Assembly (NCBI RefSeq): GCF_003018255.1
Contig: NZ_CP027440.1
Length of the DNA stretch: 64,000 nt
Source: Escherichia coli
GTDB lineage: Bacteria > Pseudomonadota > Gammaproteobacteria > Enterobacterales > Enterobacteriaceae
Reading direction: 5' to 3' (one strand)
Every line of letters begins with the position of its first letter. Positions within the stretch are counted from its first letter, which is position 1. A program made the position numbers and the translations under genes. The notes beneath the pieces were generated by a model. The model was not told the DNA's origin. It ran no database searches and saw only the letters and a list, made by a program, of their open reading frames with translations. This document shows, in pieces, positions 1-64,000 of this stretch.

Positions 1-793
1 CCGTATCGTGCGCAAGGTTGCTGACATTCTCCTTCATCGCGTTAAAACGGTTTTGCAGTTCGCGACCTACCATCAGACGGACGATATCGTCATTTGACAC
101 ATCGCTCACCATGCCGCTGCAAACGCTGCTGCCGTCTTTCATCACCGTATAGCGGTCGCAAATACGGCGAATTTCCGCCAATTTATGCGAGATATAGACG
201 ATGGCCGTACCCTCCTTACGCAACTGATTCATGATCAGAAACAAATAGTCCACCTCTTTATTAGTGAGTGAGGAGGTGGGTTCATCCATGATGATGACTT
301 TGGCGTCGAGCATCAGCGTTTTGGCAATTTCCAGCATCTGCTTGTGGCTGATAGATAAATTCGCCACTTTCTCATCTAAATCAACTTTCAAGCCCACGCG
401 TAATAACATCATGGCGGCGCGGACACGCATTTCTCGCCAGTCGATAATATTGACGCCACAGATTTTTTTCGTCAGATGACGACCAATATATAAATTTTCC
501 AGTACGGTTAATTCATCAATAACGCTGAGTTCTTGATAAATAATCCCGATGCCGAGTTGTGCCGCTAATTTATGATCCAGTTTGTTATAGTTAATGTTAT
601 TAATGGTAATGGTGCCTTTGGTCGGCTCATGTATTCCGGATAAAACTTTCATTAGCGTGGATTTACCCGCGCCATTTTCTCCTAGTAATGCATGTATTTC
701 ACCAGGATAAACCGTTAAATTAACCGACTTTAATGCGTGAACCGGACCAAAGGACTTGCCGATCCCCGCCATCGATATATATGGCGTGGCCAT
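1..793 (-). CDS. alsA: D-allose ABC transporter ATP-binding protein, N-terminal part (gene runs off the window start)
   Basis: Minus-strand frame starting at 793 (MATPYISMAGIGKSF...) with Walker A GENGAGKST; sits upstream of alsB as in the E. coli als operon (recalled). Confidence 0.85.
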   Translation of the reverse strand, partial: MATPYISMAGIGKSFGPVHALKSVNLTVYPGEIHALLGENGAGKSTLMKVLSGIHEPTKGTITINNINYNKLDHKLAAQLGIGIIYQELSVIDELTVLENLYIGRHLTKKICGVNIIDWREMRVRAAMMLLRVGLKVDLDEKVANLSISHKQMLEIAKTLMLDAKVIIMDEPTSSLTNKEVDYLFLIMNQLRKEGTAIVYISHKLAEIRRICDRYTVMKDGSSVCSGMVSDVSNDDIVRLMVGRELQNRFNAMKENVSNLAHDT

Positions 794-920
794 AAATAAC
801 CTCTCTGCACGAAATATCGTATTATTGCCTGATGGGCTACACTTATCAGGTCTACGTTCAGGTTATTTTGTTGGCCGGATAAGACACTTCATTAGCATCA
901 CCATCCGGCATCATTTAGTT

Positions 921-1856
921 TTATTGAGTGACCAGGATTGAATCGACCAGTTTAAATTCCGGTGCTTTATCCAGCGGGATAACCTTGCCGGATTTTTCAG
1001 CGTCAACCATCAGCTTCAGACCCGTTGCGCCGATATCCGCCGGGTTCTGGGCAACCGTCGCGGTCATTTGTCCGGCTTCCACCATTTTGCGGGCTTCCGG
1101 AATGCCATCTGTACCGACGACCAGCACTTTTCCCGTTTTTCCGGCGTTTGCGACAGCCTGAGCAACACCCATTGCCATCGTGTCATTCGCGCAATAGATC
1201 GCTTTAATATTCGGATTACGTTGCAACACGTTAGTGGCGACATCCAGTGCTTTAATACGGTCCCAGTCGGCAGGCTGGCTGGCGACAAGCTTGATCTGGC
1301 TTGCTTTTTTGAAGGCTTCGGTGGCACCATTACGACGCGCTTCACCGGAGGCGTTACCGGCTTTACCCTCAATGATTGCGACTTCACCCCCTTCGGCACC
1401 CAGCTTGTCAATAATGAATGACGCGCCTTTCGCCCCGACGGCAACATTATCGGTGGTGACAAAACCTTCCACATTACCGCCTGCTTTTTTCAGATTATCC
1501 ATGTCGATTTTTTCATCGAGATTGACCAGATAAATGCCTTTTTTCCATGCGCGGGCGACAGGCATGACCAGGTTCACTGAGGATAATGGTGCGAAGGCGA
1601 TACCTTTGTAATTTTTATTACTGAGATCTTCAAATAACTGCAATTGAGATTGAAAATCGCCTTCTGAAGGAGAGGCAAAAATATCAACGCTGACGCCCAG
1701 CGTTTTTGCTTCATCTTCAATGCCTTTTTTCATATCTACCCAAAATGGATTGGAGAGTGTTTTCAATACGACGGCATATTCGGCGGCAGCAAAAGCGCTG
1801 GTTGACAACATTAAGCCCACGAGTGTGCCGCTGAAATATTTCAGATATTTATTCAT
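921..1856 (-). CDS. alsB: D-allose-binding periplasmic protein
   Basis: ORF track 921..1862; signal peptide then periplasmic sugar-binding fold; start taken at MNKYLKYF to give 311 aa. Confidence 0.9.
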   Translation of the reverse strand: MNKYLKYFSGTLVGLMLSTSAFAAAEYAVVLKTLSNPFWVDMKKGIEDEAKTLGVSVDIFASPSEGDFQSQLQLFEDLSNKNYKGIAFAPLSSVNLVMPVARAWKKGIYLVNLDEKIDMDNLKKAGGNVEGFVTTDNVAVGAKGASFIIDKLGAEGGEVAIIEGKAGNASGEARRNGATEAFKKASQIKLVASQPADWDRIKALDVATNVLQRNPNIKAIYCANDTMAMGVAQAVANAGKTGKVLVVGTDGIPEARKMVEAGQMTATVAQNPADIGATGLKLMVDAEKSGKVIPLDKAPEFKLVDSILVTQ

Positions 1857-1914
1857 AATCATGTTCTCACGGTAAGGGGATAGGTAACTCCGCGATGGCG
1901 GAATTACCTTTTTC

Positions 1915-2805
1915 TTATTTCAGCGCGCCTGGTGAGAAGAAATCAACAATTGCGCCGGTTTTTTGCATATTAATATTAGCTTGTTCAATGTTGAGCTGGG
2001 CGACAGAGACAAAAAACGCGTCCAGCAAAGTTAGTTGTAATATTCTTGCCGAGGCATTACGACCTAATAACGGTGTTTCCGGGGCCGGTGAGCAAATAAT
2101 ATAATCGGCCAGCTTCGCTATCGGTGAATGGTAGCTATGCGTTATACAAATAATCTTTGCCCCGTTCTTTTTTGCCAGTTCTACAGCCGCTTTTACATCA
2201 CTGGTTCGCCCGGAATGGGTCACCACCAGCACCACATCTCCTTCCTGTAACAACGAAGCAGACATCATCATGATGTGAGCGTCCGGATAGGCCTGGCAGC
2301 GTACGCCAATGCGCAAAAACTTGTGCTGTACATCAGCACAGATTGCATTTGATCCTCCGGCACCGTACAAATCCCGCTGTCTGGCCTGATAGAAAAAGCG
2401 GGCGGCACGGTGGATCTCATCAACGTTGACGATCGACTGACCTTCCATAATGGTGCGTAAAGTGATGTTAAATACCTTATTCACCACATCCTGCGGCGCT
2501 TCATCAAAAGCCAACTCGGAAGGCAATACTTGTTCTGACTGAGAAAAATAATCTTCCAGCGCACTGCGTAAGTTACGAAAGCCGCTAAACCCCAGCAGCT
2601 TTGATACCTTAACGATCATCGCTTCAGATACCGCCAGAGCTTCTGCGACATCTTTAATTGCGGGTGCACAACTCAGGTTACCGGGTTTGAGTAACCACTC
2701 CACGATGCGGCTTTCGTTTTCTGTCATTCCTTCCTGCTTCATTCGCAGGTAAGGCGCTAACCCGATACCGTTCGGAAGCGCTGAATCAAACTCTGACTGG
2801 CTCAT
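1915..2805 (-). CDS. rpiR: RpiR/AlsR-family transcriptional repressor (HTH plus SIS domain)
   Basis: ORF track 1915..2838; start taken at MSQSEFDS (296 aa); between alsB and rpiB. Confidence 0.85.
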   Translation of the reverse strand: MSQSEFDSALPNGIGLAPYLRMKQEGMTENESRIVEWLLKPGNLSCAPAIKDVAEALAVSEAMIVKVSKLLGFSGFRNLRSALEDYFSQSEQVLPSELAFDEAPQDVVNKVFNITLRTIMEGQSIVNVDEIHRAARFFYQARQRDLYGAGGSNAICADVQHKFLRIGVRCQAYPDAHIMMMSASLLQEGDVVLVVTHSGRTSDVKAAVELAKKNGAKIICITHSYHSPIAKLADYIICSPAPETPLLGRNASARILQLTLLDAFFVSVAQLNIEQANINMQKTGAIVDFFSPGALK

Positions 2806-3162
2806 CACGTTCTCTTGTCCTTGAATTGAAGACGCCACTATATCACCACAGCAAGAACAGAAAAGATGCTGGCAACTTCACAAAAAAATAAAATTTATAA
2901 AGTTTGTTTTGTTGTGAATAATGGAGAGTGGCTTAAAATTTCATTTCATTTAATCACTTTAAAAACATGATGTTATTGTTTTCCTGGTTTATTAGATGAT
3001 AGATGTTGCTGGATAGTGAGTGTCTTTAACGCTATTGCGCTGCCAGATGTAACTCTGTAAAACAGATCGGGAAGGCGGATTTCATCGATTTTGGGTGTTT
3101 TTAATTCATTTACATCACAAATGTTTTTTGATTGTGAAGTTTTGCGCGGGCGGGGAAGATGA

Positions 3163-3612
3163 ATGAAAAAGATTGCATTTGGCTGTGATCATGTCGGTTT
3201 CATTTTAAAACATGAAATAGTGGCACATTTAGTTGAGCGTGGCGTTGAAGTGATTGATAAAGGAACCTGGTCGTCAGAGCGTACTGATTATCCGCATTAC
3301 GCCAGTCACGTCGCACTGGCCGTTGCTGGCGGAGAGGCTGATGGCGGGATTTTGATTTGTGGCACTGGCGTCGGTATTTCGATAGCGGCGAACAAGTTTG
3401 CCGGAATTCGCGCGGTCGTTTGTAGCGAACCTTATTCCGCGCAACTTTCGCGGCAGCATAACGACACCAACGTGCTGGCTTTTGGTTCACGAGTGGTTGG
3501 CCTCGAACTGGCAAAAATGATTGTCGATGCGTGGCTGGGCGCACAGTACGAAGGCGGTCGTCATCAACAACGCGTGGAGGCGATTACGGCAATAGAGCAG
3601 CGGAGAAATTGA
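3163..3612 (+). CDS. rpiB: ribose-5-phosphate isomerase B / allose-6-phosphate isomerase
   Basis: 149-aa ORF, RpiB/LacAB-like sequence (CGTGVG motif), divergent from rpiR. Confidence 0.9.
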   Translation: MKKIAFGCDHVGFILKHEIVAHLVERGVEVIDKGTWSSERTDYPHYASHVALAVAGGEADGGILICGTGVGISIAANKFAGIRAVVCSEPYSAQLSRQHNDTNVLAFGSRVVGLELAKMIVDAWLGAQYEGGRHQQRVEAITAIEQRRN

Positions 3613-3680
3613 GATTCGTCCACTACTTGCATGGATGAGTAATGACTAATGTGGATAGAGTTTCTTTTTGAGGTTGGCTA

Positions 3681-4010
3681 ATGAAACGCTTTCCGCTATT
3701 TCTTTTATTCACCCTGCTCACGCTGTCCACCGTTCCGGCCCAGGCCGATATTATCGACGACACCATTGGCAATATTCAGCAGGCGATTAACGACGCTTAT
3801 AACCCTGACCGTGGGCGAGACTATGAAGATTCGCGCGACGACGGCTGGCAGCGTGAAGTGAGCGACGATCGGCGCAGACAATATGATGACCGCCGCCGCC
3901 AGTTTGAAGATCGCCGCAGGCAGCTGGACGATCGCCAGCGCCAGCTTGATCAGGAGCGTCGGCAACTGGAAGATGAAGAGCGGAGAATGGAAGATGAGTA
4001 TGGGCGTTGA
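3681..4010 (+). CDS. yjdP: small secreted protein with repeated DDRRRQ-type motifs
   Basis: 109-aa ORF with N-terminal signal peptide and charged repeats; position between rpiB and phnP. Confidence 0.7.
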   Translation: MKRFPLFLLFTLLTLSTVPAQADIIDDTIGNIQQAINDAYNPDRGRDYEDSRDDGWQREVSDDRRRQYDDRRRQFEDRRRQLDDRQRQLDQERRQLEDEERRMEDEYGR

Positions 4011-4037
4011 TATAGGGGCCGGCGCGGGTATTTTCCC

Positions 4038-4796
4038 TCACGCCACCTCAATCTCCATCCCATCAAACCCCGCCTCAAACCCCGATGGTAGCGCGTTTTC
4101 CATCAGCCACGCATCAAACTGATGGCTGATATGGGTCAGAATCACCCGCGGCGAGCGGATAACCTGATTCAGCGCAAGCACGGTATTTAAATCACAGTGA
4201 TTACGCGGTGCATCCTCGCGCGGCGGGTGGCTGCAATCAATCACCATTACCTGCGGCTGATTATTGCGTAAAAATTTCAGCGTTTTTTCCGGCAGGCCTG
4301 CGGTGTCAGATAGCCACGCCACCCGGCTGTGCGCCGTTTCCAGTAAATAGCCGAAAGTGAGTTTTGAGTGGTTGAGCGGTAGCGGCGTGACCTGTAATCC
4401 CTGCAAATCAAACATCACAAATGGCTCCACCGTGTGGCTGAAATCAAGCAGGCCCGAATGTTTGAATAGATCGTCGCAGCCCTGTTCATCCGGCGGGCCG
4501 TAGACCGGGATCTGATCGCCCACGCCCCAGCGCAGCGGAAACAGCCCCTGCACGTGATCCATATGGTAGTGCGTCAGCAAAAACTGCTGGAACGATCCGG
4601 GCGACCAGCGATCGGCGAGATCGTGCCGCCCGGCGTCGATCAGGGTGATCGCGTCGTTAAACTTCACGACGCCGCTGCATGGCTGGCGGCGATACTGCGG
4701 TGAGCGCCGCGCTCTGACGCAGGCCACGCACTCACAGCCCCATGCGGGAACGCCCTGTGCGCCGCCAGTGCCAGTAAGTGTGAGGGTCAGGCTCAT
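4038..4796 (-). CDS. phnP: phosphoribosyl 1,2-cyclic phosphate phosphodiesterase (metallo-beta-lactamase fold)
   Basis: 252-aa ORF with HYHMDH motif; last gene of the phn operon. Confidence 0.9.
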
Positions 4797-4797
4797 G

Positions 4798-5232
4798 TTA
4801 CAGCACCTTGGTGAAGCGGAAGTGGCTCTGCTCGTAGCCTTCGCGCAGGTAAAATCGGTGCGCGTCGTGGCGCTTCACGTTGGTGGAAAGCTCAGTCATT
4901 TCGGCCCCGGCCTGGCGGGCTTCTTCTTCTGCCCATGCCAGTAATTTGCTGCCGACATTCAGACCGCGCGCCTGCGGCATCACCACCAGTTCCTGAATTT
5001 CGCCGATCCAGTTGACATGATGCAGATGAAACTGCAAATGCAGGCCGATCATGCCGACAACTTCGCCATCCAGCAGCGCCAGTTGGTAGCGCATGTTCGG
5101 ATCGCGCAGATTGGCGTTAAACCCCACGCGAAACGCCTGGTGGTCAAACTCCGCCTGTTTTAGCTCACAAATCAGCGCGTAAACTGCGTCGGTGTCGTAC
5201 TGCGTAGCCGGGCGAAGCTCACAAGCAGGCAT
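4798..5232 (-). CDS. phnO: aminoalkylphosphonate N-acetyltransferase (GNAT)
   Basis: 144-aa ORF, GNAT-like, phn operon synteny. Confidence 0.85.
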
Positions 5233-5776
5233 GGTGTTTCTCCTTCTGATGAATCAGCGTCAGCAACTTGTCGACCGACTGGCGCAGGCTGCCGTCATTA
5301 TTGAGCGTAAGACAATCCTGAGGAGTATAGCGGGCAGCGCGCGCCAGCCGGGCGTTAATTTCACTGGCATTTTCACGACCACGGTTTTCCAGGCGCTGGC
5401 GCAGGATCTCTGGCGAAACCTGTAAACAAACGGGCAGCAGCGCCGATTGATAGCGCGCCCGCGCCTGCGGCAGATGGGCGCGTGAGCCGTTGACCACCAC
5501 GTCAAATCCAGCGTGCAGCCAGAGGTCAATCTCGACGCCGACGCCATAATACAGACCGTTAGCGTGCCAGCTTAAGGCCAGAAGGTTCTGCCCCGCGCGG
5601 GTAAAAAACTCCTGCTCGCTCAGGGCGATATGGTTTTCACTTCCGGCGCTGGCGGCGCGCGTGATGTAGCGATGCGCTACCAGTAGCTGAGTTTGTTCCC
5701 GCTGGCGGAGTTCCGTCAACAGACTGTCTTTTCCGGAGCCAGAGGCCCCCATTAACCAAATCAGTTTTCCCGTCAT
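5219..5776 (-). CDS. phnN: ribose 1,5-bisphosphate phosphokinase
   Basis: 185-aa ORF with P-loop GASGSGKDS; phn synteny. Confidence 0.9.
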
Positions 5777-6912
5777 CAGAACACCCTTTTACCCTGACGC
5801 CAGACGTGGTCGATATGAATGTGATTGCCCTTGCGATGCGCCAGCACCAGGTCGGCGCGTTTGCCCTCGCCAATCACCCCGCGATCCTGAAGATTAAGCG
5901 CCTGCGCCGGATTTTTAGTCACCAGCTTCACCGCCTGCGGCAGCGTAAAGCGGTTGCTCTCGTCATCGGCGACGCGAAATGCCGCATCGAGCAGGCTGGC
6001 GGGGTAGTAGTCGGAAGAGAGGATATCCAGCAGGCCAAGCTGCGCCAGTTCACTGGCCGCCACGTTGCCGGAGTGCGAACCGCCGCGCACGATATTCGGT
6101 GCGCCCATCAGCACGTTCATGCCATGCTTGCGCGAGGCTTCTGCCGCTTCGAACGTGGTGGGAAATTCGGCGATTACGCTGCCAAGTTGGTGAGATTCAG
6201 CAACGTGGGCGTGCGTGGCGTCATCGTGGCTGGCGAGCGCAATGTGTCGCGCGCGGCACATTGCGGCGATGGTTTCGCGATTTGGCTGCGACCAGCGTGC
6301 GGCGAGCGCCAGCTGCTCTTCTTCATACTGCTGCATCTGCGCTTCGGTGAGCGAGTATTTGCCCTGATAATATTCGCGATACTTCTCGCGGTTAGCGAAC
6401 TGGCGCTGGCCCGGCGAGTGATCCATCAGCGACACCAGCGTCACCGGTTCGCGCTGCACCAGTTTTTCAAACAGCGGCAGCGTGGTGTGATGCGGCAGTT
6501 CGCAGCGCAGATGCAGACGGTGCTCGGCGCGGTTGACGCCGCGTTTCTGCGTCTCTTCGATGGCGTTGATCATCTTCTCCAGATTCTCCAGCCGATCGCC
6601 GCCGTCGCGCACGTCGCCAATCGCCACCGCGTCCAGCACGGTGGTGATGCCGCTCGCCACCATCAGCGCGTCGTGGCTACTCATTGCCGAGTGGGCGGGC
6701 CAGTCCACTTTTGGACGCGGGGTGAAGAATTTATCCAGATTATCGGTATGCAGCTCAATCAGCCCCGGCAGCAGCCAGCCACCTTCGCCGTCCATCGCTT
6801 CCGGCTGGCGGCTCTGGCTTTCGGCAAAGGCGCGAATTTTGCCATCCTGTACTTCCAGTGAACCGTGCACCACTTCGTTTTCCAGCACCAGTTTGACGTT
6901 ATTGATAATCAT
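5776..6912 (-). CDS. phnM: amidohydrolase-family RPnTP diphosphatase
   Basis: 378-aa ORF, amidohydrolase-like; phn synteny. Confidence 0.9.
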
Positions 6913-7589
6913 GAAGAGACTCCCATTGGGTGCAGGCGGTCGGCGACGTCATTGCGTACGGCTTCGTCATGGAAGATACCGACGATGGCCGCGCCACGGG
7001 CTTTGGCTTCGCGAATTAATTCCACCACCGCGGCGCTGTTTTTAGCGTCCAGCGAGGCGGTGGGTTCATCCAGCAGCAGAATCGGATAGTCGACGATAAA
7101 GCCACGGGCGATGTTGACGCGCTGCTGTTCGCCGCCGGAGAAGGTCGATGGTGCCAGGTGCCACAGGCGTTCAGGCACGTTCAGGCGCGTCAGTAATCGG
7201 GCGGCTTTAGCGGCGCAGGCTTCACGCGGTACGCCGGTATCGAGCAGAGGCTGCATCACCACTTCCAGTGCCGAAATACGCGGGATGACGCGCAGAAACT
7301 GGCTCACCCAGCCGATGGTGGTTTTGCGGATCTCCACCACTTTGCGGGCTGGCGCGGTGACCAGGTCTACCCATTCCTCACCGTGTTTGATCTGGATTTG
7401 CCCTTCGTCGGGCAGATAGTTGGCGTACAGCGAGCGCAGCAGGGTTGATTTTCCGCTGCCGGAGTGGCCGTGAAGCACCACGCATTCGCCTGCGTTGACG
7501 GTGAGCGAGGCACGTTGTAAGACGGGCAGGCGCACGCCGTTTTGCTGATGCAGGATGAAGGTTTTACTGACGTTTTGTACGTTAATCAT
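6909..7589 (-). CDS. phnL: C-P lyase complex ABC-type ATPase
   Basis: ORF track 6909..7703; start taken at [11 protein letters not shown] (226 aa) because the upstream extension runs into a REP cluster; Walker [10 protein letters not shown]. Confidence 0.85.
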
Positions 7590-7609
7590 TTTTCGCCTCG
7601 TGGTTCGGG

Positions 7610-7696
<87 letters not shown>

Positions 7697-7699
7697 GGC

Positions 7700-8458
7700 T
7701 CAATTCTGCAAAACCGATGACACCAGCAGTTGTGTATACGGATGGTGCGGGTCGTCGAGCACGCGGTCGGTTAACCCACTCTCCACCACTTTCCCTTGCT
7801 TCATTACCAGCAAACGGTCCGCCAGCAGACGGGCGACGCCTAAATCGTGGGTGACAATCACTACCGCCAGGTTAAGCTCCATCACCAGACCGCGGAGCAG
7901 GTCCAGCAGGCGCGCCTGTACCGACACATCCAGCCCGCCAGTGGGTTCATCCATAAACACCAGCTTCGGATGCGTCACCAGGTTGCGGGCAATCTGCAAA
8001 CGTTGCTGCATGCCGCCGGAAAAGGTGGTCGGCAGGTCGTCGATCCGGTTGGCGGGAATCTCCACCTCTTCCAGCCATTTCTGCGCGGTGGCGCGAATAT
8101 CGCCGTAATGACGCGCTCCGGTTGCCATCAACCGTTCGCCGATATTGCCGCCTGCCGACACCTGGCGGCGCAGGCCGTCAAGCGGATGCTGATGCACCAC
8201 ACCCCATTCGGTGCGCAGCAGGCGACGGCGGTCGGCCTCGCTCATCGCGTACAGCGAACGGTTCTCGTAGCGAATTTCCCCTTGCTGTGGTGTCAGGCGG
8301 GCGGAAATTGATTTCAGTAGCGTGGTCTTCCCGGAACCGGACTCCCCAACAATGCCCAGAACTTCTCCCGGCCATAAATCAAAAGAGACATCGCTAAAGC
8401 CTTTGCCCGGCGCGTAAAGGTGGGTCAGGTTATTGACCGAAAGTAACGGTTGATTCAT
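7700..8458 (-). CDS. phnK: C-P lyase complex ABC-type ATPase
   Basis: ORF track 7700..8488; start at MNQPLLSV (252 aa); Walker [10 protein letters not shown]. Confidence 0.9.
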
Positions 8459-9300
8459 TGGTTTTTTGCCTCGCTCTGTTGGCGGCAATAATCGGTATCG
8501 GAGCAGACAAACATGCGGTTTCCGGCGTCATCCAGCACCACTTCATCAAGATAGCTGTGGGTCGATCCGCAGATGGCGCACGGCTCATTCCACTGCTGAA
8601 CGGTGAACGGGTGATCGTCGAAATCGAGGCTTTCCACGCGGGTAAACGGCGGCACCGCATAGATGCGCTTCTCGCGCCCCGCGCCGAACAGTTGCAGGGC
8701 GGGCATCATGTTCATTTTCGGGTTATCAAATTTCGGGATCGGCGACGGGTCCATTACGTAGCGCCCGTTTACCTTCACCGGATAGGCGTAGGTGGTGGCG
8801 ATATGACCGAAGCGGGCGATATCTTCATACAGCTTCACCTGCATCACGCCGTACTCCTCCAGCGCGTGCATGGTGCGGGTTTCCGTTTCGCGCGGCTCGA
8901 TAAAGCGCAGCGGTTCGGGGATCGGCACCTGGAAAATAATGATCTGATCTTCGGTCAGCGGCGTTTCGGGGATGCGGTGGCGCGTCTGGATAAGCGTCGC
9001 ATCGTCCGTACGTTCAGTGGTGTTTACCCCGGTCACGCGCTTAAAGAAGTTACGGATCGACACCGCGTTGGTGGTGTCGTCCGCGCCCTGGTCAATCACC
9101 TTCAGCACATCGCTTTCGCCAATCACGCTGGCGGTAAGCTGTATGCCGCCGGTTCCCCAGCCGTAGGGCATCGGCATCTCGCGCCCGCCAAACGGCACCT
9201 GATAACCGGGGATCGCCACCGCTTTTAAGATGGCGCGGCGGATCATGCGTTTGGTCTGCTCGTCGAGGTAGGCAAAGTTGTAGCCGCTCAGATTAGCCAT
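8455..9300 (-). CDS. phnJ: C-P lyase catalytic subunit (radical SAM-like, Cys-rich C-terminus)
   Basis: ORF track 8455..9489; start at MANLSGYNF (281 aa); C-terminal CxxCx..C cluster. Confidence 0.9.
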   Translation of the reverse strand: MANLSGYNFAYLDEQTKRMIRRAILKAVAIPGYQVPFGGREMPMPYGWGTGGIQLTASVIGESDVLKVIDQGADDTTNAVSIRNFFKRVTGVNTTERTDDATLIQTRHRIPETPLTEDQIIIFQVPIPEPLRFIEPRETETRTMHALEEYGVMQVKLYEDIARFGHIATTYAYPVKVNGRYVMDPSPIPKFDNPKMNMMPALQLFGAGREKRIYAVPPFTRVESLDFDDHPFTVQQWNEPCAICGSTHSYLDEVVLDDAGNRMFVCSDTDYCRQQSEAKNQ

Positions 9301-10357
9301 GGTTCTGCTCCTGTTGCAGACGTTTGAGTAGCTCCAGTTCGGCCTGGAAATCGACGTAGTGCGGGAGTTTAAGGTGCGAGACAAAGCCTGCGGCTTCGAC
9401 GTTGTCGGCATGCGCCAGCACGAACTCTTCATCCTGCGCCGGGCCTGTCGCGTGCTCGCCGTACTCCGGGGCTTGTAGAGCGCGGTCAACCAGCGCCATC
9501 GCCATCGCTTTGCGCTCGCTCATGCCGAACACCAGCCCGTAGCCGCGCGTGAAGTGCGGCGGCTCATCCGGCGGGTCGATAAAACCGTTGACCATTTCAC
9601 ATTCGGTCATCAGCAGTTCGCCGACGTTCACCGCAAATCCCAGCTCTTCCGGCACAATCGACACGTCGATATAGCCGCTGCGGATTTCGCCTGCGAACGG
9701 ATGATTGCGTCCGTAACCACGCTGGGTGGAGTAGGCCAGCGCCAGCAAATAGCCTTCGTCGCCGCGCATTAATTGTTGCAGGCGGGAGGAGCGTGAGCAG
9801 GGGTAAACCGGCGGCGTGCGGGTGATGTCGTCCGGCTGTGCGCCGCTATCTTCTTCAAACTTCGCCAGCCCCTGACGCGCCAGCAGGCTGAAAACGTGCG
9901 GCGACGGCTGTTGTTCGCTGTCGGCTGTGGTCAGCGTCGGCGCTTCGCCGTTTGCCAGCAGGGTGAAATCGAGCAGGCGATGGGTGTAGTCGTAGGTTGG
10001 GCCAAGCAGCTGGCCGCCGGGAATGTCTTTATAAACCGCCGAAATACGGCGTTCGAGCCGCATCTCCGTGGTGTCGAGCGGCTCGCTCACCGCCAGCTTT
10101 GCCAGCGTCGTGCGGTAGGCGCGCAACAGGAAAATCGCTTCAACGTTATCGCCGCTGGCCTGTTTCAGCGCCAGTGCCGCCAGCTCACGGTCGGCAATGC
10201 CGCCTTCGGTCATCACGCGATCTACCGCGAGGTTAAGCTGCTGTTCAATCTGGGCGACGCTCAGTTCGGGTAAATCGGTATCGCCCCGGCGTCGGCTCTC
10301 TTGCAGGGCGTGGGCGGCGTCGATCGCCTTCTCGCCCCCTTTCACGGCAACGTACAT
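9293..10357 (-). CDS. phnI: C-P lyase core complex subunit PhnI
   Basis: ORF track 9293..10477; start at MYVAVKGG (354 aa); ATGA overlap with the phnH stop. Confidence 0.9.
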   Translation of the reverse strand: MYVAVKGGEKAIDAAHALQESRRRGDTDLPELSVAQIEQQLNLAVDRVMTEGGIADRELAALALKQASGDNVEAIFLLRAYRTTLAKLAVSEPLDTTEMRLERRISAVYKDIPGGQLLGPTYDYTHRLLDFTLLANGEAPTLTTADSEQQPSPHVFSLLARQGLAKFEEDSGAQPDDITRTPPVYPCSRSSRLQQLMRGDEGYLLALAYSTQRGYGRNHPFAGEIRSGYIDVSIVPEELGFAVNVGELLMTECEMVNGFIDPPDEPPHFTRGYGLVFGMSERKAMAMALVDRALQAPEYGEHATGPAQDEEFVLAHADNVEAAGFVSHLKLPHYVDFQAELELLKRLQQEQNHG

Positions 10358-10941
10358 CAGCACACCTCCACATGAGTGGTTCGCGGGATAGCCAGCAGGC
10401 GCTCGCCGCAGGTCAGGATCAGGTCGATGCCGAGCGGGAACGGGTGCGGGCGCTCGGTAAGTTCGTGCAGAATGCACTCTGGCAGCTGCGGGGCGATCAT
10501 TCGTTCTTCGGCAATACCCGCGCCAGTAAGGCGCAGCATGCGCCCGCCGCTCAGGCTGACGACCTGTAAAATCAGCGTCGCGCCCGCTTCTGGCGCAACA
10601 GCGGTGCCGCTGGAAAGGGCGTTAAGCTGTTCGCTGGAAATCGCCTCATCCGTTACCGCGAAGGTCGCCAGTTCCGGCTGATTGACCAGCGGCGCGTTGG
10701 TATGAAAACGCAGGCTCTGGCTGACGATATCGTTACTTAATGGCGCAGAAAGCCACACCGGCGTGTCGTTATCGGCCAGCGTCAGCAGCACGCTGGTGGT
10801 GGCGATATTCAGCGGCTGCCAGCCGCGTTTGAGCTGATGCAGGGCGACAATCACGCCCGGCTCGCTCATGGCTTTTAACAGGCGACGAAAACTGTGCTGG
10901 GCATCCTGCACGGGAAGCATAAAAGCGGTTTCCAGGGTCAT
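10357..10941 (-). CDS. phnH: C-P lyase core complex subunit PhnH
   Basis: 194-aa ORF, phn synteny. Confidence 0.85.
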
Positions 10942-11390
10942 GCGTTATCTCCGCGAACCATCGTAAAGAAGTCGACCCGGCTGGCGTTTACTTCGGCCTG
11001 GCGTGCGGCAATGCGTGCCATACGGTCAGCGTTCAGCGGGGCAATAAGAGTTTCTGATAAGTTTTGAAAATGGCGGGTTTGCTGCATCAGCGCGTCAATC
11101 AGCGCGCAGCGTTCGGCGTGCTGTTTGTCGCGCCCCAGCACCCAGCTGTAGCCGAGCGTGCCGTCAGTCAGGCGTACGGCGGCGCGGGTGAGCGTGGCGT
11201 CGCCAGCAAAAAAGCGTTCGCCGGTGCCACCCATCCGCGCCTGAATCTGCACCAGGCCGGTTTCAGCGGCGCGGATTACTTCATAGTCGGCAGTGATGTT
11301 CAGCGCCTTCAGGCGGGCTGCCAGTTCAGCCGGTTGGCTGTGTGCCAGTATGGACATCCAGTGCTGGCGGGTCGCGGTATCTGCGTGCAT
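10938..11390 (-). CDS. phnG: C-P lyase core complex subunit PhnG
   Basis: 150-aa ORF, phn synteny. Confidence 0.85.
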
Positions 11391-12116
11391 TCAGTGCTCC
11401 ATAGTGAATTCAATCATGTCGGCGCGCGTCAGGCTGACGGAGTACTCCGCCGGGCTGCTTTCACCGTCACGGTGGTTAAGGGTGCGCACGCACAGCAGCG
11501 GCGACATATTCGGGATTTCAAGACGCTGGCACTCTTTGGCCTGGGCGCGGCGGGCGCTGATCCGCGTCTGGCTGCGGCGCAGCGCAATCCCCGTTTGCTC
11601 GCGCAGAAAATCGTGCAGCGAGCCGCTGTCGAAGCGTTGCAGCGTCGGCCAGAGGGTGAGGTCCGCAAAGTAGTGGTCGATTAAACAGAGCGCGACGCCG
11701 TTGACCCGGCGCAGGGTGCGCAGGTGGATAACGTTCTCGCCCTCGGTTATCCCCAGCGCGTCAGCGACGTGACCGGAGGCCGGGCGCAGCACAGACAGCA
11801 GTTTTTCGCTGGTGGGATGGCTGCCCTGATCCAGCAGGTTCTGGCTAAAACGCGCCTGGGCGTTGAGCGGGTAATCGAACGGGCGCATCAGCACCAGCAC
11901 GCCGACGCCCTGACGGCGCTGTACCCAGCCTTTTTCCACCAGTTGGTCGATGGCGCGGCGCAGGGTGTGGCGGTTCACCTCAAAGCGCGCCGCCAGTTGC
12001 TGCTCGGCGGGAAGATAGTCGCCGCAGCGGTAGTGTTGACGAAGCTCCTGCTCAAGTTTTGCGGCTATCTCCTGATAGCGTGTTGGGTAGCTGGTCGGAT
12101 GTGTAGACAAGTGCAT
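11391..12116 (-). CDS. phnF: GntR-family transcriptional regulator of the phn operon
   Basis: ORF track 11391..12125; start at MHLSTHPT (241 aa); N-terminal HTH. Confidence 0.85.
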   Translation of the reverse strand: MHLSTHPTSYPTRYQEIAAKLEQELRQHYRCGDYLPAEQQLAARFEVNRHTLRRAIDQLVEKGWVQRRQGVGVLVLMRPFDYPLNAQARFSQNLLDQGSHPTSEKLLSVLRPASGHVADALGITEGENVIHLRTLRRVNGVALCLIDHYFADLTLWPTLQRFDSGSLHDFLREQTGIALRRSQTRISARRAQAKECQRLEIPNMSPLLCVRTLNHRDGESSPAEYSVSLTRADMIEFTMEH

Positions 12117-12136
12117 AGATATCAATGCCTCGCTTA

Positions 12137-12916
12137 TCAGATAAAGTGCTTACGCAACCGTTGAGAGAGGAAATCCAGCAGGCTGACCGTGACGATAATC
12201 AGCACCATCAGGGCGCAGGTTTGCTGGAACTGGAAACCGCGAATCGCTTCCCACAGGGTGACGCCGATCCCGCCCGCGCCGACCATGCCAACAACGGTGG
12301 CCGAACGGACGTTGGATTCGAAGCGATAGAGGGAGTAGGAGATCAGCAGCGGCATCACCTGCGGCAGCACGCCGTAGAGGATCTCTTCGAGCTTGTTGGC
12401 ACCAGTGGCGCGAATACCTTCCACCGGGCCGGGTTCAATTGCTTCTACCGCTTCGGAAAGCAGTTTGGAGAGCACGCCGGTGGTGTGGATAAACAGCGCC
12501 AGTACGCCAGCGAACGGACCGAGACCGACGGCGACCACGAACAGCATGGCGAAGACCATCTCGTTAATGGCGCGGCAGGCGTCCATCAGGCGGCGAACGG
12601 GCTGATACACCCACCACGGCACCAGGTTTTCAGCGCTCATCAGGCCGAAGGGGATGGAGAGAACGACTGCCAGCGCGGTGCCCCAGACGGCGATTTGCAG
12701 CGTGACGGCCATTTCGGTGAGGTAATCCTGCCATTGGCTGAAATCGGGCGGGAAGAAGTCGGCGGCGAAGGTTGCCATGTTGCCGCCGTCTTTGATCAGC
12801 GTAAGCGGGGCCATTTCCGCGCCCTGCCACGAGACGACCAACACGGCGAGAACAATGGCCCAGCTCAGAAGCGAGAACCAGCTGCGCTTGGGTGGGGCGA
12901 TGGTGATGGTTTGCAT
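12137..12916 (-). CDS. phnE: phosphonate ABC transporter permease, uninterrupted reading frame
   Basis: ORF track 12137..12979, multi-TM protein; start taken at MQTITIAPP because the upstream extension runs into REP; no frameshift seen. Confidence 0.8.
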
Positions 12917-12929
12917 GTTTGGCTCCGGT

Positions 12930-13018
12930 CTGTAGGCCGGATAAGGTGCTTGCACCGCATCCGGCATCAACGTCTGCACATTGTCGGATGCGACGCCGGG
13001 GCGTCTTATCCGACCTAC
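12930..13018. repeat. REP pair between phnE and phnD
   Basis: tgtaggccggataaggtg...cggatgcgacgccggggcgtcttatccgacctac palindromic units. Confidence 0.7.
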
Positions 13019-13021
13019 GAT

Positions 13022-14038
13022 TTACTGCACCGCTTTACTCACCGAACTCATCGCGCTTAACGCGTTGTTCAGGCGGTCCAGGTCATCCAGTTGCGCCTGA
13101 ATGGCGCTGGTTTTTGCCAGCTTGTCCTGCTCATTCAGCCCTTTATTGCCTTTCACGCCCTGCATCTCTTTAAACAGCGCGAGCTGGCGAATCGGCACCA
13201 GTTGCAGGTCGCTGGAGGCGCGGAACGGGGCCCAGCCCAGGCGTTCCAGCACCGCTTTCTCTTCCGGCGTTTTGCCGTAGTTCATAAAGAAGTCGTAGAT
13301 CTTGTCTTTGGTGGTTTCGGACAGATTTTTGCGCCAGACGATCGGATCGCCTGGGATCAGCGGCGATTTCCAGATCACCTTCAGTTCTTTGAGCTTCTCC
13401 GGTGCGGAGGTTTTCAGCTTGTCGAGGTTTTCGGTGTTGTTGGTCGCCACATCCACCTGTTTGTTGGCGACGGCCAGCGCGTTGGTTTCATGCCCGGCGT
13501 TGACGGTGCGCTTGAAGTCGCTGGCGGAGATATTGTTTTTGGCGAAGACGTAGTAGCCGGGGACGAGGAAGCCAGAGGTGGAGTTAGGATCGCCATTGCC
13601 AAAGGTGAGATCTTTACGCTTCGCCAGCAGATCGTTCAGGTTGTTGATCGGACTGTCTTTGTTGACGATCAACACGCTCCAGTAACCTGGCGATCCATCC
13701 GCCGCGACCGTCTGGGCGAAGACCTGACCGTTGGCGCGATCCACCGCTTCCATCGCCGACAGATTGCCGTACCAGGCGATATCCACTTTGTTGAAGCGCA
13801 TTCCCTGGATAATGCCCGCGTAGTCCGGGGCAAAGAAGGCGTTGACCTTTACGCCCAGCTTCTTCTCCATATCCTGTAAGAACGGCGTCCATTGCGGTTT
13901 CAGGTTTTGCTGTGATTCCGTTGAAATAATGCCGAAATTCAGCGCCTTTTCCTGCTCTTCGGCGTGCGCCGGGCTTAACAGGGTGCTGAGGCTGAACATG
14001 CTGGTGAAGGCCAGCGAGGCAATTATCTTAGCGTTCAT
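13022..14038 (-). CDS. phnD: phosphonate ABC transporter periplasmic binding protein
   Basis: 338-aa ORF with signal peptide; phn synteny. Confidence 0.9.
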   Translation of the reverse strand: MNAKIIASLAFTSMFSLSTLLSPAHAEEQEKALNFGIISTESQQNLKPQWTPFLQDMEKKLGVKVNAFFAPDYAGIIQGMRFNKVDIAWYGNLSAMEAVDRANGQVFAQTVAADGSPGYWSVLIVNKDSPINNLNDLLAKRKDLTFGNGDPNSTSGFLVPGYYVFAKNNISASDFKRTVNAGHETNALAVANKQVDVATNNTENLDKLKTSAPEKLKELKVIWKSPLIPGDPIVWRKNLSETTKDKIYDFFMNYGKTPEEKAVLERLGWAPFRASSDLQLVPIRQLALFKEMQGVKGNKGLNEQDKLAKTSAIQAQLDDLDRLNNALSAMSSVSKAVQ

Positions 14039-14062
14039 TCGTTTTCCTCAATGATGGGGATG

Positions 14063-14851
14063 TCAGGCAGCTTTCGCGTTCTCTTCAATGCGATTAATGC
14101 TGCGGTAGAGATGGTCAAAACGTTCGTTATCAAACAGTTGGCTGCTGCCGTCGTAAAAGACGTGCCCCTGACGCAGGGCGACGATGCGTTCGCAGTAGCG
14201 CAGGGCGTAATCCACCTGATGTAGCGTGACGACCACGGTGATGCCGTCGTTCTGGTTGATGTCGCGCAGGGTGTCCATCACGATGCGCGCCGATTCCGGG
14301 TCCAGCGAGGCGATGGGTTCGTCCGCCAGAATCACCTTCGCCTGCTGCATCAGCGCGCGGGCAATCGCCACACGCTGTTGCTGTCCGCCGGAGAGGGTGG
14401 AAACGCGCTGATGGGCAAAGTGCACCATGCCAACGCGGGTCAGCGCCTGTAACGCGCGCTGTTTCTGCTCGCGGGTGAAGTAGCTAAAACAGGTGCGCCA
14501 GAATGGCGTGCTGCCGAGCGCGCCAATCAGCACGTTCTCCAGTACGCTCAGGCGATTCACCAGGTTGAATTGTTGGAAGATGTAGCCGGTATTGGCGCGG
14601 CTTTTGCGGATATCGCGGGCCAGGCGGCCTTCGCGCTGGACTGTGCGGCCCAGCAGCTCGATATGGCTACCGGCAGATTTATCGCCGGTAATCAAACCGC
14701 TTAAGTGACGTAAAAGGGTGGATTTGCCGGAACCCGACGGCCCAAGCAGAGCCACCATTTCACCGTGATGAATGTTCAGATCAACCGCGTGCAGCGCCTG
14801 ATGCTGATTGAAGGTTTTGGCGAGCTTCTCGACACGGATAATCGTTTGCAT
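14063..14851 (-). CDS. phnC: phosphonate ABC transporter ATP-binding protein
   Basis: 262-aa ORF, Walker [13 protein letters not shown] signature LSGGQQQR. Confidence 0.9.
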
Positions 14852-14983
14852 GATGCAGCCTCCCTAAAAAAGTGGCTCCATCGTGGCGGATTATTGTGAC
14901 GATTTTGTTAACTAAAAGTGACTAACGGATGAAGAGTTAACGAGATTTCGATGACAGTGCGGGAGGGCGGCCCTCCCGGCGGG

Positions 14984-15427
14984 TTAGTGCGTTGGTTGTT
15001 GTTTGACGACATTAATCATCCACGGTACGCCAAATTTATCGGTGACTTTGCCGAAGCCATGCGCCCAGAAAGTTTCCTGCCAGGCCATTTCGATTTTTCC
15101 GTTAGCTGCAAGGTTATCAAACCAGCGTTTTCCTTCTTCGACCTGTTGCGAATCGAGCACTAGCGTAAAGCCGGAGTAGCTGGCTTTTCCTGACGGTATA
15201 GCATCGCTCATCATGATGTCGCTTCCTGCAATGCGCACGTTGGCATGAGCGATGGCGGTATCGGGAAATTGCATTCCGGAAGGGCAGTTCTCGGCGCTGT
15301 CCTGCGCTGATTTCGGCATTTCGCCGAAGCTGATTTTATAGAGCAGTTCCGCGCCCAACGTACGTTGATAATAGGCAATCGCGTCGGAACAGTTACCGGC
15401 AAAAGAGAGGTAGGGACTTAACGGCAT
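14984..15427 (-). CDS. yjdN: glyoxalase/bleomycin-resistance-fold protein PhnB
   Basis: 147-aa ORF; position upstream of phnC. Confidence 0.8.
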   Translation of the reverse strand: MPLSPYLSFAGNCSDAIAYYQRTLGAELLYKISFGEMPKSAQDSAENCPSGMQFPDTAIAHANVRIAGSDIMMSDAIPSGKASYSGFTLVLDSQQVEEGKRWFDNLAANGKIEMAWQETFWAHGFGKVTDKFGVPWMINVVKQQPTH

Positions 15428-15492
15428 GATGGTGACCTCAGTTAAGAGAAGCCCGTTAAGTGTAGTTCGAAATTTATACAGATGAGAGGGAA

Positions 15493-15571
<79 letters not shown>

Positions 15572-15586
15572 CCGATCACAATACAA

Positions 15587-15922
15587 TCAGTTCTTTTTCA
15601 CAAACTCAGACTTCAGTTTCATCGGACCAAAACCGTCGATTTTGCAATCGATGTTATGGTCGCCTTCAACCAGGCGGATGTTTTTCACTTTGGTGCCAAT
15701 TTTCAGCATCGAAGAGCTACCTTTCACTTTCAGATCTTTAATGATGGTAACGCTGTCGCCGTCAGCCAGCAGATTGCCGTTAGCATCTTTAACGATCAGC
15801 TCGTCGCTTTCCTGTGCAGGTTCTGCGTCGTTCCATTCGTAGGCACATTCCGGGCAGATGTACATGCCGTTATCTTCGTAGGTGTATTCGGAGTTGCATT
15901 TTGGGCAGTGTGGTAATGACAT
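15587..15922 (-). CDS. yjdM: PhnA-family zinc-ribbon protein
   Basis: ORF track 15587..16069; start at [13 protein letters not shown] (111 aa), upstream extension crosses REP; CPxC..CPxC zinc ribbon. Confidence 0.85.
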
Positions 15923-16323
15923 GTGGATTTCCTCAAAAGTCAGCAGGGCAAAAGCGCCAAAAAACGGCAGATTGCCGAAAAAGGCCGCAATTATACACAA
16001 AATCCCTGAGTTTGTCGGGGGTACTGCTGATTTTAGACGACGATCGTTTTCATTTGAAAGGAAACGCAAAAAGAAAATAATCTTTTTGCCTCCATTTATT
16101 ATTTAAGATAAGGTTAATGCTCTACTCGTTCTTTTTTTAATTCACATGATGTTTTTATCTTTCTGACGTTTTAAACGTATTGGAAGATGTTATTTGTTCT
16201 AATAAAAAACAACACGCTAAATATAAAATTATTTCCTGCAGTAATTATAAAAGCCGAAAACAGAACTCAAAAACAATCTGGCTAAATAAAAGTAATAAAA
16301 TTTGCTTTAAGGAAGAATATTCT

Positions 16324-18552
16324 ATGTATACACAGACCCTGTATGAGTTAAGTCAGGAGGCTGAACGCCTGTTACAGCTTTCTCGCCAACAGTTGCAGTT
16401 ACTGGAAAAAATACCTCTCTCTGTACCCGGAGACGATACGCCACAACTGGCTTTACCCTGGAGTCAGCCTAATATCGCCGAACGTCACGCGATGCTGAAT
16501 AATGAGTTGCGTAAAATTTCCCGGCTGGAAATGGTGCTGGCGATTGTCGGTACCATGAAAGCAGGGAAATCAACCACCATTAATGCCATTGTTGGTACGG
16601 AGGTTCTGCCTAATCGTAATCGCCCAATGACTGCGCTGCCAACGCTTATTCGCCATACGCCCGGGCAAAAAGAACCGGTACTGCATTTTTCACATGTCGC
16701 GCCAATCGACCATTTAATTCAACAATTACAACAGCGCCTGCGTGATTGCGATATTAAGCATCTGACCGATGTGCTGGAAATAGATAAAGATATGCGTGCG
16801 CTTATGCAGCGGATTGAAAATGGCATCGCTTTCGAAAAATATTATCTGGGTGCTCAACCTATTTTTCATTGTCTGAAAAGTTTGAATGATTTGGTGCGAC
16901 TGGCGAAGGCGCTGGACGTCGATTTTCCTTTTTCTGCTTACGCCGCCATTGAGCATATTCCCGTGATTGAAGTGGAGTTTGTCCATCTGGCGGGGCTGGA
17001 GAGTTATCCCGGTCAGTTGACGTTACTGGATACCCCCGGGCCAAATGAAGCCGGGCAACCGCATCTGCAAAAAATGCTTAACCAGCAGCTGGCACGCGCC
17101 TCGGCGGTACTGGCGGTGCTGGATTATACGCAACTGAAATCGATCTCCGATGAAGAGGTCCGTGAGGCAATTTTGGCGGTGGGGCAATCGGTGCCGTTGT
17201 ATGTGCTGGTCAATAAGTTCGATCAACAGGATCGTAACAGTGACGACGCCGACCAGGTGCGGGCACTGATTTCCGGGACGCTGATGAAAGGTTGTATTAC
17301 GCCACAGCAGATATTTCCGGTGTCGTCGATGTGGGGCTACCTGGCGAATCGGGTGCGCCATGAGTTAGCCAACAACGGTAAGTTACCACCGCCAGAGCAA
17401 CAACGCTGGGTGGAAGATTTTGCCCATGCCGCGCTCGGCAGGCGCTGGCGTCATGCCGATCTGGCGGACCTCGAACATATTCGTCATGCTGCCGATCAGT
17501 TGTGGGAAGATTCGCTGTTCGCCCAGCCAATTCAGGCGTTGCTTCATGCCGCTTACGCTAACGCCTCGTTGTATGCTCTGCGATCTGCCGCGCATAAACT
17601 GTTGAATTACGCGCAGCAGGCGCGGGAATACCTGGATTTTCGTGCGCACGGGTTAAACGTCGCTTGTGAACAATTGCGGCAAAATATCCATCAGATCGAA
17701 GAAAGTTTGCAGCTATTGCAACTCAATCAGGCGCAGGTGAGCGGCGAGATTAAACATGAAATCGAGCTGGCCCTGACCTCCGCCAACCACTTTCTGCGTC
17801 AACAGCAAGATGCGCTGAATGCGCAGTTAGCCGCCTTGTTTCAGGATGATTCAGGGTCATTAAGCGAGATTCGTACCTGCTGTGAGACACTGTTACAGAT
17901 GGCGCAGAACACCATTAGTCGCGACTTTACGCTGCGTTTTGCCGAGCTGGAATCCACCCTTTGCCGGGTGTTAACCGATGTTATTCGCCCCATTGAGCAA
18001 CAAATCAAAATGGAATTGAGCGAGTCAGGGTTTCGTCCTGGGTTTCATTTTCCTGTTTTTCACGGCGTAGTTCCCCACTTCAACACTCGCCAGCTGTTCA
18101 GTGAAGTCATTTCGCGCCAGGACGCAATGGACGAGCAGAGCACGCGTTTAGGCGTTGTGCGTGAGACTTTTTCGCGCTGGTTGAATCAGCCCGACTGGGG
18201 ACGGGGAAATGAGAAATCCCCGATAGAGACGGTTGATTACAGTGCGTTGCAACGAGCATTAAGCGCAGAAGTCGATCTTTATTGCCAACAAATGGCTAAA
18301 GTTCTGGCAGAGCAGGTCGATGAATCTGTTACGGCAGGCATGAATACTTTTTTCGCTGAGTTCGCTTCATGTTTGACGGAATTACAGACGCGTTTACGCG
18401 AAAGTCTGGCTCTGCGTCAACAAAATGAATCGGTGGTCAGGCTGATGCAGCAGCAATTGCAGCAGACTGTGATGACTCATGGCTGGATTTACACCGACGC
18501 TCAGCTGTTACGCGATGATATTCAAACACTTTTCACGGCAGAACGATATTGA
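16324..18552 (+). CDS. crfC: dynamin-like large GTPase (CrfC/YjdA)
   Basis: ORF track 16180..18552; start at ATG 16324 (MYTQTLYEL, AAGGAAG RBS at 16310); P-loop GTMKAGKSTTINAIVG. Confidence 0.85.
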   Translation: MYTQTLYELSQEAERLLQLSRQQLQLLEKIPLSVPGDDTPQLALPWSQPNIAERHAMLNNELRKISRLEMVLAIVGTMKAGKSTTINAIVGTEVLPNRNRPMTALPTLIRHTPGQKEPVLHFSHVAPIDHLIQQLQQRLRDCDIKHLTDVLEIDKDMRALMQRIENGIAFEKYYLGAQPIFHCLKSLNDLVRLAKALDVDFPFSAYAAIEHIPVIEVEFVHLAGLESYPGQLTLLDTPGPNEAGQPHLQKMLNQQLARASAVLAVLDYTQLKSISDEEVREAILAVGQSVPLYVLVNKFDQQDRNSDDADQVRALISGTLMKGCITPQQIFPVSSMWGYLANRVRHELANNGKLPPPEQQRWVEDFAHAALGRRWRHADLADLEHIRHAADQLWEDSLFAQPIQALLHAAYANASLYALRSAAHKLLNYAQQAREYLDFRAHGLNVACEQLRQNIHQIEESLQLLQLNQAQVSGEIKHEIELALTSANHFLRQQQDALNAQLAALFQDDSGSLSEIRTCCETLLQMAQNTISRDFTLRFAELESTLCRVLTDVIRPIEQQIKMELSESGFRPGFHFPVFHGVVPHFNTRQLFSEVISRQDAMDEQSTRLGVVRETFSRWLNQPDWGRGNEKSPIETVDYSALQRALSAEVDLYCQQMAKVLAEQVDESVTAGMNTFFAEFASCLTELQTRLRESLALRQQNESVVRLMQQQLQQTVMTHGWIYTDAQLLRDDIQTLFTAERY

Positions 18553-19427
18553 CCAAGACGTTACTGGACGGCCCCGGTCGCGTGCTGGAGTCGATTCATC
18601 CCCGCTTTTTAGTGGATCTGGCGCAGGGCGATGATGCCCGCCATCCACAAGCCCATCAGCAGCAGTTTCGTGAACGACTGATGCAGGAACTTCTTGCGCG
18701 TGTGCAGCTTCAGGCATGGACGAACGGCGGGATGTTAAATGCGCCGCTTAGCCTGCGTCTGACATTGGTGGAAAAACTGGCGTCGATGCTGGATCCCGGT
18801 CATCTGGCGCTGACGCAGATCGCGCAACATCTGGCGCTGCTGCAAAAAATGGATCACCGCCAGCACTCTGCTTTCCCTGAGCTCCCCCAGCAAATTGCCG
18901 CCTTGTATGAGTGGTTTTCAGCCCGTTGTCGCTGGAAGGAAAAGGCGTTAACGCAACGAGGCCTACTGGTGCAGGCGGGTGAACAGAGCGAGCAAATTTT
19001 TACCCGCTGGCGTGCTGGGGCGTACAACGCCTGGTCGTTGCCTGGGCGCTGTTTTATCGTTCTGGAGGAGTTGCGTTGGGGGGCATTTGGCGATGCCTTT
19101 CGTCTGGGAAGCCCGCAAGCGGTGGCGTTGTTGCTGGGTGATTTGCGCGTGAAAGCGACACAACATCTGGCAGAGAGTATCAATGCGGCCCCGACCACGC
19201 GTCACTATTACCATCAGTGGTTTGCCTCTTCGACCATTCCGACGGGCGGGGATCATGCTGATTTTTTAAGTTGGCTGGGAAAGTGGTCCACGGCAGATAA
19301 ACAACCCGTTTGCTGGTCAGTGACCCAACGCTGGCGAACTGTCGCACTGGGGATGCCACGACTCTGTTCAGCGCAGCGTCTGGCGGGGGCAATGGTCGAG
19401 GAAATCTTCTCTGTAAATTTGGTGTAA
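18549..19427 (+). CDS. yjcZ: YjcZ family protein, overlapping partner of crfC
   Basis: 292-aa ORF overlapping the crfC stop (ATGA-type coupling). Confidence 0.8.
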   Translation: MTKTLLDGPGRVLESIHPRFLVDLAQGDDARHPQAHQQQFRERLMQELLARVQLQAWTNGGMLNAPLSLRLTLVEKLASMLDPGHLALTQIAQHLALLQKMDHRQHSAFPELPQQIAALYEWFSARCRWKEKALTQRGLLVQAGEQSEQIFTRWRAGAYNAWSLPGRCFIVLEELRWGAFGDAFRLGSPQAVALLLGDLRVKATQHLAESINAAPTTRHYYHQWFASSTIPTGGDHADFLSWLGKWSTADKQPVCWSVTQRWRTVALGMPRLCSAQRLAGAMVEEIFSVNLV

Positions 19428-19690
19428 ATAATCAGTTACATCAATGAGTCCTAAACGAAATCCATGTGTGAAGTTGATCACAAATTTAAACGCTGGTAGG
19501 GTAAAAAGGTCATTAACTGCCCAATTCAGGCGTCAACTGGTTTGATTGTACATTCCTTAACCGGAGAGTGTAAGCAAACCCGCTACGCTTGTTACAGAGA
19601 TTGCATCCTGCAATTCCCGCTCCCCTTTTGCGGCCGTCGCGCTGATTTTTCTGGCGTTTGCGGAAATGGGCCAACTCTGCGAGGAAAGCT

Positions 19691-21193
19691 ATGCTGAAAA
19701 GGAAAAAAGTAAAACCAATTACCCTTCGTGATGTCACCATTATTGATGACGGTAAACTGCGTAAAGCCATTACCGCAGCATCACTGGGTAATGCAATGGA
19801 ATGGTTTGATTTTGGTGTTTATGGTTTTGTTGCTTACGCATTAGGTAAAGTTTTTTTCCCGGGGGCTGACCCCAGCGTGCAGATGGTTGCTGCACTTGCC
19901 ACTTTCTCCGTTCCCTTTCTGATTCGACCGCTTGGTGGACTCTTCTTTGGTATGTTGGGCGATAAATATGGTCGCCAGAAGATCCTCGCTATCACTATTG
20001 TGATTATGTCGATCAGTACGTTCTGTATTGGCTTAATACCGTCCTACGACACGATTGGTATTTGGGCACCGATTCTGCTGTTGATCTGTAAGATGGCACA
20101 AGGTTTCTCGGTCGGCGGTGAATATACCGGGGCGTCGATATTTGTTGCGGAATACTCCCCTGACCGTAAACGTGGCTTTATGGGCAGCTGGCTGGACTTC
20201 GGTTCTATTGCCGGGTTTGTGCTGGGTGCGGGCGTGGTGGTGTTAATTTCGACCATTGTCGGCGAAGCGAACTTCCTCGACTGGGGCTGGCGTATTCCGT
20301 TCTTTATTGCTCTGCCGTTAGGGATTATCGGGCTTTACCTGCGCCATGCGCTGGAAGAGACCCCGGCGTTCCAGCAGCATGTTGATAAACTGGAGCAGGG
20401 CGACCGCGAAGGTTTGCAGGATGGCCCGAAAGTCTCGTTTAAAGAGATTGCCACCAAACACTGGCGCAGCCTGTTGACATGTATTGGTCTGGTAATTGCC
20501 ACCAACGTGACTTACTACATGTTGCTGACCTATATGCCGAGTTATTTGTCGCATAACCTGCATTATTCCGAAGACCACGGGGTGCTGATTATTATCGCCA
20601 TTATGATCGGTATGCTGTTTGTCCAGCCGGTGATGGGCTTGCTGAGTGACCGTTTTGGCCGTCGTCCGTTTGTGCTACTTGGTAGTGTTGCACTGTTTGT
20701 GTTGGCGATCCCGGCGTTTATTCTGATTAACAGTAACGTCATCGGCCTGATTTTTGCCGGGTTACTGATGCTGGCGGTGATCCTTAACTGCTTTACGGGC
20801 GTTATGGCTTCTACCTTGCCAGCGATGTTTCCGACGCATATCCGTTACAGCGCGCTGGCGGCGGCATTTAATATTTCGGTGCTGGTTGCCGGTCTGACGC
20901 CAACACTGGCGGCCTGGCTGGTCGAAAGCTCGCAGAATCTGATGATGCCTGCCTATTACCTGATGGTAGTGGCGGTGGTTGGTTTAATCACCGGCGTAAC
21001 CATGAAAGAGACGGCAAATCGTCCGTTGAAAGGTGCGACACCGGCGGCGTCAGATATACAGGAAGCGAAGGAAATTCTCGTCGAGCATTACGATAATATC
21101 GAGCAGAAAATCGATGATATTGACCACGAGATTGCCGATTTGCAGGCGAAACGTACTCGCCTGGTGCAGCAACATCCGCGAATTGATGAATAA
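19691..21193 (+). CDS. proP: proline/glycine betaine:H+ symporter (MFS, C-terminal coiled coil)
   Basis: ORF track 19658..21193; start at MLKRKKVKP (ATG 19691); 12-TM MFS. Confidence 0.9.
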   Translation: MLKRKKVKPITLRDVTIIDDGKLRKAITAASLGNAMEWFDFGVYGFVAYALGKVFFPGADPSVQMVAALATFSVPFLIRPLGGLFFGMLGDKYGRQKILAITIVIMSISTFCIGLIPSYDTIGIWAPILLLICKMAQGFSVGGEYTGASIFVAEYSPDRKRGFMGSWLDFGSIAGFVLGAGVVVLISTIVGEANFLDWGWRIPFFIALPLGIIGLYLRHALEETPAFQQHVDKLEQGDREGLQDGPKVSFKEIATKHWRSLLTCIGLVIATNVTYYMLLTYMPSYLSHNLHYSEDHGVLIIIAIMIGMLFVQPVMGLLSDRFGRRPFVLLGSVALFVLAIPAFILINSNVIGLIFAGLLMLAVILNCFTGVMASTLPAMFPTHIRYSALAAAFNISVLVAGLTPTLAAWLVESSQNLMMPAYYLMVVAVVGLITGVTMKETANRPLKGATPAASDIQEAKEILVEHYDNIEQKIDDIDHEIADLQAKRTRLVQQHPRIDE

Positions 21194-21304
21194 GCTGAAA
21201 CGGATGGCCTGATGTGACGCTGTCTTATCAGGCCAATTGAACTCTTAAGGTTCACTTAATCTCTGACGCGCATACTCTCCTCCAGGTTAACGGAGGAGAG
21301 TGCA

Positions 21305-21394
21305 ATGAAAAACCGTGTTTATGAAAGTTTAACTACCGTGTTCAGCGTGCTGGTGGTCAGCAGCTTTCTTTATATCTGGTTTGCCACGTTCTGA
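21305..21394 (+). CDS. pmrR: 29-aa membrane peptide PmrR, convergent with and overlapping the basS 3' end
   Basis: atg at 21305 to tga at 21392-21394 encodes MKNRVYESLTTVFSVLVVSSFLYIWFATF; not in ORF track because shorter than 60 aa. Confidence 0.7.
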   Translation: MKNRVYESLTTVFSVLVVSSFLYIWFATF

Positions 21395-22470
21395 TCTTTC
21401 TTCAGCCGTACCCAGGCCCGCGTGCCGGAAGTCTCTTGCCGGTTTTGCAGGAAAAACTGCCCGTGATGCAACTGTGTAATGCGGCTGACAATACTTAACC
21501 CCAGACCAATCCCGCCATAACGGCTGTCCATACGTACAAACGCTTTACTCAACTCCCCGCATTTACTCTCATCAATACCCGGTCCTTCATCTTCAACGGC
21601 CATGACCGCTCCGCCATCTTCTTGCAGCTTAATCATAATGTTGCTGCCTTGCGGGCTGTAACGATGGGCGTTTTCTACCAGGTTTCGCAATAACATCCGC
21701 AGCAGGGTTGCATCACCCTGAACGGTGATGTCGGCGGCGCTCTCTGGCAATAGCAGGTTTTGCTGTCGCTGGTCGAGCATGGTACTGAGTTCGTCATACG
21801 AGGGGAGAATGACATCTTCCAGCAGTTTTACATGTTGATAATTACCGGAAGAAAATGACTGTCCGGCACGCGCCAGTTGCAGCAGCTGGGAGACACTCTC
21901 CATCATCTGATCAAGTCGAGCCACTAACGGTGCTACATCAATGTGATGCGTTTTCGCCAGCAGTTCCAGATGCAAACGCACCCCCGCCAGTGGCGTTCGC
22001 AGTTCGTGCGCGACGTCAGCGGTAAACAACCTTTCGTTATCCAGCGTGCTGGTCAGGCGACTGACCAGATCGTTCAACGCCGAAACCACCGCTTCGATTT
22101 CGAGGGTGGCGCTGTGAATGGCAATAGGCGTTAAGTTGTCGGCGGTGCGCGCTTCCAGCTCTTTTTGCAGCTCCGCCAGCGGCCGGGTGATGCGGCGTAC
22201 CGCCTGATAGCAGATAAATAGCGTCAGGCTGACCATAAAGACGCCGGGGACGATCAGGCTGGCGACCGCCTCGCGGATCTCACGCATGATGTGGCGATCG
22301 TTGTTGCGATTGTCGCGTAGCGCCTGCTCAAACAGCTGAATCTGCTCGGTACTTTCATGCCATAGCCAGAAGACGCTGATCAGCTCAAACACCAACAAAA
22401 TGGCCCCAATGGTCAATATCAGCCGTTGGCGCAGCGATATTGGTCGGCGCAGAAAACGCATCAGATTCAA
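21370..22470 (-). CDS. basS: sensor histidine kinase BasS/PmrB
   Basis: 366-aa ORF with H-box HELRTPL and ATPase domain; upstream of basR. Confidence 0.9.
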   Translation of the reverse strand: MNLMRFLRRPISLRQRLILTIGAILLVFELISVFWLWHESTEQIQLFEQALRDNRNNDRHIMREIREAVASLIVPGVFMVSLTLFICYQAVRRITRPLAELQKELEARTADNLTPIAIHSATLEIEAVVSALNDLVSRLTSTLDNERLFTADVAHELRTPLAGVRLHLELLAKTHHIDVAPLVARLDQMMESVSQLLQLARAGQSFSSGNYQHVKLLEDVILPSYDELSTMLDQRQQNLLLPESAADITVQGDATLLRMLLRNLVENAHRYSPQGSNIMIKLQEDGGAVMAVEDEGPGIDESKCGELSKAFVRMDSRYGGIGLGLSIVSRITQLHHGQFFLQNRQETSGTRAWVRLKKDQNVANQI

Positions 22471-23139
22471 TTAGTTTTCCTCATTTGCGACCAGCATATA
22501 GCCAAAGCCGCGCACGGTGCGGATACGGGCTTTGCCCACTTTGTCGCGCAGATTGTGGATATGCACTTCCAGGGTGTTGGTCGAGGGTTCATTGTCCCAG
22601 TTATAGATGTCGTTGTAGAGAATTTCCCGATGCACCGGACTGCCTGCTTTGAGCATTAACCGTGACAGCAGAGCATATTCTTTGGGCGTCAGAATCAACT
22701 CTTCACCGCCCATCCATACCTGACGGCGACCCATATTCAGCGTCAGATTGCCAACAATCAGCTCACTTTCGCCCTGATTATTATGGCGTCGTAGCAGGGC
22801 GCGGATACGGGCGTGTAACTCTTCCAGCGCAAAAGGCTTCACCAGATAGTCATCGGCACCGACATCCAGCCCGGCGATTTTGTCGGTCAGCGTATCGCGA
22901 GCGGTGAGGATCAGTACCGGCAGGGTGTATTTTTTCTGCCGGATACGGGCGAGAAAATGCAGTCCATCTTCGTCGGGTAACCCTAAATCCAGTACCACCA
23001 GGCTGTAATGACCGGCCTCAAGGCTTTGTTCCGCCATCCGCGCGGTTGTCACGCCATCGCACGCGTAGCCTTCGGTTTGCGCCGCCAGAATTAATCCCTG
23101 CAATAACAGCGTATCGTCTTCAACAATCAGAATTTTCAT
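22471..23139 (-). CDS. basR: OmpR-family response regulator BasR/PmrA
   Basis: 222-aa ORF, receiver plus winged-helix domains. Confidence 0.9.
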
Positions 23140-24779
23140 TCACTCACTCTCCTGCAAGTTTGCAGAATATCATCCGCAGCCTGGTAATACTTCGTCTCAA
23201 CGCCAGTTAATCCCAATAGCGTGGAGAATAAATTATCTTGTGAATAGTGTTGCGTTTGCGCCTGTTTTTGCAGGCAGTTCTGGTCAACCTGATACCGTTT
23301 TTGATAATCCTCCGACAGCCACAGCAGCATCGGCACCTGTTTTTGGCTATCCGGGGCGATGGCATAAGGCAGACCGTGCAGATAGATGCCATTTTCACCT
23401 AACGACTCACCGTGGTCAGAAAGATAAACCAGGCTGGTGGTAAATTTATCCTGATGTTCTTTCAGCAGATTAATCGCTTTATCAACAATATAGTCGACGT
23501 AAACCAGCGTGTTGTCGTAAGTGTTCACCAGTTGCTCTTTGGTACAGGTCTGGATCTCGTTAGTGTCACAGGTTGGGGTAAATTTCCTGAACTGCGGCGG
23601 ATAGCGGTTGTAATAGGTCGGACCGTGGCTGCCGATGGTGTGTAAGACAATCACGCCATCACCCTGCAGGTTATTGATGTACTCTTCCAGCCCGTGGAAC
23701 AGCACTTCGTCATAGCATTCGCCGTTGATGCACTGACCTGGCAGATTCAGCGCGGTGACGTTCTGGTGAGGTACGCGATCGCAAACGCCTTTACAGCCGC
23801 CATCGTTGTCATTCCACAGCACGTTGATGCCCGCTCGCTGAATGATATCCAGCACGCCTTCCTGGTGCTGTGCCAGCTCTTCTTTGTAGTGCTCACGCGG
23901 CATATCCGAGAACATGCATGGTACTGAAACTGCCGTTGCCGTGCCGCAAGAGGCGGTATTAGGGAAATAGACCACGTTATCTTTTGCCAGACGAGGATTG
24001 GTTTCGCGTGGATAACCATTCAGCGAGAAATTCTCTGCGCGCGACGTTTCTCCGACGATCAAAATGGTCAGGTTTTTACGTTTCCCATTTTGCATTAATG
24101 GGTTGCGGTGAGCATCTTCACCAATGCGTATCAGTGGCAGGTTGGCTGACCGCTGGTGAGAGTACCACGACCAGCTAGCAACAATGCTGTTGGACGGGCT
24201 TAAGGATTTCACCAGCTCTTTGTTGTTGCGAAACAGCGAGGCATAGTCTTTGTAGAACAGTGCGGCAACCAGCAGAATCAGCAGTACAGAAATCAGGATG
24301 TTGGCCCCGCGGAAAAGAACGCTGCGCAGGCGTGAGGTGGTGGGGGTGATTTTGATCCAGCAGGCAATAATCGCGGCTAACACGCCACTTAACCCCAGCG
24401 TTAATAACATTCGTGGCGTCATCAGGGCATAACTTTCCGCCGGCGTAGTATCAATGATATTGGTGATCATTGAACGGTCGATGACGATGCCATAGGTCAT
24501 GATGAAATATTGTGCAGCCGCACCGACCAGAATAAACAGGCAGGCGAGTGGACGATTAAGCCATAAGAAAGAGCCTAGTGTCAGGACAATATTAATCACG
24601 CTGAATGCGACGACCGGCATCGACAAGAAAACCAGCACGTTATGCAGTGAATCCAGCGGTAACACCTGTAGCACCTGTTTAAAAAAGGCGATATTCAGGC
24701 AGACTGAGATATAAAAAGTAGCAAGTAATAACCAGGAGAATAAATTTAAAGAGGGTCTTTTTAGTAGGCGCTTCAACAT
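23136..24779 (-). CDS. eptA: lipid A phosphoethanolamine transferase
   Basis: ORF track 23136..24824; start at [14 protein letters not shown] (547 aa); N-terminal TM domain plus sulfatase-like domain. Confidence 0.9.
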
Positions 24780-24882
24780 CACGGTGTTTCCATCGAACAA
24801 AGTGCGCATATGCTCGCAAAGCAAAATTAAGCCAACCTTAAGTTCTTAAGGTTGGCTTTTATGTTTGCTTGATTAAGGGGAA

Positions 24883-26220
24883 TTAATCTTTGCTTATTGG
24901 TGCATCTAAGGGATACGGGTTTTTATGCAGCCGGTTGTAATTCAGCGCATACATGGCGGTGATTACCATCAGAGTGACAAATGACCACATAACCTCTTTC
25001 GCGCCGGACCCTACCACGGCCCAGATGCAGTAGAGGAAGGCAATGGTAGTCACTGCCAGGTATGCCGGGCGTGCTTTACCAAAGTGACCGTGGCCGAGCA
25101 GTAGTAACGCCGCACAGGTGTAAAGATATGGCACCAGTGTAAAGATGACCGACACGGAAGAAACCAGACCGAATTCTTTGGTCGCGTTTGGCGAAATGCT
25201 ACTGAGCTGGAAGATGGTCATCAAAATACCGACGATAATCAGCCCCGCCACTGGCGTGCCCGCTTTATTAACACGGGCAAAAATCGGTGGGAACAGTCCG
25301 TCATCGGCAGCGGCTTTCGCCGTTTGACCCGCCAGCAACGTCCAGCCGCCCAGTGAACCTAAGCAACCCGCAGCTGCGCAGAAGGAAACAATGGCCCCGG
25401 CGGTGTCACCCAACGCCATCCGTGCGGCATCACCGAATGGCGAAGCAGAAACGCGCAGTGCGGCATTAGGGATCATCCCCATAATCGCGGTGGTAGAAAG
25501 TACATAGCAAACGGCAGCAATCAATACCCCGCCAATGGTGGCGATAGGGACGTTGCGTTTCGGGTTTTTCACCACACCTGCGGCAACGGAGGCACTTTCC
25601 ACACCGATGAACGACCACAGCGTAACGTTAAGGGTACTTTGAATCGCACCGAAGGTGCCCAGACCGCTGACGTTCCATGCCGCCATATAGGTTTCACCAC
25701 GGAACCAGAACCAGCCAAATACGGCAATCCCGACGATGGGGATCAGCGCCAGCACGGTAGCAACGGCCTGTACGCGGGTGATCATTTTCGGACCGACAAT
25801 GTTCAGCAGGACGAAGATCCACAGCACCACGACGCAGGTGATGGTTAATACCAATGGGTCTTTCAGAATCGGGAAGAAGTAACTTAAATATCCTACGCCA
25901 ATGACCACCATGGCGATATTGCCGATCCAGCAGGCCAGCCAGTAGAGGACGTTGGTTTGATAACCGAGAAACGGGCCAAAGCAGCGGCGGGCGTAAGCGT
26001 AAGAACCACCAGGACTTGGGTCGAGGAACGACATTTTGGCGTATACCATCGAGAGCCCCAGCGCACCGATAATCGTCACCAACCATCCATAAATGGCAAT
26101 CCCGCCAGTGGAGGCCAGGTTTGCAGGTAACAGAAAAACACCTGACCCCATAATATTCCCCGACACCATCAGGGTGACGGGGATTAAGCCCACTTTGTGA
26201 GCATCAGCATCCGAAGACAT
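24883..26220 (-). CDS. adiC: arginine:agmatine antiporter (APC family)
   Basis: 445-aa polytopic ORF; adi locus synteny. Confidence 0.9.
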
Positions 26221-26356
26221 AATTAAACTCCTGCGAAGGCGAGCTTCGTGACAATAAATTACGTCGTATCATACGCCTGCATTCGATAGTTGAATTATTA
26301 TCGGCCGGGTTATCGCTGATGCCGTTATTAATATAGCTCTTCGTTAAGGTTAAAAA

Positions 26357-27118
26357 TCAGGCGACAGTGCGTTCTCTGTGCTGACTAACATAATGCAGCG
26401 GCGTCATACCGTAGAAGTCTTTAAAGACAGAAATAAAGTACGACGTACTGTTGTAGCCGCAGGACTGTGATACCTGAGAGATATTTTTACCGTCCATCAT
26501 TAATTCATTTACGGCATAGCGCATGCGGCAGGTGGTGATTATTTGGCTATAACTGGTGTTTTCGCTTTTCAGCTTTTTCTTTAACAGACTTGGGCTAAGA
26601 CATAAACAACTGGCTACCATACTAAGATTCCAGTCTTTGTGGATATCGCTTTCAATAATTTGATAAACGCTGTCACTTACACAATTACGTAACATATACA
26701 TCATTAGTGAAAGGAATTTTTTACTGTCGAGAAAACGGGATAGCACAGTGAATAATAATGCACGTGTTCGTTCCTTTTCTGACTCAGTTTCAGCGGGCAT
26801 CATGCTATGTTGCGCGGCAACGCGAAAGACGTCTGGCGTCAGGCATGGAAGGGTGAGGATGGGCGTAGCGCTACGTTGCCATACTGGTATTTGCGAGAGA
26901 TCTTTATTCAGAAACCGGAGGTAATCTTTGATGATGTCGTGACTAATATGAGCAACCAAAGTGTTATTAAGAGAGGAGACGTCGATAATATTATTTTCAC
27001 AATTTAATAACGCCATATGGTTAGCTTTAAGGCTAATAGGTTCTTTCCCATTCACCCTTATCCAGACATCTTTTTCAGTCAATAAAACAATACAAGGTTG
27101 GTCGCTGCAAATCCTCAT
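26357..27118 (-). CDS. adiY: AraC-family regulator AdiY
   Basis: 253-aa ORF with C-terminal AraC HTH. Confidence 0.85.
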   Translation of the reverse strand: MRICSDQPCIVLLTEKDVWIRVNGKEPISLKANHMALLNCENNIIDVSSLNNTLVAHISHDIIKDYLRFLNKDLSQIPVWQRSATPILTLPCLTPDVFRVAAQHSMMPAETESEKERTRALLFTVLSRFLDSKKFLSLMMYMLRNCVSDSVYQIIESDIHKDWNLSMVASCLCLSPSLLKKKLKSENTSYSQIITTCRMRYAVNELMMDGKNISQVSQSCGYNSTSYFISVFKDFYGMTPLHYVSQHRERTVA

Positions 27119-27454
27119 ACATGTACTCCTGAGTGCGAATAAAAGACCAGTTCTCGCTAAAGCGAAGCGATACCGGGAAATGGTTATATAATTGTATGAT
27201 GAATATAAACATGCATAAAAATAACGAGTTTTACTAATATTACAAATTTTTATAGTAATTTCTCATGTACATATTTTTTTACAGGCTAAAAAAAGGATAA
27301 ATAACAGGCAAAAAAAAAGCGCGGGGTGGGACCGCGCAAAAAGTATGACATTTTTTGTTTGCAGCAATTTTTATGAAAACGTTGCCATACTTAAAAGGCC
27401 TCAAGCCAGGCGGCGTAATGTTATTTAACAATTACGCCTTCAGCGGAATAGTGG

Positions 27455-29725
27455 TTACGCTTTCACACACATAACGTGGTAAATACCGTCAATAATTTCT
27501 GTCCCTTCTGTTTCGTGTTCAAATCCAGGGAAATGATGGTCCCAGGATTGCAGCGAGCGTAAATAACTTACTTGCGGACTGTTTTTATCGCCGAAGTTTT
27601 CACCAGACAGCAGCATCGGGATTCCTGGCGGATACGGGATAACTGAGTTTGCCGCGATACGTCCTGGCAGATTTTCAATGGATACCAGTTCGACATTGTT
27701 GTCGACAATCGCGTTGTACGCTTCACGCGGGGTGATTTCCGCCACCGGCAGGCCGGAATAGGCTTCGTTCAACCGTGCGCCAGGGTTGTTTTCTTTCAGC
27801 CAGGCAAACATGGTGTCACCCAGATCGTGAATCCCCATGTTCGCGTAAGTGTCAGGATATTGTTCAACAAGTTCCGGCATCACCTGCGCCAGCGGTGTGT
27901 TGGCGTCATAGTGGCGTTTGAAGGAGCAAAGGGTGTTAACCAGAGTCCCCCATTTCCCACGGGTTACGCCCATAGAGAACAGGAACATAATTTGGAAGTC
28001 AGTGGTGCGGGTAGGCACAATGCCGTGGCGACCAAGCCAGGCAGTGACCAGCGCCGCCGGAACACCGGTTTCTTCCAGTTCACCATCTTCACCCATTCCC
28101 GGAGCAAGGATGCTGACTTTAATCGGGTCGAGCATACTCCAGTTATCCGGAATATCTTTGAAGCCGTGCCAGCTTTCGCCCGGATGCATTACCCAGCAGT
28201 CCTGAACGGTGGTCAGCAGTTTGGTTGGTGCGTCAGCAAAGTCATAGGTTTTGCCGGTTTGTGGGTCGGTGACGACTTCTTTGTTCCACGGTTTGAAGAA
28301 CCAGCTACCGTCAGCGGTGAACTCTTTATACAGCCGCGCCATCGCCTGACGAAAATCAACCGCTTCGTCGATCACTTCCTGCGTCAGTGACAGGCCGCTG
28401 TTGCCGTCCATCATCGACACCGCCACGTCGTTGGATGCGCAGATGGCATACAGCGGGGAGGTGGTGGCATGCATCATGTAGGCCTGGTTGAAGCGGGAGA
28501 AGTTAATCGCCCCACGACCTTCACGTACATGAATATAAGAGGCCTGTGACAGTGCATTCAGCAGTTTGTGGGTGGAGTGGGTGGCGAAAACGGTAGGACC
28601 GTTGTGATCGCCAGGTTCGCCGCGCATGGCATAGTGATCGGCATAGATCGGGTTGAAACGTGCATAGCCGTACCAGGCTTCGTCAAAGTGCAGACGATCG
28701 GAGGTTTTTTCCAGCAGATCCTGCGCTTCTTTAGCGTTATAACACACGCCGTCATAAGTACAGTTGGTCACCACGCAGTAAGACGGTTTTTGCCCGGCTT
28801 TGTCTTTAGTCAGCGGGCTTTCACTGATTTTCTTCTGCAAGGTTTCAGGTTGCATTTCCTGCGGATAGATTGGCCCGATAATGCCGTAGCGGTTGCGGCT
28901 TGGCACCATGTAGACCGGTTTCGCGCCTGTCAGCATCAAGCCTTGTTCGATGGATTTATGGCAGTTACGGTCAACGACCACGACATCGTTATCGGTCATG
29001 CAAGCCTGCATGATAGTGCGGTTAGAGCCGGAAGTACCGACGACTACCGACCAGGAGCGATCGGCACCAAATACGCGTGCGGCATATTTTTCGCTTTCGC
29101 CAAATGCGCCAGTATGGTCAAGCAAAGAACCGAGGGAAGTGCGTTCGATGCCCATGTCGGTGCGGAACAGATTTTCACCATAGTAGTCATGGTAGAAACG
29201 TCCGGCGGGTGTTTTGGTAAAACCAACGCCACCCTGGTGGCCTGGCGCTGCCTAGGAATATTCATGGATGTCGCTATATTTCATCAGCGCGCTGAACAGT
29301 GGCGGCAACAGTTGCTGGCGGTAGCGGGTCATCGCGGCAACGGCGCGTCCGGCGATAAAGTCGGCGGTATCTTCCAGAATCCAGGCGAATTCATCGACAA
29401 GCTCCAGCAGATCCCGGTCCATTGCGGCGAGGGCTTTTTCCCGATCGCCCAACAGGAAGACCGGCACGTTTTGTTGGCGCTCATGAAGCTTACCGATCAA
29501 TTGTCTGACGTTTTGATGTTCGTCCGGATGTTCCATTTGATAGCTGAACATCAGGCAGTCAATGGCTTCGTTTGAAGAGAGAATGGCAAAACCATCATCA
29601 AAGGAGGTGGATTTAATCACGGTAACATTTTGCTGGCTTAAAGCATCTGCCAGACGCTCAACGGCGTTACCGACCCAGGTGTCTTGATGGAGAAACTCGC
29701 TTTCAACAATTAATACTTTCATCAT
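27455..29725 (-). pseudogene. adiA: biodegradative arginine decarboxylase interrupted by one in-frame amber codon (plus-strand cta at 29252-29254)
   Basis: ORF track splits the gene into 29252..29725 (N-terminal 157 aa) and 27455..29155; both lie in the same frame with only TAG between ...SDIHEYS and AAPGHQGG... Confidence 0.7.
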
Positions 29726-29920
29726 TGCTTACCCGGTTATGAAGGAATCTTCGTTGCGGGCAAGTATCTTCCGGCCTTTTCGGGCTGTAAAGCGCGTGAA
29801 AAACAAACATTTTTGAAATATTTGTTTTTATAAACAATATGTTATGTGATTATTTTAAATTATTTCCACTGCTTATTATCGACGGCTAAACTATTTTTTT
29901 GGCTGATACTGATATCGTCT

Positions 29921-30829
29921 TTAGCCGGGAAACGTCTGGCGGCGCTGTTGGCTAAGTTTGCGGTATTGTTGCGGTGACATGCCGACATATTTGCCGAACG
30001 TGCTGTAAAAACGGCTACTCGAACGAAAGCCTGCCGTCAGGGCAATATCGAGAATACTTTTATCGGTATCGCTCAGTAACGCGCGAACGTGGTTGATGCG
30101 CATCGCGGTAATGTACTGTTTCATCGTCAATTGCATGACCCGCTGGAATATCCCCATTGCATAGTTGGCGTTAAGTTTGACGTGCTCAGCCACATCGTTG
30201 ATGGTCAGTGCCTGATCATAGTTTTCGGCAATAAAGCCCAGCATCTGGCTGACATAAAATTGCGCATGGCGCGAGACGCTGTTTTTGTGTGTGCGCGAGG
30301 TTTTATTGACCAGAATCGGTTCCCAGCCAGAGAGGCTAAATCGCTTGAGCATCAGGCCAATTTCATCAATGGCGAGCTGGCGAATTTGCTCGTTCGGACT
30401 GTTCAATTCCTGCTGCCAGCGGCGCACTTCAAACGGGCTAAGTTGCTGTGTCGCCAGTGATTTGATCACCATGCCGTGAGTAACGTGGTTAATCAGGTCT
30501 TTATCCAGCGGCCAGGAGAGAAACAGATGCATCGGCAGATTAAAAATCGCCATGCTCTGACAGGTTCCGGTATCTGTTAGTTGGTGCGGTGTACAGGCCC
30601 AGAACAGCGTGATATGACCCTGATTGATATTCACTTTTTCATTGTTGATCAGGTATTCCACATCGCCATCGAAAGGCACATTCACTTCGACCTGACCATG
30701 CCAGTGGCTGGTGGGCATGATATGCGGTGCGCGAAACTCAATCTCCATCCGCTGGTATTCCGAATACAGCGACAGCGGGCTGCGGGTCTGTTTTTCGTCG
30801 CTGCTGCACATAAACGTATCTGTATTCAT
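29921..30829 (-). CDS. melR: AraC-family melibiose operon regulator
   Basis: 302-aa ORF, C-terminal AraC HTH; divergent from melA. Confidence 0.9.
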   Translation of the reverse strand: MNTDTFMCSSDEKQTRSPLSLYSEYQRMEIEFRAPHIMPTSHWHGQVEVNVPFDGDVEYLINNEKVNINQGHITLFWACTPHQLTDTGTCQSMAIFNLPMHLFLSWPLDKDLINHVTHGMVIKSLATQQLSPFEVRRWQQELNSPNEQIRQLAIDEIGLMLKRFSLSGWEPILVNKTSRTHKNSVSRHAQFYVSQMLGFIAENYDQALTINDVAEHVKLNANYAMGIFQRVMQLTMKQYITAMRINHVRALLSDTDKSILDIALTAGFRSSSRFYSTFGKYVGMSPQQYRKLSQQRRQTFPG

Positions 30830-31111
30830 GGATGGCTCTCTTTCCTGGAATATCAGAATTATGGCAGGAGTGAGGGAGGATGACTGCGAGTGGGAGCACG
30901 GTTTTCACCCTCTTCCCACAGCGGCGAGGGGAGCGTCCGAGCATCATGAGGCCGAAAACTCTGCTTTTCAGGTAACTTATTCCCATAAACTCAGATTTAC
31001 TGCTGCTTCACGCAGGATCTGAGTTTATGGGAATGCTCAACCTGGAAGACGGAGGTTTTCTGCAGATTCGCCTGCCATGATGAAGTTATTCAAGCAAGCC
31101 AGGAGATCTGC

Positions 31112-32164
31112 ATGATGTCTGCACCCAAAATTACATTTATCGGCGCTGGTTCGACGATTTTCGTTAAAAATATTCTTGGTGATGTGTTCCATCGCGAGGC
31201 GCTGAAAACGGCGCATATTGCCCTGATGGACATTGATCCCACCCGCCTGGAAGAGTCGCATATTGTGGTGCGCAAGCTGATGGATTCAGCAGGGGCCAGC
31301 GGCAAAATCACCTGCCACACCCAACAGAAAGAAGCCTTACAGGATGCCGATTTTGTCGTGGTGGCATTTCAGATTGGCGGTTATGAACCTTGCACGGTGA
31401 CTGATTTCGAGGTCTGTAAGCGGCATGGTCTGGAACAAACCATTGCCGATACGTTGGGGCCGGGCGGTATTATGCGCGCGCTACGTACCATTCCGCATCT
31501 GTGGCAAATTTGCGAGGACATGACGGAAGTCTGCCCCGATGCCACCATGCTCAACTACGTTAACCCAATGGCGATGAATACCTGGGCGATGTATGCCCGC
31601 TATCCGCATATCAAACAGGTAGGGCTGTGCCATTCGGTGCAGGGAACGGCGGAAGAGCTGGCGCGTGACCTCAATATCGACCCGGCTACGCTGCGTTACC
31701 GTTGCGCAGGTATCAACCATATGGCGTTTTACCTGGAACTGGAGCGCAAAACCGCCGACGGCAGTTACGTGAATCTCTACCCGGAACTGCTGGCGGTTTA
31801 TGAAGCAGGGCAGGCACCGAAGCCGAATATTCATGGCAATACTCGCTGCCAGAATATTGTGCGCTACGAAATGTTCAAAAAGCTGGGCTACTTCGTCACG
31901 GAATCGTCAGAACATTTTGCTGAGTACACGCCGTGGTTTATTAAGCCAGGTCGTGAGGATTTGATTGAGCGTTATAAAGTACCGCTGGATGAGTACCCGA
32001 AACGCTGCGTCGAGCAGCTGGCGAACTGGCATAAAGAGCTGGAGGAGTATAAGAACGCCTCCCGGATTGATATTAAACCGTCACGGGAATATGCCAGCAC
32101 AATCATGAACGCTATCTGGACTGGCGAGCCGAGTGTGATTTACGGCAACGTCCGTAACGTATAG
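31112..32164 (+). pseudogene. melA: alpha-galactosidase, 5' fragment (about 349 codons) truncated by prophage insertion
   Basis: GH4 N-terminus MMSAPKITFIGAGS; the frame ends ...IYGNVRNV* exactly where prophage-end sequence begins; full-length MelA is recalled as about 451 aa. Confidence 0.8.
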
Positions 32165-32260
32165 CGCGGCGATTTTTTTGATACCGATTTGCATTTCATT
32201 TGATACCGCTGAAAAACGCCGATACGCAACTTATTTGATACTAAATCGGCGCTTTTCTTT
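32165..32260. repeat. prophage right-end terminal region with three direct TTTGATAC(C/T) repeats; candidate transposase-binding sites
   Basis: Repeats at 32177, 32199 and 32234 plus a GAAAAACGC motif, immediately inside the melA junction. Confidence 0.45.
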
Positions 32261-32287
32261 TGAGTTTTAGAATGAGTTTTTAAGCGC

Positions 32288-33025
32288 TCATTCACTCTCT
32301 TTCAAACCAGTTTTAACTGTTTGTGGTTTTGGGTAAGGCTGGACTTTGAATAGCTTTGTGTTGAGGCGTTTTCTGGCCCTCTTGTTCAGAAACCGGATGT
32401 AACGAAACTGTCGGAACTTATGCACACTGGCTCTGTCGATATTAGCCCTCAGATGTTCACCTCGTTGTCCGCCTCGTTTAATGGCACTCCTGCAAATCTC
32501 GTGATACCACTCGCCATCAAGTTCATAGAATGTTGATTCATGGCTGCCTACATAATCAAAATTGCTTGCCTGATACACGACACCAAGACAGCCACAACGC
32601 TCATCTGCAAACGACTGAACCCACTGTACCTGCGGATAAAGCTGCCTGATTAGCTTGAGCGCGTAACTGATTGCCCTTGATTCGGAGTTTCTCGGCATAC
32701 AGTCATGCATCCATAGCCGGTTAAGCTCCATATATTCTCGGTTCTGCGTACCCGTTACGACGCGTGCACCACTGTTTGGGTTAAGGGCGTAACCCCATTG
32801 CATTACGCCAACAAGTTCCCGTTCTGAAAATATACCCAGATGAAGGTAGGAATTATTTACGAAACGGTGGCTGTAATGTTTATTGACGATAACCAGTCTG
32901 GCCAGCCAGCAACTTATTGTCTCAACCCGCAACTCACGGGAGCCATAACCAACGATATTGTCGTTATAGCGAATAAGTTCAGGCGTGCTGATGATACGGG
33001 ATGTGACTTGCTTTCTGTTCCCCAC
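32288..33025 (-). CDS. mom: Mom-like DNA modification (adenine carbamoylmethylation) protein
   Basis: 245-aa ORF overlapping the 3' end of a com-like gene, last gene before the prophage end as in Mu; true start probably internal. Confidence 0.6.
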
Positions 33026-33179
33026 GACAGGATTTCCTTGTGTATGTGGGGTGCTCTGTGGCGCTCGGAGATGTGATTTGATTGAGGGTTTTACAGCGCG
33101 GACATTTTACTTCCAGATAACTGAAACTGGCCCGTGCCAGTAGCTTATTGCAGTGTCGGCACCGTATGTTTCGATACAT
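32979..33179 (-). CDS. com: Com-like zinc-finger translational activator of mom
   Basis: [14 protein letters not shown]...EVKCPRCKT... aligns with Mu Com (IRCKNCNKLL...IRCPRCK) from memory; overlaps the mom start. Confidence 0.7.
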
Positions 33180-33585
33180 GGCCGCATAACCTCCTGCTTT
33201 GTTGTTGATGCCTTTCTCATGCAATCGATCGACAAAAACGATCGATTCGATTTGTTTAATTGATACAACAAATAGATTTAAAAGTCATCAACAATGATTC
33301 AGGGCGGTGATTATTTACTTAAAGAAACGAAGAGTTAGGTGGTGAAAACGATCATAAAATGATCATTTTATTGACTTTTTATACAGTGAAGGTAGGATCG
33401 CGCGTATATGTAGTATGTTTCAAATCAACAGGATACTACATAAAAGGGAAACCCAGCATAGCTGGAACTATGCTGGGTCAATCTGTAAAAACTTGCATCA
33501 ATGCTTTACTTCGAGCTCGTGGCGTATCCTATGATATTCCCCGGTCTCCTGTAAAGCAGAGATGCATAAAAAGGAGATCTTTATC
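33180..33585. promoter_or_regulatory. AT-rich divergent control region upstream of com-mom with five GATC sites (33227, 33240, 33350, 33361, 33396)
   Basis: GATC density well above the roughly 1 per 256 bp expected by chance; position matches the methylation-sensitive region upstream of mom in Mu. Confidence 0.45.
33452..33477 (-). terminator. 10-bp-stem hairpin followed on the minus strand by a T-rich run
   Basis: cccagcatag ctggaa ctatgctggg; minus-strand downstream sequence tttcccttttta. Confidence 0.45.
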
Positions 33586-33756
33586 ATGGATAAAGAGCCT
33601 GTTTGCCCTGCCTGTAAGACTCCCTTACAGCTCATCTATCGCCGTTCTCGATCTCAAAATGGCAAGACATACAAACCAAAAAATGCTTCCTGTTTCAGGA
33701 TGCTGATATGTCCTGCCTGTTCTCCCCGGAGGGAAAATACACAAAACGTGCATTAA
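33586..33756 (+). CDS. small zinc-ribbon protein (CPAC...CPAC), the only plus-strand gene in the prophage part
   Basis: ATG 33586 preceded by AAGGAG at 33571-33576; MDKEPVCPACKTPL...MLICPACSP; ORF track 33562..33756. Confidence 0.45.
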   Translation: MDKEPVCPACKTPLQLIYRRSRSQNGKTYKPKNASCFRMLICPACSPRRENTQNVH

Positions 33757-33794
33757 CAAATTCACCCGGCAGGGAAACCTGCCGGTCGGTATTG

Positions 33795-34040
33795 TTACAT
33801 CATAGTACCGTCAGTTCCGGGTTGAACCGGCTCTGGTTGCTCTACGGGTTGAGGCTCATTTTCCGTGCTGTTTTCAGCCGGAGAACGACCAACCATTCGG
33901 GCCAGCACTTCATCAACATATGCGTCGATTTGTGCCTCAAAATCCTTGCGAACCTGCGCCTTCAGCACGCGGTTCACTTCTTCAGAATAAAGTGCCTGTT
34001 TGACAAGCTCTTCAGTAACCGTGCCTTTAATCTCTGGCAT
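33795..34040 (-). CDS. hypothetical acidic 81-aa protein
   Basis: ORF with AGGAG RBS upstream of ATG; no recognisable motif. Confidence 0.45.
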   Translation of the reverse strand: MPEIKGTVTEELVKQALYSEEVNRVLKAQVRKDFEAQIDAYVDEVLARMVGRSPAENSTENEPQPVEQPEPVQPGTDGTMM

Positions 34041-34075
34041 GAATATTCTCCTTTCCTTTTCTGGTTCACAAAAAA

Positions 34076-34255
34076 TTAAATCTGACCGGAGTCTTTCGGC
34101 TGCGGCATTACAGCACCGCTTTTTATCTTTTCCTCGGCAGCTGCATCAATTTTATTTCGAAAATAATTGCGAATAATTTTATAACCACCGCTGACAAGCA
34201 ACAGACAACAAACCACCGTGCAGAAATACAGCAGGCAGACGTTTATATATGTCAT
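34076..34255 (-). CDS. hypothetical 59-aa single-pass membrane protein
   Basis: MTYINVCLLYFCTVVCCLLLVSGGYKIIRNYF... read from the minus strand, GAGG RBS; below the ORF-track length cutoff. Confidence 0.4.
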   Translation of the reverse strand: MTYINVCLLYFCTVVCCLLLVSGGYKIIRNYFRNKIDAAAEEKIKSGAVMPQPKDSGQI

Positions 34256-34312
34256 ATAAGCCTCACTCTTATTAACTGATGTTACAGCCGGATAAATTCC
34301 CGGCCGTCACGA

Positions 34313-36361
34313 TTATGCCGCAGGGGTATTAACCTCAAGGACAACGCTCTCAAAAGACACGCCATAAGTTGCCCCTTTGGTGACATCTGTCAGTGTCAGC
34401 GTATCTTTGGCAGGGGAAAGTGCATCTTTCACCATCTGGAATGCCTGGCCCGGAGTGCCATCCAGCACAGGCGTTACCTGGGCACTTCCCGCCGTAAACT
34501 TCAGGACAAGTGTATGCCACTGGTTATTGTAGGCTCCAAATGATCCCAGTTTCGTATTCCCCCCTGTTTTATGGTGCATCAGATTTAACTGGCCGCCTGT
34601 TGTCTGGAGATAATACGCCATCAGGAACGGTGTGCCTGTACCACTCATGGTTACACCTTCCGGGACCGTATCGGTGTGGAGGTAAATACCCAGAGCAAAC
34701 TGGCCTTCTTTTACTTCACCTGACAGACGGAATTTACAGGTCAACTGACCACCATGCTTCAGAAGTTCACCGGCTGCATCAGTTCCATGGGTAAGCGTCC
34801 AGGTTTTTCCGCTTTGTTTGGATACGGTCAACGCTTTACCTTCGTCCGTCAGCTGGATTGTACCATCTGTAATTTTCCAGCCCTGAGCCGGGGCTTCTCC
34901 TGCTGATGCTTTAAGTGAAAGCAGCGTACGGAGTGACGGGGATGTCGGATGGGGGGACTCACTGCCTCCTGGCTGACTACCTGTCGGCGCTTCCGGTTTC
35001 CCACCCGGCGCGGGCTGAGGCAGGGCTTCACCATCAGGGGCCACACCGGCAATAAATGCAGAGGTCAGACCTGCATATTTAAGAATTGCTGATGCAAAAC
35101 GATCTGAGACCAGAAAACGGCGCGCCCAGGAGCTAAAATGGGTTGCCCTGGATGCTGTTGTCCAGTTGCCATCTCCCCGTGATTCCGCACCATAATACCC
35201 GGCAGAAGCGATATCCGGGTCGTGCTCCGGCAGGTTGGTCGCGGTTTTATTACCGAACTCATCGTGCATCAGTGGAACAAAGTGAATGTTCTCGGAAGCC
35301 CGGTTTTTATATCCGCTATAAATGGTTTCATATGCCGCCGGGTTCTTCTCTTTCCAGTCATAGGTTGTGTCACCACATAACCACGGCACACTGTCTGATG
35401 AACCACCAATACACTGACCGGAGAAAGCACCAAGATCCGCACGGAATTTTTTCACCATCGCAGTAAACTGGGCACCATGCTGGGCCGGGGTCGCTTTAAG
35501 GTCTCCTTCCCCCTGAATCCATACGACAGATAACAGCACATTCTTTGGATTCGCCTCAAGTGCCGCTTTAGTTCGACTGACAAGATCCTGATACAGTGGG
35601 GTATCCACTCCCCAGCGTAGTGACGCCTCGGCTGCACCACTTGCCGGATCGAATGAGCCAACTGCGCCGGTTGTAAAAGCAGAGCCGCCACGGGCACAGG
35701 GAACCAGTAAAATCCCGGCATCAGCAGGAATCACCGGTAATACTTTTTTCGCAATATGAAGTCCCTGCCCCACACAACCATACTGCCCTTTTTTCAGGTC
35801 TGCTTTTGGATGGTTCAGCAGACTCATATTCTGAACATCATGAAGGCAGTGATCTGCTGGAATGATTTCATTGTATTTGCAGGGAATACCTCCGGGGGTT
35901 TGTGTATTCCTGCGTGCCAGCTGCATAATACGTGGATCAGGACGATCATAAGAATCCGGAAGGGGCAACCCTTCACCATAAGATGAAGCATTGGACTGGC
36001 CGGCTATAACAATCACGTAATACCAGGAAGGGGAGCTGGAAGCAGTTTCATTTCCTGACGGACGGGTATGTGTTTCAGCATTATCCCAGTCTGACGGTTC
36101 AGCAGTACCGGCAACATCAGCACTTAACGGAATGACCGCACCAATACCCGCTCCGGTAATTTCCACACTCGGATCACCGGATACTGGCCTTACCCACAGG
36201 CAATCCCGTGTATTAAAACTGATGAGACAGTCAGCAAATGTCATTCCTCCTTTTGTTTCGGCCGGAGGAAAGGGAGCCTCAAGAAATGCCGCTGTACCAC
36301 CGGAAACTTTAACAGTAAAGTTTCCGGGCATTGATGATAGTTGAACCCATTTGGACGTCAT
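34313..36361 (-). CDS. SGNH/SASA-type sialate O-acetylesterase-like protein with C-terminal beta-rich putative carbohydrate-binding domain (resembles prophage NanS-p family)
   Basis: 682-aa ORF; IAGQSNASSYG esterase signature, Pro-rich linker, about 200-aa C-terminal domain; no signal peptide. Confidence 0.55.
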   Translation of the reverse strand: MTSKWVQLSSMPGNFTVKVSGGTAAFLEAPFPPAETKGGMTFADCLISFNTRDCLWVRPVSGDPSVEITGAGIGAVIPLSADVAGTAEPSDWDNAETHTRPSGNETASSSPSWYYVIVIAGQSNASSYGEGLPLPDSYDRPDPRIMQLARRNTQTPGGIPCKYNEIIPADHCLHDVQNMSLLNHPKADLKKGQYGCVGQGLHIAKKVLPVIPADAGILLVPCARGGSAFTTGAVGSFDPASGAAEASLRWGVDTPLYQDLVSRTKAALEANPKNVLLSVVWIQGEGDLKATPAQHGAQFTAMVKKFRADLGAFSGQCIGGSSDSVPWLCGDTTYDWKEKNPAAYETIYSGYKNRASENIHFVPLMHDEFGNKTATNLPEHDPDIASAGYYGAESRGDGNWTTASRATHFSSWARRFLVSDRFASAILKYAGLTSAFIAGVAPDGEALPQPAPGGKPEAPTGSQPGGSESPHPTSPSLRTLLSLKASAGEAPAQGWKITDGTIQLTDEGKALTVSKQSGKTWTLTHGTDAAGELLKHGGQLTCKFRLSGEVKEGQFALGIYLHTDTVPEGVTMSGTGTPFLMAYYLQTTGGQLNLMHHKTGGNTKLGSFGAYNNQWHTLVLKFTAGSAQVTPVLDGTPGQAFQMVKDALSPAKDTLTLTDVTKGATYGVSFESVVLEVNTPAA

Positions 36362-36460
36362 AATAATCAGCCTGTTCCTGAATAAACTGAATTATCATAT
36401 CCACAGACCGATAAACGCCATTTTGCGTTAATTCAGTAAAGGCCCAACAAAGAGAGCGTC

Positions 36461-37021
36461 TTATTTTTCCGAAACGCTCGCAGGATAATAACGATAAAGG
36501 GTTGAAAGACCGATATCAAAAATAAGTGCCACCTGTCTTCGACTGACACCCCCGGCCAGTAAACGCCCGACCTGCTCGTATTGTTCCTGCGTGAGACGGC
36601 GGGGTCTGCCGCCGGTTCGTCCCCTTTCACGGGCAGCTGCAAGACCAGCCCGTGTCCGTTCGACAATTAATTCACGCTCCATTTCTGCCAGCGCACCCAT
36701 TATGTGAAAAAAGAAACGCCCCATGGGGGTTGACGTATCAATGTTGTCAGTAAGACTACGAAAATTTATCCCCTGTTGCTGTAATTCATCTGTCAGCGCA
36801 ACAAGGTGGCGCATACTGCGCCCCAGCCTGTCCAGTTTCCAGACCATCAGTGTGTCACCGGGTTTTAGTTTCTTCAGTGCCCGCTTCAGTCCCGGCCGCT
36901 GTGTCGTTTTACCACTCATTTTGTCTTCAAAAATCTGCTCACATCCTGCACATTCCAGCGCATTTCTTTGTAAACCGGTGTTCTGGTCATTTGTTGATAC
37001 GCGTATATAGCCAATCAGCAT
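36461..37021 (-). CDS. gin: serine DNA invertase of the Gin/Hin/Cin/Pin family
   Basis: MLIGYIRVSTNDQNTGLQRNAL...GRFFFHIMGALAEMERELI aligns closely with Mu Gin (recalled); adjacent to the invertible segment. Confidence 0.9.
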   Translation of the reverse strand: MLIGYIRVSTNDQNTGLQRNALECAGCEQIFEDKMSGKTTQRPGLKRALKKLKPGDTLMVWKLDRLGRSMRHLVALTDELQQQGINFRSLTDNIDTSTPMGRFFFHIMGALAEMERELIVERTRAGLAAARERGRTGGRPRRLTQEQYEQVGRLLAGGVSRRQVALIFDIGLSTLYRYYPASVSEK

Positions 37022-37076
37022 GTATTTACCTTCCTTAAAAAGAGGTGAAAATGCCTTTTAAAACAGATATACGGTA

Positions 37077-37102
37077 TCCCTGAAAACCTCGGTTTACGGG
37101 AA
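37077..37102. promoter_or_regulatory. gix-like recombination site, gin-proximal (crossover core TC at 37089-37090)
   Basis: tccctgaaaacc tc ggtttacgggaa matches the gix/hix consensus TTATCCAAAACC TC GGTTTACAGGAA (recalled). Confidence 0.65.
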
Positions 37103-37471
37103 ACGGTAAATAAGGCTGCTGATGCCCTGCCATCGGGTGGAACCGCCGTGGCAGCAAACAGACTCGCCACCCCAAGAAATATTAATGGCGTTCCTTTTGA
37201 CGGAACGCAGGATATCAACATCACGTCAGGAATGACGCAGTCAACCGCAGATGGCCGGTATGTACAGAATGTTCAGCTTGGAGCACAGAGCTATCATTCA
37301 CCCGGAGGCAATGAAATATCATGGAATTACAGCGCACCTTCCGGTTGTATGCTTTCCGGTATTAACGTGCAGGAAACCGGCTCCCGGTCTGCGGACAATA
37401 TCGGTGGGGTCTATTATCGCCCGGTTCAGATTTATATTAATAATGCCTGGAGAACGGTAAGTTCAGTGTAA
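37091..37471 (+). CDS. promoterless alternative tail-fibre C-terminal cassette (S'v-like) inside the invertible segment
   Basis: Open frame from the gix core: GLRETVNKAADALPSGGTAVAANRLATPRNINGVPFDGTQDINITSGMTQS... shares its first 50 codons with the expressed fibre then diverges; ORF track 37148..37471. Confidence 0.6.
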   Translation, partial: GLRETVNKAADALPSGGTAVAANRLATPRNINGVPFDGTQDINITSGMTQSTADGRYVQNVQLGAQSYHSPGGNEISWNYSAPSGCMLSGINVQETGSRSADNIGGVYYRPVQIYINNAWRTVSSV

Positions 37472-37505
37472 ACCACAGAAAAGGGTGCTGAATGCACCCT
37501 CTGAA

Positions 37506-38027
37506 TTATTCCGGTTTTTCCGGCCAGGGAATCGCCTGGTAATGCCCCTCACTGGCAATATCATTAAAGTGCATTTCTTTAAGCTGTCGGATATACGCCA
37601 TCCAGCGCGTCAGCTGTAATTTATTTTCATCGCTAATCATGTCCAGTTTTAATTCTGTTTTCCAGTCATCCACGGTTTCGTTGGCTTCCTGGAGCAGCGA
37701 TGAGCGACGCTTTTCAGCAACCGTCTTCCAGTTTACCGGCACCTTTGATATCAGGCCATCAGAAAACTGCCAGTTACCGTCAATATTCACACCTTCCGGC
37801 AGTTCGTCCACTTCAACAACAGTAAAACCTGCCGGATATAAAGCAGAGACATCTTCAGCAACAGAGCAGATAATACCCGTTACAGGCGAAATACAGAGTT
37901 TGTATTTCTTTGTGAAAAGCGGGATAGATTCATAAAAATCCCTTCCGTCCTCACTCTGGAAATACTGAACATCCTCACCATAGGGTTTGTGTTCCGGGTA
38001 ATATCGTTTTACGTTAATAAGCTCCAT
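37506..38027 (-). CDS. tail fibre assembly (chaperone) protein, U-like
   Basis: ORF track 37506..38138; start at MELINVKRYYPEH (AAGGTG RBS); downstream of the fibre gene. Confidence 0.7.
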   Translation of the reverse strand: MELINVKRYYPEHKPYGEDVQYFQSEDGRDFYESIPLFTKKYKLCISPVTGIICSVAEDVSALYPAGFTVVEVDELPEGVNIDGNWQFSDGLISKVPVNWKTVAEKRRSSLLQEANETVDDWKTELKLDMISDENKLQLTRWMAYIRQLKEMHFNDIASEGHYQAIPWPEKPE

Positions 38028-38106
38028 TATTTCACCTTGTTTTTGTTGAAAAGACAAAATCATCATATATTTATTCAGATAATCTGTTTTTTGAACTACT
38101 GCACTT

Positions 38107-38994
38107 TTATGCGCTGGAAGCTGTTTTCCACGAACCATCTATCAGAAACTGAACAGGTCGATAATATGCGGTTACCGTTGCATTACCATCACCAGCGACA
38201 TCAAGCCCTGTAAGTACGCATCCGTCAGGAACTTCAAAAATATTATATTGCATTCCAATCGTTGACCTTGAACCTCTTCGAATGCTTTGAACATAACGTG
38301 AGTCAGCCACAGACTGCGTCATCCCCGATGTAATATTTATATCCTGCGTTCCGTCAAATGGGACACCATTAATATTTCTTGGAGTGGCGAGTTTATTCGC
38401 TGCAACAGCCGTTCCGTTCGATGGCAGGGCATTCGCCGCCTTATTTACCGTTTCCCGTAAACCGACGTTATCGATAAAAGCGCCTTTATCCGGAATGTCT
38501 GCGCCGTTCTGCTCCCTGCGCAGGTAACGGTTATCACCTTCGCTTTTGCTGTAAACATCCAGATTATTACGGGCGGTTCCCGCATTCTCCAGGTCGGCAA
38601 GGTTCTGATCCTTCGCCAGAGCATTAACGTCACCGGGACCAAGACTGTTTTTTGTGGCAAGCGCCCCAAGACCAAGATAACCACGGGCAAGACGCTGGGC
38701 TTCCGCACCGGCATCAGCAATTTCTTTCAGGTTGTTTTTCCGGGAAAAGGCATTCGCAGCGATAATGGCTTTAATGGACAGCGTAAGCTGGTTTAACTGC
38801 GCCTTATCCGGCTGAATACTGGCTTCAGCCAGAATATTCAGCAGTTCGGCCTGGAGAATATTCAGCCAGTCCTGACCAATCCAGCTGATACCTTTTTGTC
38901 CGTCACCTTCGGTAAACCAGGTGGTGGTATTACTCTGCGCCGGTGCCAGCGCAGGCATATTCGCCACGCCGGAATTATTATCAACATGAAACAT
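38107..38994 (-). CDS. tail fibre protein (S-like); constant part outside and variable C-terminus inside the invertible segment
   Basis: 295-aa ORF; the gix site at 38452-38477 lies in-frame inside the coding sequence (codons FIDNVGLRE). Confidence 0.75.
   Translation of the reverse strand: MFHVDNNSGVANMPALAPAQSNTTTWFTEGDGQKGISWIGQDWLNILQAELLNILAEASIQPDKAQLNQLTLSIKAIIAANAFSRKNNLKEIADAGAEAQRLARGYLGLGALATKNSLGPGDVNALAKDQNLADLENAGTARNNLDVYSKSEGDNRYLRREQNGADIPDKGAFIDNVGLRETVNKAANALPSNGTAVAANKLATPRNINGVPFDGTQDINITSGMTQSVADSRYVQSIRRGSRSTIGMQYNIFEVPDGCVLTGLDVAGDGNATVTAYYRPVQFLIDGSWKTASSA
38452..38477. promoter_or_regulatory. gix-like recombination site, distal (core GA at 38464-38465), inside the tail-fibre gene
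   Basis: ttcccgtaaacc ga cgttatcgataa; same left half and core as the inverted site at 37077-37102. Confidence 0.65.
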
Positions 38995-39554
38995 TAAATA
39001 GTCTCCTCTTCATGGCTGTTTGCATACACGTAAATAAACGTCTGCCATGCAGGCTTATAACGGTTCAGAATACATTCCAGCGCACCGCCTTCATAAATAC
39101 GCAGCGGCGTGAGAATATCATCCAGCACATTCATATTCCGGTAGCCGGTTTCACTGTTAATCGTGACAATACTGACCCACTGTGAATCCGGTGATGGCTG
39201 AATATCTATTTCATAACCAAACTCTGCCGCAAACCGGATATAAAATTCACGGTTAAGAGAGGGTTTCATCCGGTATTTATTCCCGGCATAACGCTGACGC
39301 TCCTGAATGGTTGCGCCGGTCATATCACATTCCGGTAACCCCAGATAACGCTCCCAGTCTTCCAGCAGCAGACGGGATGAATCAGGAAAACGTTCTGCCA
39401 GCATCTGGTTACCGGTCCAGGAAACACGCTCCGTGGAATGACTGAGGCCCAGGCACAAAGCCGCAAGAACGGATGACGGCCGCTTATCCCATGCCAGCCC
39501 GTCAGGCAGCAACTGCAACAGGGCACGCTGATGCGGGGTCAGGGTTACAGCCAT
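38994..39554 (-). CDS. tail protein (Mu gp48 / YmfQ-like)
   Basis: 186-aa ORF between the baseplate J-like gene and the tail fibre, Mu order. Confidence 0.6.
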   Translation of the reverse strand: MAVTLTPHQRALLQLLPDGLAWDKRPSSVLAALCLGLSHSTERVSWTGNQMLAERFPDSSRLLLEDWERYLGLPECDMTGATIQERQRYAGNKYRMKPSLNREFYIRFAAEFGYEIDIQPSPDSQWVSIVTINSETGYRNMNVLDDILTPLRIYEGGALECILNRYKPAWQTFIYVYANSHEEETI

Positions 39555-40630
39555 GTGATTTCCCCCACGGTCAGCAACTCTGTATCTCCGGCCATCACGG
39601 ACTTCAGCGGGCTGCGAACTTCAAAATCCTCCAGTCCTTTCACCCCTGCAACAGCCCGCCAGAATGATGAAGGCAATACAAGTCCACCCGGCCGCGATTC
39701 GTTATAAAGCAGGTCCGTTAATGCCTGTTTTACGGCAGCCTGATTTTCCGGCGTTTTGGGTACAATCCTGATCTCAAACGCCACCGGCTTATTGGTCAGC
39801 TTAAACACGCTGATTGTCGGCCCAAGTGGCTGACCAACGGGCTGGCCCGTCGCCGGATCATCATGACTGCGGATATAATCCGCCACCCGCTTCACATCAC
39901 CTTCTCCGGGGAAAATGTCAGGGTTATTATCCTGAACAAAAGTCACACCAACACTACCCGCCTCAGGCCATTCAGGCTTACACCATGCCCGCGTCACGCC
40001 CGGTACTTCCCGTGCCCAGCGTTCAAAATCATACTGTGTTCCCCCTGATGGCGGGTTCTGTACCCGGAATACCAGCCTGGACAGCAACTCCGGCACCGTT
40101 TCCACATCCGCACCACCGGTGAGTCCCGTGCCGGTGACCGTGGCTGTCTGGTTGATGCCCGCCTGTGGCGTGATAAAGGACAGGCGGGTTCCGGTCGGGG
40201 TATTTCCAGCGCGCCCCGCACTTTCCGCCTCCACATTAACATTCAGTGTTCCGGCTTTTCCGGTCGCAGAGCCGGTGATGCGGTACACAACACCATCGCT
40301 TCGCTGAAGGAGTACGCCTTCCGTGATCCCTGCATCCGTGGTCAGCATCAGTTGTACCGGTCCGTCAGCGCGGGAAGCCGGTTTACGGATGACACCCCAG
40401 AATGCGCAGTGTTTCAGGAGTTCGGCTTCATCAGCTTCTGTCGGAATTATCTGCCGGGAGATCCAGGCCAGATGTTCATGCTCCTGTGCTGACAGACCCG
40501 CCAGTGCATACGCAATGGCATTCAGGGTGGTTTCATTCACGCCCGGCTGCGAACCGGGCAGGCGCTGGCTGATATCCTGTTGTGTCTGTGTGATCAGTTG
40601 CGCCAGTGGTAAGGGCTGATAAGGCATCAT
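39545..40630 (-). CDS. baseplate J-like protein (Mu gp47)
   Basis: 361-aa ORF, position and size in Mu order. Confidence 0.65.
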   Translation of the reverse strand: MMPYQPLPLAQLITQTQQDISQRLPGSQPGVNETTLNAIAYALAGLSAQEHEHLAWISRQIIPTEADEAELLKHCAFWGVIRKPASRADGPVQLMLTTDAGITEGVLLQRSDGVVYRITGSATGKAGTLNVNVEAESAGRAGNTPTGTRLSFITPQAGINQTATVTGTGLTGGADVETVPELLSRLVFRVQNPPSGGTQYDFERWAREVPGVTRAWCKPEWPEAGSVGVTFVQDNNPDIFPGEGDVKRVADYIRSHDDPATGQPVGQPLGPTISVFKLTNKPVAFEIRIVPKTPENQAAVKQALTDLLYNESRPGGLVLPSSFWRAVAGVKGLEDFEVRSPLKSVMAGDTELLTVGEITWL

Positions 40631-41064
40631 TCCCCCTTCATATCAGCATAAAAAATCATCGGATGTCTGCTTCCGTCCGGCAGGGTGATTTTCACGGAAA
40701 GCGAAAGGCGAGCATGCCCCACACGCATGGCATGGCATACCACGGATGTGGCAGCACCGCTTTTATGCAGCCACGCCAGCGCTTCATCAGCATAGGCCTG
40801 TGCACGGCTGACCACGGAGGACAGCGTCTTTTCACGGCTTAACAGCCAGAGACGGGAGCCAACGGGGCGCTCCCGGAAACTGTCTCCCCACCATCCCCGA
40901 CGGTCACGGGTGCCGTCAGGGATTTCATCGGAATCCAGCGCCCGCCTGTCCGTAAACAGTGAAATAATGACCGCAGTCAGCAGGCTGTTATCCGTCAGAA
41001 GATCTGCGCCGTTCAGTTGCAGGGAACCGCAACCCTGATCCCAGACGACAGCAATATCAGCCAT
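40627..41064 (-). CDS. baseplate protein (Mu gp46 / GPW-like)
   Basis: ORF track 40627..41277; start taken at MADIAVVWDQG to avoid a long overlap with the upstream gene. Confidence 0.55.
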   Translation of the reverse strand: MADIAVVWDQGCGSLQLNGADLLTDNSLLTAVIISLFTDRRALDSDEIPDGTRDRRGWWGDSFRERPVGSRLWLLSREKTLSSVVSRAQAYADEALAWLHKSGAATSVVCHAMRVGHARLSLSVKITLPDGSRHPMIFYADMKGE

Positions 41065-41671
41065 TCTCTGGTCCTCCCGTTTTGCTGCCTTCACCGTTAT
41101 CGTGATGCACATGACCTGAATAGGTGATCCCGGCAATAACCGCTTCGGACATCGTGAACGTCCCCTGTGATCTTCCGGTGCCGTCAATGGACACATTGCC
41201 TTTGACATGCAGGTTCTTATCCACTGTGACATTACCGGTAAAGTGAGCCTCCGGTGTATCCACCTGAACACCTTCATCGGCGTAAATCTCCAGCGTCTTA
41301 CAGGTCACAATGATCCGGCCGTTCTTTGTCAGACGTATACGGTGCCCCTCATGGTGATACACGCCGGTATCTCCGGCGGTAAGTCCGGTCGGGCGACTGC
41401 GGCGGTCTTCCACCACAAGCACCACGGCCTGATCCCGTTGTCCGCCAGCACAGGCCAGAAAAACTTCCGCACCAGGCAGGGGGACGCTGATTTGCCCGTA
41501 CTGCTGGGGGCGTTCAACGTCATCAAAGGTTTCACCATCCATACCGGTGATTTGCACATTCTGGATTTTTAGCGTGTCCGTTGTGCCGGTCAGTACACCA
41601 CGCCCGAACAGCAGACGAACACCCCGCATTACGGGGGCCAGAAGGCGGCTGATGACTTCGTCATTCATCAT
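41057..41671 (-). CDS. baseplate assembly / spike protein V-like (Mu gp45)
   Basis: 204-aa ORF, position in Mu order. Confidence 0.6.
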   Translation of the reverse strand: MMNDEVISRLLAPVMRGVRLLFGRGVLTGTTDTLKIQNVQITGMDGETFDDVERPQQYGQISVPLPGAEVFLACAGGQRDQAVVLVVEDRRSRPTGLTAGDTGVYHHEGHRIRLTKNGRIIVTCKTLEIYADEGVQVDTPEAHFTGNVTVDKNLHVKGNVSIDGTGRSQGTFTMSEAVIAGITYSGHVHHDNGEGSKTGGPENG

Positions 41672-42785
41672 TGAATTTAATCCCCTGTTTTTTCATCTGT
41701 GCCCGCACGAAGGCGTCCACGTCACCCGCATTTCCGCTTCCGCTGTTTCCCGGCTCTGCCGGAACAATAAAGCCGTCACGGGGTGCCAGAATCAGACGGG
41801 TGGTTTCGCCGTGATTTGCATCCAGCGAAAACTCCACCTGACAGACAAGAAGATCACGCTCTTCCACTCCGGTGCGGGGAGCCGTGACAGCCGTCAGCAG
41901 GTTGATATCCCACAACTGGCCGTTCTCCCGAAACCAGTGCCGCACGGTGGCTGTCAGGCGCACAGAGCGGGCAACCGCCCGGCGCATTTCTCGGACAGCC
42001 CTCTGGCGTGCACCGTCTGCATCAACAGCATGATCCGCCAGCACAATTTTCGGTCTGTAACGGTGGATGGCACTGTCTGTCACCGTACCAACGGGTGCGG
42101 CCAGCGTTCCGGCTGTCAGTGCATCCCCGGCATGACCACCACCACGCCCGTGCCCCCGTACACGGTATTCACTGTGGCGCAGACGGTGATCCACGTTGTG
42201 ATCCAAATCCAGCAGATTTTCGCCCAGCGTCAGCGTGTCGCCACGCTGACTGCCGGCCTGAGTGAAAACCAGTTCACCGGCGGCATTACTGGTTACCAGG
42301 ACGCCTCTGTGTCTCGCGGCCCGTGTCAGCGCATCTGCCACGGTTTCTGAGTTTTCCAGTGTGAAGGTGGAAAAGGGCCGGGCTGCCGTTGCATCATTTA
42401 CCTGCCAGCGCACCGTGACCCCGAACGGAGCACACAAATCTGAAGCAATGTGCTCCAGCGTGCGGTTCCTCCACTGGCTGCCCGGATGAATGGCTGAACA
42501 GTCCACCAGGTCACCGGTTTTATCCCGTCCGCTGAGCGTGATCTGAAAACGCGTGGCGCTGATGCGCTGCCGGACCTGATCCAGCCAGCCAGTGATCACA
42601 GGCTGACCGTCAATGCGCAATTCCAGAGACTGACCGGCACGGACGGATGACGGAAGGCGTACACCGGGCATCATTACCCCCAGTTCAAAGGAGCCCGCCA
42701 GATGTTCAAGAGAGCGACGAACACTCACCGTCAGCCAGCCGGAAAAAATCTCACCGCCCAGATACAGTTCAACCCTGCTGCTCAC
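41661..42785 (-). CDS. tail protein P-like (Mu gp44)
   Basis: 374-aa ORF, Mu order. Confidence 0.6.
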   Translation of the reverse strand: MSSRVELYLGGEIFSGWLTVSVRRSLEHLAGSFELGVMMPGVRLPSSVRAGQSLELRIDGQPVITGWLDQVRQRISATRFQITLSGRDKTGDLVDCSAIHPGSQWRNRTLEHIASDLCAPFGVTVRWQVNDATAARPFSTFTLENSETVADALTRAARHRGVLVTSNAAGELVFTQAGSQRGDTLTLGENLLDLDHNVDHRLRHSEYRVRGHGRGGGHAGDALTAGTLAAPVGTVTDSAIHRYRPKIVLADHAVDADGARQRAVREMRRAVARSVRLTATVRHWFRENGQLWDINLLTAVTAPRTGVEERDLLVCQVEFSLDANHGETTRLILAPRDGFIVPAEPGNSGSGNAGDVDAFVRAQMKKQGIKFNDE

Positions 42786-44139
42786 TAATCACCTCCACTG
42801 AATGGCCTCCGGGAATGAACAGCGGATCAACAATACCGTTACGGCGCACAAAACGTTGCCAGCCGGTACTGTTCCCGGTGGCACGGTACAGGGTCACCAG
42901 TGCAGGCTCGGTGGTACGTACAGTCACTACTGTTGCACCGGGTAGCTGAACTCCCCGTGTATTCAGATCCTCTGTCAGTGCCAGTCTGGCATCACGAAGC
43001 GTCAGCGCCGTGGCGGTATACCCCTGCCCGGACAGTGTCATCACCTGCCGTTCGAGCGCTTCGCTTAAGTCACGGTTAATGCGCTGAAGATCAACTGAAC
43101 TTTCCAGCCAGACAGGCCAGGTACGGTGGGCTGCGTCACTGTCCGGCAGGGTTTCCTGACTGAGAACCTGATCCAGCAGTTTTCCCACGGTCTGTGCCTG
43201 GGCCACCACGGCAGCACTCTGCATTACCGCCCGTATCAGACGAATATTCTTTTGTGCTGCCGGTGTCAGACCGATGAGAGTCTGCGGATTATCCTGCTCA
43301 TCCAGCACGTAACGCAGGGAAGATAATGTCCTGTACAGTTGCGGCATTCCCTGAGAGACGGCGGATGTCGTCCGGCCGATACTGCCACCGGGCCGGGTAT
43401 TCAGGCCTCCTGAAGACAGTGACGGCAGCGATGGCAGGGTGATCAGGGCACTGAAAAGCCCCGCAAAAGATGAGGCCATGCGGGAAGGTGCTGTCAGTAA
43501 TGCCGTGGCATTCCCTTTCAGCGCCGTGAACGTGGCAGTAAAGGCACTGATATCCTGTACAATCCCCATGCCGGAAACGGCATTTTCCAGGGCGGACACC
43601 TTATCGCTGATGGTTTCGGTCATTGCCTGGACATCGTGCATTCCGTCAGAAATCACCGTCCAGCCCGCTTCCAGGGTTTCAAAAACCTTCCCGAGCGCGG
43701 TGGTACTCTTCTGCTCCAGAATGGCGGCCGTGTCCTGTGTGACAGCAGGTGCGGTATCATCACTTACCGGCGTGACATTAATGGTGAACTCAACCACGCC
43801 CTGTTCAGCAGCGTTATAACGACTTTCAAAGCTGTTTATCAGCACATTTAACGTGCCGTAATCCGGGTGAAGCAGCTCCCCGGCACCGGGAGCACGAAGG
43901 GCATCACGCAGACGATTTCGCTGTGTCTGAACATCATCCCCCATCACAAGTACACTGAACGTAAATTCAGCCAGTTTAGGTCCCAGATCGTCTGCACCAC
44001 CGGTTTCCCGTAACGGATATTCCCGACGGACAATGTTTCGCCCGCCACGTTCGCGCTGCTCACGCCAGACGAGGAACGGCACACCACGGAACGCACCACG
44101 ACCGTCACCAGAGGCCATAATTCCCTCCGTTCCAGACAT
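42769..44139 (-). CDS. DNA circularisation protein N-like (Mu gp43)
   Basis: 456-aa ORF directly downstream of the tape measure gene, Mu order. Confidence 0.6.
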   Translation of the reverse strand: MSGTEGIMASGDGRGAFRGVPFLVWREQRERGGRNIVRREYPLRETGGADDLGPKLAEFTFSVLVMGDDVQTQRNRLRDALRAPGAGELLHPDYGTLNVLINSFESRYNAAEQGVVEFTINVTPVSDDTAPAVTQDTAAILEQKSTTALGKVFETLEAGWTVISDGMHDVQAMTETISDKVSALENAVSGMGIVQDISAFTATFTALKGNATALLTAPSRMASSFAGLFSALITLPSLPSLSSGGLNTRPGGSIGRTTSAVSQGMPQLYRTLSSLRYVLDEQDNPQTLIGLTPAAQKNIRLIRAVMQSAAVVAQAQTVGKLLDQVLSQETLPDSDAAHRTWPVWLESSVDLQRINRDLSEALERQVMTLSGQGYTATALTLRDARLALTEDLNTRGVQLPGATVVTVRTTEPALVTLYRATGNSTGWQRFVRRNGIVDPLFIPGGHSVEVISEQQG

Positions 44140-46180
44140 TCACATCCAGTCCGTGACCGGACGTGTCATCAATATCAATACTGCGAGCCTGCCACCCTTC
44201 CGGGGCAACCAGCTCCACACGGGCAGAGGCTTTTTGTACCGCCTGTCCACTGCTTTCATCATCACTGCCCCGTAATTTCTGCCAGGCTTCAGTCAGCCAT
44301 CCCCCCAGATAGTTACCGAGATAGCTGCCCACCGTAGAACCAATGGCAATCCCCACAGGTCCGGCTGCCGCCCCCAGCGCACCACCGGCAATACTGCCTG
44401 CAAGAGAGCCGACCGCTTCTCCCTTGTCTGTGGCACTGGCGCTGCCATCCAGCAGAACCGGGGCTGCCATCGCGCCAGCCCACAGGGCACCTCCACCCAG
44501 CCGGCCGGCCAGTCCACCGGCACTGCGGAAAAAGCCGGAGAAACGCCCCAGCCCCATGCGGCTACCGACAGACGAAAGTAACCCACCGGCGCGCCCCATC
44601 ATGCGCCCCCAGAACCCTGCCCCACCAGAAGAGGGAGACGGTGGCACTGGGGACGGTGGCAGGGGAGGCGTGACCGGTCTTCCGCGCCCCGGTCCGCGTT
44701 TCCTGCGGCCCCGCCCCTGACGTCCGCCTGAGGATGTATCGGTCGCGCCGGTGCCGGACAGTCCTCCTGTGGGCCAGTTTGTTACAAGTACTGGCTGAAC
44801 GGCTGCCGGATTTACCCCGGTAAGAAAGTTTATAAAACGTTGCCCTCGTCCCTGAGATGTGCCTGGTGGTGTTCCGGCCGGAGGAGAGCGCCGGAAAGGT
44901 GAAGTCAGGAAGGCCGCCGCTGATAATCCGTATCCCAGCAATGCAGCACCCGGACGTATAATCCCCGTTCCGACAGCCCGCGCCATTTTCAGGGCACGGG
45001 TGGCGAGATACATGTACAGCAGGTATTTCGCGGCAGTCTGTGCCCCCTGACCAATGCGATCCAGCGCATCACCATAGCCCGCATCCCGCAGAGCCTGAAG
45101 CGTGTCGCGTACCTTTCTGATCGCCTGATAAAACCCTGTCACTGCATCACGGGCATACTCAAAGCCCTGGTTCATGGCTGATGCCGTGCTTTCCGCCAGG
45201 GAATGGTAACTGCCATCAGATTTGGCACTGTCAACCCATGAAAGAAATCCCCTGAGATTACCCTTCAGTTTTTCAAATGGCCCACTGTCCATCACATCCC
45301 GGGCAAACTGGTCCCAGACGTCACCCATCATGGCCGTCAGGCCACTCCAGGAATTCATTGCGTCCTTTTGTGCTCCCCTGGCCTGTTCCGCCAGCGTCTG
45401 AAATAACAGGCGAATACTGTCCGGCCCAAGCAGCCCTTTTTCACCAAGTTTTCTGACCACTTTCTGGTCCACACCCAGACGATCAGCCAGCACGCGGTAG
45501 GCATTAATGCCGTAGGTGGCAAGAATATTTGCATCCGCCGCCTGAATACTGCCTCTTGCATACATCTGTTTCAGTTGCAGGGATGCCCCCTGTGCATCGG
45601 ACAGTGACCAGCCGCCCACGGCCCCCTGATCCTGAAGCATGGTGACAAAATTTCGGGCCTCCCTGTCACTCATACCAAAGCCCAGACTGGACGTATATTC
45701 CTGCATGACGCCAGCCAGCCCCCAGGTGGTTTCCTTCGCATTCTGTATTGCCCACCTGCGGACATCATCCGTTTTCGCCCGATCCCCTTTGTAAAGGGAG
45801 TTCAGGCGAATCATATAGGTTTCCATCTCCGCTGCCGGGCGAATAAATCCCCGGTTAAAGCCATATACAGCAGCACCACCGGCCAGCATTCCGTAAAGAT
45901 TGCTGATCCGCCCGATGGTGCCGGTAATACTGCCCTGAAGACGGTCAAAATCAGAAGTGACATGGCGGATACTGCCCCGCACCCCGGCCAGCGTGCGCTG
46001 CATCCTGCTTCCGAGTACATCTGTTTCCTGCCCGGCACGGCGGGCAGCATTTCCCAGGCCACCCAGCCCCGCCTGGCCGGAGCGTGAGAATGCCCCCAGC
46101 TCCTGTGACCACTGGCGGGATTTGGCTGAGATATTGCCGAGCAAATCAACTATCAGAGATGCTCTGAGATTTCGGGCCAT
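44105..46180 (-). CDS. tail tape measure protein
   Basis: 691-aa ORF with Gly/Ala-rich and Pro-rich low-complexity stretches, between chaperone and N. Confidence 0.75.
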   Translation of the reverse strand: MARNLRASLIVDLLGNISAKSRQWSQELGAFSRSGQAGLGGLGNAARRAGQETDVLGSRMQRTLAGVRGSIRHVTSDFDRLQGSITGTIGRISNLYGMLAGGAAVYGFNRGFIRPAAEMETYMIRLNSLYKGDRAKTDDVRRWAIQNAKETTWGLAGVMQEYTSSLGFGMSDREARNFVTMLQDQGAVGGWSLSDAQGASLQLKQMYARGSIQAADANILATYGINAYRVLADRLGVDQKVVRKLGEKGLLGPDSIRLLFQTLAEQARGAQKDAMNSWSGLTAMMGDVWDQFARDVMDSGPFEKLKGNLRGFLSWVDSAKSDGSYHSLAESTASAMNQGFEYARDAVTGFYQAIRKVRDTLQALRDAGYGDALDRIGQGAQTAAKYLLYMYLATRALKMARAVGTGIIRPGAALLGYGLSAAAFLTSPFRRSPPAGTPPGTSQGRGQRFINFLTGVNPAAVQPVLVTNWPTGGLSGTGATDTSSGGRQGRGRRKRGPGRGRPVTPPLPPSPVPPSPSSGGAGFWGRMMGRAGGLLSSVGSRMGLGRFSGFFRSAGGLAGRLGGGALWAGAMAAPVLLDGSASATDKGEAVGSLAGSIAGGALGAAAGPVGIAIGSTVGSYLGNYLGGWLTEAWQKLRGSDDESSGQAVQKASARVELVAPEGWQARSIDIDDTSGHGLDVNVWNGGNYGLW

Positions 46181-46306
46181 ACTTACTGCTTCGTTCTGAT
46201 GATTTTTTCTGTCTGTCGGCAGTGCCGGTAAAGTTGCGACAGGGGGAGGTTAAGCGCCCATTCCGGACCGCTTTTTGTCACCATCCCCAGGATAATTGCC
46301 GCTTCT

Positions 46307-46801
46307 TCAATCTGATCCCGACACTGCGCCTGATCGCCCCCGGTCAGCTGCCAGCTTTCCGGCAAGCGCGGTATCCAGCAGGCTGACCGCTGCCATCAGG
46401 CGGGAGAGATCGCGCTCGCTTAACTGTCCAATCTGACGGGGTGACAACGGACCTTCAATGTCTCCCACTGCGGCAATCTGACGGCGCAGCAGTGCAACAC
46501 CGCGTAACGACGGAGACGCTATCAGCATCGGGCCATTGTTTGTCTCCACCACGCGCTCGGCTTCTGCTTCTGCGTCAATACTGTCTTTCGCTGTCAGTTC
46601 CCGGAACGTGACACGATATTCACGGGTCTCACCAAACGGCAGACCATCAAGCAGATCCACATATCCCTTTGCCAGTTGCTCTGTCAGCCCGGCAGTGCGT
46701 GGATCAGCCCCCTCAAGTGCTTCCCGGATTGCCTCCATCACGGCTGCCTCGGAAACTGCCGTTTTTTTCTTACGTGTGGTCATTTTATTTTTCCTGATCA
46801 C
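46307..46801 (-). CDS. tail assembly chaperone-like protein (Mu gp41), with a 60-codon overlapping alternative frame 46183..46365
   Basis: 164-aa ORF between tube and tape measure; the overlapping ORF ends 3 nt before the tape measure start. Confidence 0.55.
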   Translation of the reverse strand: MIRKNKMTTRKKKTAVSEAAVMEAIREALEGADPRTAGLTEQLAKGYVDLLDGLPFGETREYRVTFRELTAKDSIDAEAEAERVVETNNGPMLIASPSLRGVALLRRQIAAVGDIEGPLSPRQIGQLSERDLSRLMAAVSLLDTALAGKLAADRGRSGAVSGSD

Positions 46802-47163
46802 TGAACACGGGTACTGGTGGCGCTGGCGAACTTCACGGAGATCTCCCCGCCACCGTCAAGCGAGGCCGGTTCACTGCTCCAGGCCTTCGTCATCATGTGG
46901 ACTTCGCCGGTATCCGCCACAAACTCGATAGTGACCGCAGTCCAGTTGTTGATTTCATCAGCGGCTGGTGAGCCTTCTCCGCCTGCCGGAAATTTGCAGT
47001 CCAGCGTCGCTTCACGTGGTTTCTGGCGGTAACCATAGACTTTCGCGCCTTTCACCACTTCACGTTCAAAACCTGACGGAGAAAATGTAGCCCCCTCAAG
47101 CGTCTCGTATTCCTGACCGTTCACACGGATAGTGGCCGTGCCCTGATACTGTTTTCCGCTCAT
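46798..47163 (-). CDS. tail tube protein (Mu M-like)
   Basis: 121-aa ORF directly downstream of sheath. Confidence 0.7.
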   Translation of the reverse strand: MSGKQYQGTATIRVNGQEYETLEGATFSPSGFEREVVKGAKVYGYRQKPREATLDCKFPAGGEGSPAADEINNWTAVTIEFVADTGEVHMMTKAWSSEPASLDGGGEISVKFASATSTRVQ

Positions 47164-47171
47164 GCCTTACC

Positions 47172-48674
47172 TCACAAAATGAAACGGATCTGTGCTGCCA
47201 GGAAGCGGAACTGGTTAACCAGATCCGGCGTGCATAACACGTCAAGACGGTTTCGATCTGACGCATTACGCTCCACAAGCAGATTCTTTTTAAAGGTGTC
47301 CAGATTTTCGACCAGCCCGAGTTCCACCCACTCTTCACCCAGCGAAATTAACTGAAGCTTCATGATCTCCGGCGTCACGATATTCTGACCGGCACGAACG
47401 GGCGTCCCGTCATCAGCCAGTTTATGGCGCGGAAAACGTTGTGTGATAAAAGTACGCAGGGAATAACGCAGCCAGGAGAGGGTGTAGATGGTTTCCACAT
47501 CCAGATAGCTGGGATCACTTTCGCCGTACACGTTCTGGCGATACATGGTCACCTGACGTTCGATCTGAACCACATCACCGGCAGCCACACTGACCGTGGC
47601 AATCCCTCCCCACAGCAGACTGTTACGCTCTTCACGCGTCAGACGATCGGCCGGAGCCGGGGCCATGCGTGACGGAAGCGCCAGCGTCTGAAGCGGACGC
47701 GCAGGATCTGCTCCCAGAGAGGGTGCACAGGTGGCACAGACCGCCGCTGCCCAGAGGTAATCCGGTTCAGGGGCTTTGGGAATGGATGTGCAGGTCGCCA
47801 GAAAATCATTGCGTTTTGCCCCGAATGCCTGCACCTCACCAAACGTGCCGGTATGTGCCAGCCACAGCACGCCGTCAGACATTTTGGCCGGTCCCCAGCG
47901 TTTCAGAAGCTCATCACTGATGATTTTCAGGTTTGCATCATCCTTATAGGGCATGACGACATAGTTGTACTGGCGATCGCCCATCCCCGCCACGCTTCGG
48001 GTGATATCCGGGTTAGCCGCTTTTTGTTTCGGATAGGCTATAGCGACCTGTATTCCTTCCGGGGTTGCTTCCCCGTCGTGATAGTTCAGGCGCACATCAT
48101 GAACGGAGCATTCACCGGTAAAGCGGGCGGTGATCCCCAGAGACCCTTTCAGACCTGCGCCATTATCACCACTTCCTGCACCAGAGGAGGCCGTGAAGGG
48201 CGCGTCAGGATCGGCATTGATCAGCGCGGCCAGCTCGTCGGTCAGTTCTTTGCCTTTCTTACCTTTTGGTGCCGGGAGTGTATAACGCCGCCCCCCCACG
48301 CAGGCATAAACAATCCCGTCACGGGTGACCGTTCCGGTCAGATTCATGGCCGCAGCCGTTGCCTGTCCGGTGCCGTTCCCCTGAGCAATGGCATACAGTT
48401 CAGCATCAGGATTGATGGCGATAAATTCCGCCACCATCAGGGCAATCATGGAACCGCGCCCCCAGAGTTCTGTTGCCTGAGACGCACGGGTGATCCTGAC
48501 CGGAACATCCAGAACACCGGCACCGTCCACGGCATTCTCTTTCATTCTCGCCTGACCAAACAGCAGCACACACTGACGCTGTGCCGGAGTGCCGGTGACA
48601 GCCATGGAGTTATTAAACTCAACCTCAATCAGCGGTATACGGCGGTCATTACCGATCCCGTCAAAATTAATCAT
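47172..48674 (-). CDS. contractile tail sheath protein (Mu L-like)
   Basis: 500-aa ORF, Mu order. Confidence 0.75.
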   Translation of the reverse strand: MINFDGIGNDRRIPLIEVEFNNSMAVTGTPAQRQCVLLFGQARMKENAVDGAGVLDVPVRITRASQATELWGRGSMIALMVAEFIAINPDAELYAIAQGNGTGQATAAAMNLTGTVTRDGIVYACVGGRRYTLPAPKGKKGKELTDELAALINADPDAPFTASSGAGSGDNGAGLKGSLGITARFTGECSVHDVRLNYHDGEATPEGIQVAIAYPKQKAANPDITRSVAGMGDRQYNYVVMPYKDDANLKIISDELLKRWGPAKMSDGVLWLAHTGTFGEVQAFGAKRNDFLATCTSIPKAPEPDYLWAAAVCATCAPSLGADPARPLQTLALPSRMAPAPADRLTREERNSLLWGGIATVSVAAGDVVQIERQVTMYRQNVYGESDPSYLDVETIYTLSWLRYSLRTFITQRFPRHKLADDGTPVRAGQNIVTPEIMKLQLISLGEEWVELGLVENLDTFKKNLLVERNASDRNRLDVLCTPDLVNQFRFLAAQIRFIL

Positions 48675-48916
48675 TGCGGTTTCTCCTTATCGGATGCCGG
48701 TTGGGCGACCGGTTTTTCTGTCGCAGTCGTTGCATCCGCAGATACAGCCGGAGCCTCTTCAGCGGCTTTTTCAGCCTGAATGACATCGCCGTCATCAAGA
48801 CGCCGACACCAGAACGGCGTAAAGGGCTTTTCCTCCCCCTCCTGTGCCAGCGGGCGCATTGTGTCGGGATCACGAATCAGGCGTCCCGGCGCGGGTTTGA
48901 TAAAGATGGTTTTCAT
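48671..48916 (-). CDS. hypothetical protein (Mu gp38-like)
   Basis: 81-aa ORF, Mu order. Confidence 0.45.
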   Translation of the reverse strand: MKTIFIKPAPGRLIRDPDTMRPLAQEGEEKPFTPFWCRRLDDGDVIQAEKAAEEAPAVSADATTATEKPVAQPASDKEKPQ

Positions 48917-49477
48917 TTACAGTTCCTCCGGCGGTTCGACCGCCGTTGTCGTGTTCCCCGGCAAATCAATATGTGCCTCAAACGGCGGCGTACCGGGCGG
49001 CTCCACAAAGGTTTCGTAATGACGCAGGAAGTCGTCCAGCGAGCTGGTATCGGTCAGCGGTGCGATCATTTCCTCGCAGGAGAAATAAAGCGCATACATC
49101 ACCGCACCACTGTCCGCCTGGGTTTCGGTGTAACCGTTGACCGCCTTTTCAAAGTAAAGCGGTGAGGTTTTTTCTGTTCTGAAGCCGTTAAGCACGGCAA
49201 TCAGCCGGGCCACAATCTGATACAGTCCGGGACGGCTGGCCTCACGCCCGTTGAGCATGTCGCCGATGACGTAGAACACCCAGTGACTGACCAGGCGACC
49301 ACGGGTACGGCCTTCACCGGCACCCAGCCAGGCAACGTAGATCGCCGGGGCGTTAATCAGCATGGTGCGCAGTACGCTGTCGCTCCAGTCGCCGGGATGC
49401 GTGTCAACAGACACCAGTTCATTCCCGAAATACTCACGGATACGGGCGATGTATGCCTGTTCGGTTTCCGTAATCAT
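48917..49477 (-). CDS. virion protein (Mu gp37-like)
   Basis: 186-aa ORF, Mu order. Confidence 0.5.
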   Translation of the reverse strand: MITETEQAYIARIREYFGNELVSVDTHPGDWSDSVLRTMLINAPAIYVAWLGAGEGRTRGRLVSHWVFYVIGDMLNGREASRPGLYQIVARLIAVLNGFRTEKTSPLYFEKAVNGYTETQADSGAVMYALYFSCEEMIAPLTDTSSLDDFLRHYETFVEPPGTPPFEAHIDLPGNTTTAVEPPEEL

Positions 49478-49893
49478 ATGAAGCCCTTCTGGTTGCGCCC
49501 GAATACCGCTGCATCAGACTGAACCTGTGGTAAATCCCCGGATTCAGGGGCCGCACCGTTCGTATCCACACCGACCGGCACATTGCCGTTCATGACATCT
49601 TTCAGCCAGGCCAGCGCTTCACGGTAACGGTCACGCGCCTGATCGGAGGCTCGCTGATCGCACAGGTAATAAAAGGCAATCGCGCAACAGTGCTGAACAA
49701 GAACGGCCGGAATAACCTCCAGCGGCAACGTGTAACGGGCGGACAGATAGCTGTCGATAAGGGCTGACGCATCTGTCAGCGCCCGGTTCAGCTTGCGCGT
49801 GTCCGGCTCATCCGAACGGGGCACAGCCAGTAACGGCCTGAGCAAATCCTCGCGGTAACGCGCCCGCATATCGGTTTCAGTGGCGTAATTCAT
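49474..49893 (-). CDS. virion protein (Mu gp36-like)
   Basis: 139-aa ORF, Mu order. Confidence 0.5.
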   Translation of the reverse strand: MNYATETDMRARYREDLLRPLLAVPRSDEPDTRKLNRALTDASALIDSYLSARYTLPLEVIPAVLVQHCCAIAFYYLCDQRASDQARDRYREALAWLKDVMNGNVPVGVDTNGAAPESGDLPQVQSDAAVFGRNQKGFI

Positions 49894-50243
49894 GCGCGGG
49901 CCTTTTTCGCCTGTTTCGCTTTGTTACCGGTCTTTTTCCGGGGAGTATCCTGTCCGGCTTCGGCTAAATCTGTACCGGCCACTGCATGAACCACACCCGC
50001 CACGCTCCCCGCATCATCAGCAGGCGTCTGTAGTATTCGCACAGTGAGGCATGGCTCCGCCTCCAGTCGGGCAAGCTGCTCCGGGGAGACCTCAACCTGC
50101 TGACGTCCACGCGTGAACAGGAACCCCGCACGACGAAACGCCGAACGACTGCAACGCACTTCTGCCAGCACTGTGACAGAATTGTCACCACTGACCTGAA
50201 GACCTGAATCATCTGTTGCTGCCACAGTGTGATGTTCATTCAT
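49890..50243 (-). CDS. hypothetical protein downstream of major head gene (Mu gp35-like)
   Basis: 117-aa ORF. Confidence 0.4.
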   Translation of the reverse strand: MNEHHTVAATDDSGLQVSGDNSVTVLAEVRCSRSAFRRAGFLFTRGRQQVEVSPEQLARLEAEPCLTVRILQTPADDAGSVAGVVHAVAGTDLAEAGQDTPRKKTGNKAKQAKKARA

Positions 50244-50286
50244 ATTTGCCCTCCGCAGGGGCCGGGCCGTAAGCCCGGCTCACCGT

Positions 50287-51234
50287 TTACAGATAATCCG
50301 CGACAACCAGCTCCAGCTTGCCCTTCATCTCGTTAGAGACGGTTGCGTTTCCGTCTGCGAACAGTTCACGCTCCAGCAGCTGCACCGCCTGTTTTTCCAG
50401 CGAGGTGGGGACAACAATATGGGTGGGTTTGATGCCGAGTTTGCGGCCACCGTCAGCGGTAAATTCGCGCATGGCTGACCAGCCGTGCCACAGTGCATCC
50501 AGCGTCAGCGGTGACTGCATCATGTAGGCCATCTGCCAGAAGCCGTAGCCCACATTGCGACGGGCGGATGCACCAAACACAAATTCGTTATCGGTGAATG
50601 CGCGACCTTCATCGACTTTGGTCTGGGCAACCAGTTCAGCCTTACGGCGATCCTGATAAATCAGCGGTTTGATTGCGCGTGAACAGTCGAGCAGATACCA
50701 GGCAGGACCGCTGTAATCCGCTTGTGCACCGACAGAGCCGGTTTTTGCCACAAACATATTGCTGACCATCTGCGCATCCCCGGAGCCATCCACTTTGGGG
50801 TAAACAGGATGTTCGGTATCAAAGAAGTTCTGGCCGTCATAGCAGGCCGCATTAATCCCGTCACGAAGAGCAGCAAAGACCAGTTCATCCGGTTGTGCCG
50901 CAGCAGCGCGCCCCATCTCCTGGAACAACGGGGAATAAATACCGAGGTTATCGTCTTCGAAGTCATCGCGGTTAATGGCGACGGTGCCTTCAAAGGTTTT
51001 GTTCACGATGGCATAGCCATAGGCCTTCATCTTCTCGATGACGCGGGAGCCGATCCACTCACGGAACTGCGGGAACTGCCCCAGCCAGCCGTAGGTGTTG
51101 GATTTCGACGTGGACGGTACGGTCATCGCAATTTTTTTGTACTGCGACGGGGCCATGGACATCCCGGCCTGAAAATCAGAACGGTAGCCCGTCATCAGGG
51201 CGGTGATCATCGCCGGTGTAATCGGGGTAGGCAT
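50287..51234 (-). CDS. major head subunit (Mu T-like)
   Basis: 315-aa ORF directly downstream of protease/scaffold gene. Confidence 0.75.
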   Translation of the reverse strand: MPTPITPAMITALMTGYRSDFQAGMSMAPSQYKKIAMTVPSTSKSNTYGWLGQFPQFREWIGSRVIEKMKAYGYAIVNKTFEGTVAINRDDFEDDNLGIYSPLFQEMGRAAAAQPDELVFAALRDGINAACYDGQNFFDTEHPVYPKVDGSGDAQMVSNMFVAKTGSVGAQADYSGPAWYLLDCSRAIKPLIYQDRRKAELVAQTKVDEGRAFTDNEFVFGASARRNVGYGFWQMAYMMQSPLTLDALWHGWSAMREFTADGGRKLGIKPTHIVVPTSLEKQAVQLLERELFADGNATVSNEMKGKLELVVADYL

Positions 51235-52358
51235 TATTGCATTTCCTCTTTCATTTTCAGGAACTCGGCTTCGGTTTTACCCAGCAGTTTGGCGGCCGCG
51301 ATATCTTCAGCCGACAGCACAGCGGTGGCAGTCTTTTTATCCGGCACGGTCACGGTGTCGGTCTGAAGGCCGGTCAGGGCCGCAACCGGCTGGCGGGCGT
51401 CAAGCTGTGCAGAAAGTGCCGCAACGCCAATCTGCCCGCCCAGTTGTTCCAGATAGCCGCGTTCGCTTTTGAAGATGCGCCCTTCGGATTCAGCCTTGTC
51501 CAGCACCTGCTCCAGCGTGGTGCTGCCGTGCTGCGCCGACAGCGCAACGTATTCGGTACGCAGGGCGTTATACGTTTCAACGGGCACGTATTTCGTCAGA
51601 TCAATACTGCCGCCAGCCGGTGTGCCTTTTGCGGTTTCCAGCTCTGCCGACAGACTGGCGACCTGTGTTTTCAGGTTGTCGTGTGCATCCGCACGGGTTT
51701 TGATCCCGGTGAGGGCAGACAGCGCCGCCGTGCCCAGCTCCGGCGTAAATTCGTCACCGTCAGCCACGGTCAGACCGAGCGCCGTCAGCAACTGGCGTAA
51801 TTGCTCATTCATGGAGGTATCCTTTAAAGGAGGGTTTAAGGCGTTATAAAGGTCATCCGCCGACAGTGCGGCGACAGGATTCATGCCGGTCAGACCGGGG
51901 TCACCGGTAATAGCCAGCATCCGAAGTTCGACAGGTTCGCCGGTGCTCTCGTCATAGCCAATCACCGGTGAAAACCAGGGGAATTCGTTATTACGCAGAT
52001 GTTCAAGGGCCGGAGGGTTCCACTTCGGGCGCACCTCGAAACCTCGCTCTTCACTGAAGCGAAAATTCTCCGGTGAGGCCATCACAAAACCGGCAGCCGG
52101 TGCCGGATGTCCCTCAATCAGGGTCTGGTGGTTGTAGTCAATTTTCACCGGCTGATTGAGCGCCACAACACGGGAGACCATGCGCTCAACGGCTGCATGG
52201 TTGATCAGCCAGCCCTCGGCCGGTTTTTCCGGGCGACCGTCACGGGCCTTTACCCGACCGGCTGGCATGATCTGACACCAGTCACCGTCCCCGTCTGCGG
52301 ACAGGCTGATGGCATTCAGAATGGCATAAGCAAGTTTGGGCGTGTTTTTCGTCTTCAT
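51234..52358 (-). CDS. head maturation protease with nested scaffold (Mu I/Z-like)
   Basis: 374-aa ORF, Ala-rich coiled C-terminal half. Confidence 0.7.
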   Translation of the reverse strand: MKTKNTPKLAYAILNAISLSADGDGDWCQIMPAGRVKARDGRPEKPAEGWLINHAAVERMVSRVVALNQPVKIDYNHQTLIEGHPAPAAGFVMASPENFRFSEERGFEVRPKWNPPALEHLRNNEFPWFSPVIGYDESTGEPVELRMLAITGDPGLTGMNPVAALSADDLYNALNPPLKDTSMNEQLRQLLTALGLTVADGDEFTPELGTAALSALTGIKTRADAHDNLKTQVASLSAELETAKGTPAGGSIDLTKYVPVETYNALRTEYVALSAQHGSTTLEQVLDKAESEGRIFKSERGYLEQLGGQIGVAALSAQLDARQPVAALTGLQTDTVTVPDKKTATAVLSAEDIAAAKLLGKTEAEFLKMKEEMQ

Positions 52359-52534
52359 TCCGGCAGCATAGGCCGGGAATTTTCAGGGCGGGTTTTGCGG
52401 GATTTCAGGAAGTGCTTCCAGGGGAAAAATACAAAGGCGCTTCACGCAGATTTTAAAGCCCGTTAAATACAGGTTAGAAAATCACGACACGCGCCTGAAG
52501 GGGGTAAGGTAATGCATTTGCATACCTTAAACAA
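52359..52534 (-). promoter_or_regulatory. 176-bp non-coding gap upstream of the protease gene with imperfect palindrome aggtaatgcatttgcatacctt; candidate activator-dependent late promoter
   Basis: The only sizeable gap inside the otherwise tightly packed head operon. Confidence 0.3.
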
Positions 52535-53008
52535 TTAAGGCGTTTCTGTGGCCTTTTTAAAGCGTTTTCTGATTTCGTCCATGATCTCCTGCTCTGCCAC
52601 CTGATCAAAGCCCATATACGGACGTGCACCAATGGCCGCCGGTCCCGGCGGCATACCTGGCAGGCCACCCCACTGATGAATGGCCGCATAAGGCTCATTT
52701 GATCCAATCAGCGCCCAGGTGTCGCCATAATCCGTGGTCAGGCGTCGGGCCAGATCGCCGTTCAGCGTCAGGATTTTGCCGGGCATGTATCCCTTACGGG
52801 TACGCCACTTGCGGTAAGGATCTGACCAGTCATGCCAGCGTTCGCCGTCCGGCTCTTTTTCCTGTTCAAACGCCATTTCTGACGATGACAGAAGGCTGGA
52901 CGCCACACTGCGGGCCAGGTCTTTTCCGCCACCCACAAACTGAAGCCGGGCAAAGACCCGCTGGAGACGCGTAACGTCAACAACGACGGCGGCATCAATG
53001 GATGACAT
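52535..53008 (-). CDS. virion morphogenesis protein (Mu G-like)
   Basis: 157-aa ORF between F-like and I-like genes. Confidence 0.6.
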   Translation of the reverse strand: MSSIDAAVVVDVTRLQRVFARLQFVGGGKDLARSVASSLLSSSEMAFEQEKEPDGERWHDWSDPYRKWRTRKGYMPGKILTLNGDLARRLTTDYGDTWALIGSNEPYAAIHQWGGLPGMPPGPAAIGARPYMGFDQVAEQEIMDEIRKRFKKATETP

Positions 53009-53129
53009 ATTGCCTCCGTATAAAATATGAATATAAAATAAGCAGGCGGTCAGTGTACGCTTAACTGGTAAAGTCGGTGCCTGCCTCCGGGTGGATCATG
53101 TATGCGGGTTCGACCCCCGCCACTGACCG

Positions 53130-54461
53130 TTAATCAATATCTCCTTCCAGTACCTCAAGCATTCCGCCCCGGATATCCGATTTCAGCTTATCCATATTGA
53201 TAACCCGGTAAGCATTAACAATCACATCCAGTTTATCCGGCTGACGCTTCAGGCTGTACGGTGCATTAACGGCAATCTGCACACTGCCATCCTGATTTTC
53301 CACGATATACATCAGATTGTTGTGCCGTTTGTCCCACAGTACCGCTTTTGGCCTTGCCAGCATTGCCGGTAAGCGCCCGAAATCCTCCGGTGTCAGGGCG
53401 ATACCGTCATTCTGATGTTTCATGCTGTCCGCATGGAGCACATTTTTACCGCTCATCGCCAGCAGGCGGGCCGGTGGCGTTCCCGTCCGGCTTTCCACCG
53501 CCTGCGCAATGCTTTCGGTCATAAAGCCCAGCGTGCGGATATCGTTACCGCCTCGCCGGGTTTTCATGATGTTTTTTGCCCAGATGCGGAACGCCAGCTG
53601 CCGCTCCGGGCTGTTGTTCATCTCCTGAACCACCATTTCCCGTAACGCCGGGCTTTTCACCTCGATCAACTTGCGGAGCAGCGCCTGGTCTGTGCCGAAC
53701 GCCGCCGAACCGGGGTTATATGACCAGCCCACATCCGGTGTCATGGTTCTGGTGCCATCTGAATATGTGGTCACCGGCATTTCTCTGACTTCTCCGGTCT
53801 GCTTATCCACGCCAGCCTCAACATTGCGGGTGGAAAGATGATCCTGACCGGATGAAACGGATAACCCCATTGCATCCAGACGGGTCTGAGACAATGGCCG
53901 GACACGGCAGCGGCAGTTCCAGCCATTGGGTGGGTAGTGTGTATTCCAGAACGGATCGTCATAGCGGAATACCAGACCGTTAAGGGCGGAATGCGCCGGG
54001 CGGGTGCGGCTGTCCATCACCGCCACATACTGCCAGAACGGATGCGTGTCCGTGTTGTTCATCATCTGCGTGTAACGCCCGGCATTGTAAGCCACGCGGG
54101 TGTTCACGTTGTAAATCAGCGCCAGACGGCGGGGACAGCCCAGCTGCACTTCTTCTGCGTTACCGGCGCTGTCCACCACAATCTGCTTTCCCCACCATCC
54201 CAGCTTTTGCAGGCGGGGGGTCAGTGTGCGGATAAATGCTTTCTGTGAAATCCCCTCATCAATGGCCCGTTGCACTTCCGCCTGTAGTGTGGTCAGTACG
54301 TCCAGGCGTGCCACTTTTGCCGCCGTGAACGAACGGGCATGAACATCCGCGTCTGTTTCGAACCAGTTCCAGCTGATATGCGCCCCTTTGGCGCGGAAGT
54401 ATGCCACCGCCTCTTTTGAGGGAAGCGTGGCGGCATAACCTAAATCAATCCCCTGTGCCAT
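53130..54461 (-). CDS. head morphogenesis protein (Mu F-like)
   Basis: 443-aa ORF downstream of portal. Confidence 0.65.
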   Translation of the reverse strand: MAQGIDLGYAATLPSKEAVAYFRAKGAHISWNWFETDADVHARSFTAAKVARLDVLTTLQAEVQRAIDEGISQKAFIRTLTPRLQKLGWWGKQIVVDSAGNAEEVQLGCPRRLALIYNVNTRVAYNAGRYTQMMNNTDTHPFWQYVAVMDSRTRPAHSALNGLVFRYDDPFWNTHYPPNGWNCRCRVRPLSQTRLDAMGLSVSSGQDHLSTRNVEAGVDKQTGEVREMPVTTYSDGTRTMTPDVGWSYNPGSAAFGTDQALLRKLIEVKSPALREMVVQEMNNSPERQLAFRIWAKNIMKTRRGGNDIRTLGFMTESIAQAVESRTGTPPARLLAMSGKNVLHADSMKHQNDGIALTPEDFGRLPAMLARPKAVLWDKRHNNLMYIVENQDGSVQIAVNAPYSLKRQPDKLDVIVNAYRVINMDKLKSDIRGGMLEVLEGDID

Positions 54462-56043
54462 CCAGCATCCCCTTCATTTCCGCAGCAAACATGGCATCAC
54501 TGAGCAGCGTCATCAGGCGGGAATCATCCATTTCACGGTAAAGGGCAGGCAGGTCTGCCAGTGCCTCCGCCAGCCCCCGCGTTCTGATGGCATCAATGAC
54601 CGGCTCCAGTACCGGGTCGATGGCCTCCTGTAACCGGCGGGCAGGCACCGCATCCCCCATGTCGTCCAGTTCATCTCGGGGGCTGCTTTTCGCTTCCGGC
54701 AGTCTGGCAGCCAGCGCTGTCTGCTCTGTCTTCTCCTGTTTTTCCGGTGGCATCTCTTTGTCTGTCTGAGCAGGTTCATTGCCACTCTGACGGACACGGA
54801 AGATGGCTTCACCGGGGGCAGGCTGTGGAATACCGGTCTGCTCCCGTACCCAGGGATCAGGAATATCCATCCCCGTACTGAGCTGCATCACCGCACTGGT
54901 GATTTTGGTGATATCCCCCGGCTCTTTTGTCTGGAAACAGATACGCGGCAGGCGACGGATATCAATGGCGTGGGCGGTGTTCAGGGCATACAGCGGATAC
55001 ACCAGATCGCGGTTCAGCGTGGCGGCCAGCTGACGTAAATCAGAATCCCTGATTTCCCGGCGCACCTCGTTATGCACTTCACCCAGCGAACGTGCGCCCT
55101 TGTCTCCGGCTTCCGTGGTCAGCGTGCCGCCGAGGATAGCTTTGGAGATGGAACGCTCCCCCCACGAAATCATGGTTTCAAACGGATCGGCCTGACCGTT
55201 CGCTGCCGCCTGAAACTCCAGCGACATCCCGGCCGGGATGATCCCGCCTGTACGTCGCCCGATATCCATCACCGCCCGCATCAGGGCGCTTTTCTGCTCC
55301 GGTGTTGCCCCGGAGGGGTATTTACCGACCTTCATCGGCAGGCCGTACACCTCCAGAAATTCAGCCAGATCGCGCACGGAATAGTTTTTGAAAATGAACG
55401 GCCAGATAAGCGTTCTGACAAGCCCCGTCGCACCACCGTAGCCGGTGCGTGAACGTGACTGATGCACTATCCAGCCAAAGGGCTGAAACGCCACCCCGGC
55501 ATGGCTGCCGTCACGCAGCCGCAGTTCGCTCAAATCATCCGGGTTAAGGCAGAAATGCCCGCTGTCACGCCAGCGGATGGCGCGGATGATGTGCATTTTA
55601 CCGAGCATCCCGTGCTCAATCTCCATGCAGGAATAGCCTTTCAGGATGGCATCGGTGGCATCAAACAGCATGGCATCAAACCAGTCGGCGGAATGCAGAT
55701 ATTCGTCGAGCATTTCCGCGTCCTTTTTCTCATTCGCGCTGGCGTTCGGGGGCGGCTCAATACTCCAGGGCACGCCCTGAATGGCAAGACGTCGCTTGCC
55801 CAGCTCTGCAAAAAGGTGGGTATCCTTTTCTTCAATGTCAGCGGCCAGATCGGACTGGGCAATCAGATCGCCACGTTCAGCCCCGCGAAGGCACTGTGCC
55901 GCCCGGTTCGGGGTGATACCCGAGGCCGGATGTTCAATATAACGGCTGGCAATCTGCGGAATATCCAGCGCGGCGCTCTGCATCTCCGGGTCAAAGGAGA
56001 AAGGTTTTCCGTCAAGATCAATTATACGTCCCACTACCAGCAC
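54445..56043 (-). CDS. portal protein (Mu gp29-like)
   Basis: 532-aa ORF directly downstream of terminase large subunit. Confidence 0.7.
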   Translation of the reverse strand: MLVVGRIIDLDGKPFSFDPEMQSAALDIPQIASRYIEHPASGITPNRAAQCLRGAERGDLIAQSDLAADIEEKDTHLFAELGKRRLAIQGVPWSIEPPPNASANEKKDAEMLDEYLHSADWFDAMLFDATDAILKGYSCMEIEHGMLGKMHIIRAIRWRDSGHFCLNPDDLSELRLRDGSHAGVAFQPFGWIVHQSRSRTGYGGATGLVRTLIWPFIFKNYSVRDLAEFLEVYGLPMKVGKYPSGATPEQKSALMRAVMDIGRRTGGIIPAGMSLEFQAAANGQADPFETMISWGERSISKAILGGTLTTEAGDKGARSLGEVHNEVRREIRDSDLRQLAATLNRDLVYPLYALNTAHAIDIRRLPRICFQTKEPGDITKITSAVMQLSTGMDIPDPWVREQTGIPQPAPGEAIFRVRQSGNEPAQTDKEMPPEKQEKTEQTALAARLPEAKSSPRDELDDMGDAVPARRLQEAIDPVLEPVIDAIRTRGLAEALADLPALYREMDDSRLMTLLSDAMFAAEMKGMLDGTGD

Positions 56044-57698
56044 CCCCGATCAAATTCATGATATGCCTCATCGTCATCACGATAACCGCCCTCCATGGCC
56101 CGCGACCGCTCCGGCAGCGCCTGACAGGCTGATTCATCCAGGATGAAGCCCTCCATGTATGACGCCCGGTTTGCCATACAGAGCGCCACGGCAAAATCGC
56201 CATGGCGGCGGGCGTTCACAGCCGTTGCGTTCTGGTCCTTCGTACGCCCCTTGTCAATTTGCGGGATACCGTTCACCACCTTCACATGGCGCAAATCATC
56301 AAGCGTGGTCTGATGGCGGGCGACGAGGATATTCTGATCCTCAAACTCGGCCTTCAGTTTTGGCATCCACTCGCCGTACCACTTCGGCGATAACATCACG
56401 CAGTCGATGATGTCCGGGCCAAAGGCCAGCAGCGCGGCTTCGGCCAGATAGCCGCCGTTACCGGTGGCGTCGAACGCCGCACCGACCAGCGCCGGAACGC
56501 GGGTCAGGATGTACATCATCACCTGCTCCTGCTGGGCATACGGCAGGTTGCGCAGCTCCACGCGAAACACCTCGCGTTTTGCCAGGGATTCAGTGATTTC
56601 CAGCAGCACAAAGCAGGAGAGGTCACCGATGCGGGCAAAGTCTTCCCCGAAGCTGAAGCGGGAACGGGGATTTAACGCCTCTAAAAGCGGTTTTAAATGT
56701 TCTTCACACCAGGTTAAAACCTCCGATTCACGCAGCCATGCGGCACGGCTGATGAAGTCGTCCGGGGCTTCAAACGTCAGAATCGGGATGTCGCGGAGCA
56801 TCGCCATTTCAATAAGCGCGTGAGGAATATAGGCACCGCCGGATTTTTTCGGGATACAGCCGTATTCCTCGTCGGCATCCTCACGGGTCGGGGCGTTTTT
56901 GTAGAGATCATCACGCCACTTCTGCTCGCTTTCCGGTGACCATTCGCGGCCGGTGACATAACAGATACGACGGTACAGCCCGTCCGCAATGGCATCATCC
57001 AGGGTAATGCGGTGGACGCTGTAATCCTTGCGCCCCTCGCGGGCTTCCTGAATGTACTGATTAAACAGATTATCGACGCCGTTATGCGTGGAGATAATAC
57101 GCACGCGCGCGCCCCACATGGTGAGCGCCATTGCCGCCTTGAGAAGCTCATCCAGTGACTCGTGGAACGCGGCTTCATCAATCACCACATCCCCCTGAAG
57201 GCCGCGCAGGTTTGACGGACGGGAAGACAGTGCCTGAATTTTGAATCCACTGTTCGGAAAGCGGATCATGTAGGTCAGAATTTCTTCTTTTTTATCCCGA
57301 TCCCAGAAGGTCTGCTCATACACATCAGCATCTGCCAGCTGGTTAAAGGCACGGGAGAACAGTGCGCAGGCAGAAATATATTCCAGCGCCATCTCCTGCT
57401 TTGACCCCACATAAAACACATTGCGGCCACCACGCCGCTTAGGCTTTGCGGCGGTAATGACGTTACGCCCGGCTTCCGCCCAGGTAAGCCCGGTGCGGCG
57501 GGATTTTTCCGCGATGCAGACCTCGCTTTCATCCTCAAACCAGCGGGCCTGATAATCCAGAAATACCGGCATATCACCGGGCAAATCAAGGCTGTCCGGC
57601 ACATCCACGCCCAGCAGGGCTTTTTCACCGGCCAGATCAATTTTGCGGGTGGAGACGGTATTCGTCAGTAAGGGGGAGAGTTCTTCGGCGTTATTCAT
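56034..57698 (-). CDS. terminase large subunit (Mu gp28-like)
   Basis: 554-aa ORF; size and position upstream of portal. Confidence 0.75.
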   Translation of the reverse strand: MNNAEELSPLLTNTVSTRKIDLAGEKALLGVDVPDSLDLPGDMPVFLDYQARWFEDESEVCIAEKSRRTGLTWAEAGRNVITAAKPKRRGGRNVFYVGSKQEMALEYISACALFSRAFNQLADADVYEQTFWDRDKKEEILTYMIRFPNSGFKIQALSSRPSNLRGLQGDVVIDEAAFHESLDELLKAAMALTMWGARVRIISTHNGVDNLFNQYIQEAREGRKDYSVHRITLDDAIADGLYRRICYVTGREWSPESEQKWRDDLYKNAPTREDADEEYGCIPKKSGGAYIPHALIEMAMLRDIPILTFEAPDDFISRAAWLRESEVLTWCEEHLKPLLEALNPRSRFSFGEDFARIGDLSCFVLLEITESLAKREVFRVELRNLPYAQQEQVMMYILTRVPALVGAAFDATGNGGYLAEAALLAFGPDIIDCVMLSPKWYGEWMPKLKAEFEDQNILVARHQTTLDDLRHVKVVNGIPQIDKGRTKDQNATAVNARRHGDFAVALCMANRASYMEGFILDESACQALPERSRAMEGGYRDDDEAYHEFDRGCW

Positions 57699-58279
57699 CA
57701 GGCTTTACCCAACAGAATCCCCTTAATACGGGACTCAAGCTGTTCACTCATCCCGTCCACGCCGCGCAGCTCGTCGGTGACGGCGTTTGCCATCTCTTCA
57801 GCAAATGCAGCCCGGATTTCTTTTTCACGCTTAATGCTGCGCTCGGCGGCACTTTCCGCACGCTGTGCTGACAGGAGGATGTCCTTAATAAGACGCATAT
57901 CCACGTCGCTGTCACTGTTCAGGGATTCGGTCGCGGCACGCAGACGGCGGTACATCAGGGCGCGGGACATCTCCAGAATCAGCGCTGTGGTTTCACCGGT
58001 TGGCTTGTCTCCCAGTTCGGCCATCATGGCTTTTGTCTGCTCGCGTAAATCACGCAGGTTACGGGCAATCAGCTCATTACGGGAGGCTTCCCGGCTGATG
58101 GCCGCCGGTGAAAGCTGCTGCTCTTCCGGCAGGCCCGCCTCACGGATCAGACGGTTGATTTCCTCGCGTATCTGGACCTGCGTCAGACGTTTTTCACGCA
58201 GCATTTCCAGCAGTGGCTTACGGATGCTGTCGGGGAGCAAATCCACCTTGCGCACGCGTCCACGCGTCGGCTTGTCCAT
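57698..58279 (-). CDS. terminase small subunit-like / DNA-binding protein (Mu gp27-like)
   Basis: 193-aa charged helical ORF immediately upstream of the large terminase. Confidence 0.5.
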   Translation of the reverse strand: MDKPTRGRVRKVDLLPDSIRKPLLEMLREKRLTQVQIREEINRLIREAGLPEEQQLSPAAISREASRNELIARNLRDLREQTKAMMAELGDKPTGETTALILEMSRALMYRRLRAATESLNSDSDVDMRLIKDILLSAQRAESAAERSIKREKEIRAAFAEEMANAVTDELRGVDGMSEQLESRIKGILLGKA

Positions 58280-58281
58280 CG

Positions 58282-58572
58282 TTACCCCCTTGCGCGTGGT
58301 TTCTTCACACCCGGAACGCTGGCGCGACCTTCCGCCACATCCTGACCCCGGCCGGTCAGTTCGGCGATGAAATAACCGTTAACGAGCGTGCGCTTACGCA
58401 CCAGTCCCTGCTCGGCAAGCCAGGCAATGTGGGTGTGAACGGTGTCGCGGGACACGCGGTGGCCGTAATCATCCAGACAGTCCTGGAGCACGGATTCACC
58501 CAGTTCACCGTTGTAATCTGCCAGCGACCGCAGAATGACCAGACGCTGATCTTCAGTAATGAAATCACTCAT
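58282..58572 (-). CDS. hypothetical protein (Mu gp26-like)
   Basis: 96-aa ORF. Confidence 0.4.
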   Translation of the reverse strand: MSDFITEDQRLVILRSLADYNGELGESVLQDCLDDYGHRVSRDTVHTHIAWLAEQGLVRKRTLVNGYFIAELTGRGQDVAEGRASVPGVKKPRARG

Positions 58573-58877
58573 TGCGTTTTTTTCCTTACAGCCTGCTCCA
58601 GCAGCAGTTCGTTCTGATAGGAGACAGAGCGGAGCGTGGCGTTCGTGGTTTTCAGTTCACCCCGCAGGGTCACGATTTCCACATTCAGACGGTTGACCTC
58701 GGCTTCTGTCGGCAGTGACGACAGGCGGGTTTCCACCTTCTCAACGCGGTCGGAGAGTTTTTCAAAGGCCTCGCGGGGGACAAACGTTTTGCGCATCAGC
58801 GCCATGAATATCCCGCCAGCGGTTGCCGTCGCCGAAAGGATCGGCACAACATAATCTTTAACGATGCTGACCCACAT
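58569..58877 (-). CDS. membrane protein with one TM helix and coiled coil; candidate endolysin-release (releasin-like) lysis factor
   Basis: 102-aa ORF, N-terminal hydrophobic segment ILSATATAGGIFMALM, sits in the lysis-proximal block. Confidence 0.35.
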   Translation of the reverse strand: MWVSIVKDYVVPILSATATAGGIFMALMRKTFVPREAFEKLSDRVEKVETRLSSLPTEAEVNRLNVEIVTLRGELKTTNATLRSVSYQNELLLEQAVRKKTQ

Positions 58878-59085
58878 GACGGGCCTCCATGATGTTCTGG
58901 CAGTTCACACAACGGATGGCATCCGGCACAGCAACAAGACGTGCGGCGGGGATCTCTCCGCCACAGTCCGCGCAGACACGTCTGCCCGGAGCATCCATTG
59001 CCCGGCGCTTACGTGTCAGCCGGTTACAAAGGGCGCGTTCTGATCCCCGCTCCATCACAGCCTGAGCACGATCTGAATCATCCAT
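58858..59085 (-). CDS. TraR/DksA-family C4 zinc-finger protein
   Basis: CADCGGEIPAARLVAVPDAIRCVNC motif (CxxC-17-CxxC); start taken at MDDSDRAQ. Confidence 0.6.
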   Translation of the reverse strand: MDDSDRAQAVMERGSERALCNRLTRKRRAMDAPGRRVCADCGGEIPAARLVAVPDAIRCVNCQNIMEARHVGQHR

Positions 59086-59095
59086 ACCTTTTTCC

Positions 59096-59467
59096 TTACT
59101 TCGTCTTTCCTGCCGGAACAGCAGGCGTTCCGGCCATATCAGTAAATTCATGTTGTCGCCGCGCCTCCAGACGACGAATACTGGCCTTGTCCACGTTGCA
59201 GTTCTTGATCACCGCCAGCAGTTGCAGGTTGTAAGTGACCGATGCCCCAAACGTGAACGGCTCCGGCGCAGGAGGGACCAGGCAGTCAGCCAGCCATTCA
59301 GCGGGGATCGGCACCGGCTTCACAGGCACGTATTTCACAGACGGCCCGGCGCACCCGATCAGCCACATCATCAGGAACAGGGGCAGAGGCCGCAGGCACT
59401 GCCGCCAGCGACCGGCGGACAACGCTCTGCTGCCCCTCGCTGTGCTGAATGTTCTGTTGTTTTTCAT
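59096..59467 (-). CDS. o-spanin (Rz1-like) lipoprotein, out of frame within and beyond the Rz-like gene
   Basis: Lipobox LIGC followed by a proline-rich mature region; read from the alternative frame of ORF 59096..59662. Confidence 0.5.
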   Translation of the reverse strand: MKNNRTFSTARGSRALSAGRWRQCLRPLPLFLMMWLIGCAGPSVKYVPVKPVPIPAEWLADCLVPPAPEPFTFGASVTYNLQLLAVIKNCNVDKASIRRLEARRQHEFTDMAGTPAVPAGKTK

Positions 59468-59648
59468 TCGTGGCCGCCTCACTGATTTGTGAAATGAGTT
59501 GCAGGGTGTGCTGCTGATTTGCCAGCACCTGACGCGCCTCATCCCGCTCACGCACAAGCACCTGATTATTGTCTTCAAGGCGCTGCGTCTTCTGGTGCAT
59601 TCCCCATATAGCGGCAACCAGTACAGCGATAATCCCCAGCGCCGCCAT
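59298..59648 (-). CDS. i-spanin (Rz-like), start uncertain
   Basis: N-terminal TM helix then charged coiled coil; ORF track 59298..59819 overlaps lys, so an internal start was chosen. Confidence 0.5.
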   Translation of the reverse strand: MAALGIIAVLVAAIWGMHQKTQRLEDNNQVLVRERDEARQVLANQQHTLQLISQISEAATNEKQQNIQHSEGQQSVVRRSLAAVPAASAPVPDDVADRVRRAVCEIRACEAGADPR

Positions 59649-59760
59649 GCACGCCCCGGCAATCAGGGCCGGTAAGGCATTATTCACCGCAGCCACAGGA
59701 CACCCCGTAACAGCAGTACCGCACACAGCAGCGCTATCATGAGCGGTCGCCAGAAGCGGT

Positions 59761-60261
59761 TCAGACTTTCGGCAAGTCGTAGCGACATAACCATTCATCC
59801 GCCGAACGGCGGGCCTCAAGGCCGGGGAGTTTCACCCCCTTTGAATAAATCCAGCGGATATACTGCTTACAGGACGCGGGCATCTGCCCGGCATTGATCA
59901 GGCGCAGAAGCGTGGAGTTGCGAAAGTTCGTTTCACCGGCCCAGAAGATCCACGAAGCCAGCGCCACCGTCTGACCACGGGTAAGCGGCACCTGAACACG
60001 CCGATCAATGGCCGCAAAGGCCCATTTCATGTCCTTTTCCAGTAGTTCCAGGCATTCTTCATCTGTCAGGGTCATACCCGGTTTCACATCCGGGCCGGTA
60101 TGGCCGTAACAGATGGTGGGTGTACCGGAGGGATCGATATACGTGGAGTTTTCTTTCCCTTCCCAGTAACCGGTGTAATGCGTGGCAATCGTGAACGTCC
60201 CGGCACCGGCCAGAACAAGGGCAATCAGCTTTTTACGCAGTGGTGCGGGGAGTTTTGGCAT
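59761..60261 (-). CDS. SAR endolysin (T4-lysozyme-like, GH24)
   Basis: N-terminal Gly/Ala-rich weak TM (LIALVLAGAGTFTIA) then E...D...T catalytic spacing (YWEGKE..YIDPSGTPTICYG). Confidence 0.7.
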   Translation of the reverse strand: MPKLPAPLRKKLIALVLAGAGTFTIATHYTGYWEGKENSTYIDPSGTPTICYGHTGPDVKPGMTLTDEECLELLEKDMKWAFAAIDRRVQVPLTRGQTVALASWIFWAGETNFRNSTLLRLINAGQMPASCKQYIRWIYSKGVKLPGLEARRSADEWLCRYDLPKV

Positions 60262-60332
60262 TGTTACGCTGTCTCATGATGTTCTCTGAGTCAGCGTAAC
60301 GGTGAAGGAGAGGCGGCAGGCTTTGCGGAATA

Positions 60333-60758
60333 TCAGAAAAGTGGCGGTTGCGTTCTTGCCAGATGCAGACGGCGCTGTTCGCGTATGACGGTATAAATCT
60401 GGGTTTCTGACATCCGGTAATGGCGGCGAAGGGATTCAATTTTCTCGCCCCGGTCCCAGCGCGAAAATATCTCATTGTTTCGCAGCTCGGCAAAGAGAGA
60501 TTCCCCGACCGGCAGGTAATAACCCCGTCCGCCCATATAGGCTGCCTGAGCCGCAGCCACCTTGCGTGCCAGTTTACCGGCCAGTACCGGCTCAATCCCC
60601 TGACGCTGAAGTTCTGCGCCGGTGACTTCAACCAGTTCTGACAGGGTCCGCGGCCAGTTCTTTTTGAGAACATCATCAGGGATGTCATCAAGGCGGTCGA
60701 TAAGGGCGTGCAGTTGCTCACTGTCACCACCAAACATGCTCATCTGAGTTTCTGCCAT
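60333..60758 (-). CDS. Mor/C-family transcriptional activator
   Basis: C-terminal region GGRGYYLP...IYTVIREQRRL resembles Mu Mor (GGGQVYIP...VYKAIRRMRRL, recalled); immediately upstream of the lysis gene. Confidence 0.65.
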   Translation of the reverse strand: MAETQMSMFGGDSEQLHALIDRLDDIPDDVLKKNWPRTLSELVEVTGAELQRQGIEPVLAGKLARKVAAAQAAYMGGRGYYLPVGESLFAELRNNEIFSRWDRGEKIESLRRHYRMSETQIYTVIREQRRLHLARTQPPLF

Positions 60759-60827
60759 ATCAGCCTCCGGTTCTCGCGTTCCCGGTAAGTTTAAAATAAA
60801 AATCCCGCGTTGTGGCGGGATTTGGAG

Positions 60828-61337
60828 TTAACGGGGAAGTGATTTTTCATACTGCCTGCAAACGGCGTCATACCCCATCAGCGTGCGTTCGGGCATTCCC
60901 ATCGCGGCCAGCATTTTGCGGCGGTGCCATCGCTTGAGACGCTCCAGCACATCTGAGGCCAGGGCGGGGTGTTGCTCCAGCCACTGCCAGTTTGCCACAC
61001 CTTCGCCGCCGTTTTGCGCGGCCGTCTGCGATTTCACCCAGCGGTTAAGGGCGGTTTCCGCACCATCGGTGATAAAGCCCTGCCGGTGCATCACCTTCCA
61101 GATGGCGCGAATTTTGGCGGTCACCGTACCCGGTTTTAAGGCCCGGTTAACCGGGTTCTGACGCACTTTAAAACCGCGTTTTTTGAAAACATCCAGCACG
61201 CGGGATAACTCATCCGGTGACATATCCCGGCAGCTGGTTTTGCCGGTGGCTGCCAGCAGCGCGGATGTATAAGTCTCATCATCCAGGGCAAGCTCGCGCT
61301 TTGCCACATGAATGGCGGATATCAGTTTTCCTCTCAT
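60828..61337 (-). CDS. GemA-like (DUF1018) early regulatory protein
   Basis: 169-aa ORF with N-terminus LISAIHVAKRELALDDETY typical of the family; position before Mor/C as in Mu. Confidence 0.55.
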   Translation of the reverse strand: MRGKLISAIHVAKRELALDDETYTSALLAATGKTSCRDMSPDELSRVLDVFKKRGFKVRQNPVNRALKPGTVTAKIRAIWKVMHRQGFITDGAETALNRWVKSQTAAQNGGEGVANWQWLEQHPALASDVLERLKRWHRRKMLAAMGMPERTLMGYDAVCRQYEKSLPR

Positions 61338-61630
61338 ACCGTATTTACCTTTTTACGGACATGGAAAGCCTTTTCTGCCTCATCCCACCGGGCATGGTGT
61401 GTTGGTGGAATAATCATTATGTGCCAGCCATCTCTGGTTGTTATCCGGCAGAAAAATTCACCGCTATATAACACAATGGCCTGCTGAATGAGCGCATCAG
61501 CCGCCCGTTCAACCGGATGTCTTTTATCAAAAAAGCAGATGATTTTTCGACATAACCACCGGGTAATAACAAATGCGCCGAAAAAGGATGTGATATATAA
61601 GCACCAGAACAACAGAGAACTATTGTCCAT
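61334..61630 (-). CDS. hypothetical early-region membrane protein
   Basis: 98-aa ORF with hydrophobic N-terminus. Confidence 0.35.
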   Translation of the reverse strand: MDNSSLLFWCLYITSFFGAFVITRWLCRKIICFFDKRHPVERAADALIQQAIVLYSGEFFCRITTRDGWHIMIIPPTHHARWDEAEKAFHVRKKVNTV

Positions 61631-61817
61631 TATCTTTCTCCTTATTCAGTCTTCTGCGACATTCGGCACAGTCATCAGGGCTTTCAAATGTATCCGGCTC
61701 GCGATTATGAGCCAGATATAACCACCGCCTACATATACTGATATTATCGCCAGTTTTAAAAAAATGATGCTTCTTAGCCATCAGAGGGCGCGCCCATCCA
61801 GCGGGTAGACTATTCAT
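61620..61817 (-). CDS. hypothetical early-region protein
   Basis: 65-aa ORF. Confidence 0.3.
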   Translation of the reverse strand: MNSLPAGWARPLMAKKHHFFKTGDNISICRRWLYLAHNREPDTFESPDDCAECRRRLNKEKDNGQ

Positions 61818-62184
61818 TTGCTTTATCCTCCATACTGGACAAAATCATCTGTATTAATGTCGGGCGTGGAGATATACGCATTTCATTAAGCGTCTGAAGG
61901 GCAGCAACAGCTGCCTGTTTATCGGTGCCTTTGGCAATTTCCGCAAGAGAATGCACAATCCATAACGGACTTAACGCCACGACTGAATCCAGAATCATGT
62001 CATCCATAATAATTTCTGACACATCCCGCTTATCACATTCCTTATCCATAAAAGAAACGATTTTTTCCACATCTTCCGGTTTCATGCCTCCGGCGATAAG
62101 AAATTTGCGATACTCATAAGACGATCTTAATTCAATACTCATATTCATCTCCTGTAACTCTGACAAGGACGTGATTTTTCTCAT
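61810..62184 (-). CDS. hypothetical early-region protein
   Basis: 124-aa ORF, overlapping start/stop with neighbours. Confidence 0.4.
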   Translation of the reverse strand: MRKITSLSELQEMNMSIELRSSYEYRKFLIAGGMKPEDVEKIVSFMDKECDKRDVSEIIMDDMILDSVVALSPLWIVHSLAEIAKGTDKQAAVAALQTLNEMRISPRPTLIQMILSSMEDKANE

Positions 62185-62366
62185 TTATGTTTTCCAGTAA
62201 TACGGATATATATGTCGATAAGAAGATTCATAATAAACAGGAAGAGCGACATCCTGATAAAGAACCAAATATCTGGCATCATGGACAGGTTTCCTGTAAT
62301 CGCAAATATAACCCCCCCCCCCAACACCGGAACGAAAATTGCGAAAAATACAAGTCTCTTTATCAT
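62181..62366 (-). CDS. hypothetical small membrane protein
   Basis: 61-aa ORF with two hydrophobic segments. Confidence 0.35.
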   Translation of the reverse strand: MIKRLVFFAIFVPVLGGGVIFAITGNLSMMPDIWFFIRMSLFLFIMNLLIDIYIRITGKHK

Positions 62367-62914
62367 GGCGTTAACTCCCGTAATACAGCGTCCTCGGCAG
62401 TCCGGCGATGGTGATAAATAAAATTCACCGTACTCTCGGATAATTCAAATTTCTCGCCTATTTCCCGGAAGGTAAGACGTCGTGGTGATTCAGCATCCCG
62501 TAATTCACGAATAAGATGAACATCATCGTCAGGTATACGGGTGAAGGGCAGCAATTCTCCGTATTTTTTCATGCTTACGCCAATATATCGCGCCCGATTG
62601 TGGACAGAATCCCGGTCTCGCCCCAGATATTCTCCTATTTGCTTACCGGTCATCGTTCTGGCATTTTTTCGGATAAATTTATCTTCATCATGTTTAAATC
62701 TTGGACGTTTGCATTTGAGCAACTCCGGGTAAGTACCGCGTAATAAAACAATCCGGTTATGTACACCCCAGAAACTTCTTTTTACCCTGACAGCAATATC
62801 CTTAACCGGGGTGGATGGATAAAGCGCAATCAGCAGCGCATCTTCTTCAGGTGTCCACGCACGGACATGAGCAGGTGCCTGACCTTTTCGCCCCATGGGT
62901 TGTAAAATCATCAT
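62363..62914 (-). CDS. hypothetical early-region protein with several helix-turn-helix-like segments
   Basis: 183-aa basic ORF with HTH-like stretches (TGKQIGEYLGRDRDSVHNRARYIG, LTFREIGEKFELSESTVNFI). Confidence 0.4.
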   Translation of the reverse strand: MMILQPMGRKGQAPAHVRAWTPEEDALLIALYPSTPVKDIAVRVKRSFWGVHNRIVLLRGTYPELLKCKRPRFKHDEDKFIRKNARTMTGKQIGEYLGRDRDSVHNRARYIGVSMKKYGELLPFTRIPDDDVHLIRELRDAESPRRLTFREIGEKFELSESTVNFIYHHRRTAEDAVLRELTP

Positions 62915-62917
62915 ACA

Positions 62918-63433
62918 TCACCCCCTGACTCGCTTTTCAGCAGCATAAAACTCATCAGACAGAATTTCGGTCATTTTCTGATTTGCGGGTTTTACGCCGC
63001 ACTCAAGGTAAATCACATCGTCAACGCAGAACCACTTCACAGGGCCAAACATGATTGCCGAGAAATCAATACCCAGCCAGAACAACAGTGCATCGGTTCT
63101 GGCATACGTGACGGGCGAATATTCACGCCACAGACTGTTAAGTTCGTCAGAGGCAACGCGCAGGGCTTTGGGAATACGTGATGTGCGCGGTGTGCAGCTC
63201 CAGCCATTCGACGCAGTCGGTTTTCGCCATAAGTCGCGATGAAAAGGATATTTGTCATCCATAAAGCGCAGCCCTTTAAAACAAAAGCCACTGATACCGG
63301 ATACAAATACCGACCGGCACGCAACATTCAGCACGGCCTCAAGGCGTTTTGCCTCATCCTTAACTTTCTGGCAGTCCTGCTGATATTTTTGCCACGCGGC
63401 CAGCGCGGAAGGGTTTGATGTTTTAAAGAACAT
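62918..63433 (-). CDS. hypothetical early-region protein
   Basis: 171-aa ORF. Confidence 0.4.
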   Translation of the reverse strand: MFFKTSNPSALAAWQKYQQDCQKVKDEAKRLEAVLNVACRSVFVSGISGFCFKGLRFMDDKYPFHRDLWRKPTASNGWSCTPRTSRIPKALRVASDELNSLWREYSPVTYARTDALLFWLGIDFSAIMFGPVKWFCVDDVIYLECGVKPANQKMTEILSDEFYAAEKRVRG

Positions 63434-63966
63434 TACGCCACCTCCGCAGATATCCCGGCAGGCGCGGCCGTCCGGTCAACAATCAGGTAACGCAGAACGC
63501 GCGAGGTGATATTCCAGCCGCTTAAACCGCAGATAATGACACCCAGGCGTATGTCGATATACGCCATCACAAACTGGGGCACGCCTTCTTTCATGGCCTG
63601 CTCATCAACTTCAGCCACCACATAAACGGTTTCACAGGTCAGAACGCCCTGAGCAAATTCCCACGCCATTGACGGAATATCATGCCCCTCAATCCACGGC
63701 AGGGATTTTCTGAAGCTGCACCACTGAACATCATCAGCCGCACCTTCCTGGCTGCATTTGCGACGAACCGGCTGCACCGGGCGGGGACGCGGAATATCAT
63801 AAAAACCGTTACATTCCGTCAGCACCCCGGCATCGACCGCATCACGCAGAAAATAAACCATCGAGGATGGCGGCATATTCATTTTTTCAGCCAGAATGCC
63901 GCAGGTCAGACGCCCGTAAATACTCAGCCAGTTTTTAACCCCTTCAAGCACTTTTGCATCAATCAT
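63433..63966 (-). CDS. hypothetical early-region protein with N-terminal winged-helix-like segment
   Basis: 177-aa ORF. Confidence 0.4.
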   Translation of the reverse strand: MIDAKVLEGVKNWLSIYGRLTCGILAEKMNMPPSSMVYFLRDAVDAGVLTECNGFYDIPRPRPVQPVRRKCSQEGAADDVQWCSFRKSLPWIEGHDIPSMAWEFAQGVLTCETVYVVAEVDEQAMKEGVPQFVMAYIDIRLGVIICGLSGWNITSRVLRYLIVDRTAAPAGISAEVA

Positions 63967-64000
63967 GAATTATTCCTCCGTCAGCGCCACATATTCAGAA

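Follow-up and report, generated by a model that had tools for sequence, protein, structure and literature searches.

Three small open reading frames beside a prophage esterase of Escherichia coli: a likely junction of two accessory units

In a 64,000-nucleotide stretch of Escherichia coli DNA (contig NZ_CP027440.1), hereafter the window, three small open reading frames (ORFs) lie next to the gene of a large esterase. What are these ORFs, and do they belong together? A sequence-only reading had treated them as one group of small cargo genes, had suggested exclusion, toxin-antitoxin or regulatory modules, and had held that none of the three could be assigned by eye. The ORFs themselves are located as that reading gave them. 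A 59-aa ORF (34076-34255) and an 81-aa ORF (33795-34040) are on the minus strand and a 56-aa ORF (33586-33756) is on the plus strand. Their ribosome binding sites (RBS) are good, as had been described: the 59-aa ORF has GAGG, and the 81-aa and 56-aa ORFs have AAGGAG with a spacing of 8-9 nt. Poor conservation of the frames in related prophages, which could have spoken against them, is not observed. Three of three frames are kept there. The genes are accessory rather than core phage genes. The lack of assignment was a matter of the eye only: two of the three proteins are clear members of the Pfam families DUF1378 and DUF826. The three ORFs are ordinary prophage accessory content and no new kind of system. 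On balance, we favor viewing the locus as the junction of two independent accessory units, an esterase cassette on the minus strand and a zinc-ribbon gene on the plus strand.

The right end of a Mu-like transposable prophage of the Sp18 type, inserted in melA, lies within the window. Matches to mom, com and an invertase gene are found in this prophage end, and melA is truncated. Comparison of Mu-like relatives showed that the same prophage end adjoins differing host genes from strain to strain. An earlier prediction (PMC2669165) classed Sp18 as an intact Mu-like prophage. Our literature search on EcOnc and Sp18 returned unrelated papers only, and nothing was found in the literature on ECs4994-4997. 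On the minus strand, com (32979-33179; phrog_6417 and phrog_13819) encodes the zinc-finger translational activator of mom, and mom (32288-33025; phrog_1384, 'Mom-like') overlaps com. Both genes are annotated in RefSeq. Further along the window, segment 37085-38027 has the opposite orientation in an otherwise near-identical prophage. Strand is therefore not fixed near this segment, which bears on the earlier description of the 56-aa ORF as the only plus-strand gene of the prophage part.

The esterase gene (34313-36361, minus strand) is the first gene of its cassette. Its 682-aa product matches the SASA (E 7.5e-13) and DUF6645 (E 2e-25) domains of Pfam as well as phrog_143 (E 2e-273). By domain homology, the protein is predicted to be a carbohydrate esterase of the NanS-p type, with putative sialate 9-O-acetylesterase activity. 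NanS-p-type esterases have been linked to the use of mucin sialic acid by STEC and were recently reported to decorate the capsid. The window esterase is devoid of the N-terminal DUF1737, the capsid-binding N-terminus described for phi24B gp84.

The next gene of the cassette encodes the 59-aa protein, which matches the DUF1378 family (PF07125, E 1e-23) with residues 1-48 aligned to model positions 1-48 of 59. The protein also matches phrog_494 (E 4e-29), and RefSeq names it 'DUF1378 family protein'. Relatives were found with tblastn in 309 phage records, mostly of Stx phages. The membrane character first proposed for this protein was borne out. A single hydrophobic segment, residues 3-23 (GRAVY 2.15), corresponds to one N-terminal transmembrane helix and is followed by a basic, charged C-terminal helix. 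In the AlphaFold2 model, residues 2-46 form one long helix. We propose that the DUF1378 protein would be a single-pass inner-membrane protein. Because of the positive-inside rule, its N-terminus would be outside and its basic tail would be cytoplasmic.

The 81-aa protein is acidic (pI 4.37), as noted before, and matches the DUF826 family (PF05696, E 3.4e-15; residues 1-52 aligned to model positions 1-52 of 75) and phrog_311 (E 5e-30). Its N-terminal domain (residues 1-52) is helical, and its tail, rich in Pro and Glu, ends with a conserved TMM motif. A soluble, acidic, helical protein is proposed. The homologues found are named from E. coli and Shigella only, all as 'DUF826 domain-containing protein'. 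DUF826 and DUF1378 ORFs located between nanS-p and S were mentioned in passing in the one paper found to treat them in this context (PMC10462455), and no function was found reported in the literature for proteins of either family. A linked DUF1378-DUF826 model calculated with AlphaFold2 gave no confident complex (pLDDT 52, pTM 0.20). Because of this low confidence, the model neither supports nor opposes a complex of the two proteins. A natural DUF1378-DUF826 fusion was also considered (phrog_8301; the 124-aa 'head completion protein' of the lambdoid phage L047) and was rejected as an over-extended ORF call, DUF1378 being intact in another frame.

On the minus strand, the cassette is ordered SASA/DUF6645 esterase, DUF1378, DUF826 and hairpin. 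The same three genes, in the same order and orientation and with a SASA esterase at the head, are observed in the lambdoid phages L003, L004 and L048, and the gene order is shared by the lambdoid phages L047 and L049. The same cassette order is also found in ten Mu-like relatives (L001, L002, L005-L007 and L018-L022). The lambdoid Stx phages (for example Stx2a_WGPS2 gp72/gp71 and AU6Stx1_430/_440) carry genes of the same Pfam families in the same order, and the terminator hairpin located 3' of DUF826 is common to these phages and to the window prophage. DUF1378 shares about 48-54% protein identity with the lambdoid Stx copies; across the DUF826 domain the value is about 50%. A DNA-level search against phages detected no similarity between the small genes and the lambdoid copies. 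The surroundings of the cassette differ. In lambdoid Stx phages, the block lies between stx and holin S. In contrast, the window cassette is carried by a Mu-like host between the invertase gene and com/mom, and neither holin nor endolysin follows.

The block made of the esterase, DUF1378, DUF826 and the terminator has been exchanged whole between lambdoid phages and Mu-like ones. Since the pair accompanies the esterase in two phage types that are not related, the DUF1378 and DUF826 proteins most likely serve the esterase. They may for instance contribute to its membrane-proximal handling, its release or its maturation. The mobility of the block gives the strongest hint so far that both small proteins work with the NanS-p-type esterase. 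The esterase can occur without the pair, as in relative L035, where both DUF1378 and DUF826 are absent.

A role of the pair in host lysis is less likely. DUF1378 could be a holin-like or antiholin protein with DUF826 as its cytoplasmic partner, or the pair could modulate the timing of lysis, the link to the esterase being positional only. The pair indeed lies immediately upstream of holin S and endolysin in lambdoid phages, and the esterase of L035 does without it. DUF1378 is small, with one transmembrane helix and a charged C-terminus, although these features are generic and not holin-specific. However, in all Mu-like relatives examined that carry the pair, it is found beside the esterase in the invertase-com/mom interval, with no adjacent holin or endolysin. 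Moreover, a terminator separates DUF826 from S in the lambdoid phages, and no holin family was matched in Pfam or PHROGs. We regard a lysis function as unlikely and retain a function of the pair in the service of the esterase.

Toxin-antitoxin or superinfection-exclusion modules, as suggested by the sequence-only reading, would also be in keeping with small membrane, acidic and zinc-ribbon proteins located in a variable prophage region. In sibling prophages, the corresponding cargo slot holds small gene pairs as well, for example a convergent 68-aa and 66-aa pair. Nevertheless, no PADLOC model matches any of the three proteins (none at E <= 0.1 against the defence models of PADLOC-DB). DUF1378 and DUF826 are not a two-gene pair of their own but fixed partners of a SASA esterase, in one block found in lambdoid Stx phages and in Mu-like phages alike. 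The zinc-ribbon gene is monocistronic and partnerless, and its downstream neighbours vary by prophage. The suggestion is not supported for DUF1378 and DUF826, and as a reading of the small ORFs it is improbable in our opinion.

What separates the esterase cassette from the zinc-ribbon gene? The zinc-ribbon and DUF826 genes converge and leave 38 nt between their stop codons. In this gap, a hairpin, CCGGCAGG-GAAA-CCTGCCGG (33766-33785), was identified from the sequence and from computed folds. A hairpin is found at the same position, directly 3' of DUF826, in three of the Mu-like relatives (L005, L006 and L007), where it is followed by a T-run, and in three of the lambdoid ones (L003, L004 and L048). 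The 33766-33785 hairpin is probably a bidirectional terminator that marks the end of the esterase cassette. Previously, the two minus-strand genes had been described as ending before a terminator-like hairpin at 33452-33477. This second hairpin is real and has a 10-bp stem, but it is not the end of the two genes. It is located 318 nt past the DUF826 stop codon, beyond the zinc-ribbon gene and within the leader upstream of that gene. The zinc-ribbon gene is monocistronic, convergent with DUF1378/DUF826 and a unit separate from them. The three ORFs do not form one group: the zinc-ribbon gene is a unit of its own in a variable slot next to com/mom.

The 56-aa plus-strand ORF is present as first described, with its two CPAC motifs, at residues 7-10 and 42-45. 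C7, C10, C42 and C45 form a C4 set. The protein is basic (pI 9.8), with 11 lysine and arginine residues versus 3 aspartate and glutamate residues. The ORF is open in 13 of 13 alleles, and the sequence upstream of it carries frameshifting indels. In the zinc-ribbon frame, 7 changes are synonymous and 4 are non-synonymous (P = 0.004). This excess is observed in the zinc-ribbon frame only, the other five frames having 2-3 synonymous changes out of 11 substitutions. A HMMER search of 1.84 billion representative proteins revealed one distant cluster (P0005), encoded next to com in Salmonella prophages at the corresponding position.

These Salmonella enterica proteins (52-53 aa; for example A0A379QYM7_SALER) show 47% identity with the zinc-ribbon protein and have the same CxxC...CxxC spacing and the same GKTY.P motif. 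The pN value is 0.32 and the pS value, 0.78, is saturated. As in the window, the Salmonella gene is divergent from com and is located behind the same leader and RBS. It has its own strong canonical terminator. Its downstream neighbours differ, being a 100/81/122-aa operon, a convergent ORF of 130 aa or an esterase that lacks the DUF pair. In an alignment of 19 sequences, C7, C10 and C45 are invariant, C42 is nearly invariant (one aligned member has a tyrosine) and the GKTY.P motif is conserved. C36 is not conserved. Single cysteine to tyrosine changes were observed in L015, a separate E. coli allele (C7Y, a predicted zinc ligand), and in P0082. Judging from the intact ORF, the synonymous excess and the Salmonella orthologue, the 56-aa ORF is a genuine short gene under purifying selection.

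At the same locus, Sp18 of E. coli O157:H7 Sakai carries ECs4996 (154 aa; RefSeq WP_115801860), the last 55 residues of which are the zinc-ribbon protein. Compared with ECs4996 (+G at 33591), the window lacks this G as well as an A at 33324. Because both are missing, the 56-aa ORF alone is open in the window. The zinc-ribbon ORF could then be seen as the C-terminal remnant of a real 154-aa gene of the ECs4996 type, frameshifted in the window. PGAP indeed marks 33294-33756 as 'frameshifted'. The long ORF is intact in L022 and L013, and it is the commonest E. coli allele, with a protein cluster of 205 members on at least 1000 contigs. The upstream and zinc-ribbon frames are joined either by the additional G at 33591 or by an 11-bp deletion, as in L021, and phrog_26524 matches the upstream 115-aa ORF.

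Several observations argue against such a long protein. The upstream part is broken differently from allele to allele, with non-triplet indels and mostly non-synonymous changes. Compensatory changes preserve its hairpins while altering the sequence of the supposed protein. In Salmonella, the upstream frame is closed by a stop codon and the 52-53-aa gene alone is called. Prophages with other cargo retain the upstream DNA but not the zinc-ribbon ORF, the homology break being located just upstream of the zinc-ribbon RBS. Finally, nucleotide identity with Salmonella is higher for the leader (78%) than for the ORF (59%). A frameshifted remnant is quite unlikely in view of these data. The N-terminal 100 residues of ECs4996 are probably translated leader and not protein, and the 154-aa ORF is probably an artefact. 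Annotated genomes of E. coli O157 and many other STEC show either a 'frameshifted pseudogene' or a protein of 154 aa at this locus; the evidence favors a zinc-ribbon gene of 55-56 aa that lies behind a structured leader.

The leader (33405-33585, plus strand) is a conserved and highly structured region of about 180 nt upstream of the cargo gene that appears to be non-coding. Its minimum free energy is -69.9 kcal/mol (z = -6.8). Three stem-loops, SL1 (33407-33442), SL2 (33451-33478) and SL3 (33494-33566), are followed by an 8-bp hairpin (33578-33596) that presents the AUG in its loop. SL2 is the hairpin formerly taken as a terminator. It covaries, its stem being kept through at least six differing sequences, and SL3 is kept with compensatory changes. 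The leader alleles differ from one another by frameshifting indels. The leader and the AUG-in-loop hairpin probably hold down translation of the zinc-ribbon gene. A search of Rfam over 32900-34400 gave one sub-threshold chance match only. A leader DNA pattern searched in one genome per species gave 26 matches, all in unrelated taxa, which were judged to be chance and set aside.

Judged by fold energy, the leader hairpins form as readily on one strand as on the other. On the minus strand, the region may therefore serve to terminate transcription ahead of Pmom, to insulate this promoter or to encode a small antisense RNA. Pushed further, this idea would make an RNA the functional element between com and DUF826, namely a cis-antisense small RNA ended by SL2 or a terminator that insulates the toxic mom operon, with the zinc-ribbon ORF being incidental. 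A consensus scan indeed revealed a minus-strand promoter-like site, TTTACA-N18-TAGGAT (33555-33526), and SL2 scored as terminator-like on the minus strand. Covariation of the hairpins, their similar folding on both strands and the conservation of the leader beyond that of the ORF also go in this direction. However, the synonymous excess, the 47%-identical orthologue and the conserved cysteines and GKTY.P motif are signs of selection on a protein. In addition, several variants have only a weak minus-strand T-run after SL2, or none. A protein gene could also coexist with an RNA element. An incidental ORF is in our view highly improbable, and we keep the interpretation of a short protein-coding gene behind a structured leader.

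How might this gene be expressed? A sigma-70-like promoter, TTGACT-N16-TAGGAT, is matched on the plus strand at 33371-33398, in a region where the consensus scan found 3 sites versus 2.8 expected, which is chance level. L023 and L007 share the TTGACT and TAnGATC elements. A GATC site (33396-33399) overlaps the 3' end of the -10 element, and further GATC sites are located at 33350-33353 and 33361-33364. Because of the GATC in its -10 element, the sequence suggests that the plus-strand promoter is sensitive to Dam methylation. On the minus strand, we infer a Pmom-like promoter at 33316-33343 (ACCACC, a T-rich spacer and TAAGTA) from its resemblance to Mu Pmom. The Mu region used for comparison contains GATC sites, TTATG, ACCACA, a T6 run and TAAGAT.

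Mu has a divergent promoter, momP2 (PMC3378877). The plus-strand promoter-like site and the Pmom-like site are back to back with GATC between them, as are momP2 and Pmom in Mu. No product is known to be assigned to the momP2 transcript of Mu. We propose that the zinc-ribbon gene would be transcribed from the sigma-70 promoter located back to back with Pmom, as a counterpart of Mu momP2. In the DNA-level search against phages, the com and leader region showed no similarity to Mu itself. Mu has no annotated gene between gin and com, whereas the window prophage has cargo there.

The zinc-ribbon protein could not be placed in a known family by the searches made. A word-indexed search of 5.8 billion proteins retrieved near-identical E. 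coli entries only, and a peptide pattern search of viral contigs retrieved near-identical copies only. Neither the single sequence nor the 19-sequence alignment matched a Pfam family at E <= 0.001. No match was found in NCBIfam, and the match in PHROGs is marginal (E 0.008). Sequence and profile searches of the PDB gave nothing significant, a GATA-finger-like stretch having an E-value of 1.6. The AlphaFold2 model (pLDDT 79) contains four beta strands, and Foldseek found no match for it in the PDB or BFVD at E <= 0.001. 'Restriction alleviation' models of BFVD match it only at E ~3, and the Ogr/Delta and Lar families are absent from the Pfam output at E <= 10. The Pfam scans revealed no toxin-antitoxin or defence family.

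The neighbouring Com was also considered as a possible homologue, both proteins being small C4 proteins with predicted zinc binding. This was rejected: Zn_ribbon_Com (PF10122) is not matched at E <= 10, BLASTP aligns 13 residues only, and the cysteine spacing is 31 residues in the zinc-ribbon protein versus about 16 in Com. We propose that the protein would most likely bind nucleic acid, with a possible role as a non-essential accessory factor in regulation or counter-defence.

Depending on the prophage, the slot after the conserved leader is occupied by the zinc-ribbon gene, by a 68-aa gene or by a 175-aa gene. The alternative cargo proteins of the sibling prophages gave no informative family match and no match to a known defence or anti-defence family. 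Terminator hairpins are present in the cargo units, and the promoter is a conserved consensus match. From the comparison of prophages, the zinc-ribbon gene appears to sit in a moron-like slot, being present in some prophages and replaced in close relatives. A bolder proposal is that the promoter and leader back to back with Pmom, perhaps derived from momP2 and sensitive to Dam methylation, are a platform dedicated to expressing exchangeable cargo for counter-defence or for interaction with the host in Sp18-type Mu-like prophages. In that case, the zinc-ribbon protein would be a novel factor that binds nucleic acid and either acts on expression of the neighbouring DNA-modification operon, mom or a C5-methyltransferase, or relieves host restriction. 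We mention this proposal as a speculative and unlikely one. Overall, the locus holds little that is surprising for prophage biology, and the variable slot beside mom lends itself to a search for new small phage accessory proteins.

Morons and anti-defence slots are known from temperate phages; the anti-CRISPR loci carried by Mu-like phages of Pseudomonas are an example. Unlike anti-CRISPR loci, the window slot has no Aca-like regulator. As in morons and anti-CRISPR loci, small genes, each with its terminator, replace one another behind a conserved expression region in prophages that are otherwise similar.

A Mu-like transposable prophage has its right end in this region; it runs forward along the minus strand of the window. 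mom (32288-33025; phrog_1384) overlaps com (32979-33179; phrog_6417 and phrog_13819), and a Gin-type invertase gene is located at 36461-37021. Left of mom, melA is truncated (31112-32164): the prophage end cuts it at about 32160, which marks the insertion point. Dozens of E. coli genomes, mainly STEC, contain a copy of a 1.2 kb stretch from this region with 100% identity, and the host genes flanking these copies vary (hyf, elf/FimD, paa, lsrC and even other prophages). Such varied flanks are what a transposing phage should show, and a prophage end abutting so many different host genes indicates Mu-type transposition. The long ORF of this locus carries the annotation ECs4996 in O157 Sakai prophage Sp18, which places the lineage with Sp18, considered an intact Mu-like prophage (PMC2669165). 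Beside the invertase gene, a segment within the tail-fibre and tail-fibre-assembly region (37085-38027) is inverted with respect to an otherwise near-identical prophage in NZ_CP038333 (L001), a pattern that fits an active invertible G-like segment.

The sequence-only reading had described three small ORFs next to the esterase gene, encoding 59 aa (34076-34255, minus strand), 81 aa (33795-34040, minus strand) and 56 aa (33586-33756, plus strand). Lengths, ribosome-binding sites and the CPAC...CPAC motif all match that description, and the three ORFs are real and conserved. The 56-aa zinc-ribbon ORF is a small gene that has been mis-annotated; its family is narrow and has no name. In RefSeq, 33294-33756 appears as a frameshifted version of a 154-aa protein, which is intact in many strains. 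Two observations speak against a short gene: a +G allele and an 11-bp deletion each join the upstream and zinc-ribbon frames, and C7Y is present in one allele. In favour of a short gene, there are four arguments that restrict it to the last 55-56 codons of the 154-aa ORF. Across 13 distinct alleles, the 56-codon ORF is always open, whereas several non-triplet indels occur upstream of 33586, with breaks at differing places. Seven of 11 distinct substitutions are synonymous in the zinc-ribbon frame (P = 0.004 for an expected synonymous fraction of 0.22), as against 2-3 of 11 in each of the other five frames. Third, a distant orthologue occupies the corresponding position in Salmonella, where a stop closes the upstream frame and the zinc-ribbon gene has its own canonical terminator. 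Finally, prophages with other cargo keep the upstream DNA and lose their similarity to the window at about 33563-33567, immediately 5' of AAGGAG.

An exhaustive search of 1.84 billion representative proteins gave a sole distant homologue, the Salmonella protein P0005 (47% identity, E 3e-7), whose cluster comprises 59 members of 52-53 aa, all belonging to Salmonella enterica. The zinc-ribbon family ranges over E. coli, Shigella and Salmonella. P0005 occupies the same place in Mu-like prophages, divergent from com and preceded by the same ribosome-binding site. Nucleotide identity between the window and Salmonella is 59% in the ORF and 78% in the upstream leader, with pN 0.32 and a saturated pS of 0.78 for the ORF. 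Invariant positions in 19 sequences are C7, C10, C45 and the GKTY.P loop, with C42 nearly so; C36 is not conserved. Some Salmonella prophages carry a separate three-gene operon (100, 81 and 122 aa; L023 6362-7274) after the zinc-ribbon gene. Its 122-aa product matches phrog_5954 and, weakly, PADLOC PD-T4-7 (E 0.0025).

No search assigned a function to the zinc-ribbon protein, and homology to Com was ruled out. It is basic (pI 9.8), and AlphaFold2 models it as a small zinc ribbon rich in beta structure (pLDDT 79). The slot behind the leader, the structured DNA upstream of the gene, is replaceable. Sibling prophages carry there either a zinc-ribbon gene of E. coli or Salmonella type, a 68-aa helical protein whose gene overlaps the 3' end of a convergent 66-aa partner ORF, or a 175-aa zinc-ribbon and transmembrane protein (uncharacterised alternative cargo at L005 4409-4776, L006 4487-4856 and L007 4399-4926). 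Except for the 175-aa one, plus-strand cargo genes begin with MDK; no cargo protein in the slot matched a known family or defence system. Several Mu-like relatives (L002 4774-6025, L023 4398-5610, L035 and L040) have a C5 cytosine DNA methyltransferase (PF00145) in place of mom, with the overlapping com retained. Com-type translational control may therefore have been reused for another DNA-modification enzyme. Given its basic charge, conserved basic loop, replaceable slot and apparently restrained translation, and because the slot adjoins a DNA-modification operon (mom here, the methyltransferase in those relatives), we tentatively propose that the zinc-ribbon protein is a non-essential nucleic-acid-binding accessory protein with a regulatory or counter-defence role. 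Overall, the locus holds accessory genes of an ordinary prophage kind; what it offers is a useful correction to the annotation and, in the cargo slot next to mom, a modest lead.

The two minus-strand ORFs belong to families that are known but uncharacterised, and they form part of a known cassette whose host phage is unusual here. The 59-aa protein, with one hydrophobic helix (residues 3-23), is a member of Pfam DUF1378 (E 1e-23) and the acidic 81-aa protein (pI 4.4) of DUF826 (E 3.4e-15); RefSeq uses the same names. The large gene upstream of DUF1378 (34313-36361, minus strand, 682 aa) encodes a SASA + DUF6645 carbohydrate esterase, whose residues 1-115 have no Pfam match. Lambdoid Stx and related phages show the identical order esterase, DUF1378, DUF826, between stx (or Q) and holin S, and one paper (PMC10462455) mentions DUF826 and DUF1378 ORFs located between nanS-p and S but gives them no function. 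Protein identity to the lambdoid copies is about 50%; no DNA similarity to them was found for the window cassette. All E. coli Mu-like relatives examined carry the trio, with mosaic recombination inside it (L002 homology ends at 34054, between the DUF1378 and DUF826 genes); L035, a Salmonella-type relative, has the esterase alone. A terminator-type hairpin directly follows DUF826 in both phage types. From this hairpin and the shared order, the block looks like a self-contained accessory unit transferred between unrelated phage backbones. Since the two small genes stay with the esterase even where no lysis cassette is nearby, their function is probably linked to the esterase and not to lysis. 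Joined in a linked AlphaFold2 model, DUF1378 and DUF826 formed no confident complex. Lambdoid NanS-p (phi24B gp84) is reported to have a DUF1737 capsid-binding domain that the window esterase lacks; virion attachment of the latter, if any, must use another domain.

The terminator-like hairpin at 33452-33477, previously noted beyond the two minus-strand genes, does exist but does not close them: a different hairpin, CCGGCAGG-GAAA-CCTGCCGG, at 33766-33785, occupies the 38 nt that separate the stop of DUF826 from that of the convergent zinc-ribbon gene. The hairpin at 33452-33477 is SL2 of the leader (about 33405-33585), which folds as three strong stem-loops (SL1-SL3) and an 8-bp hairpin whose loop contains the AUG (MFE -69.9 kcal/mol, z = -6.8). 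SL2 persists in variants with at least six different stem sequences, compensatory changes are also present in SL3, and no Rfam family matches the leader. The hairpins fold equally well on either strand, so they may instead belong to an insulating terminator on the minus strand or to a small antisense RNA. The leaders of L006 (4300-4480), L030 and L035 contain a tandem duplication of a unit of about 95 bp that covers SL2 together with the first half of SL3, which suggests recombination at this element.

Upstream of the leader, a candidate promoter TTGACT-N16-TAGGAT is kept in the Salmonella and M18 variants, and in all three (window, Salmonella, M18) a GATC overlaps its -10 element. In the mom region of Mu, a divergent overlapping promoter, momP2, is known (PMC3378877). 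Here, 27 bp away on the opposite strand, the DNA resembles Mu Pmom (GATC sites, TTATG, ACCAC, T-run, TAAG). Going by this putative Pmom placement, a perfect palindrome with two GATC sites, AATCGATCGACAAAAACGATCGATT (33223-33247; 44-68 nt upstream of the com start), would lie inside the com leader, and it resembles part of the GATC-rich mom control region of Mu.

Follow-up and report, generated by a model that had tools for sequence, protein, structure and literature searches.

The open reading frame at positions 34313..36361 (minus strand, stop codon included) of the analyzed window, a stretch of 64,000 nucleotides from Escherichia coli, most likely encodes a sialate O-acetylesterase of the NanS-p type which is released by lysis of the host cell. 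The gene would be the first of an accessory block of three genes, and to this explanation as a whole we assign a probability of roughly 0.65. The NanS-p type has so far been known from lambda-like Shiga-toxin phages; here it is found in a Mu-type prophage and with another N-terminal domain. A literature search found neither a NanS-p allele in a Mu-like phage nor ECs4993, the gene at the same locus of the Sakai prophage Sp18.

The reading frame starts with ATG and codes for 682 amino acids according to the list of open reading frames in the window, and it was assigned by its matches to phrog_143 (E 2e-273), to the PDB entries 3pt5 and 6yp6 and to the Pfam families SASA and DUF6645. The E values against phrog_143 and the two PDB sequences (3e-110 and 1e-41) leave no room for chance similarity. 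The exact protein is named ‘sialate O-acetylesterase’ in NCBI, where it is found on at least 1000 contigs. The start chosen by PGAP varies, being Met11 (672 aa) in some copies and the long start in others. Residues 3–10 are kept in the homologues of type B and of Salmonella, and a methionine corresponding to Met11 is missing from the Salmonella protein, which favors the 682-aa start. Upstream lies the gene of the DNA invertase gin (36461..37021; phrog_125, E 6e-95) and downstream com and mom (32288..33224; phrog_13819, phrog_6417, and phrog_1384), all on the minus strand like every further feature described below. The distance from the stop of gin to the start of com (36460..33225) is about 3.2 kb compared with 94 bp in phage Mu, and this insert holds three genes and an antisense pseudogene. 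The earlier note on this DNA had correctly placed a 682-aa reading frame where Mu has little. It had, however, spoken of a single cargo gene, whereas the esterase heads a block which is syntenic with the lambdoid late region. The second gene (34076..34255; phrog_494, E 4e-29; DUF1378 by its PGAP name) codes for 59 residues with one N-terminal hydrophobic helix (Kyte–Doolittle 19-residue mean 2.46) and shows 53% identity to the gene after nanS-p in the Stx2a phage phi419. The third (33795..34040; phrog_311, E 5e-30; DUF826 by its PGAP name) codes for an acidic protein of 81 residues with 47% identity to the corresponding phi419 gene. Searches for Rfam families and for tRNAs gave no match.

The predicted SASA/SGNH catalytic domain comprises residues 113–432 (35066..36025), as delimited by phmmer against 3pt5, by the motif positions and by a four-sequence alignment. 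This domain is a close homologue of E. coli NanS: residues 104–429 match NanS/YjhS (PDB 3pt5) with an E value of 3e-110 in phmmer, and Pfam SASA (PF03629) is matched with an E value of 7.5e-13. The GQSN motif at residues 121–124, part of IAGQSNASSYG at residues 119–129, aligns with the GQSN of 3pt5, the codon of Ser123 being at 35993–35995. A QGE motif is found at residues 283–285 within W-I-QGE (281–285), and His408 (codon 35138–35140), in the context T-H-F-S-S, aligns with the conserved histidine of 3pt5 and is preceded at position −3 by an arginine, as in NanS. In NanS the serine and the histidine are presumably Ser19 and His301. GQSN, QGE, and His408 are invariant in the four-sequence alignment with lambdoid and Mu-like alleles. 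The GQSN of block I, the (H)QGE of block III and the histidine of block V are the hallmarks of SASA, and the aspartate of block V is absent in NanS (PMC9487903); a Ser/His pair is therefore the expected state. The SASA active-site set is thus kept, with Ser123 as putative nucleophile, Gln122 for the predicted inverted oxyanion hole and His408 as putative base. The earlier note had read IAGQSNASSYG as the signature of a SASA/SGNH esterase and had named loss of the fold or of the catalytic residues as the outcome that would speak against it; as far as can be judged from homology neither has been lost. We rely here on homology for the fold of the catalytic domain because the full-length AF2 model, made from the four-sequence alignment, is poor (mean pLDDT 51).

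The catalytic domain is followed by linker 2 (residues 433–478, 34928..35065), which was recognized by its composition: residues 437–480 contain 10 prolines, 7 glycines, and 5 serines among 44 residues. It is the segment least conserved between alleles (7–47%). The C-terminal domain (residues 479–682, 34316..34927) is the lectin-like jelly roll of NanS-p: residues 478–679 match 6yp6, which is the C-terminal domain of vb_24B_21/gp84 of phage phi24B, with an E value of 1e-41 and Pfam DUF6645 with 2e-25, and the AF2 model of this part is beta-rich with a pLDDT of 74–86. There is no hydrophobic core of a signal peptide, the maximum of the 11-residue Kyte–Doolittle average being 1.34 in the first 70 residues and that of the 19-residue average 1.44 across the whole esterase. 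The proline-rich linker, the beta-rich domain resembling a carbohydrate-binding module and the missing signal peptide had all been described in the earlier note and are found here as described.

The enzyme would be made in the cytoplasm, and since it has no export route of its own, we infer that it reaches its substrate when the cell is lysed by the phage. Its substrates would be sialic acids that are 9-O-acetylated (and 7/8-O-acetylated), either free or on mucin glycans. The released enzyme would strip off the acetyl groups which block sialidases and the NanT/NanA-dependent catabolism, and the sialic acid would become usable by the surviving lysogenic kin, as has been reported for lambdoid NanS-p. 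All tested prophage NanS-p alleles of EDL933 and O104:H4 are active esterases and supported growth on Neu5,9Ac2 (review PMC8065619), and in lambdoid phages nanS-p is among the late genes that are switched on when the prophage is induced (PMC10462455, PMC8065619). The window allele is only 63–68% identical in the catalytic domain and 41–59% in the C-terminal domain to any other allele examined, and its substrate range could therefore differ. Mitomycin C reportedly does not induce Sp18 (PMC2669165), so that release by lysis may be rare.

Outside the exchanged cassette described below, the prophage has 97–99.5% DNA identity to Sp18 of O157 Sakai, in agreement with the Mu-like setting seen in the earlier note. 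The Mu-type order of head, tail, baseplate, invertible tail-fiber segment, gin, com, and mom is present in the annotations of strain 107 and Sakai; the transposase genes lie beyond the end of the window and were seen in Sakai only. The insertion sites of the Sp18 family differ between genomes. Judging from these sequence comparisons, the carrier is a Mu-like transposable prophage of the Sp18 family. The segment coding for the N-terminal domain is present in 204 of 5426 complete E. coli genomes, and in 203 of these 204 it is contiguous with this gin. The gene order is the same in Sakai (ECs_4992–4998), in 203 of the 204 genomes with the N-terminal domain and in all 22 Mu-like IMG/VR loci. The domain occurs in none of about 351 lambdoid phage records with NanS-p but in both Mu-like inserts (2/2), and a Mu-like prophage of Salmonella carries it at 29% identity. 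The esterase body of the window allele is found with at least 98.7% identity in 42 complete genomes out of the 204. The carrier prophage is frequent in STEC from cattle and humans. Mu-like prophages of the Sp18 family thus carry the esterase regularly, and the window is no isolated case.

With its catalytic and C-terminal domains the protein has two of the three parts of the NanS-p architecture which the earlier note had recognized; the third, DUF1737, is missing and an unrelated domain stands in its place. While the profile search suggested there did recover SASA, neither the whole protein nor an alignment of the N-terminal domain matched DUF1737 in Pfam even at E ≤ 10, and no other Pfam family was matched by the domain at this threshold. 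The lambdoid NanS of phi419, used as a control, does match DUF1737 (E 7.6e-18). The N-terminal domain (residues 1–78, 36128..36361), defined by AF2 and profile searches, is predicted to be an all-beta domain of six strands with a small cupin-like fold, the pLDDT being 83–90 per block of ten residues between residues 11 and 70. It is joined to the catalytic domain by linker 1 (residues 79–112, 36026..36127), which is predicted to be disordered (pLDDT below 50 for most of residues 80–110) and ends with ASSSPS before the first catalytic strand. The DUF1737 domain of gp84 consists of a helix and three strands (preprint 10.64898/2026.04.10.717836). We have rejected the possibility that the N-terminal domain is a remote homologue of DUF1737 on account of the missing Pfam match, a probability of 0.1% in hhalign and the different predicted secondary structure.

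Sequence and profile searches detected relatives of the N-terminal domain only in E. coli, Shigella, and Salmonella, and among the matches found it was seen only in Mu-like prophages. A phmmer search of 1.84 billion representatives gave five matches, one of them a repeat protein of 1445 residues; two profile searches of a set of 5.8 billion gave nine matches each, and tblastn against phages found two records. The sequences recovered are N-termini of enterobacterial esterases, mostly fragments at contig ends. With the Salmonella-type domain as query there was no match in IMG/VR. The domain weakly matches phrog_4772 (E 1.3e-5 and 0.006). On the level of the fold there are weak matches to uncharacterized proteins of 75–95 residues, and all E values are above 1e-3 except for the esterase homologues and a 77-aa Salmonella protein (E 8.7e-4). 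Small cupins head the matches in the PDB (E ≥ 0.04, TM about 0.4); they give a predicted fold class only and support no functional inference. Purifying selection acts on the N-terminal domain just as strongly as on the catalytic one: dN/dS, taken between type-B alleles and not on the window allele, is 0.03–0.06 for the N-terminal and 0.09–0.13 for the catalytic domain, with 0.03–0.14 in all three folded domains and 0.05–0.18 in linker 1.

In the lambdoid phage phi24B the NanS-p protein gp84 is reported to be a capsid-bound structural protein, hexamers of DUF1737 sitting on the capsid hexons (preprint 10.64898/2026.04.10.717836), and this observation, by analogy, questions the simple picture of a released soluble enzyme for the NanS-p family. 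The N-terminal domain could accordingly dock the esterase onto the capsid or tail of the Mu-like particle in the place of DUF1737, where the enzyme would serve adherence to or penetration of mucus or the modification of a receptor, with each phage type keeping an anchor of its own. We regard such a virion-displayed enzyme as a tentative proposal which can coexist with release by lysis. In its favor, the replacement concerns exactly the capsid-binding domain and leaves the remaining architecture untouched, and the new domain is confidently predicted to be folded, with a disordered linker of some 35 residues behind it and the low dN/dS given above. The linkage of the domain to the phage type also fits, but this is expected from plain homologous recombination as well, since a domain without a lambdoid homologue cannot be exchanged with lambdoid phages. 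Further arguments against it are that the prophage structural genes include no paralogue of the domain and that the weak fold matches lead to small uncharacterized proteins and cupins and not to a known decoration or tail protein. An hmmsearch of all ORFs of the window returned the esterase gene alone, and ten small structural or early ORFs matched other PHROGs, none of them phrog_4772; an origin of the domain by duplication of a prophage structural gene is thus not supported. Somewhat speculatively, phage sialate esterases could be seen as modules of an anchor plus an enzyme, with this N-terminal domain being the Sp18-type virion-docking counterpart of the DUF1737 of lambdoid podoviruses. If this were true, Mu-like STEC phages would also display an esterase for mucin sialic acid on their particles, cassettes with the esterase body would move from one phage type to another, unrelated one while the anchors stay put, and the many free-standing, phrog_4772-like proteins of 75–90 residues for which a similar fold is predicted in enterobacterial prophages would be candidates for small virion proteins.

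The transcription of the gene bears on a further possibility. The gap between gin and the esterase measures 99 bp, both genes are on the same strand, and a consensus scan predicted no terminator and found no convincing promoter in between. The counts of promoter-like and terminator-like sites were near the expectation from shuffled sequence, and only one hairpin looks convincing, a terminator-like stem of 13 pairs followed by a T run (33450..33479, read from 33479 to 33450) which was found by the consensus scan only and lies between the three-gene block and the control region of com/mom. We also considered a duplicated mom-promoter sequence upstream of the esterase, which was rejected because local alignment scores were no better than those of shuffles. 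The gin gene of Mu is expressed in lysogens, and the esterase could share a transcript with gin in the lysogen instead of being expressed late in the lytic cycle. With a low constitutive expression of this kind the enzyme might act in lysogenic conversion, either after leakage or on imported or periplasmic substrates, and lysis would not be needed. The tight spacing behind gin, the terminator-like hairpin after the block and the frequency of the prophage in cattle and human STEC agree with this proposal, which we nonetheless consider rather unlikely, and a little more so than the display on virions. A cytoplasmic enzyme without signal peptide would not meet extracellular mucin, and in E. coli it is presumably outside the cytoplasm that NanS acts on free Neu5,9Ac2. 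The late expression of lambdoid nanS-p on induction argues in the same direction. We prefer the lysis-released esterase.

The gene is apparently a mosaic in which the esterase body has been swapped together with the DUF1378 gene as a cassette (34062..36000), extending from the GQSN motif to the end of the esterase and through DUF1378. In a sliding comparison with LC727881 both flanks are 95–100% identical while identity drops to 18–75% inside, the breakpoints being at about 36000 and 34062, and Sakai Sp18 gives no megablast match across 35559–34054. Alleles with 67% identity in their catalytic and 41–42% in their C-terminal domains share an N-terminal domain that is 100% identical. At the DNA level, the window allele has only about 67% identity with any lambdoid allele. 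The Mu-like backbone would thus include the N-terminal domain (some 78 residues) together with its linker, and the esterase body and DUF1378 would be exchanged with other nanS-p alleles by homologous recombination, for which the conserved GQSN region and the DUF826 gene could serve as anchors. Such an exchange would imply that temperate phages of unrelated types recombine inside STEC genomes.

The divergence of the alleles could also point to bacterial surface glycans. Among the folded parts the lectin-like domain at the C-terminus varies most, with 41–59% identity between allele classes, as expected of a specificity module, the gene adjoins the host-range (tail-fiber/G-segment) region, and an action of NanS-p on such glycans has been raised in a review (PMC8065619). 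By deacetylating O-acetylated O-antigen, capsule or colanic acid instead of host sialic acid, the enzyme would aid adsorption or release of the phage progeny or would block superinfection. We consider this improbable: the catalytic domain is a near relative of NanS, which works best on 9-O-acetyl-Neu5Ac (PMC9487903), Neu5,9Ac2 and mucin sialic acids are substrates of every NanS-p allele tested (PMC8065619), and PADLOC defense models gave no match at E ≤ 0.01 for the esterase, DUF1378, DUF826, and the antisense ORFs. That the gene is a decaying passenger without present function is very improbable. Two IMG/VR loci do have truncated copies (499 and 318 aa), strain SMN197SH3 has split ones and the neighboring antisense ORF is a pseudogene in the window, but the 682-aa frame is uninterrupted and retains every catalytic motif, its body is conserved in the 42 complete genomes and each of the three folded domains shows a low dN/dS.

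In enterohaemorrhagic E. coli the NanS-p esterases are regarded as accessory factors for fitness or virulence, and they have been counted and discussed as belonging to lambdoid prophages, for the most part those of Stx phages. Extra alleles of the kind described here, one or more per genome, are carried by about 4% of the complete E. coli genomes, mostly STEC from cattle and humans, and inventories of nanS-p which are keyed to DUF1737 or to a lambdoid context will miss them. The exchange of a domain exactly at the reported capsid-binding module is a natural experiment. Should the N-terminal domain dock the enzyme onto Mu-like particles, gut phages would have been selected convergently for carrying a mucin-modifying enzyme on their virions; otherwise, capsid binding by DUF1737 would be a lambdoid specialty and the main role of the enzyme that of a soluble product.

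Compared with the lambdoid NanS-p proteins (Z1466 of 933W and vb_24B_21/gp84 of phi24B), the window protein shares the SASA catalytic domain with 64–68% identity, the proline-rich linker and the DUF6645 C-terminal domain with 41–59% identity, and it equally lacks a signal peptide. In both cases genes for DUF1378 and DUF826 come next, in the three-gene order of the Stx2a phage phi419; the phages 86, JLK-2012, and 434 are without them, so that many but not all lambdoid phages have such genes. Both are prophage-borne, with several alleles per STEC genome. The window protein differs by the unrelated all-beta domain of about 78 residues in the place of DUF1737 and by its carrier, a transposable Mu-like prophage of the myovirus type. 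While lambdoid nanS-p is situated between Q/stx and the lysis cassette, the window gene lies between gin and com-mom, and antitermination control by Q can therefore not apply to it.

The nearest counterpart is ECs_4993 of Sakai Sp18, annotated as a ‘hypothetical protein’, which has the same locus, identical residues 1–116, the same three-domain layout and the same downstream genes. From GQSN on it is another allele: the catalytic domains are 67% and the C-terminal domains 41% identical, and linker 2 is unrelated. Chromosomal NanS (YjhS, 3pt5) is homologous to the catalytic domain over its full length and likewise has the Ser/His pair, the QGE and no aspartate of block V. It is, however, a single-domain protein of the nan regulon which is not phage-borne and has neither the N-terminal nor the lectin-like C-terminal domain. 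With phage Mu the window shares gin, com, and mom in the same order and orientation as well as the cluster of GATC sites, three of which lie directly upstream of com (about 33225–33260); but the 94 bp that separate gin from com in Mu compare with 3.2 kb in the window, which hold three genes and an antisense pseudogene.

An ORF of 682 codons with an ATG start (34313..36361, - strand) lies downstream of the gene gin (36461..37021, - strand; phrog_125, E 6e-95) in the ORF listing. It is followed by two small ORFs, the first coding for a DUF1378 protein of 59 aa with one hydrophobic helix (34076..34255, - strand), the second for a DUF826 protein of 81 aa (33795..34040, - strand), and then by com (32979..33224, - strand) and mom (32288..33025, - strand). 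From the gin stop to the com start there are 94 bp in phage Mu, whereas this interval is ~3.2 kb in the window. The motif IAGQSNASSYG occupies residues 119-129, so that the long ORF with a GQSN motif between gin and com, which the earlier note had described, is indeed present. The Pro-rich linker was also recovered (10 Pro, 7 Gly and 5 Ser in residues 437-480), and hydropathy of residues 1-70 revealed no stretch hydrophobic enough for a signal-peptide core, as had been claimed.

In a phmmer search of PDB sequences, residues 104-429 aligned with NanS/YjhS of E. coli (3pt5, E 3e-110), and residues 478-679 with the C-terminal domain of NanS-p, the prophage sialate O-acetylesterase, for which a structure has been solved (6yp6, E 1e-41). 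Pfam assigned SASA to residues 116-312 (E 7.5e-13), as predicted, and DUF6645 to residues 534-644 (E 2e-25); in PHROGs residues 62-681 match phrog_143 (E 2e-273). SASA hallmarks are GQSN in block I, QGE in block III and a His in block V (PMC9487903). GQSN (Gln122, Ser123), QGE at 283-285 and His408 are all found in the esterase and do not vary when it is aligned with lambdoid and Mu-like alleles. The catalytic residues Ser and His are therefore kept as anticipated, and the block V Asp is absent as in NanS itself. From these matches and the invariant hallmarks we conclude that the identity as a SASA esterase is secure at the level of sequence homology. The full-length AF2 model (four-sequence alignment) contributed nothing further, its mean pLDDT being 51; the C-terminal domain, beta-rich as proposed, was alone in reaching 74-86. 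NCBI lists the identical 682-aa sequence under the name 'sialate O-acetylesterase' for at least 1000 contigs, and RefSeq copies are named 'DUF6645 domain-containing protein' by PGAP.

Every prophage allele of EDL933 and O104:H4 that has been tested was active and allowed growth on Neu5,9Ac2, and these enzymes de-O-acetylate mucin sialic acids (PMC8065619). Given the activity of these family members, the window protein is expected to act in the same way: released by phage lysis, it would remove 7/8/9-O-acetyl groups from sialic acids, and the deacetylated sialic acid would become available to the lysogenic population. Judged by homology, this phage-borne gene, kept intact, encodes an SGNH/SASA esterase with an intact active site and a lectin-like C-terminal domain, with no leader. 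Its expression may occur in the lysogen, through co-transcription with gin, or late. No terminator-like site is present in the 99 bp from gin to the esterase gene; a strong terminator-like hairpin (33479-33450, - strand) comes after the three-gene block and precedes the GATC cluster found ahead of com. The Mu-like prophage Sp18 of O157:H7 Sakai reportedly does not respond to mitomycin C (PMC2669165).

Lambdoid NanS-p begins with DUF1737, which Pfam detects in the control phi419 NanS at 3-53 (E 7.6e-18) together with SASA and DUF6645. The earlier note had named DUF1737 among the domains to look for, but Pfam did not find it in the window protein, and an alignment of the N-terminal region and related sequences drew no Pfam hit at E<=10 either. 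Homology of the N-terminal domain (residues 1-78) to DUF1737 was rejected with an hhalign probability of 0.1% against the DUF1737 alignment. DNA homology to lambdoid phages (~67%) begins only at window position 36025, corresponding to the first catalytic strand, and protein matches to these phages begin at residue 65 or 106. AF2 (three-sequence alignment) predicts six beta strands within residues 6-78, with a 10-residue block mean pLDDT of 83-90 over 11-70, and then a disordered linker up to residue 111; DUF1737 consists of a helix plus three strands (preprint 10.64898/2026.04.10.717836). With Foldseek the domain matches small cupins in PDB (E>=0.04) and, in BFVD and AFDB50, many uncharacterised 75-95 aa proteins from phages and enterobacteria (target TM-scores 0.6-0.73, E ~1e-3 to 1e-2); esterase homologues, among them a 777-aa protein of Salmonella, account for the stronger matches there. 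In PHROGs the domain weakly matches, over the full length, phrog_4772, whose function is unknown and whose profile has 79 positions (E 1.3e-5 with the Salmonella homologue, 0.006 with the window protein). Sequence relatives are esterase N-termini of E. coli, Shigella sonnei (59% identity) and Salmonella enterica (29%), the last from a gene downstream of the invertase in a Mu-like prophage; the sole further match is a 1445-aa repeat protein. Between its gin and esterase genes the Salmonella prophage (L008 9426-9910) has two small ORFs that the E. coli phages lack, one encoding 58 aa with a hydrophobic helix at the C-terminus and the other 87 aa.

A type B of the domain, 62% identical to that of the window, was seen in 22 IMG/VR loci, and all 22 have Mu-like neighbours (on the upstream side gin, baseplate J and gp48, and/or on the downstream side com and mom). 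Only two of 353 phage records with a NanS-p homologue carry the N-terminal domain, in each case on a Mu-like phage that sits within a Stx phage. Type-B dN/dS values are 0.06 (dS 0.31) and 0.03 (dS 0.16), from 78 codons with small counts, compared with 0.09-0.13 for the catalytic domain; the N-terminal domain is under purifying selection. Its association with the phage type and this selection would fit a domain that docks the esterase on the Mu-like particle. This main rival reading builds on phi24B gp84, a protein that decorates the capsid and is attached there through DUF1737 (preprint 10.64898/2026.04.10.717836). We consider such docking, which is compatible with release by lysis, rather unlikely: homologous recombination alone would likewise keep the domain with the Mu-like backbone, and we found neither a paralogue among the structural genes of the prophage nor a match to a known virion-protein fold.

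Compared with the Mu-like phage in LC727881, which is inserted into a Stx phage, identity is 95-100% from gin through codon ~120 (37100-36001), drops to 18-75% from 36000 to 34062 and is back at 89-100% from 34061 to 33066; Sakai Sp18 gives the same pattern. By domain, identity to Sakai and LC727881 is 100% for the N-terminal domain and linker 1, 67% for the catalytic domain, 7-30% for linker 2 and 41-42% for the C-terminal domain, the latter being 59% identical to lambdoid phage 86 versus 41-44% to any Mu-like allele. The sharp drop and return together with these values lead us to conclude that the stretch from the conserved GQSN region through the DUF1378 end has evidently been replaced as a cassette. 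Its donor was not found in the phage collection, and in complete E. coli genomes this body allele occurs, where the context was examined, solely in Mu-like or rearranged Mu-like settings. In mom (window 32260-33065) the LC727881 phage shows almost no DNA similarity to the window and Sakai, although com and the region upstream are 98-100% identical between window and LC727881; the pattern resembles a second allelic replacement, here at the right end. In strain SMN197SH3 (L005, NZ_CP024056.1 4527091-4546665) the Mu-like esterase gene is in two pieces: the 3' part adjoins a truncated integrase of another prophage and the 5' part lies with gin ~5 kb away, inverted, across pspG-dusA, with an IS1 between DUF1378 and DUF826. 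This layout suggests a rearrangement between prophage copies.

Across window 64000-38312 and 34054-32160, DNA identity between the prophage and Sp18 amounts to 97-99.5%. Gene order in Sakai is the same (invertase ECs_4992, ECs_4993, ECs_4994, ECs_4995, antisense ECs_4996, com ECs_4997, mom ECs_4998), ECs_4993 having 679 aa and the label 'hypothetical protein'. The antisense ORF between DUF826 and com (33294-33756, + strand; phrog_26524, function unknown) is intact in Sakai (154 aa); two 1-bp deletions, after 33324 and after 33591, make it a pseudogene in the window, and in other strains, too, PGAP marks this ORF as frameshifted. The invertible tail-fibre (G) segment (37082-38463) is 98.8% identical to the Sp18 copy in opposite orientation, consistent with an active gin. 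In strain 107 PGAP annotated a 'tRNA-OTHER' (L002 39850-39929; ~window 53050-53130) between virion-morphogenesis and head-morphogenesis genes of this same prophage; ARAGORN detects no tRNA in the whole window.

With its right end, at ~32160, the prophage interrupts melA, and the host should therefore be unable to use melibiose. The melA ORF (31112-32164) ends at 350 aa, versus ~451 normally, with melR upstream at 29921-30829. No complete E. coli genome of the collection has this junction, and related copies occupy different chromosomal sites, as expected for transposition. Of 5426 complete E. coli genomes, 204 have the N-terminal coding segment, contiguous with this gin in 203 of them, and cattle and human STEC predominate among the records listed for it; the esterase body of the window is found in 42 genomes at >=98.7% identity. 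Seven Mu-like prophages among the IMG/VR loci (L021, L022, L024, L025, L029, L032, L033) have the esterase after tail-fibre genes with no detectable gin homologue, and gp48 and the esterase are ~1.8 kb apart rather than 2.6 kb; the esterase locus is thus independent of the invertase. In two others (L020 and L028) the Mu-type gene is truncated, with 499 and 318 aa before the stop, and it is decaying in some lineages.

In the searchable literature no paper links nanS-p to Mu-like phages or mentions ECs4993, and descriptions of Sp18 leave the esterase gene unmentioned; the Mu-type setting is thus undescribed. Among lambdoid phages, phi419 (Stx2a) has the same order as the window, nanS-p being followed by counterparts 53% and 47% identical to the DUF1378 and DUF826 proteins, whereas phage 86, JLK-2012 and 434 carry the esterase without them. 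In 434 (L012, OL657226.1 43456-45306) the homologue, 62% identical over residues 108-678, lies just upstream of the holin, so that the family extends to a classical laboratory phage and is not confined to EHEC prophages. The proposed NanS-p architecture holds for two of the three domains, catalytic and C-terminal, but not for DUF1737 or the lambdoid location. To sum up, the protein would work as NanS-p does: the enzyme is an ordinary one, but its setting is undescribed and the exchange of one domain is informative. It is best regarded as the Mu-type form of NanS-p and as an allele of ECs_4993 of Sakai.

Follow-up and report, generated by a model that had tools for sequence, protein, structure and literature searches.

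The invertible tail-fibre segment described here lies in a 64-kb stretch of Escherichia coli DNA (the window), in a Mu-like prophage that is inserted between gabP and gabT, as it is in the O111:H11 strain 88.0502. The genes and features of the locus are compiled in Table 1. On one side the segment is bordered by the gene for a serine DNA invertase, whose product matches the Pfam families Resolvase (1.7e-51; residues 3–135) and HTH_7 (3e-14; residues 138–181) and a PHROG DNA invertase family (6e-95), carries the catalytic-serine motif RVSTNDQ, and is identical to Mu Gin at 137 of 187 residues (73%). A first reading of the locus made from the letters alone (the sequence-only reading) had placed a Gin-type invertase at this position, and these matches bear it out. 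Invertases of this type are expected to have a Fis-dependent recombinational enhancer in the 5′ part of their gene; over its first 260 nt, the window gene is 53–87% identical to Mu gin in 30-nt windows.

On the other side lies the constant N-terminal part of the fibre gene (Sc), which is situated outside of the segment and is homologous to residues 1–191 of Mu S (PDB 5YVQ_A; 1e-48 to 8e-52). The segment itself contains the expressed tip cassette (Sv, here called T1), the sole tail fibre assembly (chaperone) gene tfa, and, facing the opposite way, a silent alternative tip cassette (Sv′, here called O1, for orphan, as no tfa is co-oriented with it). O1 lacks a start codon of its own, as no in-frame ATG, GTG or TTG is present from the upstream stop codon (37046) up to the gix site; it becomes the C-terminus of the fibre after inversion. 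A GTG-initiated reading frame at 37148–37471 was rejected as a separate gene since it is merely the tail of this cassette. O1 matches the C-terminal part of the tail-fibre family phrog_1833 (6e-58), and recognizing it as a silent cassette explains why annotation pipelines label it a “truncated pseudogene” in these genomes. The Tfa protein contains a Caudo_TAP domain (PF02413; 2e-18, residues 62–173), belongs to phrog_136 (1e-57) and is homologous to Mu U (PDB 5YVQ_B; 2e-15) over residues 17–147; the roles of its domains, including that of the N-terminal domain as the fibre-binding one in Mu, are taken from PMC9608196. Elsewhere in the window, a RefSeq feature annotated as “tRNA-OTHER” (approximately 53049–53128) was not called by ARAGORN.

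Table 1. Features of the invertible tail-fibre region (window coordinates)
Feature	Position	Strand	Description
gin-like serine DNA invertase gene	36461-37021	-	186 aa; assigned from Pfam, PHROG and identity to Mu Gin
gin-proximal gix-like crossover site	37077-37102		TCCCTGAAAACC-TC-GGTTTACGGGAA; core TC at 37089-37090
Inverted repeat, left arm	37082-37266		Encodes the first ~46-60 residues, common to both cassettes
Invertible segment	37091-38463		1373 bp between the two core dinucleotides
Silent tip cassette Sv′ (O1)	37091-37471	+	126 codons + stop
Terminator-like hairpin	37480-37502		GC-rich, between the converging stops of O1 and tfa; 9-bp stem, T-rich tail on the minus strand
tfa	37506-38027	-	173 aa; RefSeq WP_000420351.1, tail fiber assembly protein
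Spacer between Sv stop and tfa start	38028-38106	-	79 nt, AT-rich
Expressed tip cassette Sv (T1)	38107-38463	-	118 codons + stop; co-oriented with tfa
Inverted repeat, right arm	38288-38472
Sc-proximal gix-like crossover site	38452-38477		TTCCCGTAAACC-GA-CGTTATCGATAA; core GA (TC on the coding strand) at 38464-38465; inverted partner of the gin-proximal site
Constant fibre part Sc	38464-38994	-	177 aa

The two inverted 26-bp gix-like sites that had been proposed to bracket the segment align with the real Mu gix site (NC_000929; TTATCCAAAACC TC GGTTTACAGGAA), to which the Sc-proximal site is identical at 22 and the gin-proximal site at 20 of 26 positions. A palindromic hix/gix consensus gave no match within three mismatches and was replaced by this comparison with the real Mu sites; Mu's own inner half-site also deviates from that consensus. 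The 18-mer TCGGTTTACGGGAAACGG is present in exactly two copies in the 64-kb window, one in each crossover site and inverted with respect to each other, while shuffled sequences yield 0.06 expected matches and in 0 of 100 cases contained two. The previously estimated length of 166 bp for the surrounding inverted repeats was about right; each arm measures 185 nt, and the two are 81% complementary. Since the core dinucleotide TC occupies codon positions 2 and 3 at either site, the codon being GTC within the active fibre gene and CTC next to gin, inversion fuses the constant part in frame to the alternative cassette, as had been foreseen, and the resulting fibres comprise 295 (Sc-T1) and 303 (Sc-O1) amino acids. 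One related locus (L022) has TT in place of TC at both cores, a concerted change.

We designate the arrangement found in the window, in which Sc is fused to T1 and followed by tfa, as state A, and that in which Sc is fused to O1 as state B. When the window was inverted in silico at the cores and compared with the genome of the E. coli O157:H7 strain 380-94, 0 of 2601 bp were mismatched, and in this strain a fused fibre gene of 303 amino acids (Sc-O1) is annotated. Hence, both states exist in nature. This evidence for inversion, drawn from assembled genomes, narrows the inversion point down to 28 bp over which the two arms do not differ. Within one genome, two contigs (L055/L057) carry the segment with 100% identity but inverted, and copies in differing orientations are likewise found within the single genomes of DLI.5a, TOE17 and AST46; several genomes harbor two or three copies. 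Most genomes, however, are single-copy (a median of 1 matching place per genome, or of 2 when the inverted middle of that locus makes up the second). By these genome comparisons, the segment is confirmed as a functioning inversion switch with which a Mu-like prophage of pathogenic E. coli exchanges its tail-fibre tip.

The near-identical cassette type was detected in 207 of 5426 complete E. coli genomes and a second type in a further 26. The orphan tip is the fused one in 182 versus 25 of the former and in 20 versus 6 of the latter, and in 22 versus 5 assemblies or contigs in a third tally, counts that are not phylogenetically independent because many of the genomes are O157:H7. State B predominates in both of two independent cassette types, and the window copy represents the rarer orientation. 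As the two crossover sites are alike in both orientation states, the sites themselves impose no intrinsic bias.

The element constitutes the host-specificity region of a Mu-like prophage of the Sp18 type. Sp18 of O157:H7 Sakai belongs to the same phage family, and the region is 99–100% identical in O157:H7 genomes apart from its orientation. In 2009, a single sentence already noted that the host-specificity region of Sp18 is invertible, and the same paper reports that Sp18 makes packaged Mu-like particles (PMC2669165); the crossover sites, the single chaperone gene and the orientation bias are not described in the searched passages of that paper. As in the G segment of Mu and SfMu, the baseplate genes, the fibre gene, the invertible segment, gin and, at the prophage end, com/mom follow each other in this order; within the fibre gene, the crossover sites occupy the homologous position (GL(Q/R)ETVN), and Sc and both tips are homologous to Mu S. 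By analogy with the Mu G segment, the switch would select host range. In other respects the two systems differ. The Mu segment is about 3 kb long, its S fibre has 504 residues and only 2 nt separate it from U, while the window segment has 1.37 kb, its fibre of about 300 residues lacks the shaft that in Mu S extends from residue ~191 to ~434, and a 79-nt spacer precedes tfa; the window prophage, unlike Mu, also carries cargo genes (SASA/DUF6645 esterase, DUF1378, DUF826) between gin and com/mom. Mu provides each tip with its own assembly gene (S-U, S′-U′), and SfMu and an Edwardsiella relative also have two tfa genes, whereas the window prophage has a single one.

That a second, U′-like chaperone gene is missing had been suggested before, and it was corroborated here. 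A tblastn search with three Tfa queries (the Tfa of the window and the two of SfMu) matched only one place, the plus-strand reading frames at 37639–37935 and 37989–38213 (98 and 74 amino acids) have no PHROG match, and neither method revealed a second Tfa-like frame on the plus strand of 37470–38100 or in the remainder of the segment. Exactly one tfa gene is present in each of 21 complete related loci (21/21). Among these loci, the tfa-linked tips fall into three classes (T1, T2, T3) and the orphan tips into two (O1, O2), and at least four different pairings of cassettes occur. To judge from these loci, a single tfa gene is the normal layout of the family. We found no description of this layout in the literature searched, which is weak evidence of novelty since many subscription papers lay outside its coverage.

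Related arrangements occur in other prophages. A Mu-like prophage of Citrobacter braakii ATCC 51113 (L011) shares the fibre N-terminus (73%), a Gin homologue (68%) and in-frame gix-like sites with the window prophage; it also has fewer tfa genes than tip cassettes and a 70-nt spacer before tfa. It differs in that its sites and its cassettes number three each, its tips are longer, its Tfa has 229 amino acids with a different C-terminal part, and its spacer contains promoter-like matches at 9 of 12 positions. This multi-cassette system is reminiscent of Min of plasmid p15B and of other systems with multiple inversions. In the Rac-type prophage Rac-SA53 (tail1/tail2), the fibre tip is 65% identical to O1 and only 38% to T1, and its Tfa (tail2) is the closest phage relative of the window Tfa in the N-terminal domain (67–69%); its region, unlike that of the window, is non-invertible, with tfa located 2 nt behind the fibre gene in the same orientation.

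Both tips appear functional. T1 and O1 are 60% identical overall but only ~36–40% in their last 70 residues, and both represent shortened homologues of the Mu S tip (residues 434–504), the part that is bound by the Mu chaperone. Between alleles, O1 has a dN/dS of 0.04–0.13; for the orphan cassettes as a whole the ratio is 0.04–0.16 across dS values from 0.2 to above 2, which indicates strong purifying selection, although part of this selection may have taken place in other phages that supplied alleles. In nearly all related loci the orphan cassette is intact; broken copies are occasional and comprise one in which O2 has a premature stop and gin is frameshifted (L031), one with a frameshifted T3 (L064) and a rearranged one (L004). 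Two of the three suggestions of the sequence-only reading fit poorly with these data. The intact cassettes, their strong purifying selection, the conservation of the single-tfa layout in at least four combinations and the greater frequency of the orphan-fused orientation speak against both a non-functional alternative fibre and a decaying remnant.

The surroundings of tfa are unusual as well. In Mu, SfMu, Rac-SA53, fiAA91-ss, CR8, 186, Hafnia yong1 and an Edwardsiella prophage, all of them two-tfa or non-invertible systems, the gap before tfa measures 2–8 nt or the genes overlap; it amounts to 52–122 nt in the E. coli family and to 70 nt in the one-tfa Citrobacter relative. By this spacing, tfa is uncoupled from the cassette upstream of it. 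The spacers of the three types (T1, T2, T3) are not conserved with each other, and in a T3/O2-type relative a different hairpin occupies the position of that listed in Table 1. A sigma-70-like promoter with at least 9 of 12 matching positions was found neither upstream of tfa in the T1, T2 and T3 spacers nor in the gin–gix gap; a weight-matrix scan of the spacers gave only weak candidates that chance can explain (0.13–0.47 expected per spacer) and that we do not count as evidence. Exact copies of the late-promoter motif CCGCAAARCCYGCC, the C-activated motif shared by the regions upstream of the lysozyme (lys) and protease (I) genes, are present only at 60315 and 52387, and none lies near tfa. 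A match with two mismatches at 37820–37833 was discarded, as it is antisense inside tfa and within chance expectation.

Our best reading of this layout, a tentative one that falls a little short of being probable, is that the single Tfa serves both tips. In this reading, Gin recombines the two gix sites and thereby flips the 1.37-kb segment, so that Sc is fused in frame either to T1 followed by tfa (state A) or to O1 (state B, commoner in genomes), and the Sp18-type family has reduced the two chaperone genes of Mu to one. In state A, the late fibre transcript would supply Tfa; in state B, tfa would have to be expressed from a signal of its own, probably located in the unusual 52–122-nt AT-rich spacer that precedes it, and the roughly hundred-fold genome amplification of Mu-type replication may help its supply. 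Three observations suggest that O1, too, is a substrate of Tfa. Each of the O-like tips of SfMu, Rac-SA53, the P2-like phage fiAA91-ss and CR8 has its own tfa 2–5 nt downstream, the nearest Tfa relative partners an O1-like tip, and the N-terminal domain of Tfa is 73% conserved between the two alleles compared (T1- and T3-linked) although the T tip classes are only 28–38% alike. A point against the shared-Tfa model is that tip classes correspond only loosely to Tfa N-terminal domains; O-like tips elsewhere also pair with Tfa proteins that are only 31–42% identical to that of the window. The lack of a promoter with at least 9 of 12 matches, of a late motif near tfa and of spacer conservation, together with the hairpin between O1 and tfa, likewise weighs against it.

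In a rival reading, which agrees with one of the suggestions of the sequence-only reading, the orphan tip would fold and trimerise without Tfa, which would be needed, or would act as an added receptor-binding cap, for the T tips only; the switch would then alternate T fibres that carry the cap with bare O fibres. The gene order in state B provides no co-transcribed tfa and places a hairpin 3′ of the cassette, no convincing tfa promoter was found, and the O tip must work somehow, given that it is under purifying selection and that state B is commoner. In Mu, Tfa remains on the mature fibre and aids receptor recognition (PMC9608196; North and Davidson 2021, as cited in PMC11915804). Yet each of the two tips is a homologue of the Mu S tip to which Tfa binds, and chaperone independence is weakened by the adjoining tfa of each O-like tip checked in other phages and by the resemblance of the tip of the nearest Tfa relative to the orphan. 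We consider a Tfa-independent O tip, and with it the toggling between capped and bare fibres, unlikely, although it merits some weight. More doubtful still is a supply of the chaperone in trans in state B, either by a second prophage copy in state A or by the tfa of another resident prophage: genomes with two or three copies in different orientations (L055/L057, DLI.5a, TOE17, AST46) and the related Tfa N-terminal domain of Rac-SA53 would permit it, but most genomes show a single copy, and a phage that moves from lineage to lineage would make itself vulnerable by relying on another element. It is equally improbable that state B is fibre-defective and non-infectious, be it as an on/off phase switch or through a decaying orphan left after the loss of U′. 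The only tfa gene is antisense in state B, and broken copies do occur; the low dN/dS over deep synonymous divergence, the almost always intact cassettes and a layout conserved in at least four combinations all oppose this, as does the majority of state B in two independent cassette types, since founders in state A alone predict the opposite and the identical sites give no intrinsic bias.

It is reasonably probable that either one small Tfa co-transcribed with only one tip supports both, or a tip class that elsewhere always comes with a chaperone folds without one. The analysis provides a sequence-level description of the Sp18 switch, with its sites, cores and cassette classes. Tail-fibre chaperones hamper the re-engineering of phage host range, as a swapped tip usually needs a matching Tfa. 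A widespread and active prophage family nevertheless keeps two or more tips with one Tfa, the gene for which is usually antisense, and this points either to a chaperone of broad action or to a tip able to do without one. If this is true, the family would constitute a natural test of tail-fibre chaperone specificity, a Mu-type switch that runs on half of the usual chaperone set.

In the window, baseplate genes, the tail fibre gene, tfa (encoding the tail fibre assembly chaperone Tfa) and a recombinase gene follow each other in this order on the minus strand. The recombinase contains the Pfam domains Resolvase and HTH_7 and is 73% identical to the Gin invertase of phage Mu, catalytic-serine motif included; Tfa is a Caudo_TAP protein homologous to Mu U (PDB 5YVQ_B). 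The fibre is a shortened version of Mu S (PDB 5YVQ_A): its residues 1-198 align with S 1-191, and both alternative tips align with S 434-504.

Features of the fibre switch locus in the window
Feature	Position	Strand	Remark
gix-like sites	37077-37102 and 38452-38477		26 bp
Site cores	37089-37090 and 38464-38465		TC and GA
Inverted repeat arms	37082-37266 and 38288-38472		185 nt at 81%; flank the segment
Tail fibre	38994-38107	minus	295 aa
AT-rich gap			79 nt, between fibre and tfa
Tfa	38027-37506	minus	173 aa
GC-rich hairpin	37480-37502		between stop codons of plus-strand frame and tfa
Start-less open frame	37091-37471	plus	126 codons; heads towards tfa 3' end
Recombinase (Gin)	37021-36461	minus	186 aa

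Both predicted 26-bp gix-like crossover sites are present and have the inner half-site and the core in common. Their common 18-mer, TCGGTTTACGGGAAACGG, occurs in exactly two copies in 64 kb (0.06 expected), inverted to each other. Aligned to the gix sites of phage Mu (TTATCCAAAACC TC GGTTTACAGGAA; NC_000929), the window sites are identical at 22/26 and 20/26 positions, and the flanking coding sequence is also homologous to that of Mu. As the sequence-only reading had held, the core occupies codon positions 2-3 in each copy, so that inversion keeps the reading frame.

When the window was inverted in silico exactly at the cores, it matched E. coli O157:H7 strain 380-94 with 0 mismatches over 2601 bp, whereas the uninverted sequence gave 825; the annotation of this strain contains a fused 303-aa fibre, with tfa on the opposite strand. 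The two arms share an identical 28-bp stretch containing the cores, so the breakpoint can be placed no more precisely than within it. In a single IMG genome, two contigs (L055 and L057 among our comparison loci) have the segment in opposite orientations but otherwise 100% identical, within flanks that are 99.6-99.9% identical, and copies in both states coexist within strains DLI.5a, TOE17 and AST46. Inversion thus occurs in nature, and the site match to Mu gix, the Gin domains and a natural genome equal to the inverted window bear out the earlier interpretation as a Gin-type fibre switch. In IMG/VR contig 3300001149_000052 (L022; positions 4966 and 6338) both cores read TT, not TC, and such a matched change is what a working site pair requires.

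Ten IMG/VR contigs (L023, L027, L032, L036, L041, L043, L045, L046, L049, L054) stop about 0-150 nt from the site next to the constant fibre part, as expected of short-read assemblers when a culture holds both orientations; the repeat itself could also break contigs. The third copy in E. coli TOE17 (L004 3403-3921) is rearranged: relative to locus L005, 219 bp are gone, and a 520-bp piece (tfa 3' part and end of the O2 cassette, see below) is present as an inverted duplication, which breaks the T3 cassette and tfa; this arrangement may stem from aberrant recombination or from a misassembly.

Four genomes, among them that of E. coli O111:H11 strain 88.0502, match the window at 100% identity. 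In the RefSeq annotation of 88.0502, a Mu-like prophage with a transposase, a Mor/C-family activator, Mu-type head and tail genes, gin and terminal com/mom is inserted between gabP and gabT; the portion within the window runs from about 32.2 kb to the end. This insertion (window ~32150-32290 and beyond 64000) splits the gabDTP operon. The element belongs to the family of Sp18 of O157:H7 Sakai, which is spontaneously induced and packaged and yields Mu-like particles, and whose invertible host-specificity region was already noted, according to the passages on Sp18 in Asadulghani et al. (PMC2669165). Cargo of a kind usual in the late regions of Stx/lambdoid phages lies between gin and com/mom (33795-36361, minus), and every E. 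coli relative that was examined has it too. It encodes a 682-aa protein that combines a sialate O-acetylesterase (SASA) domain with DUF6645 and resembles NanS-p, followed by DUF1378 and DUF826 genes. RefSeq places a 'tRNA-OTHER' between two head morphogenesis genes (~53049-53128, plus; L010 23049-23128); ARAGORN called no tRNA at this site.

Using three Tfa queries in tblastn against 73 fetched loci, we found exactly one tfa per complete Sp18-type locus (16 IMG/VR contigs and five E. coli genomes), and none of the segment's other frames resembles a phage protein. The lack of a second U'-like chaperone gene is thereby upheld, and a single chaperone gene is the design of the Sp18-type family. 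Three classes of tip, T1, T2 and T3, occur co-oriented with tfa, with a mutual identity of only 28-38% (T2 resembles the Mu S tip, 59%); the convergent, orphan tip belongs in every case to one of two classes, O1 and O2, which have the motif ADN(I/V)GGVYYRP in common. In contrast, a more distantly related Edwardsiella prophage has the canonical S-U / U'-S' layout, and the distant Mu-like prophage of Citrobacter braakii ATCC 51113 (L011 / L056) has three gix-like sites (6826, 8850, 9216), three cassettes and one 229-aa tfa. The latter is a multiple-inversion system whose currently fused tip likewise has no co-oriented tfa. Variation over the initial ~20 codons of tfa tracks the T type, so T cassette, spacer and tfa 5' end may move as one recently exchanged module.

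The orphan alleles show deep synonymous divergence (dS from 0.2 to saturation), with dN/dS of 0.04-0.13 between O1 and 0.07-0.16 between O2 alleles; for tfa, where dS was at least 0.2, dN/dS was 0.08-0.18. Each T type is nearly clonal internally, its dS of 0.04 or less being too low for an estimate of selection. The orphan cassettes are intact in all loci except L031, whose gin is also frameshifted. Low dN/dS and intactness contradict the suggestion that the orphan cassette is a decaying remnant; judged by its codon changes, it is not one.

Spacers of 79, 52 and 121-122 nt precede tfa in Sp18-type loci, and in the Citrobacter system with its single tfa the spacer is 70 nt, compared with 2-8 nt or an overlap in Mu, SfMu, Rac-SA53, fiAA91-ss, CR8, 186, Hafnia yong1 and the Edwardsiella prophage; by this spacing, tfa is uncoupled from the preceding cassette. 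Before tfa, no E. coli type has a sigma-70-like site matching at 9 of 12 or better, such matches occurring only in the Citrobacter spacer, and a weight-matrix scan gave weak sites only. Near tfa there is no copy of the late-promoter motif that the regions upstream of lys and I have in common. Copies of CCGCAAA(G/A)CC(T/C)GCC upstream of the lysozyme and head protease genes (60315-60328 and 52387-52400, minus), about 25-35 nt before TACGCT and TATGCT elements, are probably binding sites of the prophage's Mor/C-family late activator (gene 60333-60758).

How, then, is the O tip assembled in state B, in which it is fused and tfa is antisense? O1-homologous tips of SfMu (S'), Rac-SA53, a P2-like phage and Cronobacter phage CR8 each have their own tfa 2-5 nt downstream, so a chaperone requirement is the default expectation, and assembly of the O tip independently of Tfa is in our view unlikely. 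Mu Tfa attaches to the fibre tip by its N-terminal domain and brings about trimerisation by its conserved C-terminal domain (PMC9608196). The nearest phage relative of the Tfa N-terminal domain is Rac-SA53 tail2 (67-69%), and the tip that it partners shares 65% identity with O1 but just 38% with T1; the nearest T1-like tip, of Hafnia phage yong1 (59%), has a Tfa that is only 37% identical. The second-closest relative, phage 186 (51%), is P2-like and non-invertible, and its fibre gene K carries an annotated 'Mu-like inversion crossover site' (L076 1909-1934). Between the tfa alleles accompanying T1 and T3 the N-terminal domain is 73% conserved, although the T tip classes are dissimilar. This conservation and the O1-like partner of the Rac-SA53 relative suggest a Tfa able to serve O tips and not tailored to T tips. 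That one Tfa serves both tips is the reading we tentatively prefer, at somewhat less than even confidence, because its expression route in state B has no promoter candidate beyond weak sites. Provision of Tfa in trans, by a sister copy or another prophage, seems improbable, as does, in equal measure, state B being a defective or off state.

The orientation census bears on this last point. State B outnumbered state A (T tip fused, tfa co-oriented, as in the window) in complete E. coli genomes with the window's cassette type (182 to 25 at ≥80% coverage, many being related O157:H7), in those with the unrelated T3/O2 type (20 to 6; diverse non-STEC strains, different chromosomal positions) and in IMG/VR contigs (22 to 5). 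Because inversion leaves the two sites unchanged, no intrinsic bias is expected, and fast unbiased switching would leave assemblies at about 50:50. A purely clonal origin is disfavoured because Mu-like prophages occupy different loci among O157 strains (PMC7430833); the main caveats are the relatedness of many of the genomes, which are O157:H7, and possible selection within lysogens. The fibre switch of Sp18 itself is known; in the literature searched, there appears to be no description of the single-chaperone layout and how it is conserved, of selection acting on the orphan tips or of a bias towards the state with tfa antisense. The simplest reading is slow switching with a founder effect, E. 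coli lysogens being mostly established by state-B particles; if the founding particles do mostly carry state B, the O fibre works.

What the first reader, a model, noticed from the sequence alone, without database searches (positions are those of the whole stretch)
46183..46365. Possible programmed frameshift in the tail assembly chaperone
A 60-codon frame overlaps the 3' end of the chaperone-like gene (46307..46801) and stops 3 nt before the tape measure start. This is the arrangement expected for the frameshift-extended tail chaperone conserved in long-tailed phages. The overlap contains a CCGGGGG run that could act as a slippery site, but it is not a canonical heptamer.
Basis: inference. 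Interest (0 to 1): 0.3.

Follow-up and report, generated by a model that had tools for sequence, protein, structure and literature searches.

The report
Mu-type minus-2 frameshift in tail chaperone
The small overlapping frame is real coding sequence, most likely reached by the rare "two bases back" ribosomal frameshift first shown in phage Mu; this is a new copy of a known mechanism in an E. coli O157 Mu-like prophage, where databases leave the fused protein unannotated.

Summary
On the minus strand, a frame that is +1 (equivalently -2) to the tail assembly chaperone gene (46783..46307) stays open from 46395 to the stop at 46185..46183, 2 nt before the tape measure ATG (46180).

The "CCGGGGG run" is part of CGG GGG CGA (octamer GGGGGCGA, 46341..46334). 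This is identical in sequence and phase to the experimentally verified -2 frameshift site of phage Mu gp41.

- The chaperone matches Pfam Gp41_Mu (7.6e-32).
- The 50 codons after the slip site are 52% identical to Mu's extension.
- The -1 frame is closed.
- Substitutions in the extension are mostly synonymous only in the -2 frame.
- No start codon for the second frame is conserved.
- In 90 of 91 related loci, the core G_GGG_CGA sits in the same phase, followed by a 44-51 codon extension.

The predicted products are a 158-aa chaperone and a minor 200-aa fusion.

A 10-bp RNA helix starts 6 nt after the slip site. Helices at that position recur across 16 sequence clusters (0 of 1000 shuffles reach the observed value).

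This is a known mechanism in a new member, so interest is low. The fusion is unannotated in RefSeq and absent from a 15-billion-protein collection.

The parts
46307..46783 (-). Tail assembly chaperone, zero-frame product (158 aa from ATG 46783; the ORF tool's GTG at 46801 would give 164 aa). It is a homologue of Mu gp41.
   Evidence: Pfam Gp41_Mu 7.6e-32 and Phage_TAC_7. PHROG 508, tail assembly chaperone, 1.2e-46. RefSeq annotates 46783..46307 as 'phage tail assembly protein'. About 49% identical to Mu gp41.
46334..46342 (-). Slip site CGG GGG CGA in the zero frame (octamer GGGGGCGA at 46341..46334). Proposed tandem -2 slippage moves tRNA-Gly from GGG to GGG and tRNA-Arg from CGA to GGC.
   Evidence: Identical in sequence and phase to the Mu site, which PMC3458567 describes as tandem -2 slippage on GG GGG CGA. 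The core GGGGCGA is the only invariant block in a 35-sequence alignment with 51% mean column identity. It is present in phase in 90 of 91 loci.
46183..46335 (-). Extension read in the -2 (+1) frame after the shift: 50 codons (DQAQCRDQIEE...IIRTKQ) plus the TAA stop. Together with 46783..46334 it gives the predicted 200-aa fusion, join(46783..46334, 46335..46183) on the minus strand.
   Evidence: 52% identity to Mu's extension, E 1e-20. PHROG 12783, 1.3e-36. Synonymous-biased substitutions only in this frame. Extension length is constant at 44-51 codons across relatives. Fusion built.
46183..46365 (-). The TTG is probably not used.
   Evidence: The first possible start codon in this frame ranges from -45 to +31 codons relative to the slip site across relatives, and D108 has none.
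46318..46327 (-). 5' arm (GCAGUGUCGG) of a candidate stimulatory RNA helix. It starts 6 nt after the CGA codon.
   Evidence: Present in both the MFE and centroid structures. The same helix is in Mu. RNAalifold predicts it in the enterobacterial clade, with 269 of 270 cells paired. Helices starting 3-9 nt after the slip site are enriched across 16 clusters.
46219..46228 (-). 3' arm (CCGGCACUGC) of the same helix. The arms enclose 89 nt.
44105..46180 (-). Tape measure protein gene, starting 2 nt after the extension's stop codon.
   Evidence: Pfam TMP_3 1.9e-18. RefSeq 'tape measure protein'.
46798..47163 (-). Tail tube protein gene, immediately upstream of the chaperone.
   Evidence: Pfam Tail_tube 5.6e-31. 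RefSeq annotation.
47172..48674 (-). Tail sheath protein gene.
   Evidence: Pfam Phage_sheath_1, Phage_sheath_1C and Phage_sheath_domII.

Best explanation
This is the Mu-type programmed -2 ribosomal frameshift of a tail assembly chaperone, located in a Mu-like prophage of E. coli O157:H7.

Most ribosomes translate 46783..46307 and make a 158-aa gp41-like chaperone. A small fraction slip back two nucleotides when GGG is in the P site and CGA in the A site (CGG GGG CGA, 46342..46334). tRNA-Gly re-pairs with GGG and tRNA-Arg(ICG) re-pairs with GGC. Translation then resumes at GAU (46335) in the other frame for 50 more codons and stops 2 nt before the tape measure gene.

The result is a 200-aa fusion that shares 150 N-terminal residues with the chaperone and swaps its last 8 residues for a 50-residue tail. 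A 10-bp RNA helix beginning 6 nt downstream (46327..46318 with 46228..46219) probably stimulates the shift.

By analogy with lambda gpG/gpGT, the shared part would bind the tape measure protein and the extension would recruit the tube protein, with the low ratio set by frameshift efficiency.

Shown here: homology, the site and its phase, conservation, and coding selection on the second frame.
Inferred: that the shift occurs in this prophage, its -2 direction, its efficiency, the role of the helix, and the function of the two products.
For: - Identity of the gene: Pfam Gp41_Mu 7.6e-32, with the gene order sheath, tube, chaperone, tape measure.
- The slip site CGG GGG CGA is identical in sequence and phase to Mu's.
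- Mu's GenBank record annotates a 'verified -2 translational frameshift in PMID 15469818'.
- PMC3458567 describes tandem -2 slippage on GG GGG CGA. PMC3498833 gives about 2.2% efficiency for Mu. PMC5009743 lists Mu as a -2 case.
- The extension is 52% identical to Mu's, E 1e-20, with the same 50-codon length.
- In 10 of 10 annotated Mu-like phages and prophages from Escherichia, Vibrio, Shewanella, Pasteurella and Alteromonadaceae, the octamer is in phase, the -2 frame is open to the tape measure start, and the -1 frame is closed.
- With 80 further viral contigs, 90 of 91 loci carry in-phase G_GGG_CGA. Of 62 distinct sequences, 54 have GGGGGCGA.
- GGGGCGA is the only invariant nucleotide block in alignment A2. 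RGR is invariant in the protein alignment.
- The base before GGG is always G although the preceding codon varies (CGG, AGG, AAG, CAG, TCG). This fits backward slippage, not +1 slippage.
- Coding selection: against relatives about 85% identical, there are 7-8 synonymous versus 2-5 non-synonymous codon changes in the -2 frame, and about 1 versus 10 in the other frames.
- No start codon is conserved for the second frame.
- The chaperone-to-tape-measure gap is 126 nt, while neighbouring genes abut or overlap.
- RNA helix: it is in the MFE and centroid folds, is shared with Mu, and is predicted by RNAalifold. Across 16 clusters, the best helix starting 3-9 nt after the site averages 9.75 bp, against 6.1-7.4 bp at control offsets and 6.29 +/- 0.34 bp in codon shuffles, with 0 of 1000 shuffles reaching the observed value.
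Against: - There is no protein-level evidence for this prophage. Everything rests on homology with Mu and comparative sequence analysis.
- The octamer is not rarer than chance in the window (2 found, 2.9 expected).
- The window's downstream fold is not more stable than shuffles (z -0.6).
- Within the enterobacterial clade, 6 of 10 helix pairs never vary and only one pair shows a double change. Both arms encode conserved residues (QCR, YRHC), so the helix could be a by-product of protein conservation in this clade.
- No single consensus structure exists across all clades.
- Direction (-2 versus +1) cannot be settled from sequence.
- Databases disagree on the junction residue in Mu: GenBank UIW09302.1 has RGR|E and UniProt P0DJY4 has RG|GE.
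- Xu et al. 2004 could not be read here.
Confidence: 0.9

Rival explanations
1. The shift is +1 rather than -2. With the slowly decoded CGA codon in the A site, the P-site tRNA-Gly slips forward from GGG to GGC. This gives a 199-aa fusion (...DRG|DQAQ...).
For: The target frame is the same, so sequence alone cannot exclude it. Eight of 62 distinct relatives have only four Gs (AAG/CAG/TCG GGG CGA). In these, -2 re-pairing in the P site loses the first position while +1 re-pairing is unaffected.
Against: The Mu shift is recorded as a verified -2 event and described as tandem -2 slippage. Both database versions of the Mu fusion are the 188-aa -2 length, and the 187-aa +1 version is not deposited as an annotated product. 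The base immediately 5' of GGG is an invariant G and the one before it is G in 54 of 62 sequences, although the encoded residue varies. Forward slippage would not need this.
Confidence: 0.05
2. The second frame is an independent small gene, translated from its own start codon (the TTG at 46365 or an internal ATG), as annotated for D108 gene 41.5 and as called by gene finders.
For: D108 annotates a separate '41.5' CDS. The 60-aa TTG ORF is deposited as 'hypothetical protein' on 360 contigs. PHROG 12783 consists of such stand-alone calls.
Against: The first possible start codon ranges from -45 to +31 codons relative to the slip site across 64 distinct sequences, and some have none, D108 included. 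The TTG is absent in L021, an 85% relative. No Shine-Dalgarno sequence precedes the TTG. An independent gene would not explain the invariance of an in-phase GGGGCGA just upstream of the conserved peptide.
Confidence: 0.03
3. RNA polymerase slippage on the G run yields a minority of mRNAs with one G fewer (or two more), which encode the fusion directly.
For: Homopolymer runs can cause transcriptional slippage (reviewed in PMC5009743). Assemblies with a one-G-shorter run and directly fused frames exist (L048; two 187-aa Logan proteins).
Against: The run is only 5 G here and 4 G in 8 of 62 relatives, which is far shorter than runs known to slip (my own knowledge, not tested here). The invariant CGA codon 3' of the run, and its fixed phase, have no role in transcription but fit an A-site codon. 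A single-G deletion would give the +1-length product, not the -2 length recorded for Mu.
Confidence: 0.02

Closest known systems
Phage Mu gp41 / FS-gp41 (Mu_41 / Mu_56; UniProt P0DJY4; Xu, Hendrix & Duda 2004, PMID 15469818): -2 programmed ribosomal frameshift on GG GGG CGA
   Same: Homologous chaperone (about 49% identity, Pfam Gp41_Mu). Identical slip site and phase. Homologous 50-codon extension (52% identity). Same gene order: sheath, tube, chaperone, tape measure. Same 10-12 bp helix 6 nt downstream.
   Different: The window's chaperone has 14 more N-terminal residues. The zero frame continues 8 codons after the site, against 6 in Mu. The extension stops 2 nt before the tape measure ATG, against 14 nt in Mu. 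The helix is 10 bp rather than 12 bp, and the local fold is not unusually stable (z -0.6 against -3.9). The product has not been demonstrated for this prophage or annotated.
Lambda gpG/gpGT and P2 gpE/gpE+E': canonical -1 frameshift in tail assembly chaperones
   Same: Same genomic position, just upstream of the tape measure gene. Same logic: an abundant short chaperone and a rare C-terminally extended form (PMC5009743). Pfam Phage_TAC_7, which covers P2 E and Mu 41, matches weakly (1.2e-05).
   Different: The shift goes into the +1/-2 frame, not -1, and the -1 frame is closed. The site is not an X_XXY_YYZ heptamer: the codons CGG GGG CGA fail the YYZ rule. The extension shows no sequence similarity to lambda T or P2 E' families.
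E. coli dnaX -1 frameshift signal (internal Shine-Dalgarno + slippery site + downstream stem-loop)
   Same: A slippery site followed by a helix a few nucleotides downstream. In many other Mu-like clades, a Shine-Dalgarno-like element also lies 4-14 nt upstream.
   Different: A different direction and a different slip sequence. In the window and in Mu the upstream Shine-Dalgarno-like element is weak (-3.5 and -4.8 kcal/mol). The helix is long-range, with an 89-nt loop, rather than a compact hairpin.

Membership tests
Mu-type -2 frameshifted tail assembly chaperone (gp41 / FS-gp41) | The zero-frame protein is homologous to Mu gp41. | tested here: met
   Pfam PF23746 Gp41_Mu 7.6e-32, covering the whole 107-position profile. 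tblastn to Mu gives 49% identity, E 4e-26. PHROG 508.
Mu-type -2 frameshifted tail assembly chaperone (gp41 / FS-gp41) | The gene lies between the tail tube gene and the tape measure gene. | tested here: met
   Tube 47163..46798, chaperone 46783..46307, tape measure 46180..44105, all on the minus strand.
Mu-type -2 frameshifted tail assembly chaperone (gp41 / FS-gp41) | [quoted passage not shown] | tested here: met
   CGG GGG CGA at 46342..46334, in the same phase as Mu. The site is as described in PMC3458567.
Mu-type -2 frameshifted tail assembly chaperone (gp41 / FS-gp41) | The +1/-2 frame is open from the slip site to the tape measure start and encodes a peptide homologous to Mu's extension. 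| tested here: met
   Open from 46395 to 46186. 52% identity to Mu's extension, E 1e-20. PHROG 12783, 1.3e-36.
Mu-type -2 frameshifted tail assembly chaperone (gp41 / FS-gp41) | The second frame is under purifying selection and conserved in relatives. | tested here: met
   Synonymous-biased changes only in the -2 frame. 90 of 91 loci have the site plus a 40-60 codon open -2 frame.
Mu-type -2 frameshifted tail assembly chaperone (gp41 / FS-gp41) | A fusion protein is actually made, at a low percentage. | not testable with these tools
   Known only for Mu (GenBank note; about 2.2% per PMC3498833). There are no data for this prophage.
Mu-type -2 frameshifted tail assembly chaperone (gp41 / FS-gp41) | The direction of the shift is -2, giving one more residue than +1. 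| tested here: inconclusive
   Sequence cannot decide. The invariant G 5' of GGG favours backward slippage. For Mu the databases hold only the -2 length.
Canonical -1 frameshift of tail chaperones (lambda G/GT, P2 E/E+E') | The extension is in the -1 frame and reached from an X_XXY_YYZ heptamer. | tested here: not met
   The -1 frame closes after 21 codons, and the extension is in the +1/-2 frame. CGG GGG CGA does not fit X_XXY_YYZ (direct reading).
Transcriptional slippage sites | A long homopolymer run on which RNA polymerase slips. | tested here: not met
   The run is 5 G here and 4 G in 8 of 62 relatives. The threshold of roughly 7 or more nucleotides is from my own knowledge.

The most novel reading that the evidence does not exclude
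The comparative data suggest that the Mu-type -2 signal is more than the octamer.

- A helix whose 5' arm starts about 6 nt downstream is conserved in position, but not in sequence or partner, across 16 clusters. In the window and Mu it is a long-range helix enclosing 85-89 nt.
- Many non-enterobacterial clades add a Shine-Dalgarno-like element 4-14 nt upstream.
- A minority of sequences use a four-G site (A/C GGGG CGA).

If these elements have not been described (I could not read Xu et al. 2004 or Baranov et al. 2006), they would define the stimulatory architecture of the main known natural bacterial -2 frameshift.
Probability: 0.3. Interest if true: 0.4.

Novelty: new member of a known kind. 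Interest (0 to 1): 0.15.

Why it matters
For the window itself, this is mainly an annotation correction. A 126-nt stretch that RefSeq leaves empty in about 200 complete E. coli genomes, mostly O157:H7 and other Shiga-toxin-producing strains, encodes the C-terminus of a 200-aa tail assembly protein. None of the three possible junction versions of that protein appears in a 15-billion-protein collection.

More broadly, -2 frameshifting is very rare. The strict conservation of G_GGG_CGA across Mu-like phages of Escherichia, Vibrio, Shewanella, Pasteurella and other hosts gives a simple rule for annotating it. The position-conserved downstream helix also gives a natural set of variants for studying what drives -2 rather than -1 slippage.

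Tried and rejected
- A canonical -1 frameshift was rejected. The -1 frame is closed and there is no X_XXY_YYZ heptamer.
- The octamer's frequency in the window was not informative: 2 found, 2.9 expected.
- A single consensus RNA structure across all Mu-like clades was sought. RNAalifold found none, and the enterobacterial helix in fixed alignment columns is only 67% paired family-wide. It was replaced by a position-based test.
- Within-clade covariation for the helix is weak: 6 of 10 pairs are invariant.
- An Rfam scan of 46100..46500 gave no family.
- NCBIfam and PDB sequence searches with the fusion found nothing useful.
- Reading Xu et al. 2004 by PubMed id failed because the paper is not held.
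- The 60-aa ORF clusters with 159-aa chaperones in the protein collection. Inspection shows these are ordinary zero-frame chaperones, so this was treated as a clustering artefact.
- Structure prediction and the large protein searches were not run, because they would not change the verdict.

Full report
**1. What is in the sequence**

On the minus strand, the region 42.8-48.7 kb is a contractile-tail module.
- Sheath, 48674..47172 (Pfam Phage_sheath_1, Phage_sheath_1C and Phage_sheath_domII).
- Tube, 47163..46798 (Tail_tube, 5.6e-31).
- A 158/164-aa protein, 46783 or 46801..46307. It matches Pfam Gp41_Mu (7.6e-32) and, weakly, Phage_TAC_7.
- Tape measure protein, 46180..44105 (TMP_3, 1.9e-18).
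- A DNA circularisation protein homologue.

Translating all three frames shows that it lies in the +1 frame of the chaperone, which is the same frame as -2. It is open for 70 codons from 46395. The -1 frame has stops at 46346 and 46280.

The stop of the second frame is followed by GT and then the tape measure ATG. Genes on either side abut or overlap. The chaperone stop and the tape measure start, however, are 126 nt apart, and RefSeq leaves that stretch unannotated.

**2. Identity of the element**

The region is 100% identical to chromosomes of E. coli O157:H7. It is at least 99% identical in 194 complete-genome records and present in 227 of 5426 genomes. A second allele group is 84-86% identical.

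In the phage collection, the nearest DNA matches are "inserted Bacteriophage Mu-like phage" regions of two Stx-converting phage records. The chaperone protein finds Mu, D108, SfMu and Yersinia Mu-like phages at about 49% identity. More distant Mu-like phages of Klebsiella, Alteromonadaceae, Pasteurella, Shewanella and Vibrio match at 33-50%.

**3. The decisive comparison**

The GenBank record of Mu annotates two products from the gp41 gene. Lin et al. [quoted passage not shown]

- Mu's sequence reads GAA CGG GGG CGA GUG.
- The window reads GAC CGG GGG CGA UCA.
- The nine nucleotides CGG GGG CGA, and their phase, are identical.
- After the site, both phages have exactly 50 sense codons in the -2 frame, and the peptides align without gaps at 52% identity (E 1e-20). 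The window reads DQAQCRDQIEEAAIILGMVTKSGPEWALNLPLSQLYRHCRQ... and Mu reads EWLRCRNDIEKAATAIGVILKSGPEWALSLPLSRFFRHCQQ....

**4.

*Annotated loci.* In ten annotated Mu-like loci from five host groups, GGGGGCGA sits in the same phase. The -2 frame is open through the 107-144 nt gap between the annotated chaperone stop and the tape measure start, ending within 17 nt of that start. The -1 frame is closed.

*Wider sample.* A scan of viral contigs added 80 loci. Over all 91 loci, 90 have an in-phase G_GGG_CGA followed by a 40-60 codon open -2 frame. The exception, L048, has indels that fuse the frames. Among 62 distinct sequences:
- 54 have GGGGGCGA.
- 6 have AGGGGCGA.
- 2 have CGGGGCGA.

*Alignments.* In a 35-sequence nucleotide alignment with 51% mean column identity, GGGGCGA is the only invariant block. 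In the protein alignment, R-G-R is invariant although the proteins are only 33-47% identical.

*Selection.* In the 120 nt of the extension that do not overlap the chaperone frame, the window differs from its roughly 85% relatives by 7-8 synonymous and 2-5 non-synonymous codon changes in the -2 frame. Read in the other two frames, the same differences give about 1 synonymous and 10 non-synonymous changes.

*Start codons.* The first possible start codon in the -2 frame wanders from -45 to +31 codons relative to the site, and D108 has none. The second frame is therefore coding, conserved, and has no initiation signal of its own.

**5. Mechanism**

The best-supported reading is ribosomal -2 slippage with GGG in the P site and CGA in the A site. 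The new frame then resumes at GAU (46335).

The products are the 158-aa chaperone and a 200-aa fusion: 150 shared residues plus 50 new ones that replace the last 8.

Comparative data add one argument for backward rather than forward (+1) slippage. The base immediately 5' of GGG is G in every sequence, although the codon it ends varies (CGG, AGG, AAG, CAG, TCG).

The junction residue is uncertain even for Mu. An exact-sequence look-up shows two versions:
- GenBank's UIW09302.1 is the ...RGR|EWL... version, as expected from tandem slippage.
- UniProt's P0DJY4 is ...RG|GEWL..., as expected from P-site-only slippage.
- Both are 188 aa.

Efficiency in Mu is cited as about 2.2% (PMC3498833). A cell-free measurement gave 14% (bioRxiv 10.1101/2025.10.02.679949).

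**6. Possible stimulators**

*Downstream helix, in the window and in Mu.* Folding the window's RNA places GCAGUGUCGG (46327..46318, starting 6 nt after CGA) in a 10-bp helix with CCGGCACUGC (46228..46219). This holds in both the MFE and centroid structures, but the segment as a whole is no more stable than shuffles (z -0.6). Mu has the same helix, extended to 12 bp, with z -3.9.

*Within the enterobacterial clade.* RNAalifold recovers the helix on 27 sequences, and 269 of 270 cells pair. However, 6 of 10 pairs never vary and there is a single double-sided change. Both arms also encode conserved residues. Within-clade evidence is therefore only compatible with a structural role.

*Across clades.* This evidence is stronger. 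The longest contiguous helix whose 5' arm starts at a given offset after CGA peaks sharply at offset 6. At the level of 16 clusters (65% nucleotide identity), the best helix starting 3-9 nt downstream averages 9.75 bp. Six control offset windows give 6.1-7.4 bp. Codon shuffles give 6.29 +/- 0.34 bp, and 0 of 1000 reach the observed value. Arm sequences, loop sizes (7-109 nt) and partners differ between clades, so position is conserved rather than sequence.

*Upstream element.* A Shine-Dalgarno-like element 4-14 nt upstream is enriched across the clusters: mean best duplex -7.6 kcal/mol, against -2.8 in control windows. It is weak in the window (-3.5) and in Mu (-4.8).

*Known families.* Rfam has no family for this region.

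**7. Function (inferred)**

By analogy with lambda gpG/gpGT (summarised in PMC5009743), the shared N-terminal part would coat the tape measure protein. The extension would recruit the tube protein. Neither product would end up in the virion. None of this was tested here.

The extension has no Pfam, NCBIfam or PDB match. In PHROGs it is family 12783, "unknown function". That family exists because the extension is often called as a stand-alone ORF, such as D108 gene 41.5. In this prophage it is called as a 60-aa "hypothetical protein" on 360 contigs.

**8. Rivals**

- +1 slippage gives the same frame. Only the junction peptide can exclude it. The invariant 5' G and the Mu record argue against it.
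- Independent initiation is contradicted by the lack of any conserved start codon and by the conserved in-phase site.
- Transcriptional slippage is unlikely on four or five Gs. It also does not explain the invariant CGA.

**9. Novelty and verdict**

The mechanism is known (Xu, Hendrix & Duda 2004). The site here is a sequence-identical orthologue in an obviously Mu-like prophage. What is new is modest.
- The fusion is not annotated in RefSeq for these genomes.
- None of its three possible junction versions exists in a 15-billion-protein collection.
- The family-wide survey suggests additional signal elements (helix, Shine-Dalgarno-like element, four-G variants). I could not check these against the original paper.

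The finding is correct, well explained and of low interest.

Noticed in passing
window 46184-46306 (and L004:3545-3670): RefSeq/PGAP annotation of identical E. coli O157:H7 chromosomes leaves the 126 nt between the chaperone stop and the tape measure start without any feature. Other Mu-like phage records leave similar gaps of 107-126 nt. D108 calls a separate gene 41.5, and PHROG 12783 ('unknown function') is made of such calls.
   Followed up: yes
L032-L035, L037 (about position 1947), L039:1959, L054/L057:1890: Eight of 62 distinct Mu-like sequences have a four-G slip site (AAG/CAG/TCG GGG CGA) instead of CGG/AGG GGG CGA. The same conserved -2-frame extension follows. P-site re-pairing after a -2 shift would then lose the first codon position, so these may shift less efficiently or by another route (+1).
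   Followed up: partly
L048:1847 (IMGVR_UViG_2758568005_000002); proteins P0003 and P0008 (Logan assemblies): A few Mu-like sequences have a G run one base shorter, which fuses the chaperone and extension frames directly (...RGEWL..., 187 aa). L048 has a second indel further on. I could not tell whether these are sequencing errors or natural fused-only mutants.
   Followed up: no
L008, L012, L062, L069, L070, L078, L087: 4-14 nt upstream of the slip site: Strong Shine-Dalgarno-like elements (GGAGG or GAGGTG, duplex -9 to -14 kcal/mol with the anti-SD) lie about 10 nt upstream of the slip site in many non-enterobacterial Mu-like clades. The mean over 16 clusters is -7.6 kcal/mol, against -2.8 in control windows. 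The element is weak in the window (-3.5) and in Mu (-4.8).
   Followed up: partly
Mu fusion protein (L001:1453-2017): Two public versions of the Mu frameshift product differ at the junction residue. GenBank UIW09302.1 reads ...ERGR|EWL... and UniProt P0DJY4 reads ...ERG|GEWL.... They correspond to tandem slippage and P-site-only -2 slippage respectively.
   Followed up: partly
window 46783-46801: The mechanical ORF starts at GTG 46801, overlapping the tube gene's stop codon. ATG 46783 has an AGGA 8 nt upstream, is the RefSeq start, and is where the homologues begin, so the chaperone is more likely 158 aa than 164 aa.
   Followed up: partly
window 10332-10339 (-): This is the only other GGGGGCGA in the window. 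By hand calculation it lies inside ORF 9293..10477 (-) in a different phase (GGG GGC GA), so it is not a Mu-type site.
   Followed up: partly
window about 36400-64000 (-): The tail module belongs to a long run of minus-strand ORFs that reaches the end of the window. This fits a Mu-like prophage whose late region is in the window. From about 1-34 kb the ORFs are on mixed strands, which I did not examine. Prophage ends and intactness were not examined.
   Followed up: no
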